A stretch of 64,000 nucleotides of DNA from an uncultured Methanomicrobiales archaeon (GTDB lineage Archaea > Halobacteriota > Methanomicrobia > Methanomicrobiales > Methanospirillaceae), in assembly GCA_963758915.1 (NCBI GenBank), contig CAVWXH010000006.1, positions 33,436 to 97,435 on the forward strand. Direction: 5' to 3'. A program made the translations under genes and the position numbers. The notes under the pieces are model-generated. The model ran no database searches and was not told the DNA's origin. It saw only the letters and a program-made list of their open reading frames with translations. Position 1 is the stretch's first letter. Each line of letters opens with the position of its first letter. Positions 1-64,000 of the stretch are shown in pieces.

Positions 1-419
1 GGCAGGTCCTCCTCTTTGGTGGCAACACCGAATACGCGTTTTTCTGTTTCATTTGTGATTATCCCGGCAATGGTGACAATCTCCTTGATTTTGAATGGCA
101 TCAGCCAGTCCATGATCCCATTTGAGACCTCGTAGCAGATCATGGGGTGAATTGGAATATCAGCGACGATGACCACAAGTTGTTCTTTTTCATATATCCG
201 GACCGGGACATTAATGACGCCCTTGTTCATCATGGCTAGCGGAGGGAAGAATTTGCTTGTCATGCTGCCGATCTGTTGGAATTCCAGTTGATCAACCATG
301 TACTGAAGGGCGATGCTTCCCACAAGTCCGCTCCCGGGAAATCCCATGAGTACAGACACCCCTTCGGTGTTCAGGGGTTTTGAAAAAATCTTTATATCAA
401 AGCCAGCTTCTGGTGACAT
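1..419 (-). CDS. Proteasome assembly chaperone (PAC2 family), 3' end outside window
   Basis: Manual translation from ATG at 419: MSPEAGFDIKIFSKPLNTEGVSVLMGFPGSGLVGSIALQYMVDQL...; GFPGxGLVG motif; not in ORF track because it runs off the edge. Confidence 0.85.
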   Translation of the reverse strand, partial: MSPEAGFDIKIFSKPLNTEGVSVLMGFPGSGLVGSIALQYMVDQLEFQQIGSMTSKFFPPLAMMNKGVINVPVRIYEKEQLVVIVADIPIHPMICYEVSNGIMDWLMPFKIKEIVTIAGIITNETEKRVFGVATKEEDL

Positions 420-453
420 TAGATTAACATATACGACCTTACTAAAAAGTATT

Positions 454-765
454 ATGCAAGAGTACCCGGTGAAGAGGGGTTTTTCCAAGAATTTACCTGC
501 AACAATGGTTGAACAACTGAAGGAATGCTTCGGTATAGAGCCAAAGACTAAGGAGGGGCATTATCAGATCAGTTATGGGGCATTAAAAATCCTCGACGCC
601 TCCCTTGGGGCTGATGGGAAATCCGTTATTATCCGGACCGAGTCAGACCTCGCGGTTTCTGATGAGATAATCCTTGATACGAACCGGCGGTTCAGGAAAT
701 ATCTTGAAGCGGTAACTGGCTATACAACAAAAGAAAGAGCTAAAAAGGCAAAAACTGTTGAATAA
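454..765 (+). CDS. Conserved archaeal hypothetical protein (DUF5611-like)
   Basis: MQEYPVKRG...ISYGAL...RRFRKYLEAVTGYTTKER; start moved to ATG 454 to avoid overlap with the divergent gene. Confidence 0.7.
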   Translation: MQEYPVKRGFSKNLPATMVEQLKECFGIEPKTKEGHYQISYGALKILDASLGADGKSVIIRTESDLAVSDEIILDTNRRFRKYLEAVTGYTTKERAKKAKTVE

Positions 766-1088
766 CCGCCGTTACCTTTTTTTTAGATTACCGTATCACC
801 TCCCGGCAATGCAGACTTAACACTTACTTTGTGTCGCAACCCCCTTGTTTGAACCCCGATCAATGAGGGGTATGGTACTACACCCGTACTATCAAACTCC
901 TGGATAATCATTTGGTGGATGATTGTGCTATGAGTGCAGAACATTGAATGCATGGAACGCTACGCTGCGCAATCCTTCATTTTTTCAGGAGGGGATGTAT
1001 CCACCGTTGCTGCAGGGTATTGATTAAAAAAACCGGGGTAATTAAAAAAGTGAAATAGAAGGCGGGGAAAAATTTCGGAGAGGCAATT

Positions 1089-3881
1089 TTACTCGATAAT
1101 TATCGCGGGTTTGAAAGGCAATGCCGCCGCTGCCTTTGCATAGGTCTGGGGGTCTGCCGGGACTACCGTTACCGGTATACCGAATTCCTTTTCAAGGAAT
1201 GACTTGGCCTTGTTAAAAATATTCTCCTCGTCCAAGCCTTCTTTGGAAATGGCCTCCACGATCTGGGGTGGAAGGCGGTGGATCAGGGTGGTGCACTGCT
1301 TTACGGCATCGGTGGCATCCTTGCCATGCATCCGCATCGTCTCATCCTTCATAATCTCCTTGATTACCTGGCTGCGGTCATCCGAGCGGGCAATCGTTTT
1401 GAATATATCATGTTTCCAGCCTGGAGCAATGCAGAGCGTGAGCGAGGACGGGGTTATCTGGATCAGTTTCATGATCGTCTCTATATCTTCCACCGTCCGC
1501 GACAGCAATTCTTCAGCCAGCTCAATTTTTGGATACACACGGGAATCGTCCACCTCCGGCCATGATGCAAAGGATGCAAGACCCATTTCACCTGTTTCAG
1601 ACCAAAGTTGTTCGGATGTGAACGGGATGATGGGGGCCATCAACCTGATCCATACGGAACAGAGTTCTTTTAATGATGCGTGACCCTTCGATCCATCAGT
1701 CAGCCTGCGGCGGTACCATTTCAGGTCAGCCTCGACACCAAAGAATGCCTCCTGTAAGGCCTGCCGGGTCTGGAATTTCATCAGAGACTCCGTTGTTCTG
1801 CCGATATGGTGCTGGAGCCTTGAGACCAGCCACGTGTCAATTTCGCAATCCGGCCCGTCAGCCTGGGAAGCTTCAATAGTAGTATTCCAGAACCTCTCGA
1901 TCTGTTTTTTGGTCGAACTTACGAGTTCATTTCTCCAGTCAAAATCCTGCCAGGGTTCAGCGCTTCCTACAAGGAACATCCTCACCGTGTCAGCACCGAA
2001 CTCCAAAACCGCATCCTCGAGCAGGAAGACATTTCCTTTGCTTGAGGACATCTTTGCCCCGTTCAGGAGTCCCATACCAAAGACTACCATCCCTTTTGGA
2101 AGTAATTGTTTAGGGAATATTGCCACATGGTGGAATATCTGGAAGGTCAGGTGGTTGGAAATTAAGTCTTTCGCCGAGAACCGGTAGTTGTAGGGGTACC
2201 AGTAAAGGAATTCTCCCCTAATCTTCGCAAGTTTTTCCCGTTCAGGGAGATTTGGAGATTCTTTTCCAAGGAAAATATATTCGAAAACTTCAGGGGTGAG
2301 GGCTTCGGGAGCAAATTCACGGATCCGGTGGGCAATTGTGTAATAGGCCATGTATATAGTCGAATCTGAGAGCGGCTCAATAAGCCATGCCGGGTCCCAT
2401 GGGAGACGTGTGCCAAGACCAACCCGTCGCGTGCATGCCCAGTCTTTTAGCCAGTCAACAGTCCGATCAAACTCCATCCTTACTTCCGGGGGTACGAGGG
2501 ACATATCTTTCAGGTGTCCGGATACCTGTGCCTTCCATGCTGGATCGCTATACTGGAGGAACCACTGGTCGTGCAGGATCTTCACGTATACACGACTCCC
2601 GCACCGGCAGACCACCGAGCGGTTGTCAAACTCATACATAACGGTAGACCCGTATTGTTCGACCATCAGGGCAGCAACATCATCCCGGGCAATCCGGACG
2701 GGTTTACCCCCAAAGGTATCATAGAGCTTACCCGACGAGAATTCGGCAGCATAGACCTCCTGGGTCAGGGTCTCCATCCTCGAATCCAGTTGATTTTCAA
2801 TCCCTTCACGTTCTACCGCGTCTTTTGCAGGGATCTTCCCGTACCCGGGGACGGTGATGAGCGGGACCGGCCGGATATCAGGATATTTTCCGGCCTTCTG
2901 CAGGTCCCTTAATGCAATATAATCGAAGGGTGCATGTGCCGGGACACTCATCACTACTCCGCTTGCCATATCGGGATCGACAAATTCTGCAGGAAGTACT
3001 GGCACTTTTCCGCATAACGGGTGAAAGACTTTCTGATCAATGAGGGTGGTCCCTGGAATCCGCTCCAGAACCTCAACCGTGTGGTCCTGCAGGAGTATCT
3101 TATCTGCAGCCTCCTGGCTGACGATCCAGGTATGGCCGTCCACGTTGACCTTAACATACGTAACGGCTGGATTGACCCAGAGGTTGGTGACCCCGTAGAT
3201 CGTTTCAGGCCGTAGTGTTGCGGTAGGGATTAGCGAGTCACCGTACTGGAACATAACAAGGGTGAACTTCAGTATCTCTGCCTTGTCTCCTTCGAGGAGG
3301 TCATGGTCTCCTACCGGGTTCTCGCACTGAGGGCAATATCTGACCGGGTGGGCACCTTTTACGACATGGTCTCCTTCCCCGAGATGCTTCCATTGCCATT
3401 CAATAAATTTGCTGTAGGTGGGATCCACCGTGGTGAACTTCCGCCGCCAGTCAATGGAGAGTCCGCAACTCTTCATCACACGCATGTACTCCTCACTGAA
3501 ATGCCGGACGATCTCAAGAGGATTGGTGAATTGTGCCAGCACTTCAGGAGGTACCTTGTAAAGGTCACGGTACAGGTGGATTGCTTTCTCATCCCCGCGC
3601 GCTATCCGTTTTGAAATGCCAATCACTGGTGCACCCGTAACGTGGAAAGCCATCGGGTACAGCACTTCAAACCCTCGCATTCTCCAGAAACGTGCAATTA
3701 CATCGGGAACGATGTAGGTCCTCCCGTGGCCGACGTGCATTGCACCGCTTGGATAGGGGTAAGCTACCGTAATGTAAAACTTTGGGCGGTCTGAAGGGTT
3801 CGCCTCAAATACCTGCTCCCATTTTTCTCCCGCCGTGGCCTCGAACTGTCGCATATCGAATTCGCTCACAATATCACCCAA
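1089..3881 (-). CDS. leuS: Leucyl-tRNA synthetase, archaeal type
   Basis: YPYPSGAMHVGH (HIGH-like), KMSSSKGN, ATLRPET editing-domain motif; true start may be a few codons downstream. Confidence 0.97.
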   Translation of the reverse strand: MGDIVSEFDMRQFEATAGEKWEQVFEANPSDRPKFYITVAYPYPSGAMHVGHGRTYIVPDVIARFWRMRGFEVLYPMAFHVTGAPVIGISKRIARGDEKAIHLYRDLYKVPPEVLAQFTNPLEIVRHFSEEYMRVMKSCGLSIDWRRKFTTVDPTYSKFIEWQWKHLGEGDHVVKGAHPVRYCPQCENPVGDHDLLEGDKAEILKFTLVMFQYGDSLIPTATLRPETIYGVTNLWVNPAVTYVKVNVDGHTWIVSQEAADKILLQDHTVEVLERIPGTTLIDQKVFHPLCGKVPVLPAEFVDPDMASGVVMSVPAHAPFDYIALRDLQKAGKYPDIRPVPLITVPGYGKIPAKDAVEREGIENQLDSRMETLTQEVYAAEFSSGKLYDTFGGKPVRIARDDVAALMVEQYGSTVMYEFDNRSVVCRCGSRVYVKILHDQWFLQYSDPAWKAQVSGHLKDMSLVPPEVRMEFDRTVDWLKDWACTRRVGLGTRLPWDPAWLIEPLSDSTIYMAYYTIAHRIREFAPEALTPEVFEYIFLGKESPNLPEREKLAKIRGEFLYWYPYNYRFSAKDLISNHLTFQIFHHVAIFPKQLLPKGMVVFGMGLLNGAKMSSSKGNVFLLEDAVLEFGADTVRMFLVGSAEPWQDFDWRNELVSSTKKQIERFWNTTIEASQADGPDCEIDTWLVSRLQHHIGRTTESLMKFQTRQALQEAFFGVEADLKWYRRRLTDGSKGHASLKELCSVWIRLMAPIIPFTSEQLWSETGEMGLASFASWPEVDDSRVYPKIELAEELLSRTVEDIETIMKLIQITPSSLTLCIAPGWKHDIFKTIARSDDRSQVIKEIMKDETMRMHGKDATDAVKQCTTLIHRLPPQIVEAISKEGLDEENIFNKAKSFLEKEFGIPVTVVPADPQTYAKAAAALPFKPAIIIE

Positions 3882-3914
3882 TTTCTTTTAGAATTTTCCC
3901 GGTGTATTATCCGG

Positions 3915-5801
3915 TTATACGGGCCTCAGTTTAATTATATCCCCCTGGTTGTACCGTTTCAGCATCTCCTGCGCAATGGTACTGTTCTTTCCAAGGTGGA
4001 TCTCCCCTGTCTCATTTACCGTCGCCGTGAAAAGGTACTCTTTTCCCGCGAATACGTCAACAATTTTACCGGCCTGCTCGGGAGAAATGATTGCCAGCTG
4101 CTTTTTATCGACACGGATTTTTATCCCTCCGCCCAGCTGGAGTTCCTCTTCCACTGGTGCCTGTGCAGGCTGGGGTTTCTCGGCCTCGCTTCTTGGCCTG
4201 ATATCTATCCCGATACCTACCTTGTTTACAATTGCCGCAATATTTTTCCCACCTTTTCCGATCGCGGCAGGGACGTCCTTATCATCGATATAGACGACTG
4301 CTTTCGTATCTGAAAGCATCCTTACATCGACGGTACCATCAGAGTACCGTCCTATTTCCCTCTGTATTTCCCGTTCCGTGATCTTCCAGCCAGAGTTCTC
4401 CTCCTCCTTCACCTCTTCCTGCACTTTCAACGATGGTTCCGCCATGGCCTGCTGGGAAGGTGCCGAAATAACGATGGTCTCTCCCTCATATTTGAATATC
4501 TCAAATGCAAGATCTCCGGTTTCGTAGTTGCGGACAATTGTGACCGGACGGAGGTGCGTCTCGCCAGCCATTCCTTCAGGCACTTTTATGGTAAATTCAA
4601 CATCGTAGACCTTCAGGATTTCACCCTCATCTACAAAGATAATGGTATTGACTATTTGTGGAAGGACGCCAAAATCCACCCTGTCTGAAAAGCGCTGTAG
4701 TGCATCTTGTGCGCCGATTGCATGGACGACCCCGACCATGCCGATACCTGCCAGGCGCATATCGGCGAACACCCGGAAGTCCTCATGCTTCCTGAGTTCG
4801 TCAAACACGACATAATCAGGCCGTACAAGCATCAGAATATCCGCAGTGTTTTCCATGCTCCCTTCAAGCAGGGTATATTGCGTAATATGGTCAGGAACCT
4901 GTAATTCTCTTGGTGCCTCCATTGTTTTCACAACAAAGCCGTTATCTGCAAGATATGTTGCCACACTCTGGGCCAGTGTAGTCTTTCCTGCTCCGGGAGG
5001 CCCGGCGATTAAAAGGCCTCTCTTCTTTCCCGTGATCCTGTTTTTGATTACATTTGATTTCCGGTAATTATCAAGGACCATATCCACGATTGGCCGGACT
5101 GCCGTAATCTCCATCCCGTCACTAAACGGTCTCCGGGCGATCGCAATCCTCATGGAGCCAATCTGTACAACCGTAATCCCGCGCTTTTCAACCTCGATAA
5201 ATCCGTCCGGGTCCCGTTTTGCCCGTTCAAGTATCTCCTGTGCAAGCGATTTTAGCTCATAATCAGAGGAAGGCTGATCCCGGATCCTGACGAGTTTCAT
5301 CTCGTTGATTGTTCCTTTCTTTGCTACCGGAGGTACGCGCTCCTTCAGGTACACCGCAATGGTATGCTCATCAAAGAACTGATCAATTCCAAGGGGTGTA
5401 AAATCCCCTATCTGGGGTTTTAAGTAGATAACATCAAGGCCTTTAGCCTTGGCTACTTCAGCCTGGACAATATCGCTCGTAATGAACCGTGCCGTATGTT
5501 CTATTGCAACATTCCGTATGAGTGCATCAATCTCGCCTCCGCTGGCGAGCTTGACCTGTTCAAGAGTAGGTCGCACACCGACGAATTTAAGTTCAATTGT
5601 CCCTTCTTCAGCCAGTTTGCAAAGCGCCTGAAGTTCCGTGAGGCCTGAAAATCCTATCTCCCGTCCCTGGTTTGCCTGTGCCTCAAGTTCTGCGATTACT
5701 GCTTCTGGTATAATTATTGTCGCGCCATTATATTCACCGGTTTTTATCATTGAGGTGATGCGACCATCTATGACAACACTAGTATCTGGTACTAATTTCA
5801 A
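3915..5801 (-). CDS. PIN-domain ATPase with KH domain (PINA-like)
   Basis: N-terminal VPDTSVVIDG PIN motif, Walker A GPPGAGKTT, VFDELR, KH motif IGKGG. Confidence 0.9.
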   Translation of the reverse strand: MKLVPDTSVVIDGRITSMIKTGEYNGATIIIPEAVIAELEAQANQGREIGFSGLTELQALCKLAEEGTIELKFVGVRPTLEQVKLASGGEIDALIRNVAIEHTARFITSDIVQAEVAKAKGLDVIYLKPQIGDFTPLGIDQFFDEHTIAVYLKERVPPVAKKGTINEMKLVRIRDQPSSDYELKSLAQEILERAKRDPDGFIEVEKRGITVVQIGSMRIAIARRPFSDGMEITAVRPIVDMVLDNYRKSNVIKNRITGKKRGLLIAGPPGAGKTTLAQSVATYLADNGFVVKTMEAPRELQVPDHITQYTLLEGSMENTADILMLVRPDYVVFDELRKHEDFRVFADMRLAGIGMVGVVHAIGAQDALQRFSDRVDFGVLPQIVNTIIFVDEGEILKVYDVEFTIKVPEGMAGETHLRPVTIVRNYETGDLAFEIFKYEGETIVISAPSQQAMAEPSLKVQEEVKEEENSGWKITEREIQREIGRYSDGTVDVRMLSDTKAVVYIDDKDVPAAIGKGGKNIAAIVNKVGIGIDIRPRSEAEKPQPAQAPVEEELQLGGGIKIRVDKKQLAIISPEQAGKIVDVFAGKEYLFTATVNETGEIHLGKNSTIAQEMLKRYNQGDIIKLRPV

Positions 5802-5826
5802 AAAATATCACCGGTTATATATTTGA

Positions 5827-6195
5827 TCATTGATCTTTATTAGCGTATACCTTAGCGGGATCAAAGACCTGGCGGGATATCTCGATTCCATCAATTGTTC
5901 TGAAAAAGCAGGTCATATGGCCTGTATGGCAGGCTGCCCCTTCCTGGATGACTTCGTAGAGGAGGCAGTCCTCATCACAATCTACAAGTATCCTCGACAC
6001 CCGTTGTACATGTCCGCTCTCTTCCCCTTTTTTCCATATCTTTTTACGGCTCCTGCTATAGAAATGCGAAAATCCGGTACTGGCCGTTAGTCCGACTGCC
6101 TCACTGTTGGCATAAGCGACCATCAACACTTCACGTGTGGTCTGGTCCTGGACGACGACGGGGATAAGACCGTCCTGGTATTGTAATGGTAGCAT
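5827..6195 (-). CDS. hisI: Phosphoribosyl-AMP cyclohydrolase
   Basis: SRSR..W.KGEESG, DCDED, ACHTG..TCF. Confidence 0.95.
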
Positions 6196-6199
6196 AATG

Positions 6200-7318
6200 T
6201 TAGATACCTCCAAAGAAATTAAGGCATATAGTAAGGATATCTCCGATAAAAAGTCCAAATATTAATCCAGCGGTAATGGGGACAATAAATGGGACGCCAT
6301 AGGATATCCAGACCTTTCCTGCCTGTTTATACAATGAAATTTCATGGGAATATTGTTCCGGATGTAATCTGAGGTCTTTTGTATAAATCCGCTTCCCCCC
6401 CTTGACGAGAGATCCCAGGGCCTCCCCAAGTTTCAAAAATCTCCGTTCGATTGTGCCACCAGTCACACTGATCTCTTCAATGATATATCCGAATGAATTC
6501 TGTACCTTGTCTCCATCAACCGGGTACCCAAGGAAAAGATAGAGTAAGGGCGCCCTGTTTCCCCGGTACAGGTTCACCATAAAGAGTGCAATCGGGGCAA
6601 TGAGGTTGAATATCACTGCATTGACCAGAACGGTGAACGGAAAAAATGCAAGGGGCGGGTATCCGGCAAGTGGTGTGAAGGGAAAGAACGGGATCGTCAG
6701 CGATATGAACATCAGTGCCCATGCATCAGCCCCGCCAAAAAGATTGAGAAATGCAAATAAGTAAAAAAGGAGGCAGAAAAATGCGATCATCCCGAGGTAC
6801 GCGTATGAAATCTGTGTCGCGACTGCTATGGCATAGTAAAACCATGAAAATGCAGCAATCAGGAAATAGATTATCGGCCAGGTATCGGTGAAACGGTTCT
6901 CTCTACCCCGGAACTCGAGCAATGTCGCGCAGGAAAAAATCAACACTGCGGCCATGGACATAAAAAAAATGCTTATCATCTCATTATAGAGAAAATAAAA
7001 GCCTGTGCAGATCTGGAGGGCAATTACTATTATCGGCCACACCAGCTGTTTTGGAGTCCTGATATCACAGTTATTAAAATATGCAAGTAAGAGGATGGCA
7101 CTGGTGATTCCCGCGTATCCTGCGAGGAGAACAATTCCATTATTAAAAGAGATGAGTGCCAGTCCCGCCCCGGGTATACCGATTAGAAGGAGTGGCACCC
7201 AGGTAATAAACGGGACCCTCCGATCAATAATATCAAGATATGATGCATAGCAGAGTGTTATAATAACTGCGATGGCACCGATAACAAGCGGAACTATGAT
7301 CATGGTCGTCACGTGCAA
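6200..7318 (-). CDS. Prepilin/preflagellin peptidase (A24, FlaK/PibD-like)
   Basis: ASYLD..RRVP and FGGADA catalytic aspartate motifs, many TM segments, C-terminal [13 protein letters not shown]. Confidence 0.85.
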
Positions 7319-7630
7319 TATCTGTATCAGGACTTTTTAATAATGGCGTTTTTAAGAAAATGACGGCCTCGGTCCTCTCCTCCTTGTTATGCTTGCATTA
7401 CAAGGATTGCACTGCCTGGTATTGTGTTGCCCAATCCCCTATCATTTTCGTAAGCAGGCTACCTGATTACATGATGACGGGGAGATAAATCAATATAATA
7501 TGCTAATATAGTACGGAAATACAGAAAGGATCCTACACAAAGAACCGGTAACGGGTATCAGCAGTCCCATGTCACTGCCCGAATATTCTCTACCTAACAG
7601 CTATAACCATTATGAGGGAGTGAATTCTGA

Positions 7631-8245
7631 ATGGAAATCAATGAATTTCTCAACGAGCAGATGAATGCGACCACATCAGAGTACTCTTCTAAATTAAACG
7701 ATCTAAAAAAATATGTAACCGATGGAAAAAAAAGTGGGATCGGAGTTGCCGATATCGGATTTGGTAAGCTGTATTTACTGTTTAAAAAAGGCGAACCAGA
7801 AGGTGCAGTAGAGATAGAAAAAAATGGAATCCTTCTTGGAGATAAGGCCATATACCTTTTAAAAGGTAATGAGGTGTTCTCTTTTCATCCGGTTGAGCTG
7901 GATGTAATCGAATCCTATATTCTCTTGTGTCGTATCTTTGACCGGAGCCATCTTACCAGTAATATGTCTATGGCAATGCCAACCATTGAAAGAAGAAATG
8001 AAGGCACAGGTTCGTTTACCGTAATAATCCTGAAAGGAAAGGTACCCCAGTCTGGTATTCATGTATCCATCAGGAAACAGGGACGGGTGATCGGTAGCGA
8101 TGTTACCACGCAAGAGGGGAAGGCATATTTCAAAGTAATCTTCGGTGAATATGACTGTGTGGTAATGGACCGTGATCGGAAAATAAGGATATTTCCTGTC
8201 ACGGTGCGTTCAGGTGGACGCGAAGAGACCATTGAGCTTGGTTAA
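7631..8245 (+). CDS. Hypothetical protein: PATAN/DUF2226-like N-domain plus small beta-sandwich C-domain
   Basis: LLFKKGEPEGA...GDKAIYLL pattern shared with 11766 and 14127 proteins; C-terminal TTQEGKAYF..GEY resembles carboxypeptidase-regulatory-like domains. Confidence 0.55.
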   Translation: MEINEFLNEQMNATTSEYSSKLNDLKKYVTDGKKSGIGVADIGFGKLYLLFKKGEPEGAVEIEKNGILLGDKAIYLLKGNEVFSFHPVELDVIESYILLCRIFDRSHLTSNMSMAMPTIERRNEGTGSFTVIILKGKVPQSGIHVSIRKQGRVIGSDVTTQEGKAYFKVIFGEYDCVVMDRDRKIRIFPVTVRSGGREETIELG

Positions 8246-8591
8246 CCGATTGATATAAAATTGGGCAGGCTCTTCCTGCAAGGTGGCATAGGATTATCCG
8301 TTTCCAGATTGTCATTTGATATTTTCATTTAAAAAAGGTCTATCATCGTTTGATTGGAATTTCAATATTAACCAATATCTGCCTTTATTTTTAAAATTCA
8401 TCAATATTTCATCTATTATCTGCCGACCCCATATGGTATTGGTTAAATAAATGAAATCAAGACGTATATCCCATGGTGCTGTATCTTGAAGGCAAAAAGG
8501 AGAAATTCGTGTCCTGCCTGATTGTCCGAGTGATTTTTCCATACTTATTTTAACAATCCCGGTTCAGGAGAACACACAGTATGGAACAACC

Positions 8592-9818
8592 ATGACTACA
8601 ATATTAGAACATGCCAGAGAGGGAATCTGCAGCCCCCAGATGAATGCGGTCGCTTACAACGAAGGGGTAAACCCGGAAGTCCTTCGTGCTCAAATCATAT
8701 CCGGAAAAGTTGTAATAATGCACAGGGGGGAAGTTGCGGTGGGAATCGGTAAGGGTTTGCGGACAAAAATAAACGTTAACCTTGGTTCATCGACAAACCG
8801 TGCCCGGTTGTCTGATGAGATAGAAAAAGCGCGAATCGCTGAAAAATATGGTGCAGATACAATCAGTGACCTCTCAATGGGTGGCAATATTAACAAGATC
8901 AGGAAAGAAATTTTTAACCAGACAAAACTTCCTGTCACCACAGTTCCAATTTATCAGGCCGTTGCGGAATCCGGTCTTAAGGACCTGACTACTGAAGATA
9001 TTCTCACTACTGTCCGCATGCAGGCACGGCAGGGGATAAGTTCGATCGTGATCCATTGTGTAAATGAACGGATGCTAAGTTCGCTACGGCAGAAAAAACG
9101 AATTCTTGGCATGGTCTCAAAAGGGGGAGCTATCACAAGTTCTTTTATGCAGATGAATAATTGTGAAAACCCGTTTATCGGACATTTTTCTGAAATACTA
9201 ACAATAATGAAAGAATACGATATCGTCCTTTCGCTGGGGAATGCCGCTCGAAGCGGTTGCATCCATGATCTCCAGGATGAGACGCAACGTGAGGAGTTTC
9301 GACAAAATCTCGAGCTTGCCAACCTCGCACATGCTGAAGGTGTACAGGTCATTATCGAGGGGGCGGGGGGACATATCCGGGCAGACAGGATTAAAGAGTA
9401 CATTGAACAGTACAAAAATAACTCCCCATATCCCCTCTTTGTTGCAGGACCACTTCCCACGGACATAGCATTCGGGTATGACCATATTGCGGGTTGTGTA
9501 GGTGCGAGTATTGCGAGTTCTGCGGGTGCGGATTATCTCTGTGCCATCACACCTGCAGAACATCTTGGGCTGCCAGGTCTGCAGGAGGTAAAAGAAGGTT
9601 TAATCGCATTCAGGATTGCAGCGCATATCGGGGATTCAATGAAGTATGGGAAAGATGAAAAAGACCGGGTAATTGCAGAAAAAAGATCAGTACTCGACCT
9701 GGAAGGTCAGATGTGCCTTGCACTGGACCGTGAACGTGCGGAAATGTTGTCTTCACGTATTTCTGAATGTACAATGTGCGGGGATTTCTGTGCAATTAAA
9801 CTGATGAAAATGTTTTGA
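8592..9818 (+). CDS. ThiC/Bza-family radical SAM enzyme, divergent
   Basis: TKINVNLG, DLSMGG, TVPIYQA, TDIAFGYDHI, TPAEHLGLP, C-terminal CTMCGDFC. Confidence 0.85.
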   Translation: MTTILEHAREGICSPQMNAVAYNEGVNPEVLRAQIISGKVVIMHRGEVAVGIGKGLRTKINVNLGSSTNRARLSDEIEKARIAEKYGADTISDLSMGGNINKIRKEIFNQTKLPVTTVPIYQAVAESGLKDLTTEDILTTVRMQARQGISSIVIHCVNERMLSSLRQKKRILGMVSKGGAITSSFMQMNNCENPFIGHFSEILTIMKEYDIVLSLGNAARSGCIHDLQDETQREEFRQNLELANLAHAEGVQVIIEGAGGHIRADRIKEYIEQYKNNSPYPLFVAGPLPTDIAFGYDHIAGCVGASIASSAGADYLCAITPAEHLGLPGLQEVKEGLIAFRIAAHIGDSMKYGKDEKDRVIAEKRSVLDLEGQMCLALDRERAEMLSSRISECTMCGDFCAIKLMKMF

Positions 9819-10107
9819 AAAGAAGCCAAGCGCCGGATAATTTACATGCCGTCAGCTTTGTTGAAACACACATGAACGTGGCATTTTCATGGTCCAGCTG
9901 TGAACTTCCTGTTCATGTGTGTTTCAACAGAGTCTTGCAGTTTAATTCATCCGAACTGAAAAAAAAGCATGGGGTTTTTAATAAAAAAAAGAATGCAAAT
10001 ATAAAACATCAAACCAGTAATATAAAATTATTACTATTTATTTTTAATATTTATCCTATTAAAAAGAAAGATATTTTGAGTGTTTCATGGAAATCCAAAA
10101 AAAAGAT

Positions 10108-10305
10108 TTACATCTGGTGTCTTTTATATTCTTCGGCAGTCCTTGAAATTTCATCAAGTTCGCTTTCAGAGAAGTCAATGGCAAACCCGGCTTTATCATG
10201 TTCGTCGAGAAGTTGCTGGATCCTCCTTGACATGACATACATGAAAAAACATTGTACTATAATAATCAACCCGAACAGAATAATCAGAGTTTCCTCAATG
10301 CTCAT
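10108..10305 (-). CDS. Small single-TM protein coupled to minD
   Basis: 65 aa, N-terminal hydrophobic helix, acidic tail; ATGA overlap with minD stop. Confidence 0.65.
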   Translation of the reverse strand: MSIEETLIILFGLIIIVQCFFMYVMSRRIQQLLDEHDKAGFAIDFSESELDEISRTAEEYKRHQM

Positions 10306-11087
10306 CGTTTCCCTCTAAACAGGACCTTTGCAAAGCGGTCTACAAACCCGTCTTTTGCGGCCTGAGGGCTTTCCTTAAAAGGCATACCTGCCATATTTGC
10401 GGCGATTCTCCTTAAGGCGACGGATGCACCGGAGTCCGGGTATTTTATCACCACAGGTGTTTTAAATGATGCGGCCTTCCTGATATTCGGGTCTTCCGGA
10501 ATAGTTCCGATCACTTTTACTCCAAGGACTTTCTCCATCTTCTGGCTGACAAAATCAGTTTTTTCAACCCCCGCACGGTTAAGGATGGCTCCCATTACAT
10601 GACCCCCTACAACTTCGGTCAGGATTTTTGTTTTCAGGGCATCCACAATTGAAGAAAGTTCCGGATTAACTACAAGAATAACTTCATCCGCAATTGCAAG
10701 GGGGATAACCCCGTCCCTGCTTATACCCGCTGGTGCATCTATCAGCAGGTAATCACAAAGATTGACCAACTCCTTAAGTGCGTCCTTCAGTTTTTCCGGG
10801 TCAGCCTGCTGGAATCCCTGCAGGGAAATCCCGCTGGGAACAACTTTCAAACCAGCAGGACCTTCGTAAATTGCATCTTTGATGTTTGCCTTACCAGCTA
10901 ACACTTCGTGGAGTGTGATCGGAACATCCTCAAGGCCAAGGACAAGGCCAAGATTCGCCATTCCGATATCAGCATCCATTATAAATGTCTCTTTCCCCAA
11001 TTGGGCAAGGCATGTCCCGAGGTTCACAGTCACCGTGGTCTTTCCTGTTCCACCTTTTCCGGAAGCCAACGTGTAGACTCTGACCAT
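10302..11087 (-). CDS. minD: Archaeal MinD-family ATPase
   Basis: GKGGTGKTT deviant Walker A, DADIGMANL, IDAPAG, C-terminal amphipathic GFVDRFAKVLF. Confidence 0.92.
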   Translation of the reverse strand: MVRVYTLASGKGGTGKTTVTVNLGTCLAQLGKETFIMDADIGMANLGLVLGLEDVPITLHEVLAGKANIKDAIYEGPAGLKVVPSGISLQGFQQADPEKLKDALKELVNLCDYLLIDAPAGISRDGVIPLAIADEVILVVNPELSSIVDALKTKILTEVVGGHVMGAILNRAGVEKTDFVSQKMEKVLGVKVIGTIPEDPNIRKAASFKTPVVIKYPDSGASVALRRIAANMAGMPFKESPQAAKDGFVDRFAKVLFRGKR

Positions 11088-11159
11088 TAAACACCTTCAC
11101 AAGAGTTGCTTAATGTAAATTTATATGCTGGTAATTAAATCCTCTCCCTCTTAGGTACA

Positions 11160-11723
11160 TTATATCCACCAGTTCATGATTTTTTCAGTATCCTTCTTGA
11201 TACTTTCCAATGAACTGTCTGTTATCACATGGTCGGATCGTATGATTCCGATTATCGATGATCCCTTATGGGTGATATCAAATATTCTCATCCCCGGAAC
11301 AGAAGGGACCTCATCTGGTTTTAAGGCCTGGCCATAGTGTGCTGCATCATCCTGCCCACTTTCCCCGGTTGTTGCAATCATCAGACCGTCTGTTGTTGAC
11401 AAGGTTATTGCACCGAGATGGTATTTCGATGCAAGCGCATGGAGATTTCTTGAAATATCCCCGAGGTCCACAAGTTGTACCTTTTCATCCTGTTGTTTTT
11501 TTTCTGCAATGTCCCCATCTTTGATTTCTGCATTATCAGGAAACTGAGTAATAATCTCTGCTGGTGGTTTAATGTCCCAGATTTTAGCTGGCTCTTTTCT
11601 TCCCGCTCTGTGTTTTACCTGGTAAATCTTCATAAATAGCAGGATAATGATAATTGCTGCTATTGCTATGATCAGGATGATGACCGGAATGAATGATATC
11701 TGTCCTTGTAATATCGATTGCAT
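11160..11723 (-). CDS. Membrane-anchored protein with Roadblock-like C-terminal domain
   Basis: N-terminal TM then basic residues; LGAITLSTTDGLMIATT resembles the Roadblock/LC7 beta-hairpin. Confidence 0.6.
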   Translation of the reverse strand: MQSILQGQISFIPVIILIIAIAAIIIILLFMKIYQVKHRAGRKEPAKIWDIKPPAEIITQFPDNAEIKDGDIAEKKQQDEKVQLVDLGDISRNLHALASKYHLGAITLSTTDGLMIATTGESGQDDAAHYGQALKPDEVPSVPGMRIFDITHKGSSIIGIIRSDHVITDSSLESIKKDTEKIMNWWI

Positions 11724-11765
11724 GGTGTCTTCCTGCTTTAGCGCTTGTTTTTCTGGAATTTATTC

Positions 11766-12458
11766 TTAATCTTCTCTCTTATCTATCAGGTGATCAAGGT
11801 CCAGGTGCTCGATGGTGACCTTACAGTTCTCCCGGATTTTTTTGGTCATTTCATCAATGTCCATATTATCGAGAGCCTCCAGGTCTCGGCCAATACTCGT
11901 CCCATCTTCTGCATGCCCATTTTCATTTGCCGGTTGCTCACCGGGAGATTGTGCAGTCCCGGAGGTTGAGACCTGCTCTGCAGCAGGTTTTTCGTTTAAT
12001 ACAGTTTCTGTTCCGTCGTGAAGACCTTTGTTTCCCTGTGGCTCAAAACGTACTTCAGGGACTTGATCTCCGGGAATGCCTTCCTTTTTCCTGATATCCG
12101 GGGTGGTCACCCCCGTTCTGACCTGCCTGGCAGGGCCCCTCCTGACAAAGCTCGGGAGTGCTGCATGCGGGTTAAATTCCCGCGCAAGATCGAGTTGAAC
12201 TGGGTTTAATGTTGTAAGTCCCGCATCGACCTTCATGTCCAGCATCTTTTGCATTTTCTGCCAGGCATGCTCCCCTTCAAGTTTGCCGTAATCTGCAATG
12301 ATATAAATCCCGGAATTGAGTACCAGGGTGCAGGTCTCTATCCCGGAAGTGATCGTGCAATAGCCGGTGAACCTGGTTTTTTCTATCTCATCAAGGAGTG
12401 AACGAAATAGTATTCCTTTCTTTATGGAATGGAATGTGCCCCTTGGGAGTTTCATCAA
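11766..12458 (-). CDS. PATAN/DUF2226-like domain protein with disordered linker and helical C-terminus
   Basis: MKLPRG start, FTGY, LVLNSG..IIA..LEGEHAW pattern. Confidence 0.65.
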   Translation of the reverse strand: MMKLPRGTFHSIKKGILFRSLLDEIEKTRFTGYCTITSGIETCTLVLNSGIYIIADYGKLEGEHAWQKMQKMLDMKVDAGLTTLNPVQLDLAREFNPHAALPSFVRRGPARQVRTGVTTPDIRKKEGIPGDQVPEVRFEPQGNKGLHDGTETVLNEKPAAEQVSTSGTAQSPGEQPANENGHAEDGTSIGRDLEALDNMDIDEMTKKIRENCKVTIEHLDLDHLIDKRED

Positions 12459-12583
12459 TAAGAGATATACAACGGCATATTACATAGTCCTTTTTAACAC
12501 AAGGTGTTTTAGGGGTTTTAATCACGGTGAAAAGAAAGAATTATCCAAGTACCCTTTTATCCCCAGATTGATGATTAAATAAC

Positions 12584-13675
12584 GGCTGGTATGAAAAACT
12601 CCGGCAAAACAATCTGAAAGACCACCTTTTTCATGCCCATCTATGAGCCAGAGGCTCATAGCACGCTCTGTAGAAATCATATCTTTGAGCAAAAATTGAC
12701 CTGATCGACCGAAAAAGCTAAGATACAGTGCCTCCTTACCTTGTTATGCTACTAACCCATAAGGAGGTAAAATAATGTCATCAAACCGGTGTATTCAGGT
12801 TTGTTGAATTATCGTCAGGTTTGATCAAAGATACGAGGATTCCACTTTATTCCTCAAAATATTCAAAACGGACTTACAATCAGCATCAATTGCTCATCCT
12901 CCTGCTTTTAAAAGTATATCTCTCTGAAAATTATCGGGATTCTGTCGAACTCCTGGAAACCATGGAGACATTAAAAGAGACAATCAACCTTAAAGAAATA
13001 CCTCATTTTACGACGCTTCAGAAGTTCTGCCAAAGTATACGATCAATTACCTTCACCGTTTTAATGAACCGGCTTATCAAAATGTTTTACGACTGGGGAG
13101 AACGAATTGCCTGCACCGCTATCGATTCATCCGGGTTCACAAGCTCATATGCCAGCCATTACTACTCCATCAGAACAGGAAATATCAGGAAAAGATTTCT
13201 TAAAACCTCAATCTCTATTGATAGCGACCGACAGATAATCACCGGTCTGAAAATAACCCAACATCACGTACACGATGTCCTCCACGCTGAAAAACTCCTG
13301 AAACAATGCCATAGAACCAGAAAATCTGAACTCTATGTTATGGACAAGGGATACGATTCAGAGGAGGTTCATCACCAGATCCGGGATACTATGGACTCAA
13401 TCTCTCTTATCCCGATACGTGAAAGAAAAAGAAAGCGGATTTCCGGTCATTACAGAAGAAAAATAATGATTTCATTCGAGTCTGATCTATACCATCAACG
13501 AAACAAGGTTGAAACCGTGTTCTCCGTATTGAAAAGAAAGTTCGCTGAAGCCCTTAAGGCGCGGAAATACCGACTTCAGGTTAAGGAAATAAAAATCAAA
13601 GCGATCCTCTATAACATCCCAAGAGCGATGACCTATTTTTTTATTCTTATTGTAATTGAGGAATTCTACAGAGCC
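12584..13675 (+). mobile_element. IS5-like insertion sequence with 8-bp target duplication
   Basis: TAAATAAC at 12576-12583 and 13676-13683; GCTCTGTAGAA at 12665 is the inverted repeat of TTCTACAGAGC(C) ending 13675; DDE transposase inside. Confidence 0.92.
12641..12661. repeat. Perfect 9-bp hairpin CTATGAGCC-AGA-GGCTCATAG
   Basis: Read directly; second copy at 19310-19330 with one G.T pair. Confidence 0.9.
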
Positions 13676-13678
13676 TAA
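12775..13678 (+). pseudogene. IS5-family DDE transposase, apparently frameshifted near the 5' end
   Basis: [25 protein letters not shown] motifs; ATG 12775 behind AAGGAGGT stops after 10 codons while the transposase continues in the +1 frame (ORF track start TTG 12821). Confidence 0.75.
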
Positions 13679-13774
13679 ATAACCTTGAATTAAAATAATG
13701 TTAGGAAACATATTTATCATCGTATACCAGAAATTCAGTTTAAATAGAGATGGTTTATATCGGGGAGATTCGGA

Positions 13775-14122
13775 ATGTTAAAGCAGATACTGGGTGAGTT
13801 CCTTAAGGTGGAGGGTGTTTCCGCAGCAGTCGTCGTTGGAAGAGATGGATTTGTGATAGAGAGTGCAATATCCGGAAAAATCGATATTGATGCATTAGGT
13901 GCAATGGCATCCACCGGCATGGGTACTTCGGAAGCCATGGGGAATGAGCTTGGTAAAGGGAACCTCGATCAGATGCTTGTAGAGCTTGAAAAAGGACCAA
14001 TCATTTTATCACCTCTTTCCTCAGATGAATTAATCGCAATAGTGGCAGATTCTACTGCCAATGTAGGAAGGATCAGGTACGAGTTGAAGAAGAACAAAGA
14101 ACGACTGATGGCTGCCCTATAA
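13775..14122 (+). CDS. Roadblock/LC7 (MglB-like) protein
   Basis: GVSAAVVVGRDGFVIES..DALGAM..LDQMLVELEKG..NVGRIRY; 115 aa single domain. Confidence 0.92.
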   Translation: MLKQILGEFLKVEGVSAAVVVGRDGFVIESAISGKIDIDALGAMASTGMGTSEAMGNELGKGNLDQMLVELEKGPIILSPLSSDELIAIVADSTANVGRIRYELKKNKERLMAAL

Positions 14123-14126
14123 TAAC

Positions 14127-14795
14127 ATGAATCTGCCGGAAGGGACCCATCTCGGGTATATCAATAATCCGCTTCAGGATACGGATGTGCAGCGGATAAT
14201 AGGCCATATAGGGCTGATAAAAACTACTGCTCAACAGGGTGAAGGGATCATCCTGATTGACAAGGGTAAAATAATTGCCGCTTCATTTACGTCAGGGGAT
14301 AAACTCTATTATGGTAACGGAGCGCTTGAAGTTATCAATGCGACCTCCCCGGAGAAGATGGAGCTTAACAGTTATACTGCAGATGAATACCAGGTTGCAG
14401 TGGAAATATGCCGGAATGAAAATCTTCTGCTCCAGGATGAAACCCATATACCCACAATCCCCGATCTTCTCGATGAGAGCGTACTGAGAAAAATTCTGGT
14501 CCAGCCGGGAGTGATCGCCGTATCGGCATTTTCAGAGGGGTTTTCAGTCCAGTCCCTTGGTAAAGCAGACTTTGACCAGGTTGCAGCGATGGCTGAAGAC
14601 CTGCTCAGGGCAGGAATAAAAATTGCAAAGGATATGAAAATTGGCCTGATCGACCAGATCATACTTGAAACAAATTCCGGGAAAATAATTATTGCTCCGT
14701 ATGGTGACCTGTTCCTCTGTGTTTTTACCGGGCCTGATGCAAACATAGGCCTGATACGGGTGGTCCTGAAGAGTATCCAGAGCGATGTCAGGTGA
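14127..14795 (+). CDS. PATAN/DUF2226-like domain fused to Roadblock/LC7 domain
   Basis: MNLPEG, IILIDKGKIIAA..YGNGAL; C-domain PGVIAVSAFSEG..DQIILET..ANIGLIR. Confidence 0.8.
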   Translation: MNLPEGTHLGYINNPLQDTDVQRIIGHIGLIKTTAQQGEGIILIDKGKIIAASFTSGDKLYYGNGALEVINATSPEKMELNSYTADEYQVAVEICRNENLLLQDETHIPTIPDLLDESVLRKILVQPGVIAVSAFSEGFSVQSLGKADFDQVAAMAEDLLRAGIKIAKDMKIGLIDQIILETNSGKIIIAPYGDLFLCVFTGPDANIGLIRVVLKSIQSDVR

Positions 14796-14912
14796 GATGG
14801 TGTGCTTTTGGTGGATCGGTTCTTCTTCTCCGGAGGGGTAATTATTTGAAGGTAGTGAAGGAAGATCCTTTTAATAATATAGCTCAGCGAATATCATCAA
14901 TGCTACACAACA

Positions 14913-17201
14913 ATGAATGATGATGAACTTGAGGAACAGGGGTTCCTGAAAAAAATTCTGGCGGCGAAGAAAGGTACTGGTAAGGCAGACCCCCCTTTAA
15001 AACCCGATGCAGAGACGAAGACGAATGATGTGACAGACATCGATGCTTTAATGAAACGTATCGGGGTCCAGAATGTCATTACTCCCCCCTCAGTGCCATC
15101 ACCCCCGGCACCATCCGGTCAGGTGGGTGCGGGAAAGGAAATCCCAGATGCAACAAGAATAGCTGTACCAGTATCCTCCCCTCCCAAACAACCCCCCTCG
15201 TCCGATTCCCCGCCCATTATGCAGTCTCCTCCCGCAGAACAACCTATTACGCACCTCGTAAACAGTGGACCTGCCCCGGTGACACGAGCTGCTGCAGCCA
15301 GGCCCGCGACTCCGGATACCCCGGTACCGGCTGTGAACGCTGCAAAGACGATGTGGTCTGATGATATTTCCGAACAGGATGAAAAAATTGTCAGCTTCGA
15401 CCAGATCAAGGGAATTAGTGGACTAATTCTCCCGAAAGGTGTGACGTTTGAGATAGACGAGGTACAGCTGAAGGGCCGCGCCTCGCGATTTACCATGGCA
15501 GACGGTAGTGTTCCCGAGGAGATCGATAAGATATGGCAGGCCGGACTCCCGTCAGGTGGCCTCTCCAGCATACAAATTGACCATGATGGGGATGGTTCTG
15601 CAGCTGCTGAAAAGGGTGGTTTCCGTAATAAATTCAACCTGTTCAAACTCATCAGGCATGAGACCGTGGAATACAACCCGAAAATCCACGGCCCGCTCAT
15701 AGATCTTGTAATGAAGCCAAGAGCTGGTGTTGAGGAGCTGGAGTTTTATCCTGTCAATGAGCCTTACGCCTATATCCGGGTCGTATATGACAATTCCACG
15801 CATGAGTACACCTATACCGTGCTTGAACCTGTCCTTTCGCCAGCGGAACTGGACCTTTTCTCAGAATTAAAAGAACGGATCTTTGAAAGACTTGATGTTA
15901 ATTCAAGGGATATTGTTCCCGAATTTGCAAGAAATACGCTTAAAAAAGTGACGGATGACATCATTGCAGATTATGGTCTTACCCTGACTCCAGTGCAGAG
16001 GGCAAAAATTCTCTATAATATGGAGAAGGAATTCCTCGGCCAGGGCCTGATTGACCCCATTATGCATGACAAATATATTGAGGATATCTCATGTGATGGT
16101 GTAAATTCGTCAATATTTGTCTACCATGCCCGCTATGAGTCAATGAAATCCAACGTGATATTCACTAACGCAGAAGACCTTGACTCATTTGTGACAAAAC
16201 TCGCCCAGAGGGCAGGGAAATATATCTCGATTGCTGAACCTATGCTCGATGCAACAATGAGCGACGGCTCCCGTATTCAGATGACGCTGGGCCAGGAAGT
16301 AACGGCACATGGGTCTACCTTCACTATCCGTAAATTCAGGGAAGAACCAATCACCCCTACAGACCTGATCGAATGGCATACTTTTTCTCCCCTTTCAATC
16401 GCCTTTCTCTGGCTTGCGGTGGAAACGGGGAAATCCCTGCTCCTCGCCGGTGGGACTGCATCTGGAAAGACAACAGCGCTGAACGCGATTGCGTTGTTCA
16501 TCCCTCCACTTGCCAAGATTGTCACCCTTGAGGATACAAGGGAATTAAAACTCCCGCATCCGAACTGGATCCCAAGTATTACAAGGGCATCGTTCGACTC
16601 TGAAGGCAAGGGGGAGATCGATATGTATGAACTCCTTCGGGCCGCACTCCGTCAGCGACCGGAGTACATCCTCGTTGGTGAAGTACGTGGAAAAGAGGCC
16701 CAGACCCTCTTCCAGGCGATGAGTACCGGGCACGTGACCTATTCAACAATACATGCAGATTCGGTTGCGAGTGTAGTCCACAGGATTGAAAACCCCCCGC
16801 TTGATGTCCCGAGAAATATGCTGTCCGCTCTCGACCTTGTCTGTGTCCAGGTTCAGGCACGGGTTGGTGGCCAGAGGATACGGCGCAATAAACAGATCAT
16901 CGAGATCCTCGATATTGATCCACGCACGAATGAGTTGATCACGAACGAAGTGTTCAAATGGAGACAGTCAACAGATGAAATTACCTATTCAGGTAAATCC
17001 TTCATATTAGAAGAGATCATGGAAGAGAGGGGATGGAATGAGGAGCGGATCAGGGAAGAACTCAAGAGAAGGCAGGAAGTCCTCGAGTGGATGCGCATCA
17101 AGAAAATCCGGCATTTCAGGGATGTCTCCAATATCCTTGTTTCGTATTTCAGGGATTCGGAAGCTGTGATACAAAAAGTAAGGGCTGAGCTGTATGAATA
17201 G
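14913..17201 (+). CDS. Type IV pilus/secretion assembly ATPase (FlaI/PilB family)
   Basis: IEDISCDG, FTIRKF, GGTASGKTT, LEDTREL, ALRQRPEYILVGEVRG, TGH..STIHA. Confidence 0.95.
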   Translation: MNDDELEEQGFLKKILAAKKGTGKADPPLKPDAETKTNDVTDIDALMKRIGVQNVITPPSVPSPPAPSGQVGAGKEIPDATRIAVPVSSPPKQPPSSDSPPIMQSPPAEQPITHLVNSGPAPVTRAAAARPATPDTPVPAVNAAKTMWSDDISEQDEKIVSFDQIKGISGLILPKGVTFEIDEVQLKGRASRFTMADGSVPEEIDKIWQAGLPSGGLSSIQIDHDGDGSAAAEKGGFRNKFNLFKLIRHETVEYNPKIHGPLIDLVMKPRAGVEELEFYPVNEPYAYIRVVYDNSTHEYTYTVLEPVLSPAELDLFSELKERIFERLDVNSRDIVPEFARNTLKKVTDDIIADYGLTLTPVQRAKILYNMEKEFLGQGLIDPIMHDKYIEDISCDGVNSSIFVYHARYESMKSNVIFTNAEDLDSFVTKLAQRAGKYISIAEPMLDATMSDGSRIQMTLGQEVTAHGSTFTIRKFREEPITPTDLIEWHTFSPLSIAFLWLAVETGKSLLLAGGTASGKTTALNAIALFIPPLAKIVTLEDTRELKLPHPNWIPSITRASFDSEGKGEIDMYELLRAALRQRPEYILVGEVRGKEAQTLFQAMSTGHVTYSTIHADSVASVVHRIENPPLDVPRNMLSALDLVCVQVQARVGGQRIRRNKQIIEILDIDPRTNELITNEVFKWRQSTDEITYSGKSFILEEIMEERGWNEERIREELKRRQEVLEWMRIKKIRHFRDVSNILVSYFRDSEAVIQKVRAELYE

Positions 17202-18117
17202 TTACGAACGCTTCTGCTTCAACCTTCTCGGAAAAAGAGTAAAAACCAGGCGTGAAAAATATTCGGAATTACGAAAAGATCTGCTTTCCGCCCGAATACA
17301 AAATCCCTTCGAGGTATATCTCTCAACAGCTATTGTGACCTCAGTCCTTGTAGGGCTTCTTGCAGCAGTTGGCATCGGAACGATCACCTATTTTTTTCAA
17401 TTGACAAAACTCGTCACCTATCGTGGAGCTGTCCCGGATGCACTCGTACCTGTTGCGAATTATAGTCTTTTCCTCGGGACCGTTGCGGTAACTATTATAT
17501 CTCTCCTGGTTTTTGGAGGGCTGACATATCTGATCTACAACCTCTATCCTGCAATGATCGCCGGAAACAGGCGAAGGAATATCGACGCAACCCTTCCATA
17601 CGCGATTAATTACATCACAGCGATGTCTACAGCGGGTATTCCCCCAGCTGAGATTTTCCGCCAGCTGGCAGACAGTAAAATATACGGCGAAAGCTCTGTA
17701 GAAGCCCGGTATATTGTGCGGGAAATTGACATGTTCGGAAAAGACCTCATTGATGCCCTTAGAATTACTTCTGTTTCCACGCCAAGCATGAGGATGAAGG
17801 AATTTATTCAGGGTGCGATGGGAAGCATCTCGAGTGGCAGTAACCTTACCGTTTATTTCCGGACAAAAGCCGAGCAGTATTCGGTCGAAAACCGCCAGAC
17901 CCAGAAACTCTTCCTTGATACCCTTGGTCTTATTGCGGAGTCGTATGTGACGGCGATGGTCGCAGGGCCTCTTTTCCTGATTATTCTCCAGTCAATTATG
18001 TCGGTCATCGGAAACAATGCGAATCCTATCTTTCTCTTTGTGATCATCTACATGATGATCCCGTTGGGGAGTATCATGTTCGTCATTATGATCAGTGCGA
18101 TGACTCCGGAGGGTTGA
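17194..18117 (+). CDS. Pilus platform membrane protein (T2SS-F/TadC/FlaJ-like)
   Basis: RRRNIDATLPYA..MSTAGIPP..G.DLIDALR..TPS; overlaps ATPase stop. Confidence 0.9.
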   Translation: MNSYERFCFNLLGKRVKTRREKYSELRKDLLSARIQNPFEVYLSTAIVTSVLVGLLAAVGIGTITYFFQLTKLVTYRGAVPDALVPVANYSLFLGTVAVTIISLLVFGGLTYLIYNLYPAMIAGNRRRNIDATLPYAINYITAMSTAGIPPAEIFRQLADSKIYGESSVEARYIVREIDMFGKDLIDALRITSVSTPSMRMKEFIQGAMGSISSGSNLTVYFRTKAEQYSVENRQTQKLFLDTLGLIAESYVTAMVAGPLFLIILQSIMSVIGNNANPIFLFVIIYMMIPLGSIMFVIMISAMTPEG

Positions 18118-18118
18118 A

Positions 18119-19147
18119 ATGAGCTGGAAAGATAAAATTCCGGGGTTTGGAGGAAAAAAAGGCCTTTCTGAAGATATACCTGGAAAACGTGTCAGTTATT
18201 CTGCTGATGCGGAACGTGAAATTGAAGAAAAGCTCGAATATGATCGCGCTCACAGGATGGGGTTTGGCCGGTTCATCAGGCATCCCCTGAAGGTGCTTAT
18301 TGAAAAGCCGATTAATATTCTCATCGTGTGCTTACCCGTTTCCCTGCTGTTCTTCCTCATCGGTACCGCGACCATGATCCGGCAGTATGGCCTGCCAGTG
18401 ATGTTCACGACAACAATTATTGATGATATCGCGGTCATTTCAATCCTTATTGCCATCGGACCCCTGGCAATTCTCTACACAAGGGAATCAAAACGAATTA
18501 ACAATCTCGAGGAAGCGCTCCCCAATTTCTTCCGTGATCTCGCTGGTATGAACGACAGCGGTATGACGCTCCCCAACGCGGTCCACCTCGTTTCTGCTGG
18601 TGAATATAGTACGCTTACACCCTACATTCGTAAGATGGACAGCGAAATGTCCTGGAATGTGCCATTTGTCGACGCAATGTACCGTTTCGGCCAACGACTG
18701 CGTACCCCCCTTGCAGACAGGAGTGTCGACCTGATTGCGAAGGCCAGCAGGGCGGGAGGAGATGCCAGCGAAGTGCTCCGGGCCGCGGCAAATGACACCT
18801 ATGAATTTGTGAAGCTGAAAACCGAACGGAACAACAACATGATGATCTATGTCGTTATTGTGCTTGTATCGTTCCTGGTGTTCCTGTTTGTTATTTTTAT
18901 ACTGGTCACGACATTTCTTACCACGATGGCAACCGCAGCCCAGGCAGGGGGGCCAGGCGGCCCACAGTTTATAAAAAACCTGAATCTTTTCTTTTACAAG
19001 AGGTTATTTGCCCATGCCGCCATGATCCAGGGAATATTTTCAGGGCTCGTCGCCGGGCAGATGGGTGAAGGCAGCGCAATTGCAGGCCTCAAATATTCGG
19101 CAATCATGTTGCTGATTGCATGGATTGCGTTCCGGTTCTTTGTATAA
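18119..19147 (+). CDS. Second pilus platform membrane protein (T2SS-F/TadC-like)
   Basis: LEEALPNFFRDLA..SGMTL..ASRAGG..GLVAGQMGEG..AGLKY. Confidence 0.9.
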   Translation: MSWKDKIPGFGGKKGLSEDIPGKRVSYSADAEREIEEKLEYDRAHRMGFGRFIRHPLKVLIEKPINILIVCLPVSLLFFLIGTATMIRQYGLPVMFTTTIIDDIAVISILIAIGPLAILYTRESKRINNLEEALPNFFRDLAGMNDSGMTLPNAVHLVSAGEYSTLTPYIRKMDSEMSWNVPFVDAMYRFGQRLRTPLADRSVDLIAKASRAGGDASEVLRAAANDTYEFVKLKTERNNNMMIYVVIVLVSFLVFLFVIFILVTTFLTTMATAAQAGGPGGPQFIKNLNLFFYKRLFAHAAMIQGIFSGLVAGQMGEGSAIAGLKYSAIMLLIAWIAFRFFV

Positions 19148-19253
19148 CCGGAACATTTCCTGCAGGATAACACATGGGAAATAAATCCCGTGTGAGATTC
19201 AACCCCTGGGATCAATTTTATACAGGGAAATATCGTGAAGAGTTGGTTTTTCC

Positions 19254-19594
19254 GGCTGGTATGAAAAACTACGGCAAAACTATCAAAATGCCAATTTTTT
19301 CATGTGAATCTATGAGCCAGAGGCTCGTAGCACGCTCTGTTGAAACCCTTCGGTGTCAAAAAAAATAAGAGGGAAATACGAAGACAGGAGGGGGTTTCAC
19401 CCCCTCCCTGCCCCACCCCCATTAAGATATTCTTCGGGCAGGGTTTCCCGAAGGCTCATTAAATTCAGAGTATTGGGGGATAGTCTCTATCCCAACCAGG
19501 GTCGCATAAGCACCGGGCCATGAACCCCGGGAGCGTAACGAAATTTAGGAATTCCCAATCTGCAAGATATATTTGAGAGGGTTTCAACAGAGCC
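19254..19594 (+). mobile_element. 341-bp MITE with IS5-like ends and 8-bp target duplication
   Basis: GTTTTTCC at 19246-19253 and 19595-19602; GCTCTGTTGAAACCCT at 19334 is the perfect inverted repeat of AGGGTTTCAACAGAGC near 19594; no transposase. Confidence 0.9.
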
Positions 19595-19609
19595 GTTTTT
19601 CCTTACCTT

Positions 19610-20698
19610 TCATACGATTCCCATATCCGAAAGCCTTTTTGGGAGATATTCCTTTGTTACAAAATCAAGCCCGCGGGCTGCAAATGCCTGTTGTTCAGAT
19701 TTCATCCCCATCTTGAGCTGTAAATTTATCTGTTCCCTCCAGTAGTCTGTTGCGAAACGTGGGTCGGTAAGTTCACTGTTGAGCGCTGCAATATCGCGTT
19801 CATTGAGATGGTCTGAAGGGAGGTTATAGTCCCTGATATCGCTTGGCTGCACACCTATGAACCTGGCCTGCGGGGTGGCAAGGATTTCTGACATATGGGC
19901 ACTTTTAATTGCCCCATAGGCAACACTTGCATAAATCCGGTAAGACCAGGGGTCGCCATCGGTGAAAACGACCACGGGGAGCTTGAACTGATCATTTATC
20001 CTGTTCAGGACACGACGGGTTGAACGGGCAGGCTGCCCCTTCAAATGAACAAGGATAGCCTTATAGTCCTCGTCAAACCCGTTCTCGATGAGCCGTGCAT
20101 ACATACCCCCGGTCTCGATTGCGATAACAAATCTGGCATCGTGGTCAAGGAAATCGATGGTATCGACATTGGTTGGTATCTGGTAACCTGCCTCTCCTAC
20201 ATCGTCCCGGCAATGGATCTTACGCTCTCCCCTCCGTGTGACTTCCTTCAATTCAATCGGACCAAATATTGTTGCCCCATCTTCTTCAGGCCGTAAATGG
20301 AAAGCTTCCCGTTGCATATCGGTCAGAATTTCAAGGTCTTCGATCAGGAAATTGCTTTCATCCTGTGCGCCGAATTTTGCTTTTTTCCAGCCTTCCGAGA
20401 TATAATACAACTCTCTTAACGTCGATGAACGGTTTTCGCCTATCTGTTTTTTCAAAAACCAGATAACCCACGCCATTTTCAGGATGTGCATCGCACTTTT
20501 TGCCGAACCTGCAGAGCGCGTACTCTCCTTTTCGCCGTATTTCCAGACTTCGCTCTCGTCATCAAATTCAATATTGTGTTTTGTCCGGGTTGGAAGGTTA
20601 ATTGAGGGGATGATCCCGCTCTTAATCTGGTCATACCAGTTTTGTGCAATTGTCTGCAGGCTTTCAATTGCCTTTATATTGAGGTCTGATTTAGACAT
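19610..20698 (-). CDS. top6A: DNA topoisomerase VI subunit A
   Basis: [27 protein letters not shown]. Confidence 0.96.
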
Positions 20699-22481
20699 TA
20701 AGGTCCACCACCACGAGTTTTCCCTCATCTATCCCTCTGATATCAAGGTTACCACCACCCCTTCCTTTCCAGGTAACCTTCCAGCTGGCACCCGGTGTCA
20801 GGGGCACCTGCCAGACCTTGGTAAATTCGGTATCGAGTGATGTAATAAAATCCGCCTTTGGTTCGGCATCATCTGCATTGTCAGGGGATGTCTCGTACAC
20901 CGATACCGTGCCATTAAATTCAGTATAATTGTTCAGTTCGATTGTAACTGTGCCACCTGATGACCGTTTCTTAACAACCATCTTTCTCATGATGCGTCCT
21001 TCTATGGGGCTTATATCCGGGACAGGCAGTTCTACAATCTCGCTTACTTTCTCTGCGATCTCAGGAATTATTGCACACACCGCACGGGCACGGTCATCTG
21101 CCAGCCGGTTCCTGTCCCTCCGTGAAAGGAACTGTTTTAAGTCGCGCCCCAGCTCCTGGAGGGCGAGGGTGATCTCCTTCTCAATTTCAGGGATCGATGC
21201 AATCGCATCTTTGCTTTCACTGGTGAAGGGTACATTTGTCGAGGCAACATGGACGAGAATGAGTAATGGGCCTGTAGGAAGGCCCTGCTGTGAAATGGAG
21301 TAACTTTTCCAGTTTATTTGGGTAATGCAGCCGGTGATTGCACAGGCCCCCTGCTGGTACATCAGTGGCACCCGGTTTGCAAACCTGAGGATCTGTGCGT
21401 TTCCTTCAGGTGGAAGTTTTCCTCCATATCCGAGTGCAGCCTCGACCATGAACGGATGTCCGGAGAATACAGAGCTTGGGCGTGTCCTTGACCTGATAAA
21501 GTCCATCGGGAACTCTTTACGAAGGCCTCTGATAATAAGGTCCTCCCCGATCGGCGATAGGCAGAGTGACGCAGACGGTGCAGGGACATTTACCTGCTGC
21601 ATCGCAGCAATCAACCGTTGCTGCTCATCTTTGGTCAGTTTCCTTGCGGATTTTTCCGGGGATATTCCGGCAATCTGGCTCATTTCAAGAGCGGTTTTCT
21701 TTCCGACACGGGAGAAACCGGATACAAGGAATTGTTCAACCGGGTTATCACTTGATGCAAGCATCCGTTGCAGCTGCCCAATCTCGATGCCGTGCGGGTG
21801 CGGCTGGATAGCCTTCGGGCAAATAATGATGTCAGCGCTCACCCGCTCGAATATTTCAGTTTCATCGTCCAGGTCGACACGGATCCTTGCGTGGGGGTTT
21901 ACTATAGCCGTGTAGCGCAGGTATTCGAGGAGCCTTTTTTTAGCTGCCAGGCTGCTTTTAAATTCAATCTGGACACGCGTCCCATGGGCCCTGTCCCATT
22001 CGATCTCCTGTGTGCTGATGATATCCGGTTCGTTAGTCTCTATTTTTATCTGGAGATGCACCTGGCATGCAGGTGTCGCAGCACTTGTCCGGGAAATGAC
22101 AAGGGTTGGCATCCCGGTGGTAAGCTGTGCATACAGCACAGCAGCACTGATACCTATACCCTGCTGGCCCCTGCTTTGTTTAATCTGGTGGAATCGGGAG
22201 CCATAGAGGAGTTTTCCAAAGACATAAGGAATTTGTGCGGGTACAATACCGGGGCCGTTGTCCTCGACAATAATACGGAATACATCCCCTGATACCCGTT
22301 TTATGCCCACATAGATATCGGGGAGGACTTCCGCCTCTTCACAGGCATCAAGGGCATTATCGACAGCCTCCTTGACAGTTGTGATAATCCCCCTCGTGGG
22401 GGAGTCAAACCCCAGCAGGTGCTTATTTTTCTCGAAGAATTCTGCGACACTGATACTTCTCTGGGACTTGGCAAGACTCAT
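20691..22481 (-). CDS. top6B: DNA topoisomerase VI subunit B
   Basis: [45 protein letters not shown]. Confidence 0.97.
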
Positions 22482-23737
22482 CCGCGAGGACCACTCATTA
22501 CCACCTCGTGGATCGCAGATGGGAGGTCCAGTTCACGCTGTTCCCCATTGATCAGGTCTTTTAATGTGACGGTCCCTGACTCTTGTTCACGCCTGCCGAT
22601 AATTGCGACGAATTGCGCAGATTTCGATGCATGGGTGATCTGGGCCCCGATGCTACGTCCCATTATGTCAGTTTCAGTCCGGAGCCCTGCTTCCCGGAAT
22701 GCCCTTGCAACCCTGAGCGCGTGAGCCCTTCCTTCAGGGGTGTAGACGATACCTACGACACGTTCTGGTTCTCCTGCAGAATCCCCCAGTGAGACCATTA
22801 CGCGGTCGAAACCAATTGCAAACCCTGATGATGGCACATCATCCCCGCCAAAGAGATGAGCAAGGCGGTAAGCGCCCCCTCCCATGATCTGGTTCTCAGC
22901 ACCGAGGTTATCAGCAAATGCCTCGAATACCATGCCGGTATAATAGTCGAGTCCCCGGGCAATGCCCGGGTCAATCGAATAATGTATCTCCATTTCATCA
23001 AGCAGGCCGAATGTCTCTTCTATTCTTTCATATTCAGGGATCTTTCCGGTAATTTCTTTTATTTCGTCAAGTGATCTGCATTCGAGAAGTGTCGTAAGGG
23101 AACCATAGAGGTCTGACCTGCCCGAAACACCAAGATGACCCTTCAGGCCATCATAGTCTTTTTTATCGAGATATCGCATTAAAATGCGCTGTTGTTTTAA
23201 ATCCAGGTCTGAAAGGAGTGCTTTCATGAAACCCAGATGACCGATATGCAGGGAGAATGACACCCCGGAAGCTTCAAGGAGGTCACGGGCGAGCATGATC
23301 ACCTCTGCATCTGCAACCGACGTATCTGCACCAATCAGCTCAACGCCAAACTGCCAGAACTGGCGATAACGTCCTTTCTGCGGGCGTTCGTACCGGAAAC
23401 AATCTGCGAAGTAGCACCATCGTAATGGTTTTGGGGTAACCCGTGCCTCGTTTAGGTACATCCTCTGGACTGCTGCAGTGATCTCCGGCCTGAGCGCCAT
23501 CATGCGGCCCCCTTTATCCTCGAATACATACATTTCTTCGATTATCCCATCGCCAGACCGCGCGGTGAACAGTTCAAGTTCTTCAAATTCCGGGGTGCAT
23601 ACTTCGCGATATCCCCAGCAACGGGCAACATCGCGCAAACGTTTTTCTACTGCTCTCCGTTGCTCCATCTCATCAGGGAGGAAGTCCCTGGTCCCCCGTG
23701 GCCTCTGTATCATTCTTCTCTCACCATTTCCAGTCAT
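22478..23737 (-). CDS. hisS: Histidyl-tRNA synthetase
   Basis: [34 protein letters not shown]. Confidence 0.97.
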
Positions 23738-23742
23738 CTATC

Positions 23743-24054
23743 CTATTTTTTCCCATATCGTACCGAGCCTAAGAAACGCTCTGCGGTACTTTCGTCCGTC
23801 CATACCTTCTCCCGCGTACCTCTGTCCCTTAGGAAAAGTGCGGCCATCACTATGCCGATTCCGATCACCTCTGCTGAAGAACCGAGCAGCACGATTAGAA
23901 ACCCCAGGGTTGCAAGTGCACCATACAGCACACCATACCGGGCTGCTTTCCGGTACCCCGGCAGACCCGTGCGGTAATATATACGGACATCGCGTAACCA
24001 CAGGAATATGACGGCGACTGCCCCGAATAGTGCGACATATAAAAGATAGCTCAT
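23743..24054 (-). CDS. Small multi-TM hypothetical protein
   Basis: Three hydrophobic segments; directly upstream of hisS in the same run. Confidence 0.65.
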   Translation of the reverse strand: MSYLLYVALFGAVAVIFLWLRDVRIYYRTGLPGYRKAARYGVLYGALATLGFLIVLLGSSAEVIGIGIVMAALFLRDRGTREKVWTDESTAERFLGSVRYGKK

Positions 24055-24102
24055 ATGATGAACGTATAATTATACTTCAGACCATATCTTTATTATCAAA
24101 CC

Positions 24103-25388
<1,286 letters not shown>

Positions 25389-25468
25389 GCCGGGTAGCAC
25401 GTTTCGGCAGTTCTCCATGGGTATGTTATCAGAAAGGATGTCTTCTTGCAGGGCAAACTGGTGTATTC

Positions 25469-26737
25469 ATGTTTCGGCAGTTAAAGGAAATGTTCCGGAA
25501 AGAGGAAGAACCCTCCCTGACCCTGGCATCAGTTGAGGTCCCCGGGTGGTTGGCAGGTGAGTATTCAAAGGTTGAGAAAAATGAGAAAGACCATGTTAAC
25601 TTGTCACGAAAAAACATTCTTGGGAACATTGATAAGTTAAGGGAACTTGTCGGACTTCTCGGTTCGGCTGAACACGAGGGGGTAGTGCATCCAAAACTCG
25701 GGAATGTAGTGGAAAAATCACTGCCCCTCTTTAAAAAAGCCATAATATCTGCACTTAACCGGCAGTACCCGGAAAACCCTGATGATTTTTATAACGCTGT
25801 TACCGAATGTCTCAAGGGGTGTATTAAAAGTACGGCAGGACCCGGACGGTACCTTATGGGAGTTTTTCCCGAGGAGATGAAAGCTATCCGGATAGCGATT
25901 GACCTGGTTGGGCGGGAAATTAACTCCCTGAATCCTGTTATTGCAGAAACAAGGAAAAAAGAAGAAGAACTTAACAGAATCAGGCAGCTGCATGATTCTT
26001 ACCTTCATTCCTGCGAAGAATTACGCCGGGCAGAAGACCAGTACCCCCTGCTTACAAAACGGTCACTTATCCTGGAGGGGGAAATTAAGGTCATTAATGA
26101 AGAAATCAGCCGCTTAAGCCATGACCCCCGCACGATACAGCTCGATGATTTACATACAGAAGAGAAACAGCTGGACGAGGAACACAAGAGAACATGTGGT
26201 GAGTTCTCCGCATCCGTTAATATGATTGTTCATGTACTGAAGCGGGCTGAAAAAGTCGCCCAGAAAGACCATAACCCGGCTCTTGCCAAAAAGACCCATG
26301 CCCTGGCAGAACACCTCTCAAAAAGTGAAATTCATGAAATTCCTGTTCTTTGCCAGGAATTGAACTCCGTGCTTCCTGAAATCATTGTCATGGTTACTCA
26401 CGGGGATATTTCCCTTAAGAATAAGGAGGAACACCAGTTTTTTTCCAATCCTTCAGTTCTGCCCGCTAAAATGCAGGAAATTTACCGCAGGATTCAGGTC
26501 ACCGATAATCAGCTGAAAGAGACCCGCAGGAAAATAGCAGGCAGCAGTTTCGTTCATGAGAAAGAATCAATGGATCATCGCTACCATCTGAAAACGAGTG
26601 AACTGGAAGAGATAGAACGGAGTAAGGCTGCACTCGATGGGCGTCGTTCTACATTACAAGCGGAAATTCCGTCGTTACTTCAACAGACTATGGACAGGAT
26701 CTCTGCATATTCCGGAAAAAAGGTAATAATCAGCTAG
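25469..26737 (+). CDS. Hypothetical coiled-coil-rich protein
   Basis: 422 aa open frame, E/K/L-rich heptads, no NTPase motif recognised. Confidence 0.7.
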   Translation: MFRQLKEMFRKEEEPSLTLASVEVPGWLAGEYSKVEKNEKDHVNLSRKNILGNIDKLRELVGLLGSAEHEGVVHPKLGNVVEKSLPLFKKAIISALNRQYPENPDDFYNAVTECLKGCIKSTAGPGRYLMGVFPEEMKAIRIAIDLVGREINSLNPVIAETRKKEEELNRIRQLHDSYLHSCEELRRAEDQYPLLTKRSLILEGEIKVINEEISRLSHDPRTIQLDDLHTEEKQLDEEHKRTCGEFSASVNMIVHVLKRAEKVAQKDHNPALAKKTHALAEHLSKSEIHEIPVLCQELNSVLPEIIVMVTHGDISLKNKEEHQFFSNPSVLPAKMQEIYRRIQVTDNQLKETRRKIAGSSFVHEKESMDHRYHLKTSELEEIERSKAALDGRRSTLQAEIPSLLQQTMDRISAYSGKKVIIS

Positions 26738-26799
26738 AAAACGCAAAAAAAAGGCCCTGGGGATTCCCCTTCCCTGTTGTGGCGAACGGCACATTTTTT

Positions 26800-28266
26800 T
26801 TACGTTTCATTAAAGATTTCAATAACTTTTTTCATGTCCACATGCTCCTCAAAATGCATGGCGAGCTGGTCATAAGGGTCTGCAGATCCCCCCTCTTTCA
26901 GTTGTATAAACGGTTCGCCTTTCTTTTGATAAAGATATGAAAGGAGCGCGTTGATAACAGTGGAATTGGAAAGAAGGCCGTGCATGTATGTACCAATGAC
27001 GAGGCCATCGGCAGATACTGCCCCCTCATTGTTGAAAGCTTCCATGTCCTCACCTTTTTCTGTTATTCCCATATGGATCTCATACCCGTTTACCTCCCCG
27101 ATTCCTGACAGTATCGGGGGCACCGGGTTGGCACGATGCCGGACCTGCGTGGTATTCTTTTCATAACTGATGAACCTCGTCACTCCCTTAAGAAATCCAA
27201 GTCCCTGATATACCCCTTCGCGGGACTCCACGCCCGAATCGTGCAGTTCGCGTCCCAGCATCTGGTAACCGCCGCATATTCCGATTATTGGTATCCCTGC
27301 ATTTCGTGCCATGGTAATGTTCCCTGCCCCGCCACTCCGGTGCAGTTCCATTAGATCTTCGACGGTATTCTTTGTCCCTGGTATGATGATACAGTCATAT
27401 CCTTCGAGTGAATCTCCCGGGGTGACATAGTTCACTGCGGCATGTTGTTCAAGGAGTTCGAAATCTGTAAAATTTGAGATATGTGGGTGGCGTATTATCG
27501 CTATCCTGACCGGATAGCGTCCTGCTTTTTTGTCCCCAAGTGAAAGCGAGTCCTCACTTGGGAGTGGGATATCACAATATGGTATCACACCAAGGACCGG
27601 TACCCCGGTCAGGTCCTCGATGATACTGATACCCGGGGAGAAAATCCCCTGGTCTCCCCTGAATTTATTGATAATAATCCCCATCACACGCTTCCTGACT
27701 TCAGGAGGGAGGAGTTGCAAGGTGCCATATATGGATGCAAAAACACCCCCCCGTTCAATATCCGCGACAAGTATGATAGGTATCTTCAGGGTTGTTGCAA
27801 GCCTGATATTTGCGATATCACGTGAATAGAGATTTACTTCGGCCGCCCCACCTGCCCCTTCCACGACAATATGACCATATTTAGCCTTGAGTCTGTCCGC
27901 AGATTCAACGGCAATCCCGAGAAGGTAGTCGGTCTCCTGGTAATACGCTGAGATTGCAACATCCTTGTATGGATGACCAAGCAGGACCACCTGTGACACG
28001 GTCCCACCTTTTGGCTTCAACAGGACCGGGTTCATATCAGCATCCGGTTCCAGTTTCGCTGCAATTGCCTGCATTGCCTGGGCAATACCGATCTCACAGC
28101 CGTCCTGTGTTACAAAGGAGTTCAGACTCATATTCTGCGATTTGAATGGTGCTACCCGGTACCCCCGGTTGACCAGGGACCTGCACAGGGCTGCGACAAT
28201 TGTGCTTTTTCCTACATGTGATGCAGTACCCAGGATCATAACAGACATTAGTACTGTACATTGCAT
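26800..28266 (-). CDS. cobQ: Cobyric acid synthase
   Basis: GTASHVGKS, PFKSQNMSLNS, NPVLLKP, ISNFTDF, GICGGYQMLG, GYEIHMG. Confidence 0.96.
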   Translation of the reverse strand: MQCTVLMSVMILGTASHVGKSTIVAALCRSLVNRGYRVAPFKSQNMSLNSFVTQDGCEIGIAQAMQAIAAKLEPDADMNPVLLKPKGGTVSQVVLLGHPYKDVAISAYYQETDYLLGIAVESADRLKAKYGHIVVEGAGGAAEVNLYSRDIANIRLATTLKIPIILVADIERGGVFASIYGTLQLLPPEVRKRVMGIIINKFRGDQGIFSPGISIIEDLTGVPVLGVIPYCDIPLPSEDSLSLGDKKAGRYPVRIAIIRHPHISNFTDFELLEQHAAVNYVTPGDSLEGYDCIIIPGTKNTVEDLMELHRSGGAGNITMARNAGIPIIGICGGYQMLGRELHDSGVESREGVYQGLGFLKGVTRFISYEKNTTQVRHRANPVPPILSGIGEVNGYEIHMGITEKGEDMEAFNNEGAVSADGLVIGTYMHGLLSNSTVINALLSYLYQKKGEPFIQLKEGGSADPYDQLAMHFEEHVDMKKVIEIFNET

Positions 28267-28456
28267 GCCTGAATTTTAAATACGATTGAGTTTCTTCACT
28301 CCCCTTTGTGCCGGGGGTACGAAAGCAATTCTGGGTGTGAATCAGATTAATTCTCAAAATATTGCCTGCAATTACCTTATATGAATGGAAATATTCCCGG
28401 AAAGAACCCCTTTTTCATGCCAACAAATAAATAACGTAACTTTAAAGGTACAGGTA

Positions 28457-28762
28457 ATGAACGGTGGGATTTGTCCAACCTGTGGACTACCTAAAGAACT
28501 ATGTATTTGTGAGGAGGTAGCAAAGGAGCAGCAGAGGATTAATGTCAAGGTCAATAAGAGACGGTATGGAAAAGAAGTCACCGTTATTGAGGGACTAGAC
28601 CCGACTGATATTGATCTTGAAGACCTCTCGAAGTATATGAAAGGAAAGCTTGCCTGCGGTGGTACGGTGAAAGGGAATTCAATTGAACTGCAGGGAAATC
28701 ATCGTGAGCGTGTTAAAGAGCTGCTTGCCGACAAGGGATACAGTGTTGACAATATAAATTAA
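28457..28762 (+). CDS. Translation initiation factor SUI1/aIF1 (YciH)
   Basis: [36 protein letters not shown]. Confidence 0.93.
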
Positions 28763-28897
28763 TCCCGGGAATTTCAGTGGCATAAACGGACTGAAATTCC
28801 ATTGCCCATACAGTCCTGAAGTTTCTTTTTTTATTGGGCACATACAAACCAGGATACCCGGGTTCTGGAACACCTGGAATATTTTAAAAAATCGATT

Positions 28898-28954
28898 GAA
28901 ACCCTGCCCGGAATATCCTAATTGGGATGTGACAGGGAGGGGGTGAACCCCCTC
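28898..28954 (-). repeat. Inverted partial copy of the MITE core
   Basis: GAAACCCTGCCCG..GAATATC..CAGGGAGGGGGTGAACCCCCTC matches the reverse complement of 19386-19448. Confidence 0.75.
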
Positions 28955-29011
28955 AGGTACAATCAGTCCTGTTATTTCTTCCGCATAGATCTGCAAGAGA
29001 ATGAACTAAGA

Positions 29012-29401
29012 CTATTTGCGGATCTTTTTATCTTTTCCGGGTTTAATCATTGAGTGAAGGTCGAGCAGGTAATTACCCTCCGTCCCGATTCCGACGACGC
29101 GTTCATCAGAGTTTGCAAGCTTTTCGATATTCAGCTCGTAGGTACCGGGAGCGATGATCCTGATACTTTCGACCCTGTCACGGGCCTCCTTCTTTTCATC
29201 CGCTCCTGTGCTCACTACCAGTACCTGGTCGGGGGTCTCTTTTGCAAGGGCTTCAGCGGATTTTTCCAGCATTATGTCTTTATTCCTGTCATTTTCCCCG
29301 ACATAAAGGAATTTTCTGCCACCGCAACTTTCACACCCACGCAGGATTACGGGGGATGCATCCTTGTAGTCCCTCCCGCACTGCACACACTTGTGGGGCA
29401 T
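29012..29401 (-). CDS. oapC: Zn-ribbon protein OapC/ArvC (DUF2072)
   Basis: MPHKCVQCG..ILRGCESCGGRKFLY, VESIRI..PG.YELN. Confidence 0.85.
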   Translation of the reverse strand: MPHKCVQCGRDYKDASPVILRGCESCGGRKFLYVGENDRNKDIMLEKSAEALAKETPDQVLVVSTGADEKKEARDRVESIRIIAPGTYELNIEKLANSDERVVGIGTEGNYLLDLHSMIKPGKDKKIRK

Positions 29402-29407
29402 TTATTT

Positions 29408-29770
29408 TCACCGTGTTGATATCCAGGCGCTAATCTGGTCTTTATCTTTTTTGATCATTTTCAACTGGTTTGCGGGCCCGATCACAGTGAGTCTTGTTGA
29501 GGCTGAATGCCTGCCGATAAGCCTTGACAGGAATGAACTCTCCTCGCGCGACGGGTATGTTTCCATCTCAATACCATTAAAATCATCAGGAAGGATCTCT
29601 TTCATGGTCATTTCAATGAGTTTGCTCTGTTCATCAGGTTCGAGCCCCTTTTCCAGAATTACAATAGTTCCCTGCCTGACTTTATCAAGGATCAGGTGAA
29701 TTTTCTCCATCGATGTCATATTTTCAAGACTTTCCTGCGAGATTAGGTCGATCTGAACCCCCTGTAACAT
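29408..29770 (-). CDS. oapB: OapB/ArvB (DUF2073)
   Basis: MEKIHLILD.V..G.IVILE.GL.PDEQSKLIE, LTVIGPANQ; start set at ATG 29770. Confidence 0.85.
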   Translation of the reverse strand: MLQGVQIDLISQESLENMTSMEKIHLILDKVRQGTIVILEKGLEPDEQSKLIEMTMKEILPDDFNGIEMETYPSREESSFLSRLIGRHSASTRLTVIGPANQLKMIKKDKDQISAWISTR

Positions 29771-29777
29771 TTTTTGA

Positions 29778-30419
29778 TCACCTGAAGGAATGCACCATCT
29801 GTTCATAGAGTTCTTCAATATTCTTGCCCTCAAGGCAGGAAATCGGTACCACCGGGTGCTGGGGGAATGCGCTCCTGATCTTCTGCGGGGCTGCATCCGG
29901 AAGATCAATTTTATTGGCGGCAATAATGACGGGGAGTTTCCTGCTCTCGATGATCCCAATCATCATTATGTTGACCTGCTGGAATGGGTCTGAAGTACTG
30001 TCAAGCATATAGACAACCCCGTCAATATCCTCCCGAAGCCAGTGCATTGCTTCAGCGACCCCCTCTGTTGCTTCCCTGGCCCTGGTGATTGCCTCATCCT
30101 TGTCAAGGCCATACTCGAGAAATTCCTTGTAATCAATTTTGGTGGTAACCCCCGGTGTATCAACGATATCTATTGTTATCGAATGCCCGTTCGCACCAGA
30201 GATACAGATGTCCTGTTTCCGGAGCGCCCTTCGGGTTTCATGAGGGATTTCACTTACCGCTCCCACCGCGTCCCCGGCCCAGTCACGGGCTATCCGGTTT
30301 GCCAGTGTTGTCTTACCTGCGTTAGGTGGCCCATAAATACCAATTCTTGAGCGCTTTTTCTTGAAAAACGCGGAGAGAAATCTTGAAAATCTATTTTTTG
30401 TCTGGACAAAAATATCCAT
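29778..30419 (-). CDS. oapA: Small GTPase OapA/ArvA
   Basis: G1 GPPNAGKTT, PHETR, G3 DTPG, G4 NKID; heads a three-gene operon. Confidence 0.88.
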   Translation of the reverse strand: MDIFVQTKNRFSRFLSAFFKKKRSRIGIYGPPNAGKTTLANRIARDWAGDAVGAVSEIPHETRRALRKQDICISGANGHSITIDIVDTPGVTTKIDYKEFLEYGLDKDEAITRAREATEGVAEAMHWLREDIDGVVYMLDSTSDPFQQVNIMMIGIIESRKLPVIIAANKIDLPDAAPQKIRSAFPQHPVVPISCLEGKNIEELYEQMVHSFR

Positions 30420-30637
30420 CAAACACCTCGCTCTGATGCTGCCGGTCGTGTCATCACAATAATCCTTATGAAGAGATCAATGGCGCTGCATATTATCATA
30501 TGCAATACTTCCATTTTTATTTTTTTTATGGATTATAAAACCCGGGAATCCTCTTCAGGGAAGTATATATACACCAATTTCTTTATATTGGAGTCTTGCT
30601 GTAATGGTAAACTGTAGCATCATATGGAGGTGAACTC

Positions 30638-31201
30638 TTGAGTAATGAAAAAGACCAGATCCATTTCGAGACCCGTATCCCGTTAAACGAAATTATGCAG
30701 AGCAATCCGACAACAATCGGGTACGAAGCGACTGTGGCGGAAGCTGCAGCCTCAATGTGCAGGGACGAAGTGGGCAGTTGCATTGTTCTCAAAAATAACC
30801 TGCCGATTGGCATTGTCACCGAGGAGGATATTAACTGTAAGGTCGTGGCGAAGGACAAGAGGCCTGGTACCGTGAAGGTCGGCGAGATCATGAGCACTCC
30901 GCTGATAACGGTATCGGCAGGAAAGACTGTCGGAGATGCAGCCCATATGATGATCAAGCACCGGGTAAGGCGATTACCGGTTGTCAACGACGATAACTCG
31001 GTAATAGGTATTGTAACGGTGCGGGATCTTCTCACGGTATCTACTGAGATTAATGAACTGATGGCGGACCTGATTGAGGTGAACCGGGTAGAAGAAATTG
31101 AAATGGGGATGTGTAACCGTTGTGGCCAGATGTCAGATGACTTAAAGCGGATCGACAACGTCATGCTTTGTTCATCCTGCAGGGAGGAGGAATTTCTTTA
31201 A
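30638..31201 (+). CDS. CBS-pair protein with C-terminal Cys4 zinc ribbon
   Basis: GIVTEED, RRLPVV..GIVTVRD; CNRC...CSSC. Confidence 0.9.
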   Translation: MSNEKDQIHFETRIPLNEIMQSNPTTIGYEATVAEAAASMCRDEVGSCIVLKNNLPIGIVTEEDINCKVVAKDKRPGTVKVGEIMSTPLITVSAGKTVGDAAHMMIKHRVRRLPVVNDDNSVIGIVTVRDLLTVSTEINELMADLIEVNRVEEIEMGMCNRCGQMSDDLKRIDNVMLCSSCREEEFL

Positions 31202-31956
31202 TGAAAATGGTTAAAGACTTCATGGTCGAGGTGCCGCTTCTCAAAAAGGATGATACGGTGACAAAGGCCCGTCAGATCCTCAGGGATGATTCCTTTCGTG
31301 AGATTTACATCCATGACGGGAAAAAAAAACTCCTTGGATATATTGATATTAGTGACGTTCTGCAAATCAGGTCAACGAAATCAAATGTGACGGTTGAGGG
31401 TTTTATGAAAGAACCCGCGGCCGTTTTGGAGAATACGCCAATTGAACATGCGGTGCGCGAAATCAGGGAATTCCGGACTGACAGTGCAGCAGTGACTGAC
31501 GCGAAGCGATATATTATCGGGGGAGTGATTATCTCCGACCTGTTCCCGATTATCATCACACGGCACGAGCTCAGGGGACTGGCAGGAGATTATATGACGA
31601 AGAAAGTAATTTCCTGTGCGCCGGAGGATCCTGTTCAGAAAGTCTATAACCTTATCATAGAAAGTGGGTTTTCCGCATTTCCCGTGATTAAAAAGGATAA
31701 GTGTCTCGGGATAATTTCAAGCAGGGATCTCCTTAAGGCAGGGAGAGTCCGCAGTGTAATCGAAAATAATGTATCAACACCGATCGAGGCCATTATGACC
31801 AAAACGGTCATTTCCGTCTCACCTGAAGAGCCAGTTCAGTCAGCGGCTGCACGTATGGTACGGTATGATATCAGCCGTGTCCCGGTCCTGGAATCGACCC
31901 GCGTTGTGGGGATACTGGACCGGCATGACGTTATGAAGGCGCTGGTGCTGGCATAA
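31201..31956 (+). CDS. Four-CBS-domain protein
   Basis: Repeated G(I/Y)xxxxD CBS motifs. Confidence 0.88.
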   Translation: MKMVKDFMVEVPLLKKDDTVTKARQILRDDSFREIYIHDGKKKLLGYIDISDVLQIRSTKSNVTVEGFMKEPAAVLENTPIEHAVREIREFRTDSAAVTDAKRYIIGGVIISDLFPIIITRHELRGLAGDYMTKKVISCAPEDPVQKVYNLIIESGFSAFPVIKKDKCLGIISSRDLLKAGRVRSVIENNVSTPIEAIMTKTVISVSPEEPVQSAAARMVRYDISRVPVLESTRVVGILDRHDVMKALVLA

Positions 31957-32028
31957 CCGGGCCGCGAATATCGGTGACATTTAGAATAAGGGAATTTGCC
32001 GTCAATAGAGGATTAGGGTAGTGTAACC

Positions 32029-32976
32029 ATGCATCATGATCGTTCGATAAAACCGGTCGGTAAATCTGCCAGAACGCCCGGGAATCTTGACCGGGGCCCG
32101 GTAGAGTTTAAATCCCACATTGCCTCGCATGCTGGGGAAATAATGGCGATCGCAACAAGGGATGTCGTATCTGTTCAGCCGAGTATGAGCATCATCGCTG
32201 CAGTTGAGACAATGACCCGGTGTGGTTTCCGCCGGTTACCCGTAATTGATGCGGGAAGTCGGAAACTCCGTGGGATTGTCACATCTGGTGATATTATTAA
32301 CTTTCTTGGAGGTGGAGACAAATACAATCTTGTCAAGGTCAAGCATGACGGGAACCTCCTTGCTGCAATTAACGAGAGTGTCCGCACGATTATGACCCCT
32401 AAAATGACCACGCTTCCTGAGTCATCAACAATCGCCCATGCTGTCGAAATAATCATCAGCAGGATGGTTGGAGGAATACCGGTTGTGGGCCACGATGACA
32501 CGATGGAAGGGATCGTAACAGAACGTGATGTTATGAAGACTCTCGCACATGAAATATCAGACCTTTGCGTGGAGGATATTATGAGCACGTCATTACGCGT
32601 TACTTCACCGGATGCCCTGATCGGAGCAGTGACCCGGGATATGACCCGCCACCGGTACAGGAGACTTCCGGTTGTAACCGATGATGTGCTGTACGGGATT
32701 ATTACCACAACCGATATTGTACGGTATATTGGTGAAAAAAAGGTTTTTTCAGGCATGGAGACCGGGGATGTGAAAGAAGTGATGTCCTTATCGGTTAGGA
32801 ATCTAATTTCGGGAAAGCTCTTTACCACGGTGCCGGAAAGGAATGTCAATGATGCGGCCCGTGAAATGTTTGAACGGAATGTCGGGGCGCTGCCGGTAAT
32901 CGAAGACGCAAAACTGATCGGTCTCGTAACCGAATTTGACCTTGTAAAAGCATTCGCACAGGGGAGACCCGGATGA
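32029..32976 (+). CDS. Four-CBS-domain protein (AMPK-gamma-like architecture)
   Basis: FRRLPV..GIVTSGD, GIVTERD, YRRLPV..GIITTTD, GLVTEFD. Confidence 0.9.
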   Translation: MHHDRSIKPVGKSARTPGNLDRGPVEFKSHIASHAGEIMAIATRDVVSVQPSMSIIAAVETMTRCGFRRLPVIDAGSRKLRGIVTSGDIINFLGGGDKYNLVKVKHDGNLLAAINESVRTIMTPKMTTLPESSTIAHAVEIIISRMVGGIPVVGHDDTMEGIVTERDVMKTLAHEISDLCVEDIMSTSLRVTSPDALIGAVTRDMTRHRYRRLPVVTDDVLYGIITTTDIVRYIGEKKVFSGMETGDVKEVMSLSVRNLISGKLFTTVPERNVNDAAREMFERNVGALPVIEDAKLIGLVTEFDLVKAFAQGRPG

Positions 32977-33815
32977 TTGCATCGGATATAATGACAAGCC
33001 CGGTATATGTGGTCGGCTCTTCAGAGAACGTTGCACATGCAAGGAACCTGATGTTAAAACACAAAATATCCAGGTTGCCTGTCGTACAGGAAACGGGCCT
33101 TATGGGTATCATTACCAAGAAGGACATCGGTTACAGGCTGCGTCACACCGAACCCGTATGGAGGAGGAGACCGATTGACCTGGTACCGGTGGAACTGCTG
33201 ATGACACCCGACCCCTTTTCGGTGAAGCCCGGTGAAGTGGTGAAGACAATTGCAGGTATGATGGTTACCCATGATATCAGTGGTCTGCCGGTCATTGAAA
33301 GCCATAAAATTGTGGGGATTGTGACAAAATCCGACCTTTTCAGGTCGGCATATCTTGGAACCATGACCCTCGTGGTCGGAGATCTGATGGAAGATGCAAT
33401 CCCCGTCAGCCGCTATCACTCGCTTGACCATATTGTGAACCTGATGATCGAACGGGATGATAAACTCGTGGTCGTCAACAACGATGGGACGCTCGCAGGG
33501 ATCATTACTGAAAGCAACCTTGCGTTCTACAAGTGTACAGATAACAAGAGCGGGGATATGCCGGAAAAGGATATTATGCGGCTTAGAAAGGAGGAATCAG
33601 CAGGGAGAAAATATTACCGGGATGTTATATCAGTATCCGCGGTGGCTGAAGATGTGATGACAAGACCCGTGGTAACTATAAGCCCCGAAGCCGGGATCGG
33701 CGAAGCTGTCCTTCTCATGCGTGAGAAGCATGTAAGCAGCCTCGTTGTGGTCGAAGGAGAAGAAATCAAAGGAATCCTTAAAAGAGATGATATCATAAAG
33801 GAAGTGGCAAAATGA
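32973..33815 (+). CDS. Four-CBS-domain protein
   Basis: ISRLPV..GIITKKD, GIVTKSD, GIITESN, GILKRDD. Confidence 0.9.
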   Translation: MIASDIMTSPVYVVGSSENVAHARNLMLKHKISRLPVVQETGLMGIITKKDIGYRLRHTEPVWRRRPIDLVPVELLMTPDPFSVKPGEVVKTIAGMMVTHDISGLPVIESHKIVGIVTKSDLFRSAYLGTMTLVVGDLMEDAIPVSRYHSLDHIVNLMIERDDKLVVVNNDGTLAGIITESNLAFYKCTDNKSGDMPEKDIMRLRKEESAGRKYYRDVISVSAVAEDVMTRPVVTISPEAGIGEAVLLMREKHVSSLVVVEGEEIKGILKRDDIIKEVAK

Positions 33816-34588
33816 GCGAAGAATTACTTATCCGGGACATCATGTCAAAGCCCGTGACGATTGCAAAATCTGCAGCCATCACCGAAGCACTTGACAAAAT
33901 GCTTAGTGAGGCGGTTGACCCACTCATTGTAGTAAATAACGGTTCAGTGGTTGGGACTATTTCAAGAAGGACAATCGCGGAGACCCTCGGCAGCAAGAAG
34001 AACTCCGGACTTTCCCCCTCCTCAATTCATGTTTCAAACTCAATGGAAGAAGATTTTACCACGGTGTATCCTGACCAGGACCTCGATGTACTGGTACCGC
34101 TTCTCCAGCATTACAAACTTGTTGTGGTCTATGATGAAGATCACCGGCTGATTGGTCAGGTCAATGCCCAGAACCTGCTGAAAGTATACAGGCCCGAGGG
34201 CAGCGTGAAGGAACTGATGGAACCTGCCTGTACCATCGATGCTGAAGAGCGTGTCGTCCACATGCGGCGGAGGATGCTCGATGACAACATTCACAGGTTT
34301 GTTGTGACTGAAAACAACAATGTTACCGGGATAGTCACTGAAACTGACGTGGCTACAGCGATGAGGAAATTCCGCAAGATGGTTGAGGACCGTCATCAGG
34401 ACCACCGTATCCGGAACCTCCTTGTGAAGGACATCATGACATCACCGGTGATCACGGTAACAGGGGACATAAAGATCACAGGAGTTATTGATATGATGGT
34501 CCAGAAAAATATCAGTGCAATTCCCGTGGTTGATAATAATACCCTTGCCGGCATGGTAACAAGGAATTCGTTGATCAGCGCATTATAA
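33812..34588 (+). CDS. Four-CBS-domain protein
   Basis: IRDIMSKPV, GIVTETD, VKDIMTSPV, ISAIPVV. Confidence 0.9.
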   Translation: MSEELLIRDIMSKPVTIAKSAAITEALDKMLSEAVDPLIVVNNGSVVGTISRRTIAETLGSKKNSGLSPSSIHVSNSMEEDFTTVYPDQDLDVLVPLLQHYKLVVVYDEDHRLIGQVNAQNLLKVYRPEGSVKELMEPACTIDAEERVVHMRRRMLDDNIHRFVVTENNNVTGIVTETDVATAMRKFRKMVEDRHQDHRIRNLLVKDIMTSPVITVTGDIKITGVIDMMVQKNISAIPVVDNNTLAGMVTRNSLISAL

Positions 34589-34801
34589 CCGGATCAGCCG
34601 GATTCCCACATTTTTTTTAATACGGCCTGAGTGTTATTCCTGCAGATTGTTTCTGTGCCAGGCGGGTTTTTTCTGGTATCCGCATGCCATATGGTAAACC
34701 TGCAAAAACACCCGGCCATTCAAATTTTAAAAAGCCTGTTTATTTGTGAATTCCAAATTTAACAATCATTATATCAAATCCCACCTATAGATTTTCAGAC
34801 A

Positions 34802-35773
34802 ATGGCAATGAAACCGACAAGCCCTGTTAACCCTGTCGCAGATATCACCCTTCTCCTTGAAGGGATGAGTAATACCGGGTTCCAGGGCAGGAAACTTGGC
34901 GAGTCCGTGGGGGTATGGTCTGATATGATTAACGACCCGGACTGTACAATTCTACTCGGGTTGTCGGGCGCCATGATCCCCGGGGGTATGCAGAAGTGCC
35001 TTGTAGAACTCGTTGAACGGCACTATGTGGATGTAATTGTTTCGACCGGCGCCAATATTTTCCACGATGCCTGCGAGCATATCGGTGTGCGGCATTACAT
35101 GGGTCATCATCATGTTGATGATGGACACCTGTTCTCCCAGGGAATTGACAGGATATATGATGTATTTGCATATGAGGAACAATTCAGGAATGTAGACCGC
35201 CAGATTGCAGATTTTGCTGCTGAACTTGCTCCGTTTAACGGGTCTTCAGCTGAGTTCATACGGAGGTATGGGGAATCCCTGATCAGGACGCATCCGGAAG
35301 CCTCGTCGCTGATCGGGAGTTCGGTGCGGAGCGGGGTTCCGGTATTTATTCCCGCGATCTCGGATTCTTCAATTGGTATCGGGCTCCTCATGGCAAGGAG
35401 AGAGGGTGTCCGGATAGAGATTGACCAGATCGCAGATATTGACGAGATTGCAAAGATTGTCGAGGGCTCAAAAAAGACGGGGGTTATCTATATTGGCGGG
35501 GGCGTTCCAAAAAATTTTATCCAGCAGACACAGGTAATTGCATCAATTTACAAGAGCAGGCAGGAGGGCCATGCCTATGCGATTCAGTACACTACTGATG
35601 CACCACACTGGGGTGGGTTGTCAGGATGTACATTTGAAGAGGCCATCAGCTGGGGAAAAGAGTCAGTACACACCCCCAGGGTACAGTGTTTCTGCGATGC
35701 GACTATTGCTCTCCCGCTGGTGACTGCGGCCCTAATTAACAGCGGGGTAACAAGGGCTAGACGTTCCATGTGA
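34802..35773 (+). CDS. dys: Deoxyhypusine synthase
   Basis: GFQGRKL, IVSTGAN, GGGVPKNF, GGLSG..EAISWGK. Confidence 0.92.
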   Translation: MAMKPTSPVNPVADITLLLEGMSNTGFQGRKLGESVGVWSDMINDPDCTILLGLSGAMIPGGMQKCLVELVERHYVDVIVSTGANIFHDACEHIGVRHYMGHHHVDDGHLFSQGIDRIYDVFAYEEQFRNVDRQIADFAAELAPFNGSSAEFIRRYGESLIRTHPEASSLIGSSVRSGVPVFIPAISDSSIGIGLLMARREGVRIEIDQIADIDEIAKIVEGSKKTGVIYIGGGVPKNFIQQTQVIASIYKSRQEGHAYAIQYTTDAPHWGGLSGCTFEEAISWGKESVHTPRVQCFCDATIALPLVTAALINSGVTRARRSM

Positions 35774-35991
35774 ATATCATAATTGCATGTTGACAGCCTT
35801 TGCTGGAAACGTTATGAAATTTACATTAAAGGATAATATTTCAATGAATTGAACTCGTTGCCGTTTTTTCCCCCACCCTTTGCAACTCTGTGATACAGAA
35901 AGAATTATCACCAGTTCTGATCTATATAATAAAGCACCATTCATGGAGCAGCCAACATGCGCTGCGAGTGTCGAAAGATGCGAGATTCGCT

Positions 35992-36076
35992 GTTGAGGTA
36001 GCCAAGCCTGGTATGGCGCAGGTTTGCTAAACCTGTGTCCCCCTGGGACTCGAGGGTTCAAATCCCTCCCTCAGCG
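35992..36076 (+). tRNA. tRNA-Ser(GCT)
   Basis: Acceptor GTTGAGG/CCTCAGC, anticodon arm CAGGT-TTGCTAA-ACCTG, long variable arm, T-arm GAGGG-TTCAAAT-CCCTC. Confidence 0.95.
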
Positions 36077-36107
36077 TTAAGAGCAAATCTCAGTTCAGAG
36101 GGATTGG

Positions 36108-36560
36108 ATGGCTCAGGAAGAGGACATAAAATATTTTGTACGGATCAGCAACTCTGATCTGGATGGGACGAAGCAGGTCAAGGTTGCCCTTACGGGCATC
36201 AAGGGCGTTGGCAGACACACCGCAGGTGTGATAACCCGGCTTGCCAGTGTCAACGGACACGACATAATGGGACGTCTCAAGGATGAGGATGTAGACCGAT
36301 TAAGAGCTGTGGTGGAGAACTATACGGAGAGAGTCCCGGCGTGGATGGTCAACCGGCCCAAGGATGTGTATACTGGAGAAAGCAGGCACATTTTTGGCAC
36401 CGACCTGTCGACCACCCTCGACGAGGATATCAATCTGATGAGGAAAATCCGCTGCTACCGTGGGATCAGGCATGAAACGGGTCAGAAAGTCCGCGGACAG
36501 CGCACCAAGTCCACCGGGCGTACCGGCACCACCGTGGGTGTGAAGAGGAAGAAAGAGTAA
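36108..36560 (+). CDS. rps13: 30S ribosomal protein S13
   Basis: [27 protein letters not shown]. Confidence 0.97.
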
Positions 36561-36572
36561 GTGGTGAAATAG

Positions 36573-37118
36573 ATGGGTTACCCAGGGAAGAACCACAAGC
36601 AGTACCAGACGCCAAAACGGCCCTTCGAAAAGACAAGGATCGAAGAAGAGACCCGCCTGGTAATAGAATACGGGCTCCGGAACAAAAGGGAGGTCTGGAA
36701 AGCACAGGCCTACCTCCGGCGCTACAGGAAAGCAGCACGTGATCTCCTATCTCTGATGTCCGCAGGTGTAGACGTTCAGACGTTTGAGACAAAAAAGGCC
36801 GTGCTGATTGATCATATCCAGCGAATGGGCCTTCTTGGACCTGATGCCGATATCGATGATGTACTGTCTCTGAAAGTAACGGCACAGCTCGAAAGGCGCC
36901 TTCAGACACTTGTATACCGGCAGGGGCTCGCAAGGTCACCAAAACAGGCCCGGCAGCTTATTACCCATGGCCATGTCGCTATCAACGGTAAGAGGGTTTC
37001 AATTCCAGGATACCGTGTAAAACGGGTAGAGGAAACGCAGATATCCTACTACGGGAAATCCCCGCTGACATTATCAGACCATGCAGAGCGGGCAAGAATC
37101 GGCAAGGTCGGTAGGTAA
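36573..37118 (+). CDS. rps4: 30S ribosomal protein S4
   Basis: [26 protein letters not shown]. Confidence 0.97.
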
Positions 37119-37120
37119 TC

Positions 37121-37516
37121 ATGGCAGCAGACAAGGAAAAATGGGGAGTAGCGCATATATTCGCATCCTTCAACAATACGATCATCACGGTGACGGACCT
37201 CTCGGGAGCCGAGACGGTGACAAAGAGCAGCGGTGGAATGGTCGTCAAGCAGGACAGGAACGAAAGTTCACCCTATGCAGCCATGCAGATGGCTTCAAAC
37301 GTTGCACAGGTGGCACGTGAGAAGGGTATCACAGGTGTCCATGTCAAGGTCAGGGCACCAGGCCGGGGAAAACAAAGAAGCCCGGGACCTGGAGCACAGG
37401 CAGCAATTCGTGCACTGGCCAGGGCCGGCATGCGAATCGGGCGTATTGAAGATGTAACCCCGGTCCCGCACGATTCTATCCGGGCAAAAGGCGGAAGGCG
37501 TGGGCGGAGAGTCTGA
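37121..37516 (+). CDS. rps11: 30S ribosomal protein S11
   Basis: [22 protein letters not shown]. Confidence 0.97.
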
Positions 37517-38358
37517 TGGAGATTATATTCAACAGGCTTGAAGAAAATTCATGCCGTTTCCAGATAGGGCCGGTCAATACAGGCTTTGCCAATTCATTCC
37601 GCAGGGCAATGATCGGAGAGGTTCCTACGCTGGCGATAGAAGATGTCCGTATTTATGATAATACCAGTGCACTCTTTGATGAAATGCTTGCACACCGGAT
37701 CGGCCTGATACCAATAAGGACCGACCTGTCGAGTTATGTCAAAAGGGAAGATTGTTCCTGTAATGGTGAAGGGTGTCCGGTATGCAGGGCTACGTTTACC
37801 ATGAGCGTGGAAGGTCCGGCTATGGTATATTCAAGAGACCTTATACCAGAAGACCCGGCAATAACACCGGCCTATGATAATATCCCAATTGTCAAGTTGA
37901 CAAAAGACCAGAAGGTTGTTGTAGAGGCCCACGCAATCCTTTCCACGGGAAAAATCCATGCAAAATGGCAGCCGACAACGGCATGCGGGTACAAGAATTA
38001 TCCTCTTATTACAATTGGTGAGGCATGCGATGGCTGTGGCCAGTGTGTTGAAGAATGCCCGAGGATAGTACTTGAGGTGGATGGTGCCCGCGTTAAGGTA
38101 GTTCCGGGCCGTATAGAGGAGTGTTCTCTCTGCGGCTTATGTGAAAAAGCATGCCTTGGAAGTGGGATCGGGGAAGAACCGGCAATCAAGGTCTCATTCG
38201 AGAAAAAGCGTTATATATTCGTAGTAGAAAGCGACGGCTCCCTGCCGGTTAGGGAGATCATTGAGCATGGTCTCCAGTTTATTAAAGGCCAGTCCGAGGA
38301 GCTGAAAGAGAAGATCGGTGAAATATCGGGAGGTACAGGAGATGAAAAGCAGGAGTAA
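37516..38358 (+). CDS. rpoD: RNA polymerase subunit D (Rpo3) with ferredoxin-like insert
   Basis: ANSFRR..EVPTLAI, DEMLAHRIGLIP, HAKWQP; CDGCGQCVEECP and CSLCGLCEKAC. Confidence 0.96.
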   Translation: MEIIFNRLEENSCRFQIGPVNTGFANSFRRAMIGEVPTLAIEDVRIYDNTSALFDEMLAHRIGLIPIRTDLSSYVKREDCSCNGEGCPVCRATFTMSVEGPAMVYSRDLIPEDPAITPAYDNIPIVKLTKDQKVVVEAHAILSTGKIHAKWQPTTACGYKNYPLITIGEACDGCGQCVEECPRIVLEVDGARVKVVPGRIEECSLCGLCEKACLGSGIGEEPAIKVSFEKKRYIFVVESDGSLPVREIIEHGLQFIKGQSEELKEKIGEISGGTGDEKQE

Positions 38359-38704
38359 GACCAATCCGCGCCTGGTAAACCTCATCTCACTGCTGAAGAA
38401 CACTTCGCGTGAGAACGGGGTTAATATCTGGCGGGATATTGCCACAAGGATTGAAGCATCCAGTAGTAAGTATGCTGAAGTGAACCTGAGCAAGATCAAT
38501 CGTTATGCCAATGATGGTGAAACGATTCTGGTTCCAGGAAAGGTCCTTGGCAGTGGTATCATTGAAGCATCGGTAAAAGTTGCAGCATTGAATTTTTCAG
38601 AGTCTGCAGCTGAAAAAATTACCGGGGCAAAAGGGCAGTGTATGAGTATCGAGCAATTGCTGAAAGACAACCCGAAGGGTAGTCAGGTAAGGATTCTGAG
38701 GTGA
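38342..38704 (+). CDS. rpl18e: 50S ribosomal protein L18e
   Basis: [22 protein letters not shown]. Confidence 0.95.
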
Positions 38705-39132
38705 GTCATATGGTTACAATTATTAATGGTGACGGACTCCTCCTCGGGCGGCTTGCAAGCCTCGTTGCCCAGCGGGCATTGAATGGCGAGACCATTGCAA
38801 TTGTCAATGTCGAGAATGTAATCATATCGGGTAGCAGGGCAAGGGTGCTTGATAACTATGACCATAAACGGTCCCGTGGTTCAACCGAGGGTGGCCCGTT
38901 TTTCCCCCGGAGACCTGACCATATTATGAAGCGTACTATCCGTGGGATGCTCCCGTATAAAAGGGAGCGTGGTATTGAGGCATTTAAGAGGATTAAGACA
39001 TATGTTGGTGTCCCATTTGAATTCCAGGGAAAAGAAACAGAGACTCTGGAGGAGGCCCATATGGACCGTCTGAACAATGCGCAGTATATCACGCTTGGTG
39101 CAGTGAGCACATTCCTTGGAGCAAAATACTGA
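38701..39132 (+). CDS. rpl13: 50S ribosomal protein L13
   Basis: LGRLAS, GP.FPRRPD, RGMLP. Confidence 0.96.
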
Positions 39133-39143
39133 GGGGTGGAGAT

Positions 39144-39545
39144 ATGATAAAGATTATCAATACAAGTGGCAAAAGAAAAACAGCGATCGCCCGGGCGACA
39201 ATGAAAGCAGGGAAAGGCAGGATCCGTATCAACTCGGTACCACTCGAGATTTATGGTACTGAGCTCGTCAGGATGAAAATTTCCGAGCCTATCCTCCTCA
39301 TGCCGAAAGCAATTGAAGGTGTTGATGTGGCGATCGATGTGCAGGGTGGAGGAATCATGGGACAGGCTGAAGCCGTAAGGACTGCCCTTGCCCGTGGTAT
39401 CCTGAAGTGGTCAAACGACCCTCAGATCAAGGAAGTCTACCTTGCATATGACCGTACCTTGCTCGTCAATGACTCGCGGCAGAAAGAAGCGAAGAAACCG
39501 CATGGTCGCGGTGCACGTAAGAAATTCCAGAAATCGTATCGTTAA
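39144..39545 (+). CDS. rps9: 30S ribosomal protein S9
   Basis: GKRKTAIAR, GGGIMGQA, QKSYR. Confidence 0.97.
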   Translation: MIKIINTSGKRKTAIARATMKAGKGRIRINSVPLEIYGTELVRMKISEPILLMPKAIEGVDVAIDVQGGGIMGQAEAVRTALARGILKWSNDPQIKEVYLAYDRTLLVNDSRQKEAKKPHGRGARKKFQKSYR

Positions 39546-39569
39546 GGAACAAAACGAGATTGAGTCGAT

Positions 39570-39758
39570 ATGATACCTGTACGATGTTTCACCTGCGGAA
39601 AGGTTATTTCCCCCGCGTATGAAGAATTTAAACACCGCCGTGATGCAGGCGAGGATCCTAAAAAGATCCTCGACGATCTCGGCATGGATCGCTACTGCTG
39701 TCGGCGCATGCTGCTGACGCACAAGGAGATTATTGACGATATCAACCCGTACCAGTGA
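39570..39758 (+). CDS. rpoN: RNA polymerase subunit N (Rpo10)
   Basis: [16 protein letters not shown]. Confidence 0.97.
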
Positions 39759-39831
39759 GGGGTCGTGGGGTAGCCTGGAATCCTATGGCGTTCGGGATGC
39801 CGTAACCTGAGTTCGAATCTCAGCGACCCCA
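39759..39831 (+). tRNA. tRNA-Pro(CGG)
   Basis: Acceptor GGGGTCG/CGACCCC, anticodon loop TTCGGGA, T-arm CTGAG-TTCGAAT-CTCAG; abuts the rpoN stop. Confidence 0.93.
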
Positions 39832-39865
39832 TTTATTGTTAACGTGAAAAAATTGAGGACTGATA

Positions 39866-40033
39866 ATGCAAGCGTATACCCGATATGAAAGAGCCCGGAT
39901 AATCGGAGCCAGGGCCCTGCAAATATCGATGGGTGCCCCGCTCCTGATCAAAACCGAAAAGTGTGATCCGCTCGAGATCGCAATCGAGGAATTCCAGCAG
40001 AACATCATTCCCATCACTGTGAAGAGGAAGTAG
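39866..40033 (+). CDS. rpoK: RNA polymerase subunit K (Rpo6); 55 aa, below ORF-track cutoff
   Basis: Manual translation [25 protein letters not shown]...IIPITVKRK. Confidence 0.95.
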
Positions 40034-40035
40034 GC

Positions 40036-41232
40036 ATGACGATCATACAGGAGATCCAGTTAAGAACGATACTGGACAGCCGTGGCAATACTACTGTGGA
40101 AGCAGATATTTACACAGAAGATGGATTTGGGCGTGCATCGGCACCAAGCGGAGCCAGCACCGGGAAATTTGAAGCAAAAGTACGGCCCCCGGAAGAAGCT
40201 GTGGTGTTTGCGCGGGAGAACCTGGTACCGAAATTCATCGGTGAGGATTCACGTGAGCAGATCTATATTGACGGACTGCTCCGGGAAATTGATGGCACGT
40301 CTGATTTCAGTACAATTGGAGCAAATGTTGCGGTTGCGCTCTCGCTTGCGAACGCGAAGGCGGCGTCATCATCGCTCGGTCTTGAGTTGTATACCTATCT
40401 TGGTGGCGCATTCGTCATGGATACCCCGTTCCCACTGGGAAATGCCATTGGTGGTGGTGCGCACGCTGCAAATGCAACGGAAATTCAGGAGTTTCTGGTC
40501 GTTCCAACAGGGGCATCAGGGGCGAAAGAGGCGGTATTTGCCAATGCGGCAGTCCACCGGAAGGTCAGGGAACTCCTGACAGCCATGGATAAGCCGTGCG
40601 GTAAAGGTGATGAAGGGGCCTGGGCACCTGAGATAAGTGACCGCGTCGCATTCGAGATTGTAAAGGAAGCTACCGGAATAGTCTCTGATGACGCTGGATT
40701 TGAAATCGGAATGGGAATTGACGTCGCATCAAGCCAGATGTGGCACGAGAATGACGGTTTATACCATTACCGCGACATAACAAGGACGACTGAAGAACAA
40801 ATTGCGTATATCTGTGAACTTGTCGACCATTATGGGCTGATTTATGTGGAAGACCCACTTCACGAGGATGATTTCGCAGGGTTTGCCGAACTGACTGACC
40901 AGGTAGGGGACAGATGCCTCATCTGCGGTGATGACCTGTTTGTTACAAACCCGGGACGTATCACCGATGGTATCAGCAATGGTTCGACAAACTGTGTCCT
41001 GATAAAACCGAATCAGATCGGTACCCTGACAGAGACGTTTGAAGCGGTAAGGCTTGCGCACACGAACGGGATGGACACCGTGATGAGCCACCGTTCAGGA
41101 GAGACGACAGATACTGCAATTTCGCATCTTGCAACAGCATTTAACTGTATTTTCCTTAAAACAGGGATTGTGGGTGGCGAGAGGATTGCGAAGCTGAATG
41201 AACTTATTCGAATTGAGGAGATGCTAGAATGA
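40036..41232 (+). CDS. eno: Enolase
   Basis: [33 protein letters not shown]. Confidence 0.97.
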
Positions 41233-41837
41233 CAGATACAGAGATGGAAATTGAATTAAAAGAGCCGCTCGTCCCAGTGGAAGAATACCTCGCTGCAGGG
41301 ATTCACATCGGGACACAGCAGAAAAGCAAGGACATGAAGAAATTTATTTACCGGGTCAGGGGAGACGGGCTTTATATCCTCGATATCAGGGAGACAGATG
41401 GGCGGATCAAGACTGCAGCCAAGTTCCTGAACCAGTTTGACGCACCAAATATCCTTGTCGTAACTTCCCGCCAGTACGGACAGTACCCGGCAAAGAAATT
41501 TGCCGAGACAATCGGTGGAATGGCGGTGACCGGACGGTTCATACCCGGGATGCTGACGAATCAGAATCTCCACAACTATATCGAACCGGAAGTGGTCGTC
41601 GTCACTGACCCGATTGGTGACGCACAGGTTGTGAAAGAAGCAGTGCAGAGCGGGATACCGATTCTAGCCCTCTGTGATACCAATAATATGACAAGTTTTG
41701 TAGACCTTGTCATACCGACCAACAACAAGGGTCGGAAAGCACTTGGTATGATTTATTATCTCCTCACACGAGAGATGCTCAGGCTCCGTGGAATTACGAC
41801 CTCACTCACCCCTGAAGATTTCGAGACCGAGTTCTAG
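41229..41837 (+). CDS. rps2: 30S ribosomal protein S2
   Basis: [25 protein letters not shown]. Confidence 0.97.
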
Positions 41838-41866
41838 ATATACCATCAGTATGAGAGGTTAGTCCG

Positions 41867-42655
41867 ATGAAGTTGCGTCCATGCGCTGTATCAGGCATGT
41901 TCTATCCAAGTGATCCGGACCACCTTGAACAACTGCTGGCAAAATTTTTTATTGATGCCGGTAACGGCCGTAATTCGAAGGGAGTTGTGGCACCTCACGC
42001 CGGGTATATCTATTCCGGGAGAGTAGCTGCCCTGTCCTATGCATCAATAAATCCCGGTTTTTCCGGAACATTTCTCCTGGTCGGCCCCAGTCATCGCGGT
42101 TTTGAAACCTGTATATCTATGGTACCGTGGGAGACACCACTTGGTATCGTGGACAATGATGACGAACTAGGTGAGGCACTGAATATTGATCCGGATGAGA
42201 TCTCACACCGGGATGAACATTCTCTTGAAGTCCAGCTGCCGTTTATCAAGTACAGGTTTCCAAGGGCAAGGATAACCCCCATAATGATGGGACGGCAGGA
42301 TTACAGGAGTGCACTGGTGTTGTCGGAGCAGATTTCAAGTGCGATCAAGCGCACGGGGAGAGATGTCAGAATTATCGCATCATCCGATTTCTCTCATTAC
42401 GTGCATGCGGATGTTGCAAGGAACAATGACCTCTATGCTATTGAGGCGTTGTACAAATTTGATATTCCAGAATTTTACCGGCGTATCGGAGAGCGAAACA
42501 TCACGGCGTGTGGTTATGGGCCGATATCTGCAATGTTCATGGCCTGCCAGGAGTACGGGGGCAGGAAAGCTGAATTAATCCATTATGCCACGAGCGGGGA
42601 CATTACAGGGGATAACTCAGCTGTTGTGGGATATGCGTCCCTCGCGGTGATATAA
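41867..42655 (+). CDS. MEMO1-family protein (AmmeMemoRadiSam B)
   Basis: PHAGYIYSG, GPSH, EHSLEVQLPF, ASSDFSHY, CGYGP. Confidence 0.92.
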   Translation: MKLRPCAVSGMFYPSDPDHLEQLLAKFFIDAGNGRNSKGVVAPHAGYIYSGRVAALSYASINPGFSGTFLLVGPSHRGFETCISMVPWETPLGIVDNDDELGEALNIDPDEISHRDEHSLEVQLPFIKYRFPRARITPIMMGRQDYRSALVLSEQISSAIKRTGRDVRIIASSDFSHYVHADVARNNDLYAIEALYKFDIPEFYRRIGERNITACGYGPISAMFMACQEYGGRKAELIHYATSGDITGDNSAVVGYASLAVI

Positions 42656-43524
42656 TGGTCACGTGGAGTGCACCTGGAAAGGTTTTCCTTTTCGGCGAGC
42701 ATGCAGTGGTTTATGGAAAACCTGCTATCGCTATGGCAATCAAGCCACGTGTCTTTGTTACTGTACGTAAAAGCAGGACCCCCCACCCGGCAAAATCTCC
42801 TTATATTGACAGCTGTTTTGATGAGATGGGTGTAAAGGGGAGCGTGTACATCAACTCCCAGCTACCGAGTTCATCAGGTCTCGGGTCTTCAGCGGCAGTC
42901 ACAGTCGCAACCCTCGCCGCAATCAATGATGAGTTCGATATAAACCATACCCGGGAGCAGATCGCAGAAATGGCTTTTAATATCGAAAAAAAAGTTCAGA
43001 AAGGAAGGGCCAGCCTGACGGACACCACGGTGTCCACCTATGGGGGGTTGATTTTTATCATGGGTGCATCGAGACGACGTCTGCCACCGGAAAGTTTCCA
43101 GATGGTTATCGGGAATTCCATGGTCTCCCACAGCACCTCAAAAATGGTTGAGATGGTTGCCGATCTGAAGAAAAAAAACCCGGAAATATGTGATCCAGTT
43201 CTTGATGCGATCGGTGGCGTAACAATGTGCGCGATGCATCATCTAATCGATCCTGTCCAGCTCGGGAGGCTGATGAACATGAACCATTCACTTCTCGATG
43301 TCCTTGGTGTCGGCCATCCTGCATTGTCGCGGCTTGTGTTGTCTGCCAGGGCCGCAGGTGCTTACGGGGCTAAAATTACCGGTGCCGGTGGAGGGGGTTG
43401 TATGGTTGCGTTATGTCCAAAGCACCTGAAGAGCCGTATTGCCAGTGCGATTGAAGCATGTGATGCACGTGCCTTCGTTACAAACATCGATACTGAGGGA
43501 GCAAGAAAGGAGAAGGATGTCTGA
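42655..43524 (+). CDS. mvk: Mevalonate kinase
   Basis: PGKVFLFGEHAVVYG, GLGSSAA, KITGAGGGG. Confidence 0.95.
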   Translation: MVTWSAPGKVFLFGEHAVVYGKPAIAMAIKPRVFVTVRKSRTPHPAKSPYIDSCFDEMGVKGSVYINSQLPSSSGLGSSAAVTVATLAAINDEFDINHTREQIAEMAFNIEKKVQKGRASLTDTTVSTYGGLIFIMGASRRRLPPESFQMVIGNSMVSHSTSKMVEMVADLKKKNPEICDPVLDAIGGVTMCAMHHLIDPVQLGRLMNMNHSLLDVLGVGHPALSRLVLSARAAGAYGAKITGAGGGGCMVALCPKHLKSRIASAIEACDARAFVTNIDTEGARKEKDV

Positions 43525-44281
43525 ACGGGTCCTCCTGAAACTGGGTGGCAGTGTCATCACCGATAAGGCTGCTGATGGTATTATCCGGTCTGACGAGATC
43601 GAACGGATAGCGGAAATTATAGCCAGGCGGAAAGGGATATCGCTTGTGATAGTACATGGTGCGGGTTCATGCGGCCACCCGGAAGCGAGTCGTTATCATG
43701 TAAGTTCCGGTGTTTCGGCAGAAAACCGTGAAGGAATCTTTATTACTCATATGGCAGTAAGAAGACTGAATGACTCTATCGTCCGGGCGTTACGCAATGC
43801 AGGTGTGGAGGCCGTGGGTGTGCAGCCCCTTTCAGCCTGCATTGCGGATAAGGGCCGGCTGATTTCATGCGAGTACCGACAGCTTGAATGCATGCTCAGG
43901 CTGGGCATGGTCCCGGTCCTTCATGGTGATATGGTGATGGATTGTTCATCAGGTGCATGTGTGGTATCAGGTGACCAGCTAGTAACGGTCCTGTCAATAT
44001 CTCTTGGTATGCAGCGGATAGGACTTGCCACGGATGTGCCTGGTGTGTTCATTGATGGGAGTGTTCTCGATGAAATCACGCCAGCGATGGCTGGTACCCT
44101 GAAACTTGGGGATTCAAATCATACTGATGTAACCGGGGGTATGCGTGGAAAGGTGGAGGAGCTCTGTCATCTTGCTGAAGCGGGGATCACCTCTGATATA
44201 TTTCATGTTTCAAGGATTGGTGACTTTCTTGACACCGTACCGCATGGTGGCACACGAGTGAGGGGTGATGTGAATGTCTGA
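43517..44281 (+). CDS. ipk: Isopentenyl phosphate kinase
   Basis: LKLGGSVITDK, HGAGSCGH, VSGD, DVTGGM.GK; context. Confidence 0.92.
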   Translation: MSERVLLKLGGSVITDKAADGIIRSDEIERIAEIIARRKGISLVIVHGAGSCGHPEASRYHVSSGVSAENREGIFITHMAVRRLNDSIVRALRNAGVEAVGVQPLSACIADKGRLISCEYRQLECMLRLGMVPVLHGDMVMDCSSGACVVSGDQLVTVLSISLGMQRIGLATDVPGVFIDGSVLDEITPAMAGTLKLGDSNHTDVTGGMRGKVEELCHLAEAGITSDIFHVSRIGDFLDTVPHGGTRVRGDVNV

Positions 44282-45365
44282 ACCTGTATCACTCACATCG
44301 TCAAGAAAACTTGACCATCTGCGCATCTGCGTCGAAAAGTCAATAGAACGCGGGTACACAGGGTTTGATGATGTCCGGCTTGTCCATAATGCTTTGCCGG
44401 AATGTGATATGGACCGGATTGATACCAGTACCCGGTTCCTCGGGCACCAGAGCAAATTCCCCCTGTTCATCGCTGCAATGACCGGTGGACACCCTGAAAC
44501 CCTGGAAGTTAACAGGCGCCTTGCAAGAGCCGCCCATAAGTACTGTCTTGGAATTGGTGTGGGCTCACAACGGGCTGCCCTTGAGAATCCGGACCTGGAA
44601 GAGACGTTTTCAGTTGCAAGGGATGAGGCCCCCCATGCCTTTATGGTTGCAAATCTCGGGATTGTCCAGCTCCGCGATCATGGAAACGAATGGGCTGACC
44701 GTGCTGTATCAATGATCCGGGCCGATGCTATTGCGATCCATGTAAACTTTCTTCAGGAGGCAATACAGCCCGAGGGAGATCATGACGCTTCAGGGTGCCT
44801 TGATGCGCTCAGGACGTTATGTGAAGATTTTAAGTACCCGGTCATCATAAAAGAAACTGGGAGTGGAATTTCAGCAGAGACTGCTGGTGCAGTCTTTGGA
44901 GCAGGTGTAAAAGCCATCGATATTGGCGGCTGGGGTGGAACGTCCTGGGCTGCAATTGAGAGTATAAGGGCTGAGGAAAGCTCAAGCGAGAGAGATAAAC
45001 GACTGATCAGCCTTGGCCGGGAATTTACTGAATGGGGTATACCCACCGTTGTTAGTCTATGCGATGTATCGCGGACAGGAGGGCCCATTATAGCCACTGG
45101 AGGTCTCAGGAGCGGCGTGGATATGGCCAAGTCCCTTGTGCTCGGGGCGGACCTCTGTGGAATGGCATTGCCACTCTTACAACCGGCGTTAACGGGTGAA
45201 AAAGCGTTATATGATGCGATTGATACGATTGAACAACAGTTCAGGGTAGCGATGTTCCTGACCGGGTCTCGTACTGTCGCAGATCTTAAGACAAAACATG
45301 CAATGATCACCGGGAAAACCCGGGAGATGGTGGACAGCATAATGGAGGAATATAATGGATATTGA
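44274..45365 (+). CDS. fni: Type 2 isopentenyl-diphosphate isomerase
   Basis: RKLDH, AMTGG, GVGSQR, QE..QPEGD, KETG.G, GGTSW. Confidence 0.95.
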   Translation: MSEPVSLTSSRKLDHLRICVEKSIERGYTGFDDVRLVHNALPECDMDRIDTSTRFLGHQSKFPLFIAAMTGGHPETLEVNRRLARAAHKYCLGIGVGSQRAALENPDLEETFSVARDEAPHAFMVANLGIVQLRDHGNEWADRAVSMIRADAIAIHVNFLQEAIQPEGDHDASGCLDALRTLCEDFKYPVIIKETGSGISAETAGAVFGAGVKAIDIGGWGGTSWAAIESIRAEESSSERDKRLISLGREFTEWGIPTVVSLCDVSRTGGPIIATGGLRSGVDMAKSLVLGADLCGMALPLLQPALTGEKALYDAIDTIEQQFRVAMFLTGSRTVADLKTKHAMITGKTREMVDSIMEEYNGY

Positions 45366-46692
45366 AATTATTGCCGTTGGCGGATATGACGAGGTAGGGA
45401 GGAATATGACCGCCGTCCGCTGCGGGAAAGAAATTGTTATCTTCGATATGGGTCTCCGGCTTGACCAGGTCATGATCCATGAAGATGCCGAGGTGGAAAA
45501 CCTGCATTCTCTGGACCTGATTCAGATGAAGGCTATCCCTGACGATACGATGATGAATACGGTTGAGGGAAGCGTCAAGGCAATTGTCTGTTCTCACGGG
45601 CATCTCGATCACATCGGGGCCATACCTAAACTTGCACACCGCTATAACGCCCCTATTATTAGTACCCCGTATACTACCGAATTAATCCGGCAGCAGATAT
45701 CTGGGGAACAGAAATTCGGGGTTAATAACAAGTTATTCGCGTTGAAGGCGGGCCAGAAATACACACTTTCACAGAACCTGGTCCTTGAGTTTGTGCGGAT
45801 GCAGCACAGTATTATAGATACGGTGACACCAGTCCTTCACACACCCCATGGGGCTATTGTATATTCATGTGATTTCAAGTTAGACCGCACACCTGTGATT
45901 GGTGAACCACCAGATTTTGCCCGTCTTGCCCAGATTGGAAAAGAAGGTGTGATTGCACTGATCGTGGAGAGTACCTATGTTGAGAATAAAGGACGTGCGC
46001 CAAGTGAGCGGATTGCAAGGGACCTTGTACGGGATACCATTACCAGTTACGAGGACGACAAAAATGCCATCCTTGTCTCCACCTTCTCCTCGCATATTGC
46101 CAGGGTAAAGACAATTGCCGAATGTGCCCATGAAATCGGGAGGAAACCCGTTCTATTGGGGCGATCGATGGAGCGTTACAGCTCTACTGCCGAACAGATG
46201 AAACTCGTGTCATTCCCTGATACGGTAAGCATGTTCGGGAACCGGAGGACTGTCGACCGCATGATGAGGCGGATGATGAAGTCCGGAAAGGAAAAATTTC
46301 TTCCCATTATCACCGGTCACCAGGGCGAACCAGGGTCAATCCTGACGCGTCTGGTTCTCGGTGATACCCCATACAAACTTGACAAAGGAGATAAAGTCCT
46401 TTTCTCAGCAAAAGTCATACCTAATCCTATGAACCGGGGTCAGCGATACATGGTGGAGGCACATCTCGGGATGACCGGGGCGAGAGTATTCGAAGACCTC
46501 CATGTCAGTGGTCATTCGTACCGTGAGGACCATTATGAATTCATCCACCTGTTAAATCCGCAGCATATTATTCCGGCACACGGAAATATCCGGATGACCT
46601 CTGCGTACGCAGAATTCGCATCCGAAACCGGTTATACCCTCCACAATGATGTACACATCATGTCAAACGGGCACAGGTTGAAAATTAACTAA
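45355..46692 (+). CDS. rnj: RNase J (beta-CASP)
   Basis: GG..EVGRNM, SHGHLDHIG, HVSGH. Confidence 0.93.
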   Translation: MDIEIIAVGGYDEVGRNMTAVRCGKEIVIFDMGLRLDQVMIHEDAEVENLHSLDLIQMKAIPDDTMMNTVEGSVKAIVCSHGHLDHIGAIPKLAHRYNAPIISTPYTTELIRQQISGEQKFGVNNKLFALKAGQKYTLSQNLVLEFVRMQHSIIDTVTPVLHTPHGAIVYSCDFKLDRTPVIGEPPDFARLAQIGKEGVIALIVESTYVENKGRAPSERIARDLVRDTITSYEDDKNAILVSTFSSHIARVKTIAECAHEIGRKPVLLGRSMERYSSTAEQMKLVSFPDTVSMFGNRRTVDRMMRRMMKSGKEKFLPIITGHQGEPGSILTRLVLGDTPYKLDKGDKVLFSAKVIPNPMNRGQRYMVEAHLGMTGARVFEDLHVSGHSYREDHYEFIHLLNPQHIIPAHGNIRMTSAYAEFASETGYTLHNDVHIMSNGHRLKIN

Positions 46693-46713
46693 AAAAAATT
46701 ACTGGAGATAATC

Positions 46714-47676
46714 ATGGATCTGATGGAGTATCTGGATTCAACACAGAAACAGGTCGACAGGATGATCGACCGTTTTTTTGGTGATGAGTTTTTGGAGTTA
46801 GGGAAAGCGAGTGCCCATCTCCTGCTGGCCGGTGGGAAACGCCTGCGCCCTGCCGTTGTGATGCTCGCTGCTGATGCAGTGAAACGAGGAAGTTCAGATG
46901 AGGTAATGCCCGCGGCACTTGCGCTTGAACTGACCCACAGTTTCACCCTGATCCATGATGACATCATGGATGGCGATGCGTTCCGCCGGGGAGTCCCGAC
47001 GGTGCACACCAAGTGGGACGAACCTACGGCTATTCTTGCAGGGGATGTGCTCTATGCACGGGCATTCGAGTTTATCAGTATCTCGGAGGCATCAGACAAC
47101 GCAAAAGTACGGGCGATCTCGATGCTTGCAGCAGCCTGCGTCGAGATCTGCAATGGTCAGCACATGGACATGTCGTTTGAGAAACGCAACGATGTTACGG
47201 TTGGGGAGTATCTTGAGATGGTCTCCAAAAAGACCGGTGCACTGTATGCAGCATCAGCCGGGATTGGGAGTATCCTTGCTGGCGGGAATGCAGTCAAGAC
47301 CCATGCGCTCTATCATTACGGGCTCTATACCGGCATGGCATTTCAGATCCAGGATGACCTGATCGATATCATGACCAGTCCTGAAAAGAGTGGGAAGGAC
47401 CGGGCATCTGATATCCGTGAAGGCAAACAGACGCTTATTACCCTTAAAGCAAAAGAAAAGGGCCTCGATCTTTCTGAATATAAACGAGAACTGACCAATA
47501 AGGAGATAGATGAACTCATTGAAAGGCTGGAATCCCTCGGGGTAATAAGGGAAGTGAGAGATACAGCCCTGGAACTTGTTCAGAAAGGAAAAGAAATTGT
47601 TTCAATACTGCCGGATTCTGAGGCAAAACGGCTCCTCATAGATATCGGGGATTATTTTGTGACCAGAGGGTACTGA
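46714..47676 (+). CDS. idsA: Polyprenyl (geranylgeranyl) diphosphate synthase
   Basis: GGKRLRP, LIHDDIMD..RRG, KTGAL, FQIQDD. Confidence 0.93.
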   Translation: MDLMEYLDSTQKQVDRMIDRFFGDEFLELGKASAHLLLAGGKRLRPAVVMLAADAVKRGSSDEVMPAALALELTHSFTLIHDDIMDGDAFRRGVPTVHTKWDEPTAILAGDVLYARAFEFISISEASDNAKVRAISMLAAACVEICNGQHMDMSFEKRNDVTVGEYLEMVSKKTGALYAASAGIGSILAGGNAVKTHALYHYGLYTGMAFQIQDDLIDIMTSPEKSGKDRASDIREGKQTLITLKAKEKGLDLSEYKRELTNKEIDELIERLESLGVIREVRDTALELVQKGKEIVSILPDSEAKRLLIDIGDYFVTRGY

Positions 47677-47677
47677 A

Positions 47678-49366
47678 ATGGAAACAGACCCGAAAAACGC
47701 TCTTTTTATTTTTGCACTTCAGAATGCAGTCAAGCATAACAATCTCCCGAAAAGTGGAACGGTTATCGGGATGGTTATGGGAAAGTACCCCGGGTTCCGA
47801 TCACGGGCGCAGGAAATTGCCCTGCTTACAAAGGAAGTGCTTGCAGAGGTGGAAGAACTAAGCCCCGATGAACGAAGAAAAAAACTGGCCGAACTGGCTC
47901 CCGAACTGATCGAGGAGATGAATGCGCCAAAAATCCATACCCACGAGCTCCCCCACCTCGAAAGGGCAGAAAATGGCGTGGTAATGAGGTTTGCACCCAA
48001 CCCCAGCGGACCTCTCCACCTCGGACATGCACGGGCAGCGGTTCTGAATGATGCGTATGTGGAGCGTTACGGCGGCAGGTATATACTTCGTATCGAGGAC
48101 ACAGACCCGAAACGGGTAGACCCGGATGCGTACCGGATGGTCCAGGAAGATATCGAATGGATGGGCCTCAGGATTACCGATATCTTCTATCAGAGTGACC
48201 GGTTTGACCAGTATTACAAGATTGGCCGGGATCTGATAGGGCTTGGTGGTGCTTATGTATGTACTTGCGAAAATGAGCAGTTCCGTGTTTTAAAGCAGGC
48301 AAAAACCCCGTGTCCCTGCCGGGGCCATACGATTGAGGAGAACCTCGACCTCTGGCAGAAGATGCTGGATGGCGCGTTCTATGAAGGCGAGGCATCCGTG
48401 AGGGTACGGACATCACTTGACCACCCGGATCCTGCAATGCGAGATTTTCCTGCATTTCGTATCCTGAATGAACCGCTGCATCCAAGAATTGAAGCACATG
48501 TATATCCCCTGATGAACTTCACGGTGGCCGTTGATGACCACCTGATGGGGGTTACCCACGTAATCAGGGGTAAAGACCACATTGCGAATACCCGCCGCCA
48601 GAAATTTATCTACGAGTATTTCGGCTGGAATGAACCGGTCTACCGTCACTACGGAAGGATGGGAATCGAGGGGGTTGTCCTCTCTACCTCTCAGATGCGG
48701 GAGGGTATCAGGTCGGGTATGTATTCTGGCTGGGACGATATCAGGCTCGGGACACTTCGAGCCCTTGCCAGGCGGGGGATACGGCACGAAGCCGTCCGGC
48801 AGGTAGTCCTCGATATCGGGATCGGGGAGACTGACATATCATTCTCGTGGGACAATCTCTTCGCGAAAAACCGTGATATAATAGATCCGGTCGCAGACCG
48901 GTTCTTTTTTGTACCCGACCCGGTACCATTCACCATCATTGGTGCAACCGCAAGGGAAGCCCATGCACTCCTCCATCCCGGGGATGAGAAGAAAGGGTAC
49001 CGTACGTTGAAGTTTGAAGATGATGTCGTTCTTCCAGGCCAGGAATTCAAGAATGATGTAAGAATGATCCGGCTGAAAGACCTGTTCAACGTAACGGTAG
49101 ACTGGTCATCCGGAAACCCCAGTCTAACCTATTCCGGGGAAGCACTCTCTGATGCGCGTGCACAAAAAGCCCCAATCGTCCAGTGGCTGCCAGCCGGAGG
49201 CGCTACCCGGTGCACACTCCATTCACCGGAGGGGGATATTCAGGGCCTTTGCGAGAACACTGTCAGAACCATGCAGGACAAGGTAGTGCAGTTCGAACGG
49301 GTTGGGTTTGTGAGAATTGATAGTGTGGCTGATGAGGGAATAATAGCCTATTTCTGCCACAAGTGA
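47678..49366 (+). CDS. gltX: Glutamyl-tRNA synthetase
   Basis: RFAPNPSGPLHLGH, THVIRGKDH, QFERVGF. Confidence 0.97.
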   Translation: METDPKNALFIFALQNAVKHNNLPKSGTVIGMVMGKYPGFRSRAQEIALLTKEVLAEVEELSPDERRKKLAELAPELIEEMNAPKIHTHELPHLERAENGVVMRFAPNPSGPLHLGHARAAVLNDAYVERYGGRYILRIEDTDPKRVDPDAYRMVQEDIEWMGLRITDIFYQSDRFDQYYKIGRDLIGLGGAYVCTCENEQFRVLKQAKTPCPCRGHTIEENLDLWQKMLDGAFYEGEASVRVRTSLDHPDPAMRDFPAFRILNEPLHPRIEAHVYPLMNFTVAVDDHLMGVTHVIRGKDHIANTRRQKFIYEYFGWNEPVYRHYGRMGIEGVVLSTSQMREGIRSGMYSGWDDIRLGTLRALARRGIRHEAVRQVVLDIGIGETDISFSWDNLFAKNRDIIDPVADRFFFVPDPVPFTIIGATAREAHALLHPGDEKKGYRTLKFEDDVVLPGQEFKNDVRMIRLKDLFNVTVDWSSGNPSLTYSGEALSDARAQKAPIVQWLPAGGATRCTLHSPEGDIQGLCENTVRTMQDKVVQFERVGFVRIDSVADEGIIAYFCHK

Positions 49367-49456
49367 ACCCGGGGCAATTCCAATTACCGGCCGGCCTGTG
49401 TATCAAACCTTTTTTCTGTTTATCAGGTGAATTGAACAGAGGGATAGGACAGTCAC

Positions 49457-51097
49457 ATGGTCACACGGTTCAGGCGTTATGGTCAGATTGCCGATGTACT
49501 CGTTAAATACGGATTCGGAGCTTTCCTTGAAGACCTGTTCCCGGGTGTCCGCCGTTTCCGTATCAGGGGCAGTGCACCCGAGGAACAACTTTCTGTCTAT
49601 GTCAGGATCCGCCTTGCAATAGAGGAACTCGGGCCAACATTCGTTAAGCTGGGGCAGATTATGAGTACCCGGCAGGAGCTCCTGCCAGAGCCCCTTATCG
49701 AGGAGCTTGAAAAGCTCCAGGACCACAATAATCCCCTCCCGTTCAGCCAGATTCTCCCCGTTATCAGGGAGTCATGCCCCGGTTACAAGGAGATCTTTCT
49801 CGAGATTGAGGAGGAACCCATAGCGTCTGCGTCCATTGCACAGGTCCATCGAGCGCGCCTCAGGGATGGGACTGTTGTTGCCGTAAAAATTCAGAGACCA
49901 GGTATCGAGGATATTATTGAGACTGATATTACGATTCTCGAATCTCTTGCGGCAAGGCTTGAGAGAGCAGTACCTGAGTCACGTATCTATAATCCGACAG
50001 GAATTGTGCAGGACTTCGCGGGCCAGATACGAAAAGAACTGGATTTTGTAAAGGACGGAAAGAATGCAGACCGTTTCAGGAAAAATTTTGAAGGTATTGA
50101 AGGGGTACGGTTTCCAAAGATCTACTGGAATTGCAGCAGCCGGCGTATGCTCACCATGGAATTTATAGAAGGGGTAAAAGTCACGAATGTCGATGCGATC
50201 CGAAAGATGGGCATCGATCCTGTTACCATCGCCTGTGTCGGGTTCGACGCCTATCTCAAACAGATCTTTGAAGACGGTTTTTTCCATGGCGATCCGCACC
50301 CCGGAAACCTGATGGTTACGGCGAAAGGAGACCTGGCCTTTCTTGATTTCGGAGTTGTGGGGATACTCAGGCCGGAAAAACGATTTATATTTGTCAGGCT
50401 GCTCCATGGGATTATCCATAACGATGTTGATATCCTCCTTTCAGCATTTGAGAAACTGGGAGTAACTATCAGGGAAGAAGACCGGGAAGCTATCCGGGAT
50501 GAAATGTATGTTGCCCTTCTCGATGCCGAGGGATTCACGCCCGGGAATAATAATTTTTCAGCGATTGTCAATGACCTGACTGAGGTACTCAGACGGTATC
50601 AACTCCGGGTACCGATCAGTCTCATGCTGATGCTGAAAGTAATCATTATGATCCTTGATATCGGGATAAAACTTGATCCAGGTTTTAGTTTTGAGAAACG
50701 TGCTCACCCATTCCTGGAACAGATCTCTGACAGGATGCACCTGCCAGATCACCTCATCCGGCAGGCAACACGGTCCCTGATGGAAGCGACAGATGGTATG
50801 TTTGACCTGCCACGGAATGTCAACAGGACCCTCAAGAAACTTGCAACCGGTACGGTCAGGGTTGAAATTGTCGAGACTGACATCCTGAAACTCCAGCAGT
50901 CTCTGGAGAGGACCAGCGATAAACTGCTTGTAGGGATTATTACTGCAGCTGTCGTAATCGGGTCATCGCTTGTCTTATTATCATCAAATATCCAGTTGCC
51001 AAACTTTGTCTGGATACTTGCGGTATTCGGGTACAGTGCAGCGATGCTGGTAGGATTTTATGCCCTCTACCATATCCTCTCTTCCAAGTTCAGTTGA
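49457..51097 (+). CDS. UbiB/AarF/ABC1 kinase-like protein
   Basis: LGPTFVKLGQ, ASASIAQVH, VAVKIQRP, FFHGDPHPGN, DFG; two C-terminal TMs. Confidence 0.92.
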   Translation: MVTRFRRYGQIADVLVKYGFGAFLEDLFPGVRRFRIRGSAPEEQLSVYVRIRLAIEELGPTFVKLGQIMSTRQELLPEPLIEELEKLQDHNNPLPFSQILPVIRESCPGYKEIFLEIEEEPIASASIAQVHRARLRDGTVVAVKIQRPGIEDIIETDITILESLAARLERAVPESRIYNPTGIVQDFAGQIRKELDFVKDGKNADRFRKNFEGIEGVRFPKIYWNCSSRRMLTMEFIEGVKVTNVDAIRKMGIDPVTIACVGFDAYLKQIFEDGFFHGDPHPGNLMVTAKGDLAFLDFGVVGILRPEKRFIFVRLLHGIIHNDVDILLSAFEKLGVTIREEDREAIRDEMYVALLDAEGFTPGNNNFSAIVNDLTEVLRRYQLRVPISLMLMLKVIIMILDIGIKLDPGFSFEKRAHPFLEQISDRMHLPDHLIRQATRSLMEATDGMFDLPRNVNRTLKKLATGTVRVEIVETDILKLQQSLERTSDKLLVGIITAAVVIGSSLVLLSSNIQLPNFVWILAVFGYSAAMLVGFYALYHILSSKFS

Positions 51098-51250
51098 AGC
51101 AGTAAAATCAATATTCCGGGGCGATTGTTGCCGAGACCTGGTATCTGGTTCGAGGAAAAATTCAACAGAATGTGGGTTATACCTTAATGCATTGAATATC
51201 AGCAAAATTGGATGGATAAACGCTGAAAATAGAGAAATTAGAGATTTGCG

Positions 51251-51485
51251 GGCTTTGTTTAAATCCTGCGCAGTAAAAAAAAGAGGGGACTGTTGACAGG
51301 AGGGGGTTTCACCCCCTGCCGGCCCAACCCCGGATAAGATTGTCATTGGCAGGGTTCAATTGTGACCTCCCAGGAAATTTCAAAGATTTGGAGATCATTC
51401 TTTATTAAAACCGGCGTCGCCAAAGCGGGGGGCTTAGCCCTGAAAACCGGGGGATTCGTTTCATAATGATTCGAATCCGGAAGAT
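51251..51485 (+). repeat. Degenerate copy of the 19254-19594 MITE, lacking the 80-bp leader; right boundary approximate
   Basis: GGCTTTGTTTAAATCC at 51251 resembles the TIR; GACAGGAGGGGGTTTCACCCCCT at 51295-51317 is identical to 19383-19405. Confidence 0.7.
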
Positions 51486-51580
51486 GGTACTATAGTGTTG
51501 GTATAGGACCAATGTTGCGGATAAAAATTTTTTAGGTTTCGTTGTCAGGCCATTGATCGCTATGCCCGTGTGGCATTTTA

Positions 51581-51871
51581 TTAACCTGATGTTTCTTCGC
51601 TGAAAAATAAATTGCAATGGCAGGAACCCTGTTCTTTTATCTCCTGGTCATGATAGATGCAGGGGCAGACAATACTTTTATCATTTTCCATATCACCGCT
51701 CCTTATCCGGCATGGACAATACTGTGCACCAAAGCGGTGCTTATTTTTTGCAAGGCCCCTTATCACGCTTTCAAGCCGTTTTTCTTCAGGATTCAGTCTG
51801 TAACCATGTTTTTTAGCATATCCCGCTGCCCATGCAAGAATTTCGTTCTCCCCTTCATTGTCTGCCATCAT
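51581..51871 (-). CDS. Ferredoxin-thioredoxin reductase catalytic-subunit family protein
   Basis: YCPCR, CPC, CHC.LF motifs. Confidence 0.9.
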   Translation of the reverse strand: MMADNEGENEILAWAAGYAKKHGYRLNPEEKRLESVIRGLAKNKHRFGAQYCPCRIRSGDMENDKSIVCPCIYHDQEIKEQGSCHCNLFFSEETSG

Positions 51872-52138
51872 TCCTGTTCCTCCTTAGTATAGACTGCCTG
51901 AACTATCCTTTGTATCACTTATTCTCCTGTTTTACCCAGGGAATATATGCAGGTTCTGTTTATTATCGCTCTTATTCATATAACCGTTGACTTGGTCTTT
52001 CATTAAAAACCTTTTTAAAACGTGTTCGGCCTGGGCTTCCTGATACCCAGTCGGAGCCATTGTTTCCGGTTACAGGGGCTGGCACGGTCATTTTTTAACA
52101 GATACCTTTTCAGGCTCCGTACTCTATGTCAATTATTC

Positions 52139-52843
52139 TTACGTAATAATCCGTGCAGCCACATGCTGATAACTGGTGATTACATCCCCCTGCCCTGTCC
52201 GGTAGACATCCTTGTCCAGGGACTCTCCTGTTTTTGTATCCCAGAGCCGCATCGAGTCCATGCTGATCTCATCTCCAACAAAGAGGTGGCCGTCTTTTTT
52301 CCCAAACTCAATCTTGAAATCCACCAGATCGATGCCCCGCCCGGCCAGGTAGTCACGGAGCACCCGGTTTACCTGCAATGCAATCTGTTTCAGCTCCCTG
52401 AGCTCTTCAGGTGTTGCGAGTTTCAGCGCGAAGATCAGGTCGTCATTCAGCATCGGGTCATGATGTGTGTCATCTTTAAAATCGATGACAATTACCGGTG
52501 GATCAAGCGGGGTCCCCTTGACGATCGGGAAATTTTTCACCATCGAGCCAGCGGCAATATTCCGGACGATCACCTCAAGGGGTATCATTGTCAGGTTACG
52601 GGCAAGCATGGTAGTATCATCTATTTTCCGGATAAGGTGTGTTTTAATACCATTTTTCTCAAGGAGCCCGAAAAAAAATGTTGAAACACCGGCATTAAGA
52701 CTTCCCTTGTCAGCCAGAGTATCCTTTTTCTGGCCATCGAATGCCGTAATGTCGTCCCTGAATTTTATTACCAGTTCTCCGGGATTTTCAGTCCGGTACA
52801 CAGACTTTGCTTTCCCGGAATACAACAAATCTAGTTGTTTCAT
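52139..52843 (-). CDS. purC: SAICAR synthetase
   Basis: LYSGKAK, PLEVIVRNIAAGS, LVDFKIEFG, DKDVYR. Confidence 0.96.
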   Translation of the reverse strand: MKQLDLLYSGKAKSVYRTENPGELVIKFRDDITAFDGQKKDTLADKGSLNAGVSTFFFGLLEKNGIKTHLIRKIDDTTMLARNLTMIPLEVIVRNIAAGSMVKNFPIVKGTPLDPPVIVIDFKDDTHHDPMLNDDLIFALKLATPEELRELKQIALQVNRVLRDYLAGRGIDLVDFKIEFGKKDGHLFVGDEISMDSMRLWDTKTGESLDKDVYRTGQGDVITSYQHVAARIIT

Positions 52844-53829
52844 GAAGAGGTCTCCTGTACCCGTAAATGTTTGACAAGGCGCTTAATAAGTGGTTCTAAT
52901 TCATTTGAAAACCACCCTCTCTCTATAAACTGAGGATAGATACAGAGGCGTTCAACGAGGTGATAATTCCCTGCAGAGCGCCTGAGTGCGTCTTCTGCGG
53001 GCCATGGATGCTCGGGGTTCACATAATCGATTGTCAGCGGGGATATCCCCCCCAGGTCATTTACCCCACATGGGATCAGGGATGCCGCATCGGCGAGGTT
53101 AGGCGCTACCTGAATGGCCACATCTTCAGGAAGGAGGTCACGCGCGATCCGAATCACCGCGCACATCTCATCATATCTGATTCCCTGACTGTTGCCCATC
53201 GGAGTCCCGGGTTTCGGACAGAAATTCTGAATGATCACTTCCTGGATATGGCCATACCGTTTGTGAAGGTTGCGGATCACCATCAGTGATTCCTCACGGT
53301 CCTGCATCGTCTCACCAATACCCAGAAGGAGGCCTGTGGTGAATGGAATCTTCAACATGCCTGCATTCTCAATCATTTCAATCCGGACTTCCGGGACTTT
53401 CCCTGGTGAATTACGATGTGCAGGCAGGTCTGCCGTTGTCTCAAGCATAAGGCCCATGCTTGCATTCACAGGTTTTAGGTATTCCAGTTCTTCAGCAGTC
53501 ATAATTCCGGCATTCGTATGGGGCAGGAGACCGCTTGCGATGCTTTTTTCACAGAGTGCGTGGCAGTACTGGAGGATGCTGTCATATCCAATACTCCTGA
53601 TAAGGGCTTTGAAACCCTGCTCTTCTTCGGGGCGCTCACCAAAGGTAAAAAGGGCTTCTGTGCAACCTTTCGCTGCACCACGGACCAGGGTATATTCTGC
53701 CTCACCCGGTTGCATAATACAGTGTTCTGTTACTGGTGTCCGGAAACAACAATACTCACACCGGTTGCGGCAGACCGTGGTGAGTGGCAGAAAGACATTT
53801 TTTGAAAAGGTTATTACGTTCCTGTTCAT
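52840..53829 (-). CDS. cofG: FO synthase subunit CofG
   Basis: FLPLTTVCRNRCEYC, LPHTNAG, SMGLMLE, PFTTGLLLGIGE, DYVNPEHPWP. Confidence 0.95.
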   Translation of the reverse strand: MNRNVITFSKNVFLPLTTVCRNRCEYCCFRTPVTEHCIMQPGEAEYTLVRGAAKGCTEALFTFGERPEEEQGFKALIRSIGYDSILQYCHALCEKSIASGLLPHTNAGIMTAEELEYLKPVNASMGLMLETTADLPAHRNSPGKVPEVRIEMIENAGMLKIPFTTGLLLGIGETMQDREESLMVIRNLHKRYGHIQEVIIQNFCPKPGTPMGNSQGIRYDEMCAVIRIARDLLPEDVAIQVAPNLADAASLIPCGVNDLGGISPLTIDYVNPEHPWPAEDALRRSAGNYHLVERLCIYPQFIERGWFSNELEPLIKRLVKHLRVQETSS

Positions 53830-53939
53830 GGTACCGGGTTCATATGGTTATTATACATGATGTGATTTATTTGGTAATTTATTGATCGATCCACGTTAAA
53901 ACGATGGATTTTTGATGTCCGTAGTGCTATTCGTATAAA

Positions 53940-54572
53940 ATGTCCATAGAGGCCGTGGTCCCATTCAAACCGGTGAACCCGAAAAGCCGGCTTTCGTCTG
54001 TGCTTTCAACTGCAGAGCGCGAGTTATTCGCAGAAGCAATGCTGACCGATGTAATACTCTCTCTAAAGGATGCCGGGTGCAACCCGTTTATTCTCTCCAC
54101 TGTCCCTCTCCACTGTGCGTATGCGAAAGTTAACGTGTCTGCCGAGGAACTAAACCCAGCACTGAACGGTCTCATCAGGAGTTCTTCTGGTCCCTTGCTC
54201 ATTATCATGGCCGACTTACCCCTCGTCACACCAGGTGTAGTCCGGCGGATGATATCCACTACCTGTGACATGGCTCTTGGCCCGGGCAGGGGTGGGGGGA
54301 CGAATGCGATATTTATCAAAGACCGTTCCCGTTTCCATGTTGATTATTACGGGGCCAGTTTCTTAAAACACCGTGAAATCGCGGAGAGTGCCGGACTATC
54401 CTGCGAAATCGTGGACTCTTTTCGGCTCCATACCGACGTTGATGAACGGGAAGACCTTGTGGAGCTGATGATTCACGGTCGTGGTAAAGCGGTTGATTTT
54501 CTGAAGGGTTGCGGTTTCTCGCTATTGATAGAAAAAGGGCGTGTTGGTGTCTCACGGAGCACTGGGCAATAA
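53940..54572 (+). CDS. cofC: Phospholactate/PEP guanylyltransferase
   Basis: VPFK..KSRLS, MADLP, GGTNA, DVDE.EDL. Confidence 0.93.
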   Translation: MSIEAVVPFKPVNPKSRLSSVLSTAERELFAEAMLTDVILSLKDAGCNPFILSTVPLHCAYAKVNVSAEELNPALNGLIRSSSGPLLIIMADLPLVTPGVVRRMISTTCDMALGPGRGGGTNAIFIKDRSRFHVDYYGASFLKHREIAESAGLSCEIVDSFRLHTDVDEREDLVELMIHGRGKAVDFLKGCGFSLLIEKGRVGVSRSTGQ

Positions 54573-54597
54573 CTACGCCGGGTGTTTAATCGCAGAA

Positions 54598-55341
54598 TTA
54601 TTTTTGTAAAAGGAAAAACCGGTACCCGTATTCATCTGAATGCTCCCGGAACAATGAGATTTCCTTCCTTGATACCTCAACCAATGCCCGGGCTTCTTCA
54701 TTACCCGCGTAATTTTTTTCAAATTCTGCGAGTCGTATCTCGAACGGGTCATAGTAATTCTTCCACCATGCCGAATCAGGGAAATTGAATGATGAAAGGA
54801 GGGTATAACCCGCAGCGTTAATCTTGTCTTCGTTACCCCGGATGGTGGTCATGGCGGGATATTGCTGCCCGAAAAATTCTCTGGTACCAGGTGACGGCTT
54901 ATCAGTAAACCAAACCAGATCCGATAACGCGAGGTAACCACCGGGTTTTAAAAATTTTTTCCAGTAGCGGATGCCATCAAAAAACCCCATGACGAACACA
55001 GAGCCTTCAGCCCAGACGATGTCGAAAAACTCAGGGCCAAACGGGAGGTCATCCATTGATGTGCATTTCGTGGTGATCTGCTGGCCAAGGCCCCTCGCAT
55101 CTGAATTTTTCTTAAGTGTATCCAGATAAGGCTGATACACATCAACGGCAGTAATAACCGCGTCCCTGACAAGTGTTGCCAGAGCAAGAGTCTGCACCCC
55201 GGTACCACTGCCAATATCGAGGATTTTTGGTGCTGCCGGGACCTCAGGTAGCATGGAAAACATTTTTTCAGTACATGCATCAGCTCCCGGCCCCTGTCTC
55301 GGCAGTCCTTCGAATAGTTTAAAAATCAGCGAATCGTCCAT
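54598..55341 (-). CDS. Class I SAM-dependent methyltransferase
   Basis: LPRQGPG, ILDIGSGTG, FDIVWAEG, LKPGG. Confidence 0.9.
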   Translation of the reverse strand: MDDSLIFKLFEGLPRQGPGADACTEKMFSMLPEVPAAPKILDIGSGTGVQTLALATLVRDAVITAVDVYQPYLDTLKKNSDARGLGQQITTKCTSMDDLPFGPEFFDIVWAEGSVFVMGFFDGIRYWKKFLKPGGYLALSDLVWFTDKPSPGTREFFGQQYPAMTTIRGNEDKINAAGYTLLSSFNFPDSAWWKNYYDPFEIRLAEFEKNYAGNEEARALVEVSRKEISLFREHSDEYGYRFFLLQK

Positions 55342-55392
55342 ATACTGGATGGTTGGAACACAATTCCATACATCTTTTCCGGCAGGCTCCGG

Positions 55393-55917
55393 ATGAAAGG
55401 CATCTTACTCTATCAAAGTGATGAACTTGTTATGTCGGATATGACAGAGCAACCACCAATGGTACGACCCGGTGATATCGGGAAGAATTTTTCTCTCAAG
55501 GATCATAACGATAAAACATTTGACCTCCTTGAAAATTCTGGAAAGAAGACACTTCTGTCATTCCATCCCCTTGCCTGGACAGCATTCTGTGCAGGACAGA
55601 TGGACTCGCTTGAAAAAAACCGGGATGCGCTGGAATCCCTTGATACACTTGCAGTCGGGATAAGTGTCGATTCAGTCCCGTGTAAAAGGGCATGGGCGGA
55701 ATCTCTTGGGATTAAGAATACAAGGCTTCTTTGCGATTTCTGGCCTCATGGGAATGTAGTGAAGATGTATGGGATTTTCAGGGAGACCAATGGGTTTTCA
55801 GAGCGGGCAACTATCATCCTGGATGAACACCAGAACGTCTTATTTATCAAAGTATACCCTGTCCATAGTATTCCGGATATCAATGAAATTATCAGTTTCC
55901 TCAAAAAATTGGTATAA
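55393..55917 (+). CDS. Peroxiredoxin, AhpE-like; true start probably 55432 or 55441
   Basis: HPLAWTAFC (PxxxTxxC), GISVDS, DFWPHG, SERA. Confidence 0.85.
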   Translation: MKGILLYQSDELVMSDMTEQPPMVRPGDIGKNFSLKDHNDKTFDLLENSGKKTLLSFHPLAWTAFCAGQMDSLEKNRDALESLDTLAVGISVDSVPCKRAWAESLGIKNTRLLCDFWPHGNVVKMYGIFRETNGFSERATIILDEHQNVLFIKVYPVHSIPDINEIISFLKKLV

Positions 55918-56033
55918 TAAAACTATGGCCCTGCCAGCCAACTGCAATGAGGGTGAACAAGATGATTAATCCCACGTATCAGTCCCGGGAAAGTAATTAC
56001 AAGGCTACAATAACGGGGTAGCTGAATCCCGGG

Positions 56034-56816
56034 TCAGTCACTCCGTTTCTTATTGAGGTTCAGCAACGTACCCATAAAAAGGCACTCTTCTGCCGCGATC
56101 GCTTCTACTCCAACCTCTTCTGACAGGGGGATTCCAATGCCACGAACGATTGCAACAGGCATACACTCATCTGCCTCGCCCATTACCAGCTCAGCTGCCG
56201 TTGCGATATTATCTGCCAGTGCCCTTTTTGTCACCAGAAGTTTCCGTCCAAAAAGGTCATATCTTCCTCGATCGTCTATCACGGATGGTATCCCGGCACA
56301 CCCGATTGCGACACCGCTACATCCGACCCTCATTGCATGAGTCCTGCTGTCTGCCACAATCACCCCTGTGTTTACCCCGCACCGGGCAAGGATCTCCTTC
56401 CTTATACGGTCGGCACTTGCATCCGGGTCACGTGGAAGCGGCACAAGATACCCCTGGGGAGCATTTGATGCATCCACGCCTGCATTGGGAAGCAGCGTCC
56501 CGTTTTTCATGCAGAGGAGAAACCCGGGAACTCCCCCTACAATACTGTCGCTTTCCTGTATGACAACCTCGGCTTCCCGTGGGTCCATACCGAATTCATC
56601 TGCAAGTGTCATGGCCTCCTTGGAGGGGGTGACTTTCCCGAGGTTTATCAGGCGACCTTCAGCGGTTGCGAGCGCTGATTCGGCAATAACAATAATGTCC
56701 CCCTCAAGGAGTGCTTTATTTGTCACTGATAATGCTGCAATGAGGGCAGAAACGATATCTTCACCAGGCCTGATGATCCCGGTTGAAACGCCCCTGACGG
56801 TGAATTCTGCATTCAT
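56034..56816 (-). CDS. cofE: CofE-family gamma-glutamyl ligase
   Basis: AEGR, PNAGVDASN, PRDPDASA, DLFGRKL, ELVMGEADE..PVAIVRG; ATGA overlap with folP. Confidence 0.88.
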   Translation of the reverse strand: MNAEFTVRGVSTGIIRPGEDIVSALIAALSVTNKALLEGDIIVIAESALATAEGRLINLGKVTPSKEAMTLADEFGMDPREAEVVIQESDSIVGGVPGFLLCMKNGTLLPNAGVDASNAPQGYLVPLPRDPDASADRIRKEILARCGVNTGVIVADSRTHAMRVGCSGVAIGCAGIPSVIDDRGRYDLFGRKLLVTKRALADNIATAAELVMGEADECMPVAIVRGIGIPLSEEVGVEAIAAEECLFMGTLLNLNKKRSD

Positions 56817-57628
56817 GTGGTTTTCACCATGGTTTCGTAGACGATAATTGCATCTCTTGTCTCTTTCACATCGTGGCACCGGACAATATCTGCTCCTTTC
56901 GAAAGAAGGAGGATGGTCAGGGCGAGACTACCAGCAAGTCGTTCTTCGGGAGTTTTCCGGTAGAGGAGGTCCCCGATAAAGGTCTTACGGGATATTGCAG
57001 CAAGCAGGGGGTGGTTGAATTTTTTAAATTCATGGAACTTCCTGCAGAGCTCCCAGTCGAGGGCTACGTTACGGCCGGGGTTCCATAAACCAATGCCAGG
57101 GTCAAGGACATAATCCCCGACTGAAAGGGACTCGCACCTTGATGTGACGAGCTGCAATGCATTGAAGGTAGCTGCCACGTCTGTTGAGTCACCAGGTGAA
57201 GACGCGGATGCCATAAGGAAACAGGGAAGCCCTGAATCTGCTGCTATTTGTGCATATTCCTGGTCAGCAAGGCCGTTGATATCGTTAATGGCATGGATGT
57301 CGAATTTCAGGCACTGCCTGAGCACGAAGGGGCGCATTGTATCAACAGAGACTATGGCACCCGTCCCCTCCAGTTCCTGGAGCGCTGTTACCATTCGTTC
57401 CGCCTCGCAGGAACTGCTGACAGGGGGCGAAAGGGGCGAGGTACTTCGTGCCCCGATATCAATAATATCGGCACCCTGTGCGATCATTTCCATGGCACGC
57501 TGGCCAATAGCCTTCCCTGAACGGTATGACCCCTGGAAAAAGGACTCGGGGCTGCAATTGATGACCCCCATAGTCCTGACGGGTGCACCATCACCGATTT
57601 TCAGCCCGTTTACGGTACATTGGTGCAT
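56813..57628 (-). CDS. folP: Dihydropteroate synthase
   Basis: [44 protein letters not shown]. Confidence 0.92.
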
Positions 57629-58452
57629 GAACGTTCCATTGCTGCCATGTACGTGTTCTCCATGAGTGATGCAATCGTCATCGGCCCCACACCTCCCGGT
57701 ACCGGAGTTATTGCGGAGGCCACATCTTTTACATGGTCAAAATCAACATCCCCGCATAATTTTCCGTCAAGATAGTTGATCCCGACGTCGATTACCACCG
57801 CCCCGGGTTTAACCATATCTGCGGTGATAAACCTGGCTTTTCCGATCGCGCTGACCACGATGTCAGCCCGCCTAATCTCGTCCTTCAGGTCCATGGTCTT
57901 TGAATGGGCTATCGTAATCGTCGCATCACGGTGAAGGAGTAATGCGGCCATCGGCCGTCCGACATCGATGCTGCGTCCTGCCACTAAAGCCCTTGCGCCC
58001 TGCAAAGGGATATTATATTCCTCCAGGAGCGTCATAATCCCCTTCGGGGTGCAGGGAGTGAACCTTGGCGTCCCTGCATAGAGGAGGCCGATATTACAGG
58101 GATGGAAACCGTCCACATCCTTCTCCGGGGAAACAGCCTGGATCACCCTGCTGGTATCCACCTGTGGTGGCAGGGGGAGTTGAACGAGGATACCATCGAT
58201 CGATGGATCGTGATTCAACTCCATGATTTTCGCGAGCACCTCCCCGGTTGTGGCGGTAGCAGGCAGGTCAGCCTTTACTGAAACAATATGTACCTTTTCA
58301 CAGGCCTCATGCTTCATCCGTACATACATCTTTGAGCCGGGGTCCTCTCCTACAAGGACTGTTGCAAGACGGGGCTGGCACCCCGATTTATCTACCTGTT
58401 TTCGTACCAGGTCCAGCCTTTTCTGTGCAACCAGCCTGCCGTCGATGATCAT
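57610..58452 (-). CDS. folD: Methylene-THF dehydrogenase/cyclohydrolase
   Basis: [42 protein letters not shown]. Confidence 0.96.
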
Positions 58453-58453
58453 G

Positions 58454-59692
58454 TTATTCAGGGTAAAGCGGGTATTTACCTGCCATTGCAATGACTTCTT
58501 TTTCAATCTGCGCAATCTTCGCAGTGTTACTGATATCTTTAAGGATCGACGCGATATAGTCACCGATCTGGTGCATCTGCTCTTCTTTCATACCACGGCT
58601 CGTTACCGCCGGTGTACCGATCCGTAGACCGCTCGTTACGAAAGGGCTGCGGTTTTCATTGGGTATCGTATTCTTATTAACCGTGATACCCGCCTTGCCA
58701 AGTGCGACTTCCGCTTCGAGACCCGTGATCCCCTGTGCAGTAAGGTCGAGGAGGATGAGGTGGTTGTCTGTCCCTCCTGATACCAGCCTGAGGTCATGCC
58801 CTATCAGGGTATCTGCCATCGCCTTTGCATTTTTGACGATCTGCCTGCTGTAGTCAGTAAAGGAAGGCCGAAGCGCTTCATGGAAACATACGGCTTTCGC
58901 TGTAATTGTATGCATCAGCGGCCCCCCCTGCATTCCTGGAAAAATTGCCTTGTCGATTGCCTGCGCGTATTCGGTATTACACATTATTGCCCCGCCGCGG
59001 GGTCCACGAAGTGTTTTATGGGTTGTTGTTGTCGTAAAATTGACCACGCCTACCGAGTTCGGATGGACCCCGGTCGCACAAAGCCCGGCGATATGCGCAA
59101 TATCTGCCATGCAATACGCACCCACGCTATCGGCTATCTCCTGGAAAGCCTTGAAGTCTATGGTACGTGGATATGCCGACGCGCCACAGACGATGATTTT
59201 TGGCCTCTCCTTCCTTGCAAGCTCTTCCACAACACCGTAATCAATAACTTCGGTCTCAGGATCCACGCCATATTGGGCTACTTTATAAAACTGGCCCGTA
59301 AAACTAACCGGTGAACCATGAGAAAGGTGTCCCCCCTGTGATAGCTTCATGCTCATCAGAGTCTCGCCAAGCTTCATGAATGCAAAATACACAGCCATGT
59401 TCGCCTGGGTCCCTGAATGCGGCTGGACGTTTGCATGCTGTGCGCCGAAAAGGGTTTTCAAGCGGTCGCGGGCGAGGTTCTCCGCCATATCATGAAATTC
59501 ACAACCACCATAGTACCTCTTTCCGGGGTAACCTTCGGCATACTTGTTGGTCATTATCGACCCCATCGCTTCCAGTACCGCCTTACTGACAAGATTCTCG
59601 GATGCTATCAGTTCCAGCCCGTTCAGCTGGCGAAGACGTTCTTTCTCTATTATATCGGCTATTTCACGATCAGTCGCAGACAGATGTGACAT
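58454..59692 (-). CDS. glyA: Serine hydroxymethyltransferase, bacterial-type
   Basis: [40 protein letters not shown]. Confidence 0.97.
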
Positions 59693-60378
59693 ATATAAAA
59701 AAGTCGTCCTGATATGGTAATACCTTTTCTTCTCCCCGGGTGATACGCGGTGAATTTCCCGGGATTTATGCCGTTAACATTTTTAAACGCGGCGGAATGA
59801 TGCATAGGTTATGGGTGCCCGGGTGTTACCTCATGCCGGAGGCAGGCGAATTGAATCGCTGTCCTCTCTTCCGGAAGTCAGAGGGCTCAAAATTCCGGCT
59901 CAAAATTTTTATTGTGTCAGTTCTCAAAACTGCACTCAGGCAGTTAAAGAAGTTATACAATCCCTGGAAGAAGTAATTCAAGGTCTTTTTTAATTAAGGA
60001 TTTTTTTTCTGTTCGGGCTGATACCGGAACTTCACAGGTGTCATGAAATTGTCATGATATAGTGATCCGTTTCTGCTTCAACCAGGATTGAAATTATTAC
60101 GGGGTGGGACTCTGCAAATGTTGCTGTTTTGGGATTATATCATTGGGACCTCTAATATGCCAAACCAGCCATATCACGTAAGACAGATATCCGAAAGGTG
60201 GCGCCAGCTTATAAAAAAATGGTGACAGGGTCTTACAATGGTCGTTTTTATGCGATACGGCGTAGCATAATTATTATACGTAATCAGGCTCATGTTTATC
60301 TTTAAGGGTCTCAATGATGCGAAATAAATGATGATATCATTGGGAATGACTTACCAAGACTCGAGATGGGGAAAACTA

Positions 60379-60852
60379 ATGGCTGAAATTATTAAAAATC
60401 CTGATATTCCGGTTATGACCACTGAAGAACGTGTCGTGGCTCTTGAACGCAAAATGAAGGAACTGGAAGCGCTTGTCAAAGGACTCACAGAAGAACTTCT
60501 TGACCTGAAGTCAATTGCCATGAGGCTGAATAAATTTTCAGAAGAACGGAGACAGGAGCTCAAAATGATGAAGCCGACAGGTCAGGCTGAATCAACATCA
60601 GGGACTGTTGTAATGCAGAAAAAAGGAACGACTCCTGAACGGGCGGCAGCGCCTGTCGTGGAAGAGAAACACATGGATATGATCATGCAGCCCGACGGCA
60701 CGATGAAGATGGAGGAACGGCGCGGGGACAACCACTATATCGTCGCATCAGCAGGATTTGCCAGCCGTAAAAAGACGGGGTCCTCGTCGGAACCCAAAAA
60801 AAGTAGTCTTATCGTTGCCGAGGACGATGACAAGGAATCGTCAAAGAAATAG
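60379..60852 (+). CDS. Hypothetical protein with N-terminal coiled coil, upstream of smc
   Basis: EERVVALERKMKELEALVKGLTEELLD; stop is 15 bp before the smc start. Confidence 0.75.
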   Translation: MAEIIKNPDIPVMTTEERVVALERKMKELEALVKGLTEELLDLKSIAMRLNKFSEERRQELKMMKPTGQAESTSGTVVMQKKGTTPERAAAPVVEEKHMDMIMQPDGTMKMEERRGDNHYIVASAGFASRKKTGSSSEPKKSSLIVAEDDDKESSKK

Positions 60853-60867
60853 GCAGGAGCCCCGTCT

Positions 60868-63800
60868 TTGTATATCAGTGAGCTCGAGATAGATAATTTC
60901 AAGTCATTTTTCAAAAAGACAAAGATCCCATTTTTTGAAGGATTTACCGTAATATCAGGTCCGAACGGGTCCGGAAAAAGCAATATTATCGATAGTATTC
61001 TCTTTGTCCTTGCACTTTCCAGCTCAAGAAACCTTCGCGCAGAGAAACTTACTGACCTGATCAACCTGAACTCCGGGAAAAACACCGCTGAAGTCTCTCT
61101 TACTTTTTCTGATGGCACAAAAATCCGTCGAAGGATTAAACGGACCGGAAATGGATATTACAGTTATAATTACCTGAATGACCGTCTCTGTAAACAGACC
61201 GACATCATCGAAATCCTTGCAAAATGCGGCATTAAACCTCACGGGTACAATGTTGTCATGCAGGGGGATATCACGCGTATCATTGAAATGAGTGACTACG
61301 AGAGGAGGAAAATTATCGATGAGATTGCCGGGGTTGCCGAGTTTGATTCGAAAAGGGACCAGGCACTCGGAGAACTCGAGGTTGTCAGGGAGCGGATTGA
61401 GCGTGAGGAGATGCTTCTCCTTGAGCTGAACCAGCGTCTTGTTGAGCTGAAGCTGGAACGCGAGCAGGCACTGAAGTACCAGGAATGGCAGAACAAATTA
61501 AATTTTTTCGAGAACGCACGGCTTGCAGCGACCATCCGTGAACGTGAAAAAGAGCTACTGGCGCTTACCGGCCTGGTAGAGGATCAGAATGTCGGTATCC
61601 AGCGAATTCAGTCAGACAGGAGCATCGAGGTAAATGAGCTCGCATACCTCCGGACTGACTTAAAGGAGATAGATGAGCAGATCAACCTGAAGAGCGGTGC
61701 AGATTACCTGAAACTGTTATCCTCACTTGAAGAACTGAAAGGATCGATAAAAGTAGCTGAACAGACAATTACCCGGCTCCAGCGGGACAAGGAAGGAAAC
61801 CTCGAAGACATTACCCGCAATTACCTGGATACCAAGAGGGCTGAGACACGGATAGTGGAATGCAATGACGGGGTCCGGAACCAGAATATTGACAGGACAA
61901 ATCTCGCTATGGAGACGGCGACAGCACGCGCGAAGTTTGAAAAGACCGAAACCGCCATAAAAAACGAGAGCAAAGAGGCAGAGGGGTCACGTGACCAGTT
62001 GTTCTCCCTCATGAAAACGATTGAAGAGAAACGGGGGGCACGGTCAGATATTATTCACCAGCAGGATCTGTATATTGAAAAAAGCCGTATGAGGACGACC
62101 GAGAAAGAACGGCATACAGAACGGATTAAGGCTATAGAAACAAATATTGCGGAAAAAGAGGCATTAAAGGAATCCCTGGCAGCTGAATCATTAAAGGCTG
62201 AAGAAGGGCAATCGGGGCTTACGCGGGAGTTGTCCGCCATAGAGAGTGGTTCTTTCTCAAAGCGGAAGATGCTTGAAGATACGAGGGAGGAGTGACAGAC
62301 CCTTGAAAAGGAAGTGGTAAGGCTTGAAGCCCAGGCACAGGCGCGGGGGGAAGCAGGAGGCAGCGTCCTGAAGGCTGTTCTTTCCATGGACGGGGTTATC
62401 GGGACTATCATGCAACTCGGCCAGACGCCACCGGAATATGCGACTGCACTGAATGTCGCAGCCGGGGGAAAACTCCATTATGTGGTGGTTGAAAATGATT
62501 CCGTTGCTTCCCAGGCGATCCGGTACTTAAAAGAAGAAAAACTGGGCCGGGTCACATTCCTTCCACTGACCCGCCTGAAGAAACAGGAATACCCTCCAAT
62601 CAGGGATGAAGGGATCATCAACTATGCAGTAAATTTACTCACCTTTGATCCACGATACCGCGATGCATTCGGTGTTGTTTTTGGAGGGACGCTGGTGGTA
62701 AACTCTCTTGACCGCGCACGCAAAATGATCGGTCAGCACCGCATGGTCACCCTCGATGGTGAACTCCTTGAACGTTCTGGTGCAATGACAGGTGGATTTT
62801 TTAAGAAAAGTCTGAAAGGGTTCGGAGCGGCCGTTGGAGATGAAATCGACAGGCTCAGGATACGCATCAGTGAGCTTCGCGAGGAAGCGGGGGAATTTGA
62901 ATCTGCAATAAAAAGCAGTACCTCGGTAATCGATGAAAAACGACATGCAAGGGCTGAACTTTCACAAATTATCGACAGAAACCGGATGGCACTGGATGAA
63001 TACTCAAGGCAGATTGAAGATCTCACACTCGAACGCGATGCTCTCACTTCGACCCTGAATACATTTGAAAATGAGATGCAGACTGGCAGCCAGGAGCTTG
63101 CAGCGCTCGAAAGAACCCTTGATGCGATTACCGAGGAGATCGGTCAGTTGAACCTGGATATGGAGGTCATTAAAAAGAGGCTCGAAGGGACCCGGATCCC
63201 AGCCCTTACCGAAGAACGGGACCACTGGAGGAAAGAGGTGGAGGGTTTTGAGAGAAGGCTCCGTGAAAAAGAGTCGGATATAACCGATCTCCAGAGGGAA
63301 CGCCTCCATTTCACCAAGCGGGTGAGTGACCTGAAAGAAGAACTCGAAAAAGTCCAGGAGCGCAACAAAGAGATTGACCGGGAGACCGTATCACTGAAAC
63401 AGTCGATCGAATCAGCGAAAGGAGAGATCGCAGCACTTGAAGAGAAACAAAAGATGTTTTCCGGAGAACTTGAAGGACTGAGAGCGAAACGTGAAGAAGC
63501 GATGGCACATTTTCTCGCCTCGGAGAAAAAGATCCTTGAGTTTGATTCACTTCTCGAAAGGGCACAAATACAACTTTCCGCGCTTCTGGAACGTGAAAAC
63601 ACTCTTAAACAGGAGATCGCGGTTATGACGCCGGAAGCCGGGGCAGTTGCCACTGATCTTACCCTCCAGGAGATTGATGACGGCATTGCAGAAGCGGGCC
63701 ATGCTATGAGGAAGATAGGCGCAGTCAATATGCTTGCGATTGAGGAATACGAAAAGGTTGAGAAACGTGCCCAGGACCGGACCGCGCGAAAGGACGTTTT

Positions 63801-64000
63801 GTCAAGAGAGCGGACAACACTTCTGGAAAGGATCGAGACCTTTGGAAAAATGAAGTTTGAAGCGTTTATCAAAGCCTATCACGCAATAGATGGGAATTTC
63901 AGGGAAATATTTGCGACCCTGACGAGTGGCAACGGGCACCTCTTACTGGAAAACGAGGAAGATCCCTTCGCAGGTGGTCTCTCTTTTGCGGTGCAGCCAA
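60868..64000 (+). pseudogene. smc: Chromosome segregation protein SMC with in-frame TGA at 62293-62295; runs off the window
   Basis: NFKSF, GPNGSGKSN, Q-loop VMQG; same frame resumes with GRVTFLPL, RMVTLDGELLERSGAMTGG, VNMLAIEEY, DPFAGGL. Confidence 0.85.

Follow-up and report, generated by a model that had tools for sequence, protein, structure and literature searches.

To our knowledge, the only parasites of a defined base within the terminal repeat of other transposons are autonomous bacterial elements of the IS1111 type, and Partridge and Hall are said to have described IS4321 and IS5075 in the IRs of the Tn21 family in 2003. Elements of the IS200/IS605 type have gene-less derivatives, known as palindrome-associated transposable elements. 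One account of the IS1111 group and IS110 describes site- and orientation-specific insertion in transposon repeats, with a short core on both sides and scarless excision, and gives the bridge RNA of IS621 as 177 nt in length, pairing with both target and donor (PMC11208160). For IS608, pairing between a guide and the cleavage site is set out in PMC3201880, and PMC8266576 presents REP/REPIN sequences as short non-coding repeats that form hairpins, occur in many copies and are believed to depend on RAYT (TnpA-REP) proteins, acting in trans, for their mobility.

The window considered here, a stretch of 64,000 nucleotides of DNA from an uncultured Methanomicrobiales archaeon, contains two elements whose left terminal repeats are interrupted at the same point by a short segment (Table 1). 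The first is an insertion sequence (IS) that belongs to the IS5 family, as seen from its DDE match, 12-nt repeats and 8-bp target-site duplication (TSD). Its transposase matches DDE_Tnp_1 (PF01609) at 6.4e-20 and NCBIfam NF033579 (IS5 family) with 203 bits against a cut-off of 140; the reading frame runs through the right repeat to a TAA stop that lies within the target duplication, and it is the sole intact DDE_Tnp_1 frame found in the genome of the window (G000). The second is a MITE. As the initial annotation had read them, both elements follow the order TSD-GGCT-(76/77-nt double hairpin)-GCTCTGT, with the 8-bp duplications, TAAATAAC and GTTTTTCC respectively, outside the outer GGCT. After the segment, the left end of the IS resumes as GCTCTGTAGAA (12665 onward) and that of the MITE as GCTCTGTTGAA, the right end of the latter reading GGCTCTGTTGAA when reverse-complemented. 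The mobile unit in the IS is 80 nt (77 plus one GCT), its borders being ambiguous by 3 nt (12585-12664 to 12588-12667). The annotation had also proposed that removal of the segment and one GCT would restore GGCTCTGT, and this exact form exists in a contig from another metagenome (X6), where the window IS lies at its own locus minus exactly 12585-12664, with three ambiguous letters (GCT) and G12584 joined directly to GCTCTGT at 12665; the evidence is one assembled contig of depth ~5 and not raw reads. The MITE relic at 51251, likewise as annotated, lacks the segment and starts GGCTTTGT.

Table 1. Coordinates of the host elements, the segment and its parts in the window
Feature	Position	Strand	Remarks
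IS target-site duplication TAAATAAC	left copy 12576..12583, right copy 13676..13683	.	8 bp; outside outer GGCT
Host insertion sequence, IS5 family	12584..13675	+	1092 bp; ~1012 bp canonical + 80-nt insert
Outer GGCT	12584..12587	+	bases 1-4 of the IS left terminal repeat, before the interruption
77-nt segment in IS	12588..12664	+	read in sequence
Hairpin 1, arms GGTATGAAAAA and TTTTTCATGCC	12588..12637	+	variable loop; from fold
Hairpin 2, CTATGAGCC-AGA-GGCTCATAG	12641..12661	+	followed by CAC 12662-12664
Inner rest of IS left terminal repeat, GCTCTGTAGAAA	12665..12676	+	without first G; preceded by last C of segment
IS5-family transposase ORF	12821..13678	+	285 aa from TTG
Right terminal repeat of IS, reverse complement GGCTCTGTAGAA	13664..13675	-	uninterrupted
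MITE target-site duplication GTTTTTCC	19246-19253 and 19595-19602		8 bp
Type A MITE	19254..19594	+	341 bp; ~261 bp core + 80-nt insert
76-nt segment in MITE left end	19258..19333	+	preceded by GGCT; 84% identical to IS copy
Inner rest of MITE left repeat, GCTCTGTTGAAA	19334..19345	+	
MITE relic, uninterrupted (empty) end GGCTTTGT	51251..51356	+	aligned part C6:84687-84791

The element is almost wholly composed of two hairpins in its 80 nt (77 plus one GCT). As single-stranded DNA, both segments of the window fold in this way (z = -2.4 for the IS copy and -2.8 for the MITE copy), and the window has two occurrences of the 24-nt motif of hairpin 2, where 100 shuffles gave none. The arms of hairpin 1 are kept between genomes and genera, while its loop varies in both sequence and length (~23-75 nt), and the two copies of genome G021 carry paired changes in the stem of hairpin 2 (CCATGATCC..GGATCATGG). 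Bases 12588-12589 (G, G/A) resemble in their behaviour a guide-like dinucleotide rather than part of a stem, and segment base 2 covaries with base 5 of the terminal repeat and not with its own hairpin partner. The segment starts GGTATGA and ends CATAGCAC, with GCT as the only flanking repeat. An Rfam search over 12400-19700 at E <= 1 gave no match, and neither a circularly permuted copy, with the hairpin-2 arms as termini, nor a circle junction was seen. The segment was also considered as a MITE of the host IS and rejected as such, having neither the terminal inverted repeats of that family nor an 8-bp duplication of its own.

Across the genome, nhmmer returned 56 segment matches, 49 of which extend from the outer GGCT into the inner repeat, many more than chance would produce. 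The genome holds ~50 copies, each between GGCT and (C)GCTYTGT of the terminal repeats of the host family, in several host types and always in one orientation relative to the host end; all full copies sit in transposon terminal repeats. Coexistence of ends with and without the segment, for which the annotation had suggested a search, is plain from these ~50 filled ends set against 102 exact segment-less ones, and the related ISs add 29 loci of which none carries it. Right ends are occupied as well as left ends: 11 of the 33 TSD-bounded elements have one filled end, the low-coordinate end in 5 and the high-coordinate end in 6, and in all 11 the 8-bp duplications are outside the segment. It is neither a fixed left end nor scattered over random sites, the two outcomes that would have spoken against the annotation. 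The segment is confined to the terminal inverted repeats of a single IS5-family IS and of the related MITEs in Methanoregulaceae, and within these to the tip, where it enters GGCT/YTGT between G1 and Y5 with a fixed orientation; the GCT repeat conceals the exact bond. No 8-bp duplication is made by the segment itself, and its insertion or loss is scarless around the shared core, with GCT on both sides.

The histories of segment and host are separate. Among 42 filled ends (861 pairs), segment identity reaches 95% or more in 26 pairs (100% in 8), and in those 26 the median identity of the adjacent 100 bp of host DNA is 0.37, equal to the overall background; over the 42 ends segment and host identities are uncorrelated (r = -0.004), and the most similar hosts (91%) have dissimilar segments (75%). 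High identity ends at GGCT on the outside and can end directly after GCT on the inside. The IS segment is 98.7% identical to segments in other hosts at C2:126720 and C3:420402, which are themselves identical and adjoin differing repeats. Similarly, the body of the window MITE is closest (91-93%) to MITEs without a segment at that end, and the nearest relative of its segment (98.7%) lies at C9:96399, in a MITE that shares only 88% identity in the body and is filled at the opposite end. Orthologous loci point in the same direction, with locus L012 of G010 filled and its counterpart in G000 (C9:271958) empty within the same MITE and the same flanks, and at least 8 orthologous MITE ends are clean cases in which one genome has the segment and another lacks it. 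Since the segment was found at 0 of 29 loci of related ISs (46-69% amino acid identity), whose paired plain ends lie ~1007-1017 bp apart, the filled IS is the derived state. The segment is therefore present or absent with base precision, and its spread among ends does not depend on that of the host element. The many sites and ends, the uncoupled histories and the empty and filled orthologues together identify an independently spreading, non-autonomous, site- and orientation-specific micro-element, and in this the genome-wide flanks support what the annotation had suggested, a tiny non-autonomous element inserting into IS and MITE ends at a GCT core. A further suggestion of the annotation is that such an insertion might immobilise its host.

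One base of the segment and one of the repeat go together by a rule. Segment base 2 and repeat base 5 occur as G/C in 39 copies, G/T in 22, A/T in 26 and A/C in 0 (Fisher p = 2.7e-9, which overstates the significance as the copies, through orthologues and subfamily expansions, are not fully independent). Of all segment-by-flank column pairs, these two columns share the most mutual information (0.355), more than base 2 shares with any other segment column (0.22). Searches with exact patterns gave A+C 0 times in 151 genomes of the family and A+T 20 times in 5 genomes, with 20 matches for G+C and 19 for G+T in five relatives; in G000 the counts for the base 2/base 5 combinations were 22, 2, 0 and 8. 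An A at base 2 is found repeatedly, in more than one subfamily of loops and also in a second genus. The sole genuine copy among 120 metagenome loci breaks the rule, with A adjoining C. In the window IS the position that pairs by this rule with segment base 12589 (G) is base 12668 (C). A Watson-Crick/wobble rule of this kind suggests base-paired target choice. The stems of individual copies decay without compensation, so the rule is probably set at insertion rather than maintained by later selection. Only one target position varies enough for covariation, and the 'helix' thus rests on one informative pair.

It is very probable that the segment is a separate non-autonomous mobile element, and we also consider it likely that this is an independent, site-specific element with target matching at the time of insertion, whatever the enzyme. 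A pairing-guided single-strand mechanism is put forward more tentatively, at somewhat less than even chances. The target would be chosen at insertion by pairing of the 5' G-R of the element, positioned just 5' of the foot of hairpin 1, with the Y-T that immediately follows the insertion point on its 3' side in the repeat; a G would accept C or T, an A only T. Given such pairing, the element would most likely travel as folded single-stranded DNA, which a putative enzyme acting in trans would cut and rejoin at GCT, much as in guide-directed IS200/IS605 transposition. The remaining specificity (at least 12 nt of the repeat) would perhaps come from a repeat-bound protein, for which the IS5 transposase, as the only intact transposase found in the genome, would be the obvious candidate.

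Comparison with the described systems shows where such a route fits and where it departs from them. The segment resembles IS200/IS605 elements in its hairpins close to both ends, its strict orientation, the precision of its loss and the absence of target duplications and of terminal inverted repeats of its own, and the base just 5' of the hairpin foot, which seems to match a target base, may be compared with the guide pairing of IS608. It differs from IS200/IS605 elements in its target, a transposon repeat of which 12 nt or more are needed where those elements use a site of 4-5 nt, and from IS608 in a hairpin foot that abuts the cut and in paired target bases that lie 3' of the insertion point. 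REP/REPIN sequences are also short, multicopy, hairpin-forming and non-coding, but they are extragenic, are not targeted to transposon ends and depend on a Y1 HUH enzyme, of a type not found in the genomes searched of the carrier family. MITEs of the same IS (types A and B) share with the segment small size, lack of genes, high copy number, dependence in trans, the same genomes and a similar age profile, whereas they have terminal repeats of at least 12 nt and 8-bp duplications and insert in both orientations at numerous sites; all of this is lacking in the segment, which occurs nowhere but within those repeats. The analogy with IS1111 drawn in the annotation holds for the terminal inverted repeat of another transposon as target, the fixed orientation, the flanking core and the scarless ends. 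It does not extend to a shared enzyme: PF01548 (IS110 DEDD) gave 0 matches in G000, which is 94% complete, while control genomes matched. The IS1111/IS110 elements are autonomous, more than 1 kb in length and equipped with a DEDD recombinase and a bridge RNA, whereas the 80 nt of the segment contain no gene and could not accommodate such an RNA, and the target matching of the segment apparently uses the DNA of its own end. PF01797 (Y1 HUH) likewise had 0 matches in G000 (94% complete), and a search of 25 genomes from the family holding all heavy carriers gave no Y1 in any of them, with matches in other families of the order. A longer version carrying a recombinase or transposase gene, which the annotation had thought worth seeking, was not seen. 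Segment orientation showed no association with local GC skew (p = 0.41), in a draft assembly where the skew is weak.

A variant of the best explanation is that the host IS5-family DDE transposase, bound to the repeat and so supplying the target specificity, itself moves the element; we regard this as rather unlikely. The transposase could be hijacked through repeat-like modules, GGCT+GGTATGAAAA resembling GGCTCTGTAGAAA and the hairpin-2 arms GGCTCATAG/CTATGAGCC resembling abutted ends, a resemblance between segment and repeat that is judged by eye only. The target coincides exactly with the binding site of the transposase, and G000, where the window IS is the only intact frame found, holds the youngest copies (8 identical pairs); among the copies sampled from G006 the best segment pair is 94.7% identical, among those from G010 92.2%, and no intact homologue was found in either genome. 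MITE bodies and segments also have similar nearest-neighbour identity profiles, with medians of 91.3% and 91.6%, and 9 of 73 bodies and 14 of 50 segments having a neighbour at 98% or above. However, the IS produces 8-bp duplications and has no orientation preference, as opposed to the 3-nt repeat and strict orientation of the segment. G007 and G020 have expanded segment subfamilies of their own and yielded no transposase homologue at E <= 1e-20, both being MAGs, in which IS copies are often unassembled, and the IS-rich genomes G001, G016, G026 and G030 gave no segment match.

Homology-driven copying, with no dedicated enzyme, is less probable again. Here template switching or short-patch gene conversion among ~200 repeat ends, during replication or break repair, would be anchored inside in the 12-30 nt repeat and outside in the 4-nt GGCT, with empty ends arising by hairpin-promoted slippage between the two GCTs. 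Hairpins between short direct repeats are classic substrates for slippage. The borders fall at the only sequence in common (GGCT, GCT), as the limits of homology alone would impose, and neither IS110 DEDD (PF01548) nor Y1 was found. Young segment pairs share base 5 in 20 of 23 cases, against 446 of 1012 other pairs, and base 9 shows no such excess (12/23 against 434/1012); the excess at base 5 could represent a very short co-conversion tract. Co-conversion nevertheless leaves the complementarity of bases 2 and 5 unexplained, with A/C missing, G/T allowed and the pattern recurrent across subfamilies. Base 5 already differs between repeats next to identical segments, so conversion tracts would need to end within 1-4 nt, and this in a homology of 12-30 nt. 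A return switch on 4 nt, taken more than 50 times with no aberrant donor-flank junction, also seems unlikely.

Scarcely credible is the alternative offered in the annotation of a composite left end, fixed or ancestral, in which the segment moves only with its host and is sometimes lost: the TSDs outside the segment in 11 of 11 filled elements, the X6 and X3 contigs that skip the whole window MITE, segment included, with one TSD copy (349 nt; 8 letters ambiguous), and the similar divergence of segment (84-88%) and body (87-94%) in three filled type A MITEs would fit it, and some filled elements may indeed also move as units, but it must be rejected as a general explanation in the face of 29 related IS loci without a segment, its occurrence at left or right ends, uncorrelated identities with identical segments in unrelated hosts, a window MITE whose body is nearest to MITEs with segment-less ends and whose segment is nearest to the opposite end of a distant MITE, and a window IS that exists at its own locus without it (X6).

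The reading that we prefer is that of an independent element that matches its target at insertion. Whether it stands for a new class of hyperparasite, an 80-nt gene-less foldback DNA that pairs its own 5' end with the tip of a repeat and is cut and pasted as a folded single strand, by an enzyme that belongs to neither of the known Y1-HUH and DEDD families or by an IS5-family DDE transposase hijacked into some new mode, is more doubtful; were it so, a change at base 2 would retarget the element. The segment is archaeal, gene-less and twelve-fold smaller than elements of the IS1111 type, and it is polymorphic in natural populations and recently active. Its filled and empty ends are natural markers for strain tracking, and the terminal repeats of ISs and MITEs that it splits mean that, in these genomes, about a quarter of the ends will be overlooked or given a wrong size by annotation tools which seek intact repeats. 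If the G/A-C/T rule reflects pairing, this would be the smallest known mobile DNA with its own target-reading determinant, and would imply either an unrecognised strand-transfer activity in methanogens or a new mode of action for an IS5 transposase.

The left ends of the IS and the MITE are built alike, GGCT being followed by a segment of 77 or 76 nt and then by GCTCTGT(A/T)GAA, and the right end of both elements reads GGCTCTGT(A/T)GAA without interruption; the end of a MITE relic elsewhere in the window is likewise uninterrupted. As single-stranded DNA the segment gives two hairpins with CAT between them and CAC after them (z = -2.4 and -2.8), and the motif of hairpin 2, found at two places in the window, is absent from all 100 shuffles. 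The double-hairpin segment that the initial annotation had described in these two left ends is therefore real, as the filled ends and the 8-bp duplications lying outside them are read directly in the sequence. An Rfam scan of positions 12400-19700 on both strands (E <= 1) returned no family. The IS encodes an IS5-family DDE transposase (PF01609, 6.4e-20; NF033579, 203 bits against a cut-off of 140). Its frame has no stop inside the IS and passes through the right terminal repeat into the target duplication (the two together 13664-13683), whose three leading bases supply the stop TAA. Open transposase frames in relatives range from 297 to 394 aa, a variation that is expected if the stop is set by the flank.

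Coordinates of the elements, ends and modules (G000 is the genome that contains the window)
Feature	Source	Position	Length	Duplication	Basis
IS	Window	12584-13675	1092 bp	8 bp, TAAATAAC, both sides	Read from sequence
MITE	Window	19254-19594	341 bp	GTTTTTCC	Read from sequence
Transposase ORF	Window	12821-13678			
MITE relic	Window	51251			
Twin filled ends	G000	C12:22040-22629; C13:4208-4600			
CGCT ends (examples)	G000	C3:65307; C9:49448			
Counterpart of locus L002	G000	C5:39501-41560	~2 kb		
Longest segment variant	G000	C9:104548-104819	~250 nt		
Type B end module	G000	C9:101329-101760; C5:73445-73883; C16:434283-434717			
Type B end module	Relative	L035:1440-2470			

Across G000 (18 contigs, 2.38 Mb, 94% complete) there are 50 merged BLAST matches to the segment and 56 profile hits (nhmmer), 49 of which span from the outer GGCT to the inner repeat and share one orientation with respect to the end; truncation, splitting or rearrangement marks the remaining seven. 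Behind the repeat lies DNA of various kinds, including the IS, left and right ends of type A MITEs, type B ends and others. The comparison of copies with and without the segment proposed in the initial annotation gives, by exact pattern, 29 filled inner ends and 102 segment-less ones, and right ends are also among the filled. When ends were paired, the 8-bp flanks agreed with at most one mismatch in 33 of 236 candidate pairs, comprising 22 with two plain ends, 11 with one filled end (five at the low-coordinate side and six at the high side) and none with two; in every TSD-matched pair the duplication lies outside the segment. A 1292-bp 'element' from the pairing script proved to be a chance pair of ends flanking a host gene. 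The twin loci on C12 and C13 share an identical filled end and flank, reflecting either a duplicated region or assembly redundancy, and one of them was left out of the counts. Among the segment-less ends, 25 of the 102 start with CGCT rather than GGCT, four have T and three have A at the first position, and the base before the inner GCT is C in 28 of the 29 filled ends. The CGCT ends may descend from filled ends whose inner repeat served transposition, or may go back to a type B founder effect.

The segment is not a fixed end of its hosts. Transposase homologues are found in 13 of 41 related genomes, and none of the 29 related-IS loci fetched from these relatives contains a segment match (E <= 1). 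Full-length related ISs have two plain repeats about 1007-1017 bp apart, which means that the window IS corresponds to a canonical IS with 80 nt added. Because plain ends are found in all related ISs, the filled form of the IS is the derived one. The segment itself occurs in 10 of the 41 related genomes, several of which have no transposase match, and an exact scan for hairpin 2 in one genome per species recovered only 10 stretches, all from Methanomicrobiales MAGs and mostly from Methanoregulaceae.

Segments and hosts have independent histories. Comparison of 42 filled ends (861 pairs) identified 26 pairs with segments at least 95% identical, eight of them identical, and in these 26 the median identity of the adjoining 100 bp of host DNA is 0.37, the same as for all pairs (r = -0.004). 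Two MITEs contain segment copies that match the one in the IS at 98.7% identity, and the most similar hosts (up to 91%) carry less similar segments (75-90%). For the window MITE, the body is nearest (91-93%) to MITEs without a segment at that end, and its segment is nearest (98.7%) to a copy at the other end of a MITE whose body is 88% identical. Identity stops at GGCT on the outside and, between two identical segments, directly after GCT on the inside, so the copied unit is 77 nt plus one GCT. Nearest-neighbour identities have medians of 91.6% for segments and 91.3% for type A MITE bodies, and reach at least 98% in 14 of 50 segments and 9 of 73 bodies; these similar profiles indicate that the two were active over the same period.

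Presence and absence can also be seen at the same site. When contigs of three other metagenome runs were aligned to positions 11500-20500, one contig of 372 nt (depth 4.9) from the run X6 joined 12348-12584 directly to 12665-12792, lacking exactly 80 nt with three letters ambiguous; it represents the IS of the window at its own locus, with the GGCTCTGTAGAA end intact. Contigs from X6 (side 255) and from a second run, X3 (side 22), skip 19246-19594, which is the whole MITE and one copy of its duplication; the MITE, segment included, has therefore inserted recently or is polymorphic. For 47 segment copies of two related genomes, G006 and G010, compared with G000 through their outer flanks (the three genomes looking about equidistant by flank identity), a script assigned 11 as filled in both, nine as empty in G000 and 27 as other. 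Six of the nine are clean by eye, each being a single MITE end that carries the segment in one genome and lacks it in the other (L012, aligned base by base, and L019, L021, L024, L027 and L032). Behind the repeat two of the nine show a different body, and one gives no comparison at junction level; two more clean cases, L037 and L038, came from the class of others. In a comparison asking whether segments at polymorphic loci are younger than those at shared ones, the medians were 0.896 and 0.876 respectively (n=10 each, an incomplete sample). Together, the independent spread and the exact 80-nt polymorphism bear out the suggestion of the initial annotation that a non-autonomous element inserts site-specifically into transposon ends at GCT. 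At L002 in G010 the segment and outer GGCT have no repeat behind them and G000 has about 2 kb with a transporter-like ORF, a difference that is probably due to a deletion beside a filled end.

The arms GGTATGAAAAA/TTTTTCATGC and CTATGAGCC/GGCTCATAG are conserved between genomes, whereas hairpin 1 has a loop that is wholly different in sequence and ranges from ~23 to 75 nt, and each genome has its own segment subfamily. Among 99 distinct copies no compensatory stem change was detected beyond that in shuffles, pairing being 88.6% against a shuffle mean of 89.0% for stem 1 and 89.4% against 88.7% for stem 2. The alignments thus offer no evidence for a structure maintained by selection in each copy, and uncompensated stem decay in individual copies is expected for selfish DNA. 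Searches for circularly permuted copies or a circle-junction motif gave nothing genuine, and for a longer, gene-bearing version the longest variant found has no ORF. In this variant an insert of ~170 nt follows the 3' arm of hairpin 1. The insert has TTTC(C)AATG and TTTTCATGG at its borders and resembles the type B module's tail, and the variant seems to be a recombinant with that module. The type B module, a second kind of end module, is ~93 bp, occasionally longer, starts with its own repeat (C/G)GCTCTGTAGAAACACACATGAACGGGAAGTTCAC, ends with TTTTCATGG and lies directly before GAAA(C/T)CC of a type A repeat; the sizes of the MITEs are consistent with a 261-bp core +/- 93 +/- 80. At one orthologous end G010 has the module and G000 lacks it. 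The module holds a foldback, TATGAAAA...TTTTCATG, similar to hairpin 1, which makes a relationship with the segment possible.

Segments have G or A at their second position (GGTATG or GATATG), and terminal repeats have C or T at their fifth, which directly follows the inner GCT. Pooled over G000, G006 and G010, the combinations are G/C 39, G/T 22, A/T 26 and A/C 0 (Fisher p = 2.7e-9, the copies being not all independent). The mutual information of these two bases, 0.355, is the highest of all segment-by-flank pairs, and that of base 2 with other segment columns is at most 0.22; base 2 shows no covariation with the base nominally paired to it in the hairpin (A faces C in 24 copies), and A is found in several loop subfamilies. 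Exact patterns in G000 number 22 for G+C, two for G+T, none for A+C and eight for A+T, a G+C excess that contrasts with plain G-first ends in the same genome, which mostly have T at base 5 (46 T, 24 C); five relatives give 20 G+C and 19 G+T. The A+C pattern has no match in 151 genomes of the family, and A+T has 20 matches in five genomes, one of them in another genus. A metagenome 15-mer scan, in which 119 of 120 loci among the matches listed were chance loci, contributed a single real copy, with A next to C. On present sequences the rule thus has one exception and concerns the only target position that varies. As individual copies are not kept by selection, the rule is read as set at insertion, with G accepting C or T and A accepting T, as pairing of the element's 5' G-R with the target Y-T would give. 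Strand and GC skew show no association (the skew is weak and the assembly a draft). In G006, exact-pattern copies at T-type repeats are seven forward and none reverse, and at C-type repeats one forward and eight reverse, on several contigs; the same patterns split 13/9 and 1/1 in G000.

The mechanism behind the observed site, orientation, borders, independence, polymorphism and complementarity rule would involve single-stranded DNA that folds and is cut and religated at GCT, the dinucleotide next to the foot of hairpin 1 serving in a guide-like role. The analogue is IS608, for which an excerpt of PMC3201880 describes pairing of guide and cleavage site. Template switching or short-patch conversion that copies the segment is a rival which explains the borders but leaves the complementarity unexplained. 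In a check for co-conversion by host class, C/A repeats were present in 3 of 9 filled and 5 of 75 empty type A left ends, numbers that are few and with both states among the empties. The recombinase inventory of G000, as searched, consists of the IS transposase and two fragments, four tyrosine-recombinase matches and one TnpB-like frame. As the target coincides with the site that the IS5 transposase itself binds, this enzyme is a candidate source of the long part of the specificity, although its normal products, with an 8-bp duplication and in either orientation, differ from those of the segment.

In behaviour the segment is closest to those IS1111-group elements that insert into Tn21-family terminal repeats and to IS110 recombination around a short core (both from an excerpt of PMC11208160), and in anatomy it is closest to hairpin elements of the IS200/IS605 type. 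The enzymes that define these groups were not detected, there being no IS110 DEDD enzyme in G000 (searched with PF01548) and no Y1 transposase in G000 or in 25 genomes searched from the carrier family; the segment also has neither the terminal repeats nor the duplication of an ordinary MITE. One limited literature search, which does not prove the element unpublished, returned no description of its like. The segment is best read as a hyperparasitic micro-element without genes that occupies the ends of transposons in methanogenic archaea, and its pairing rule is testable.
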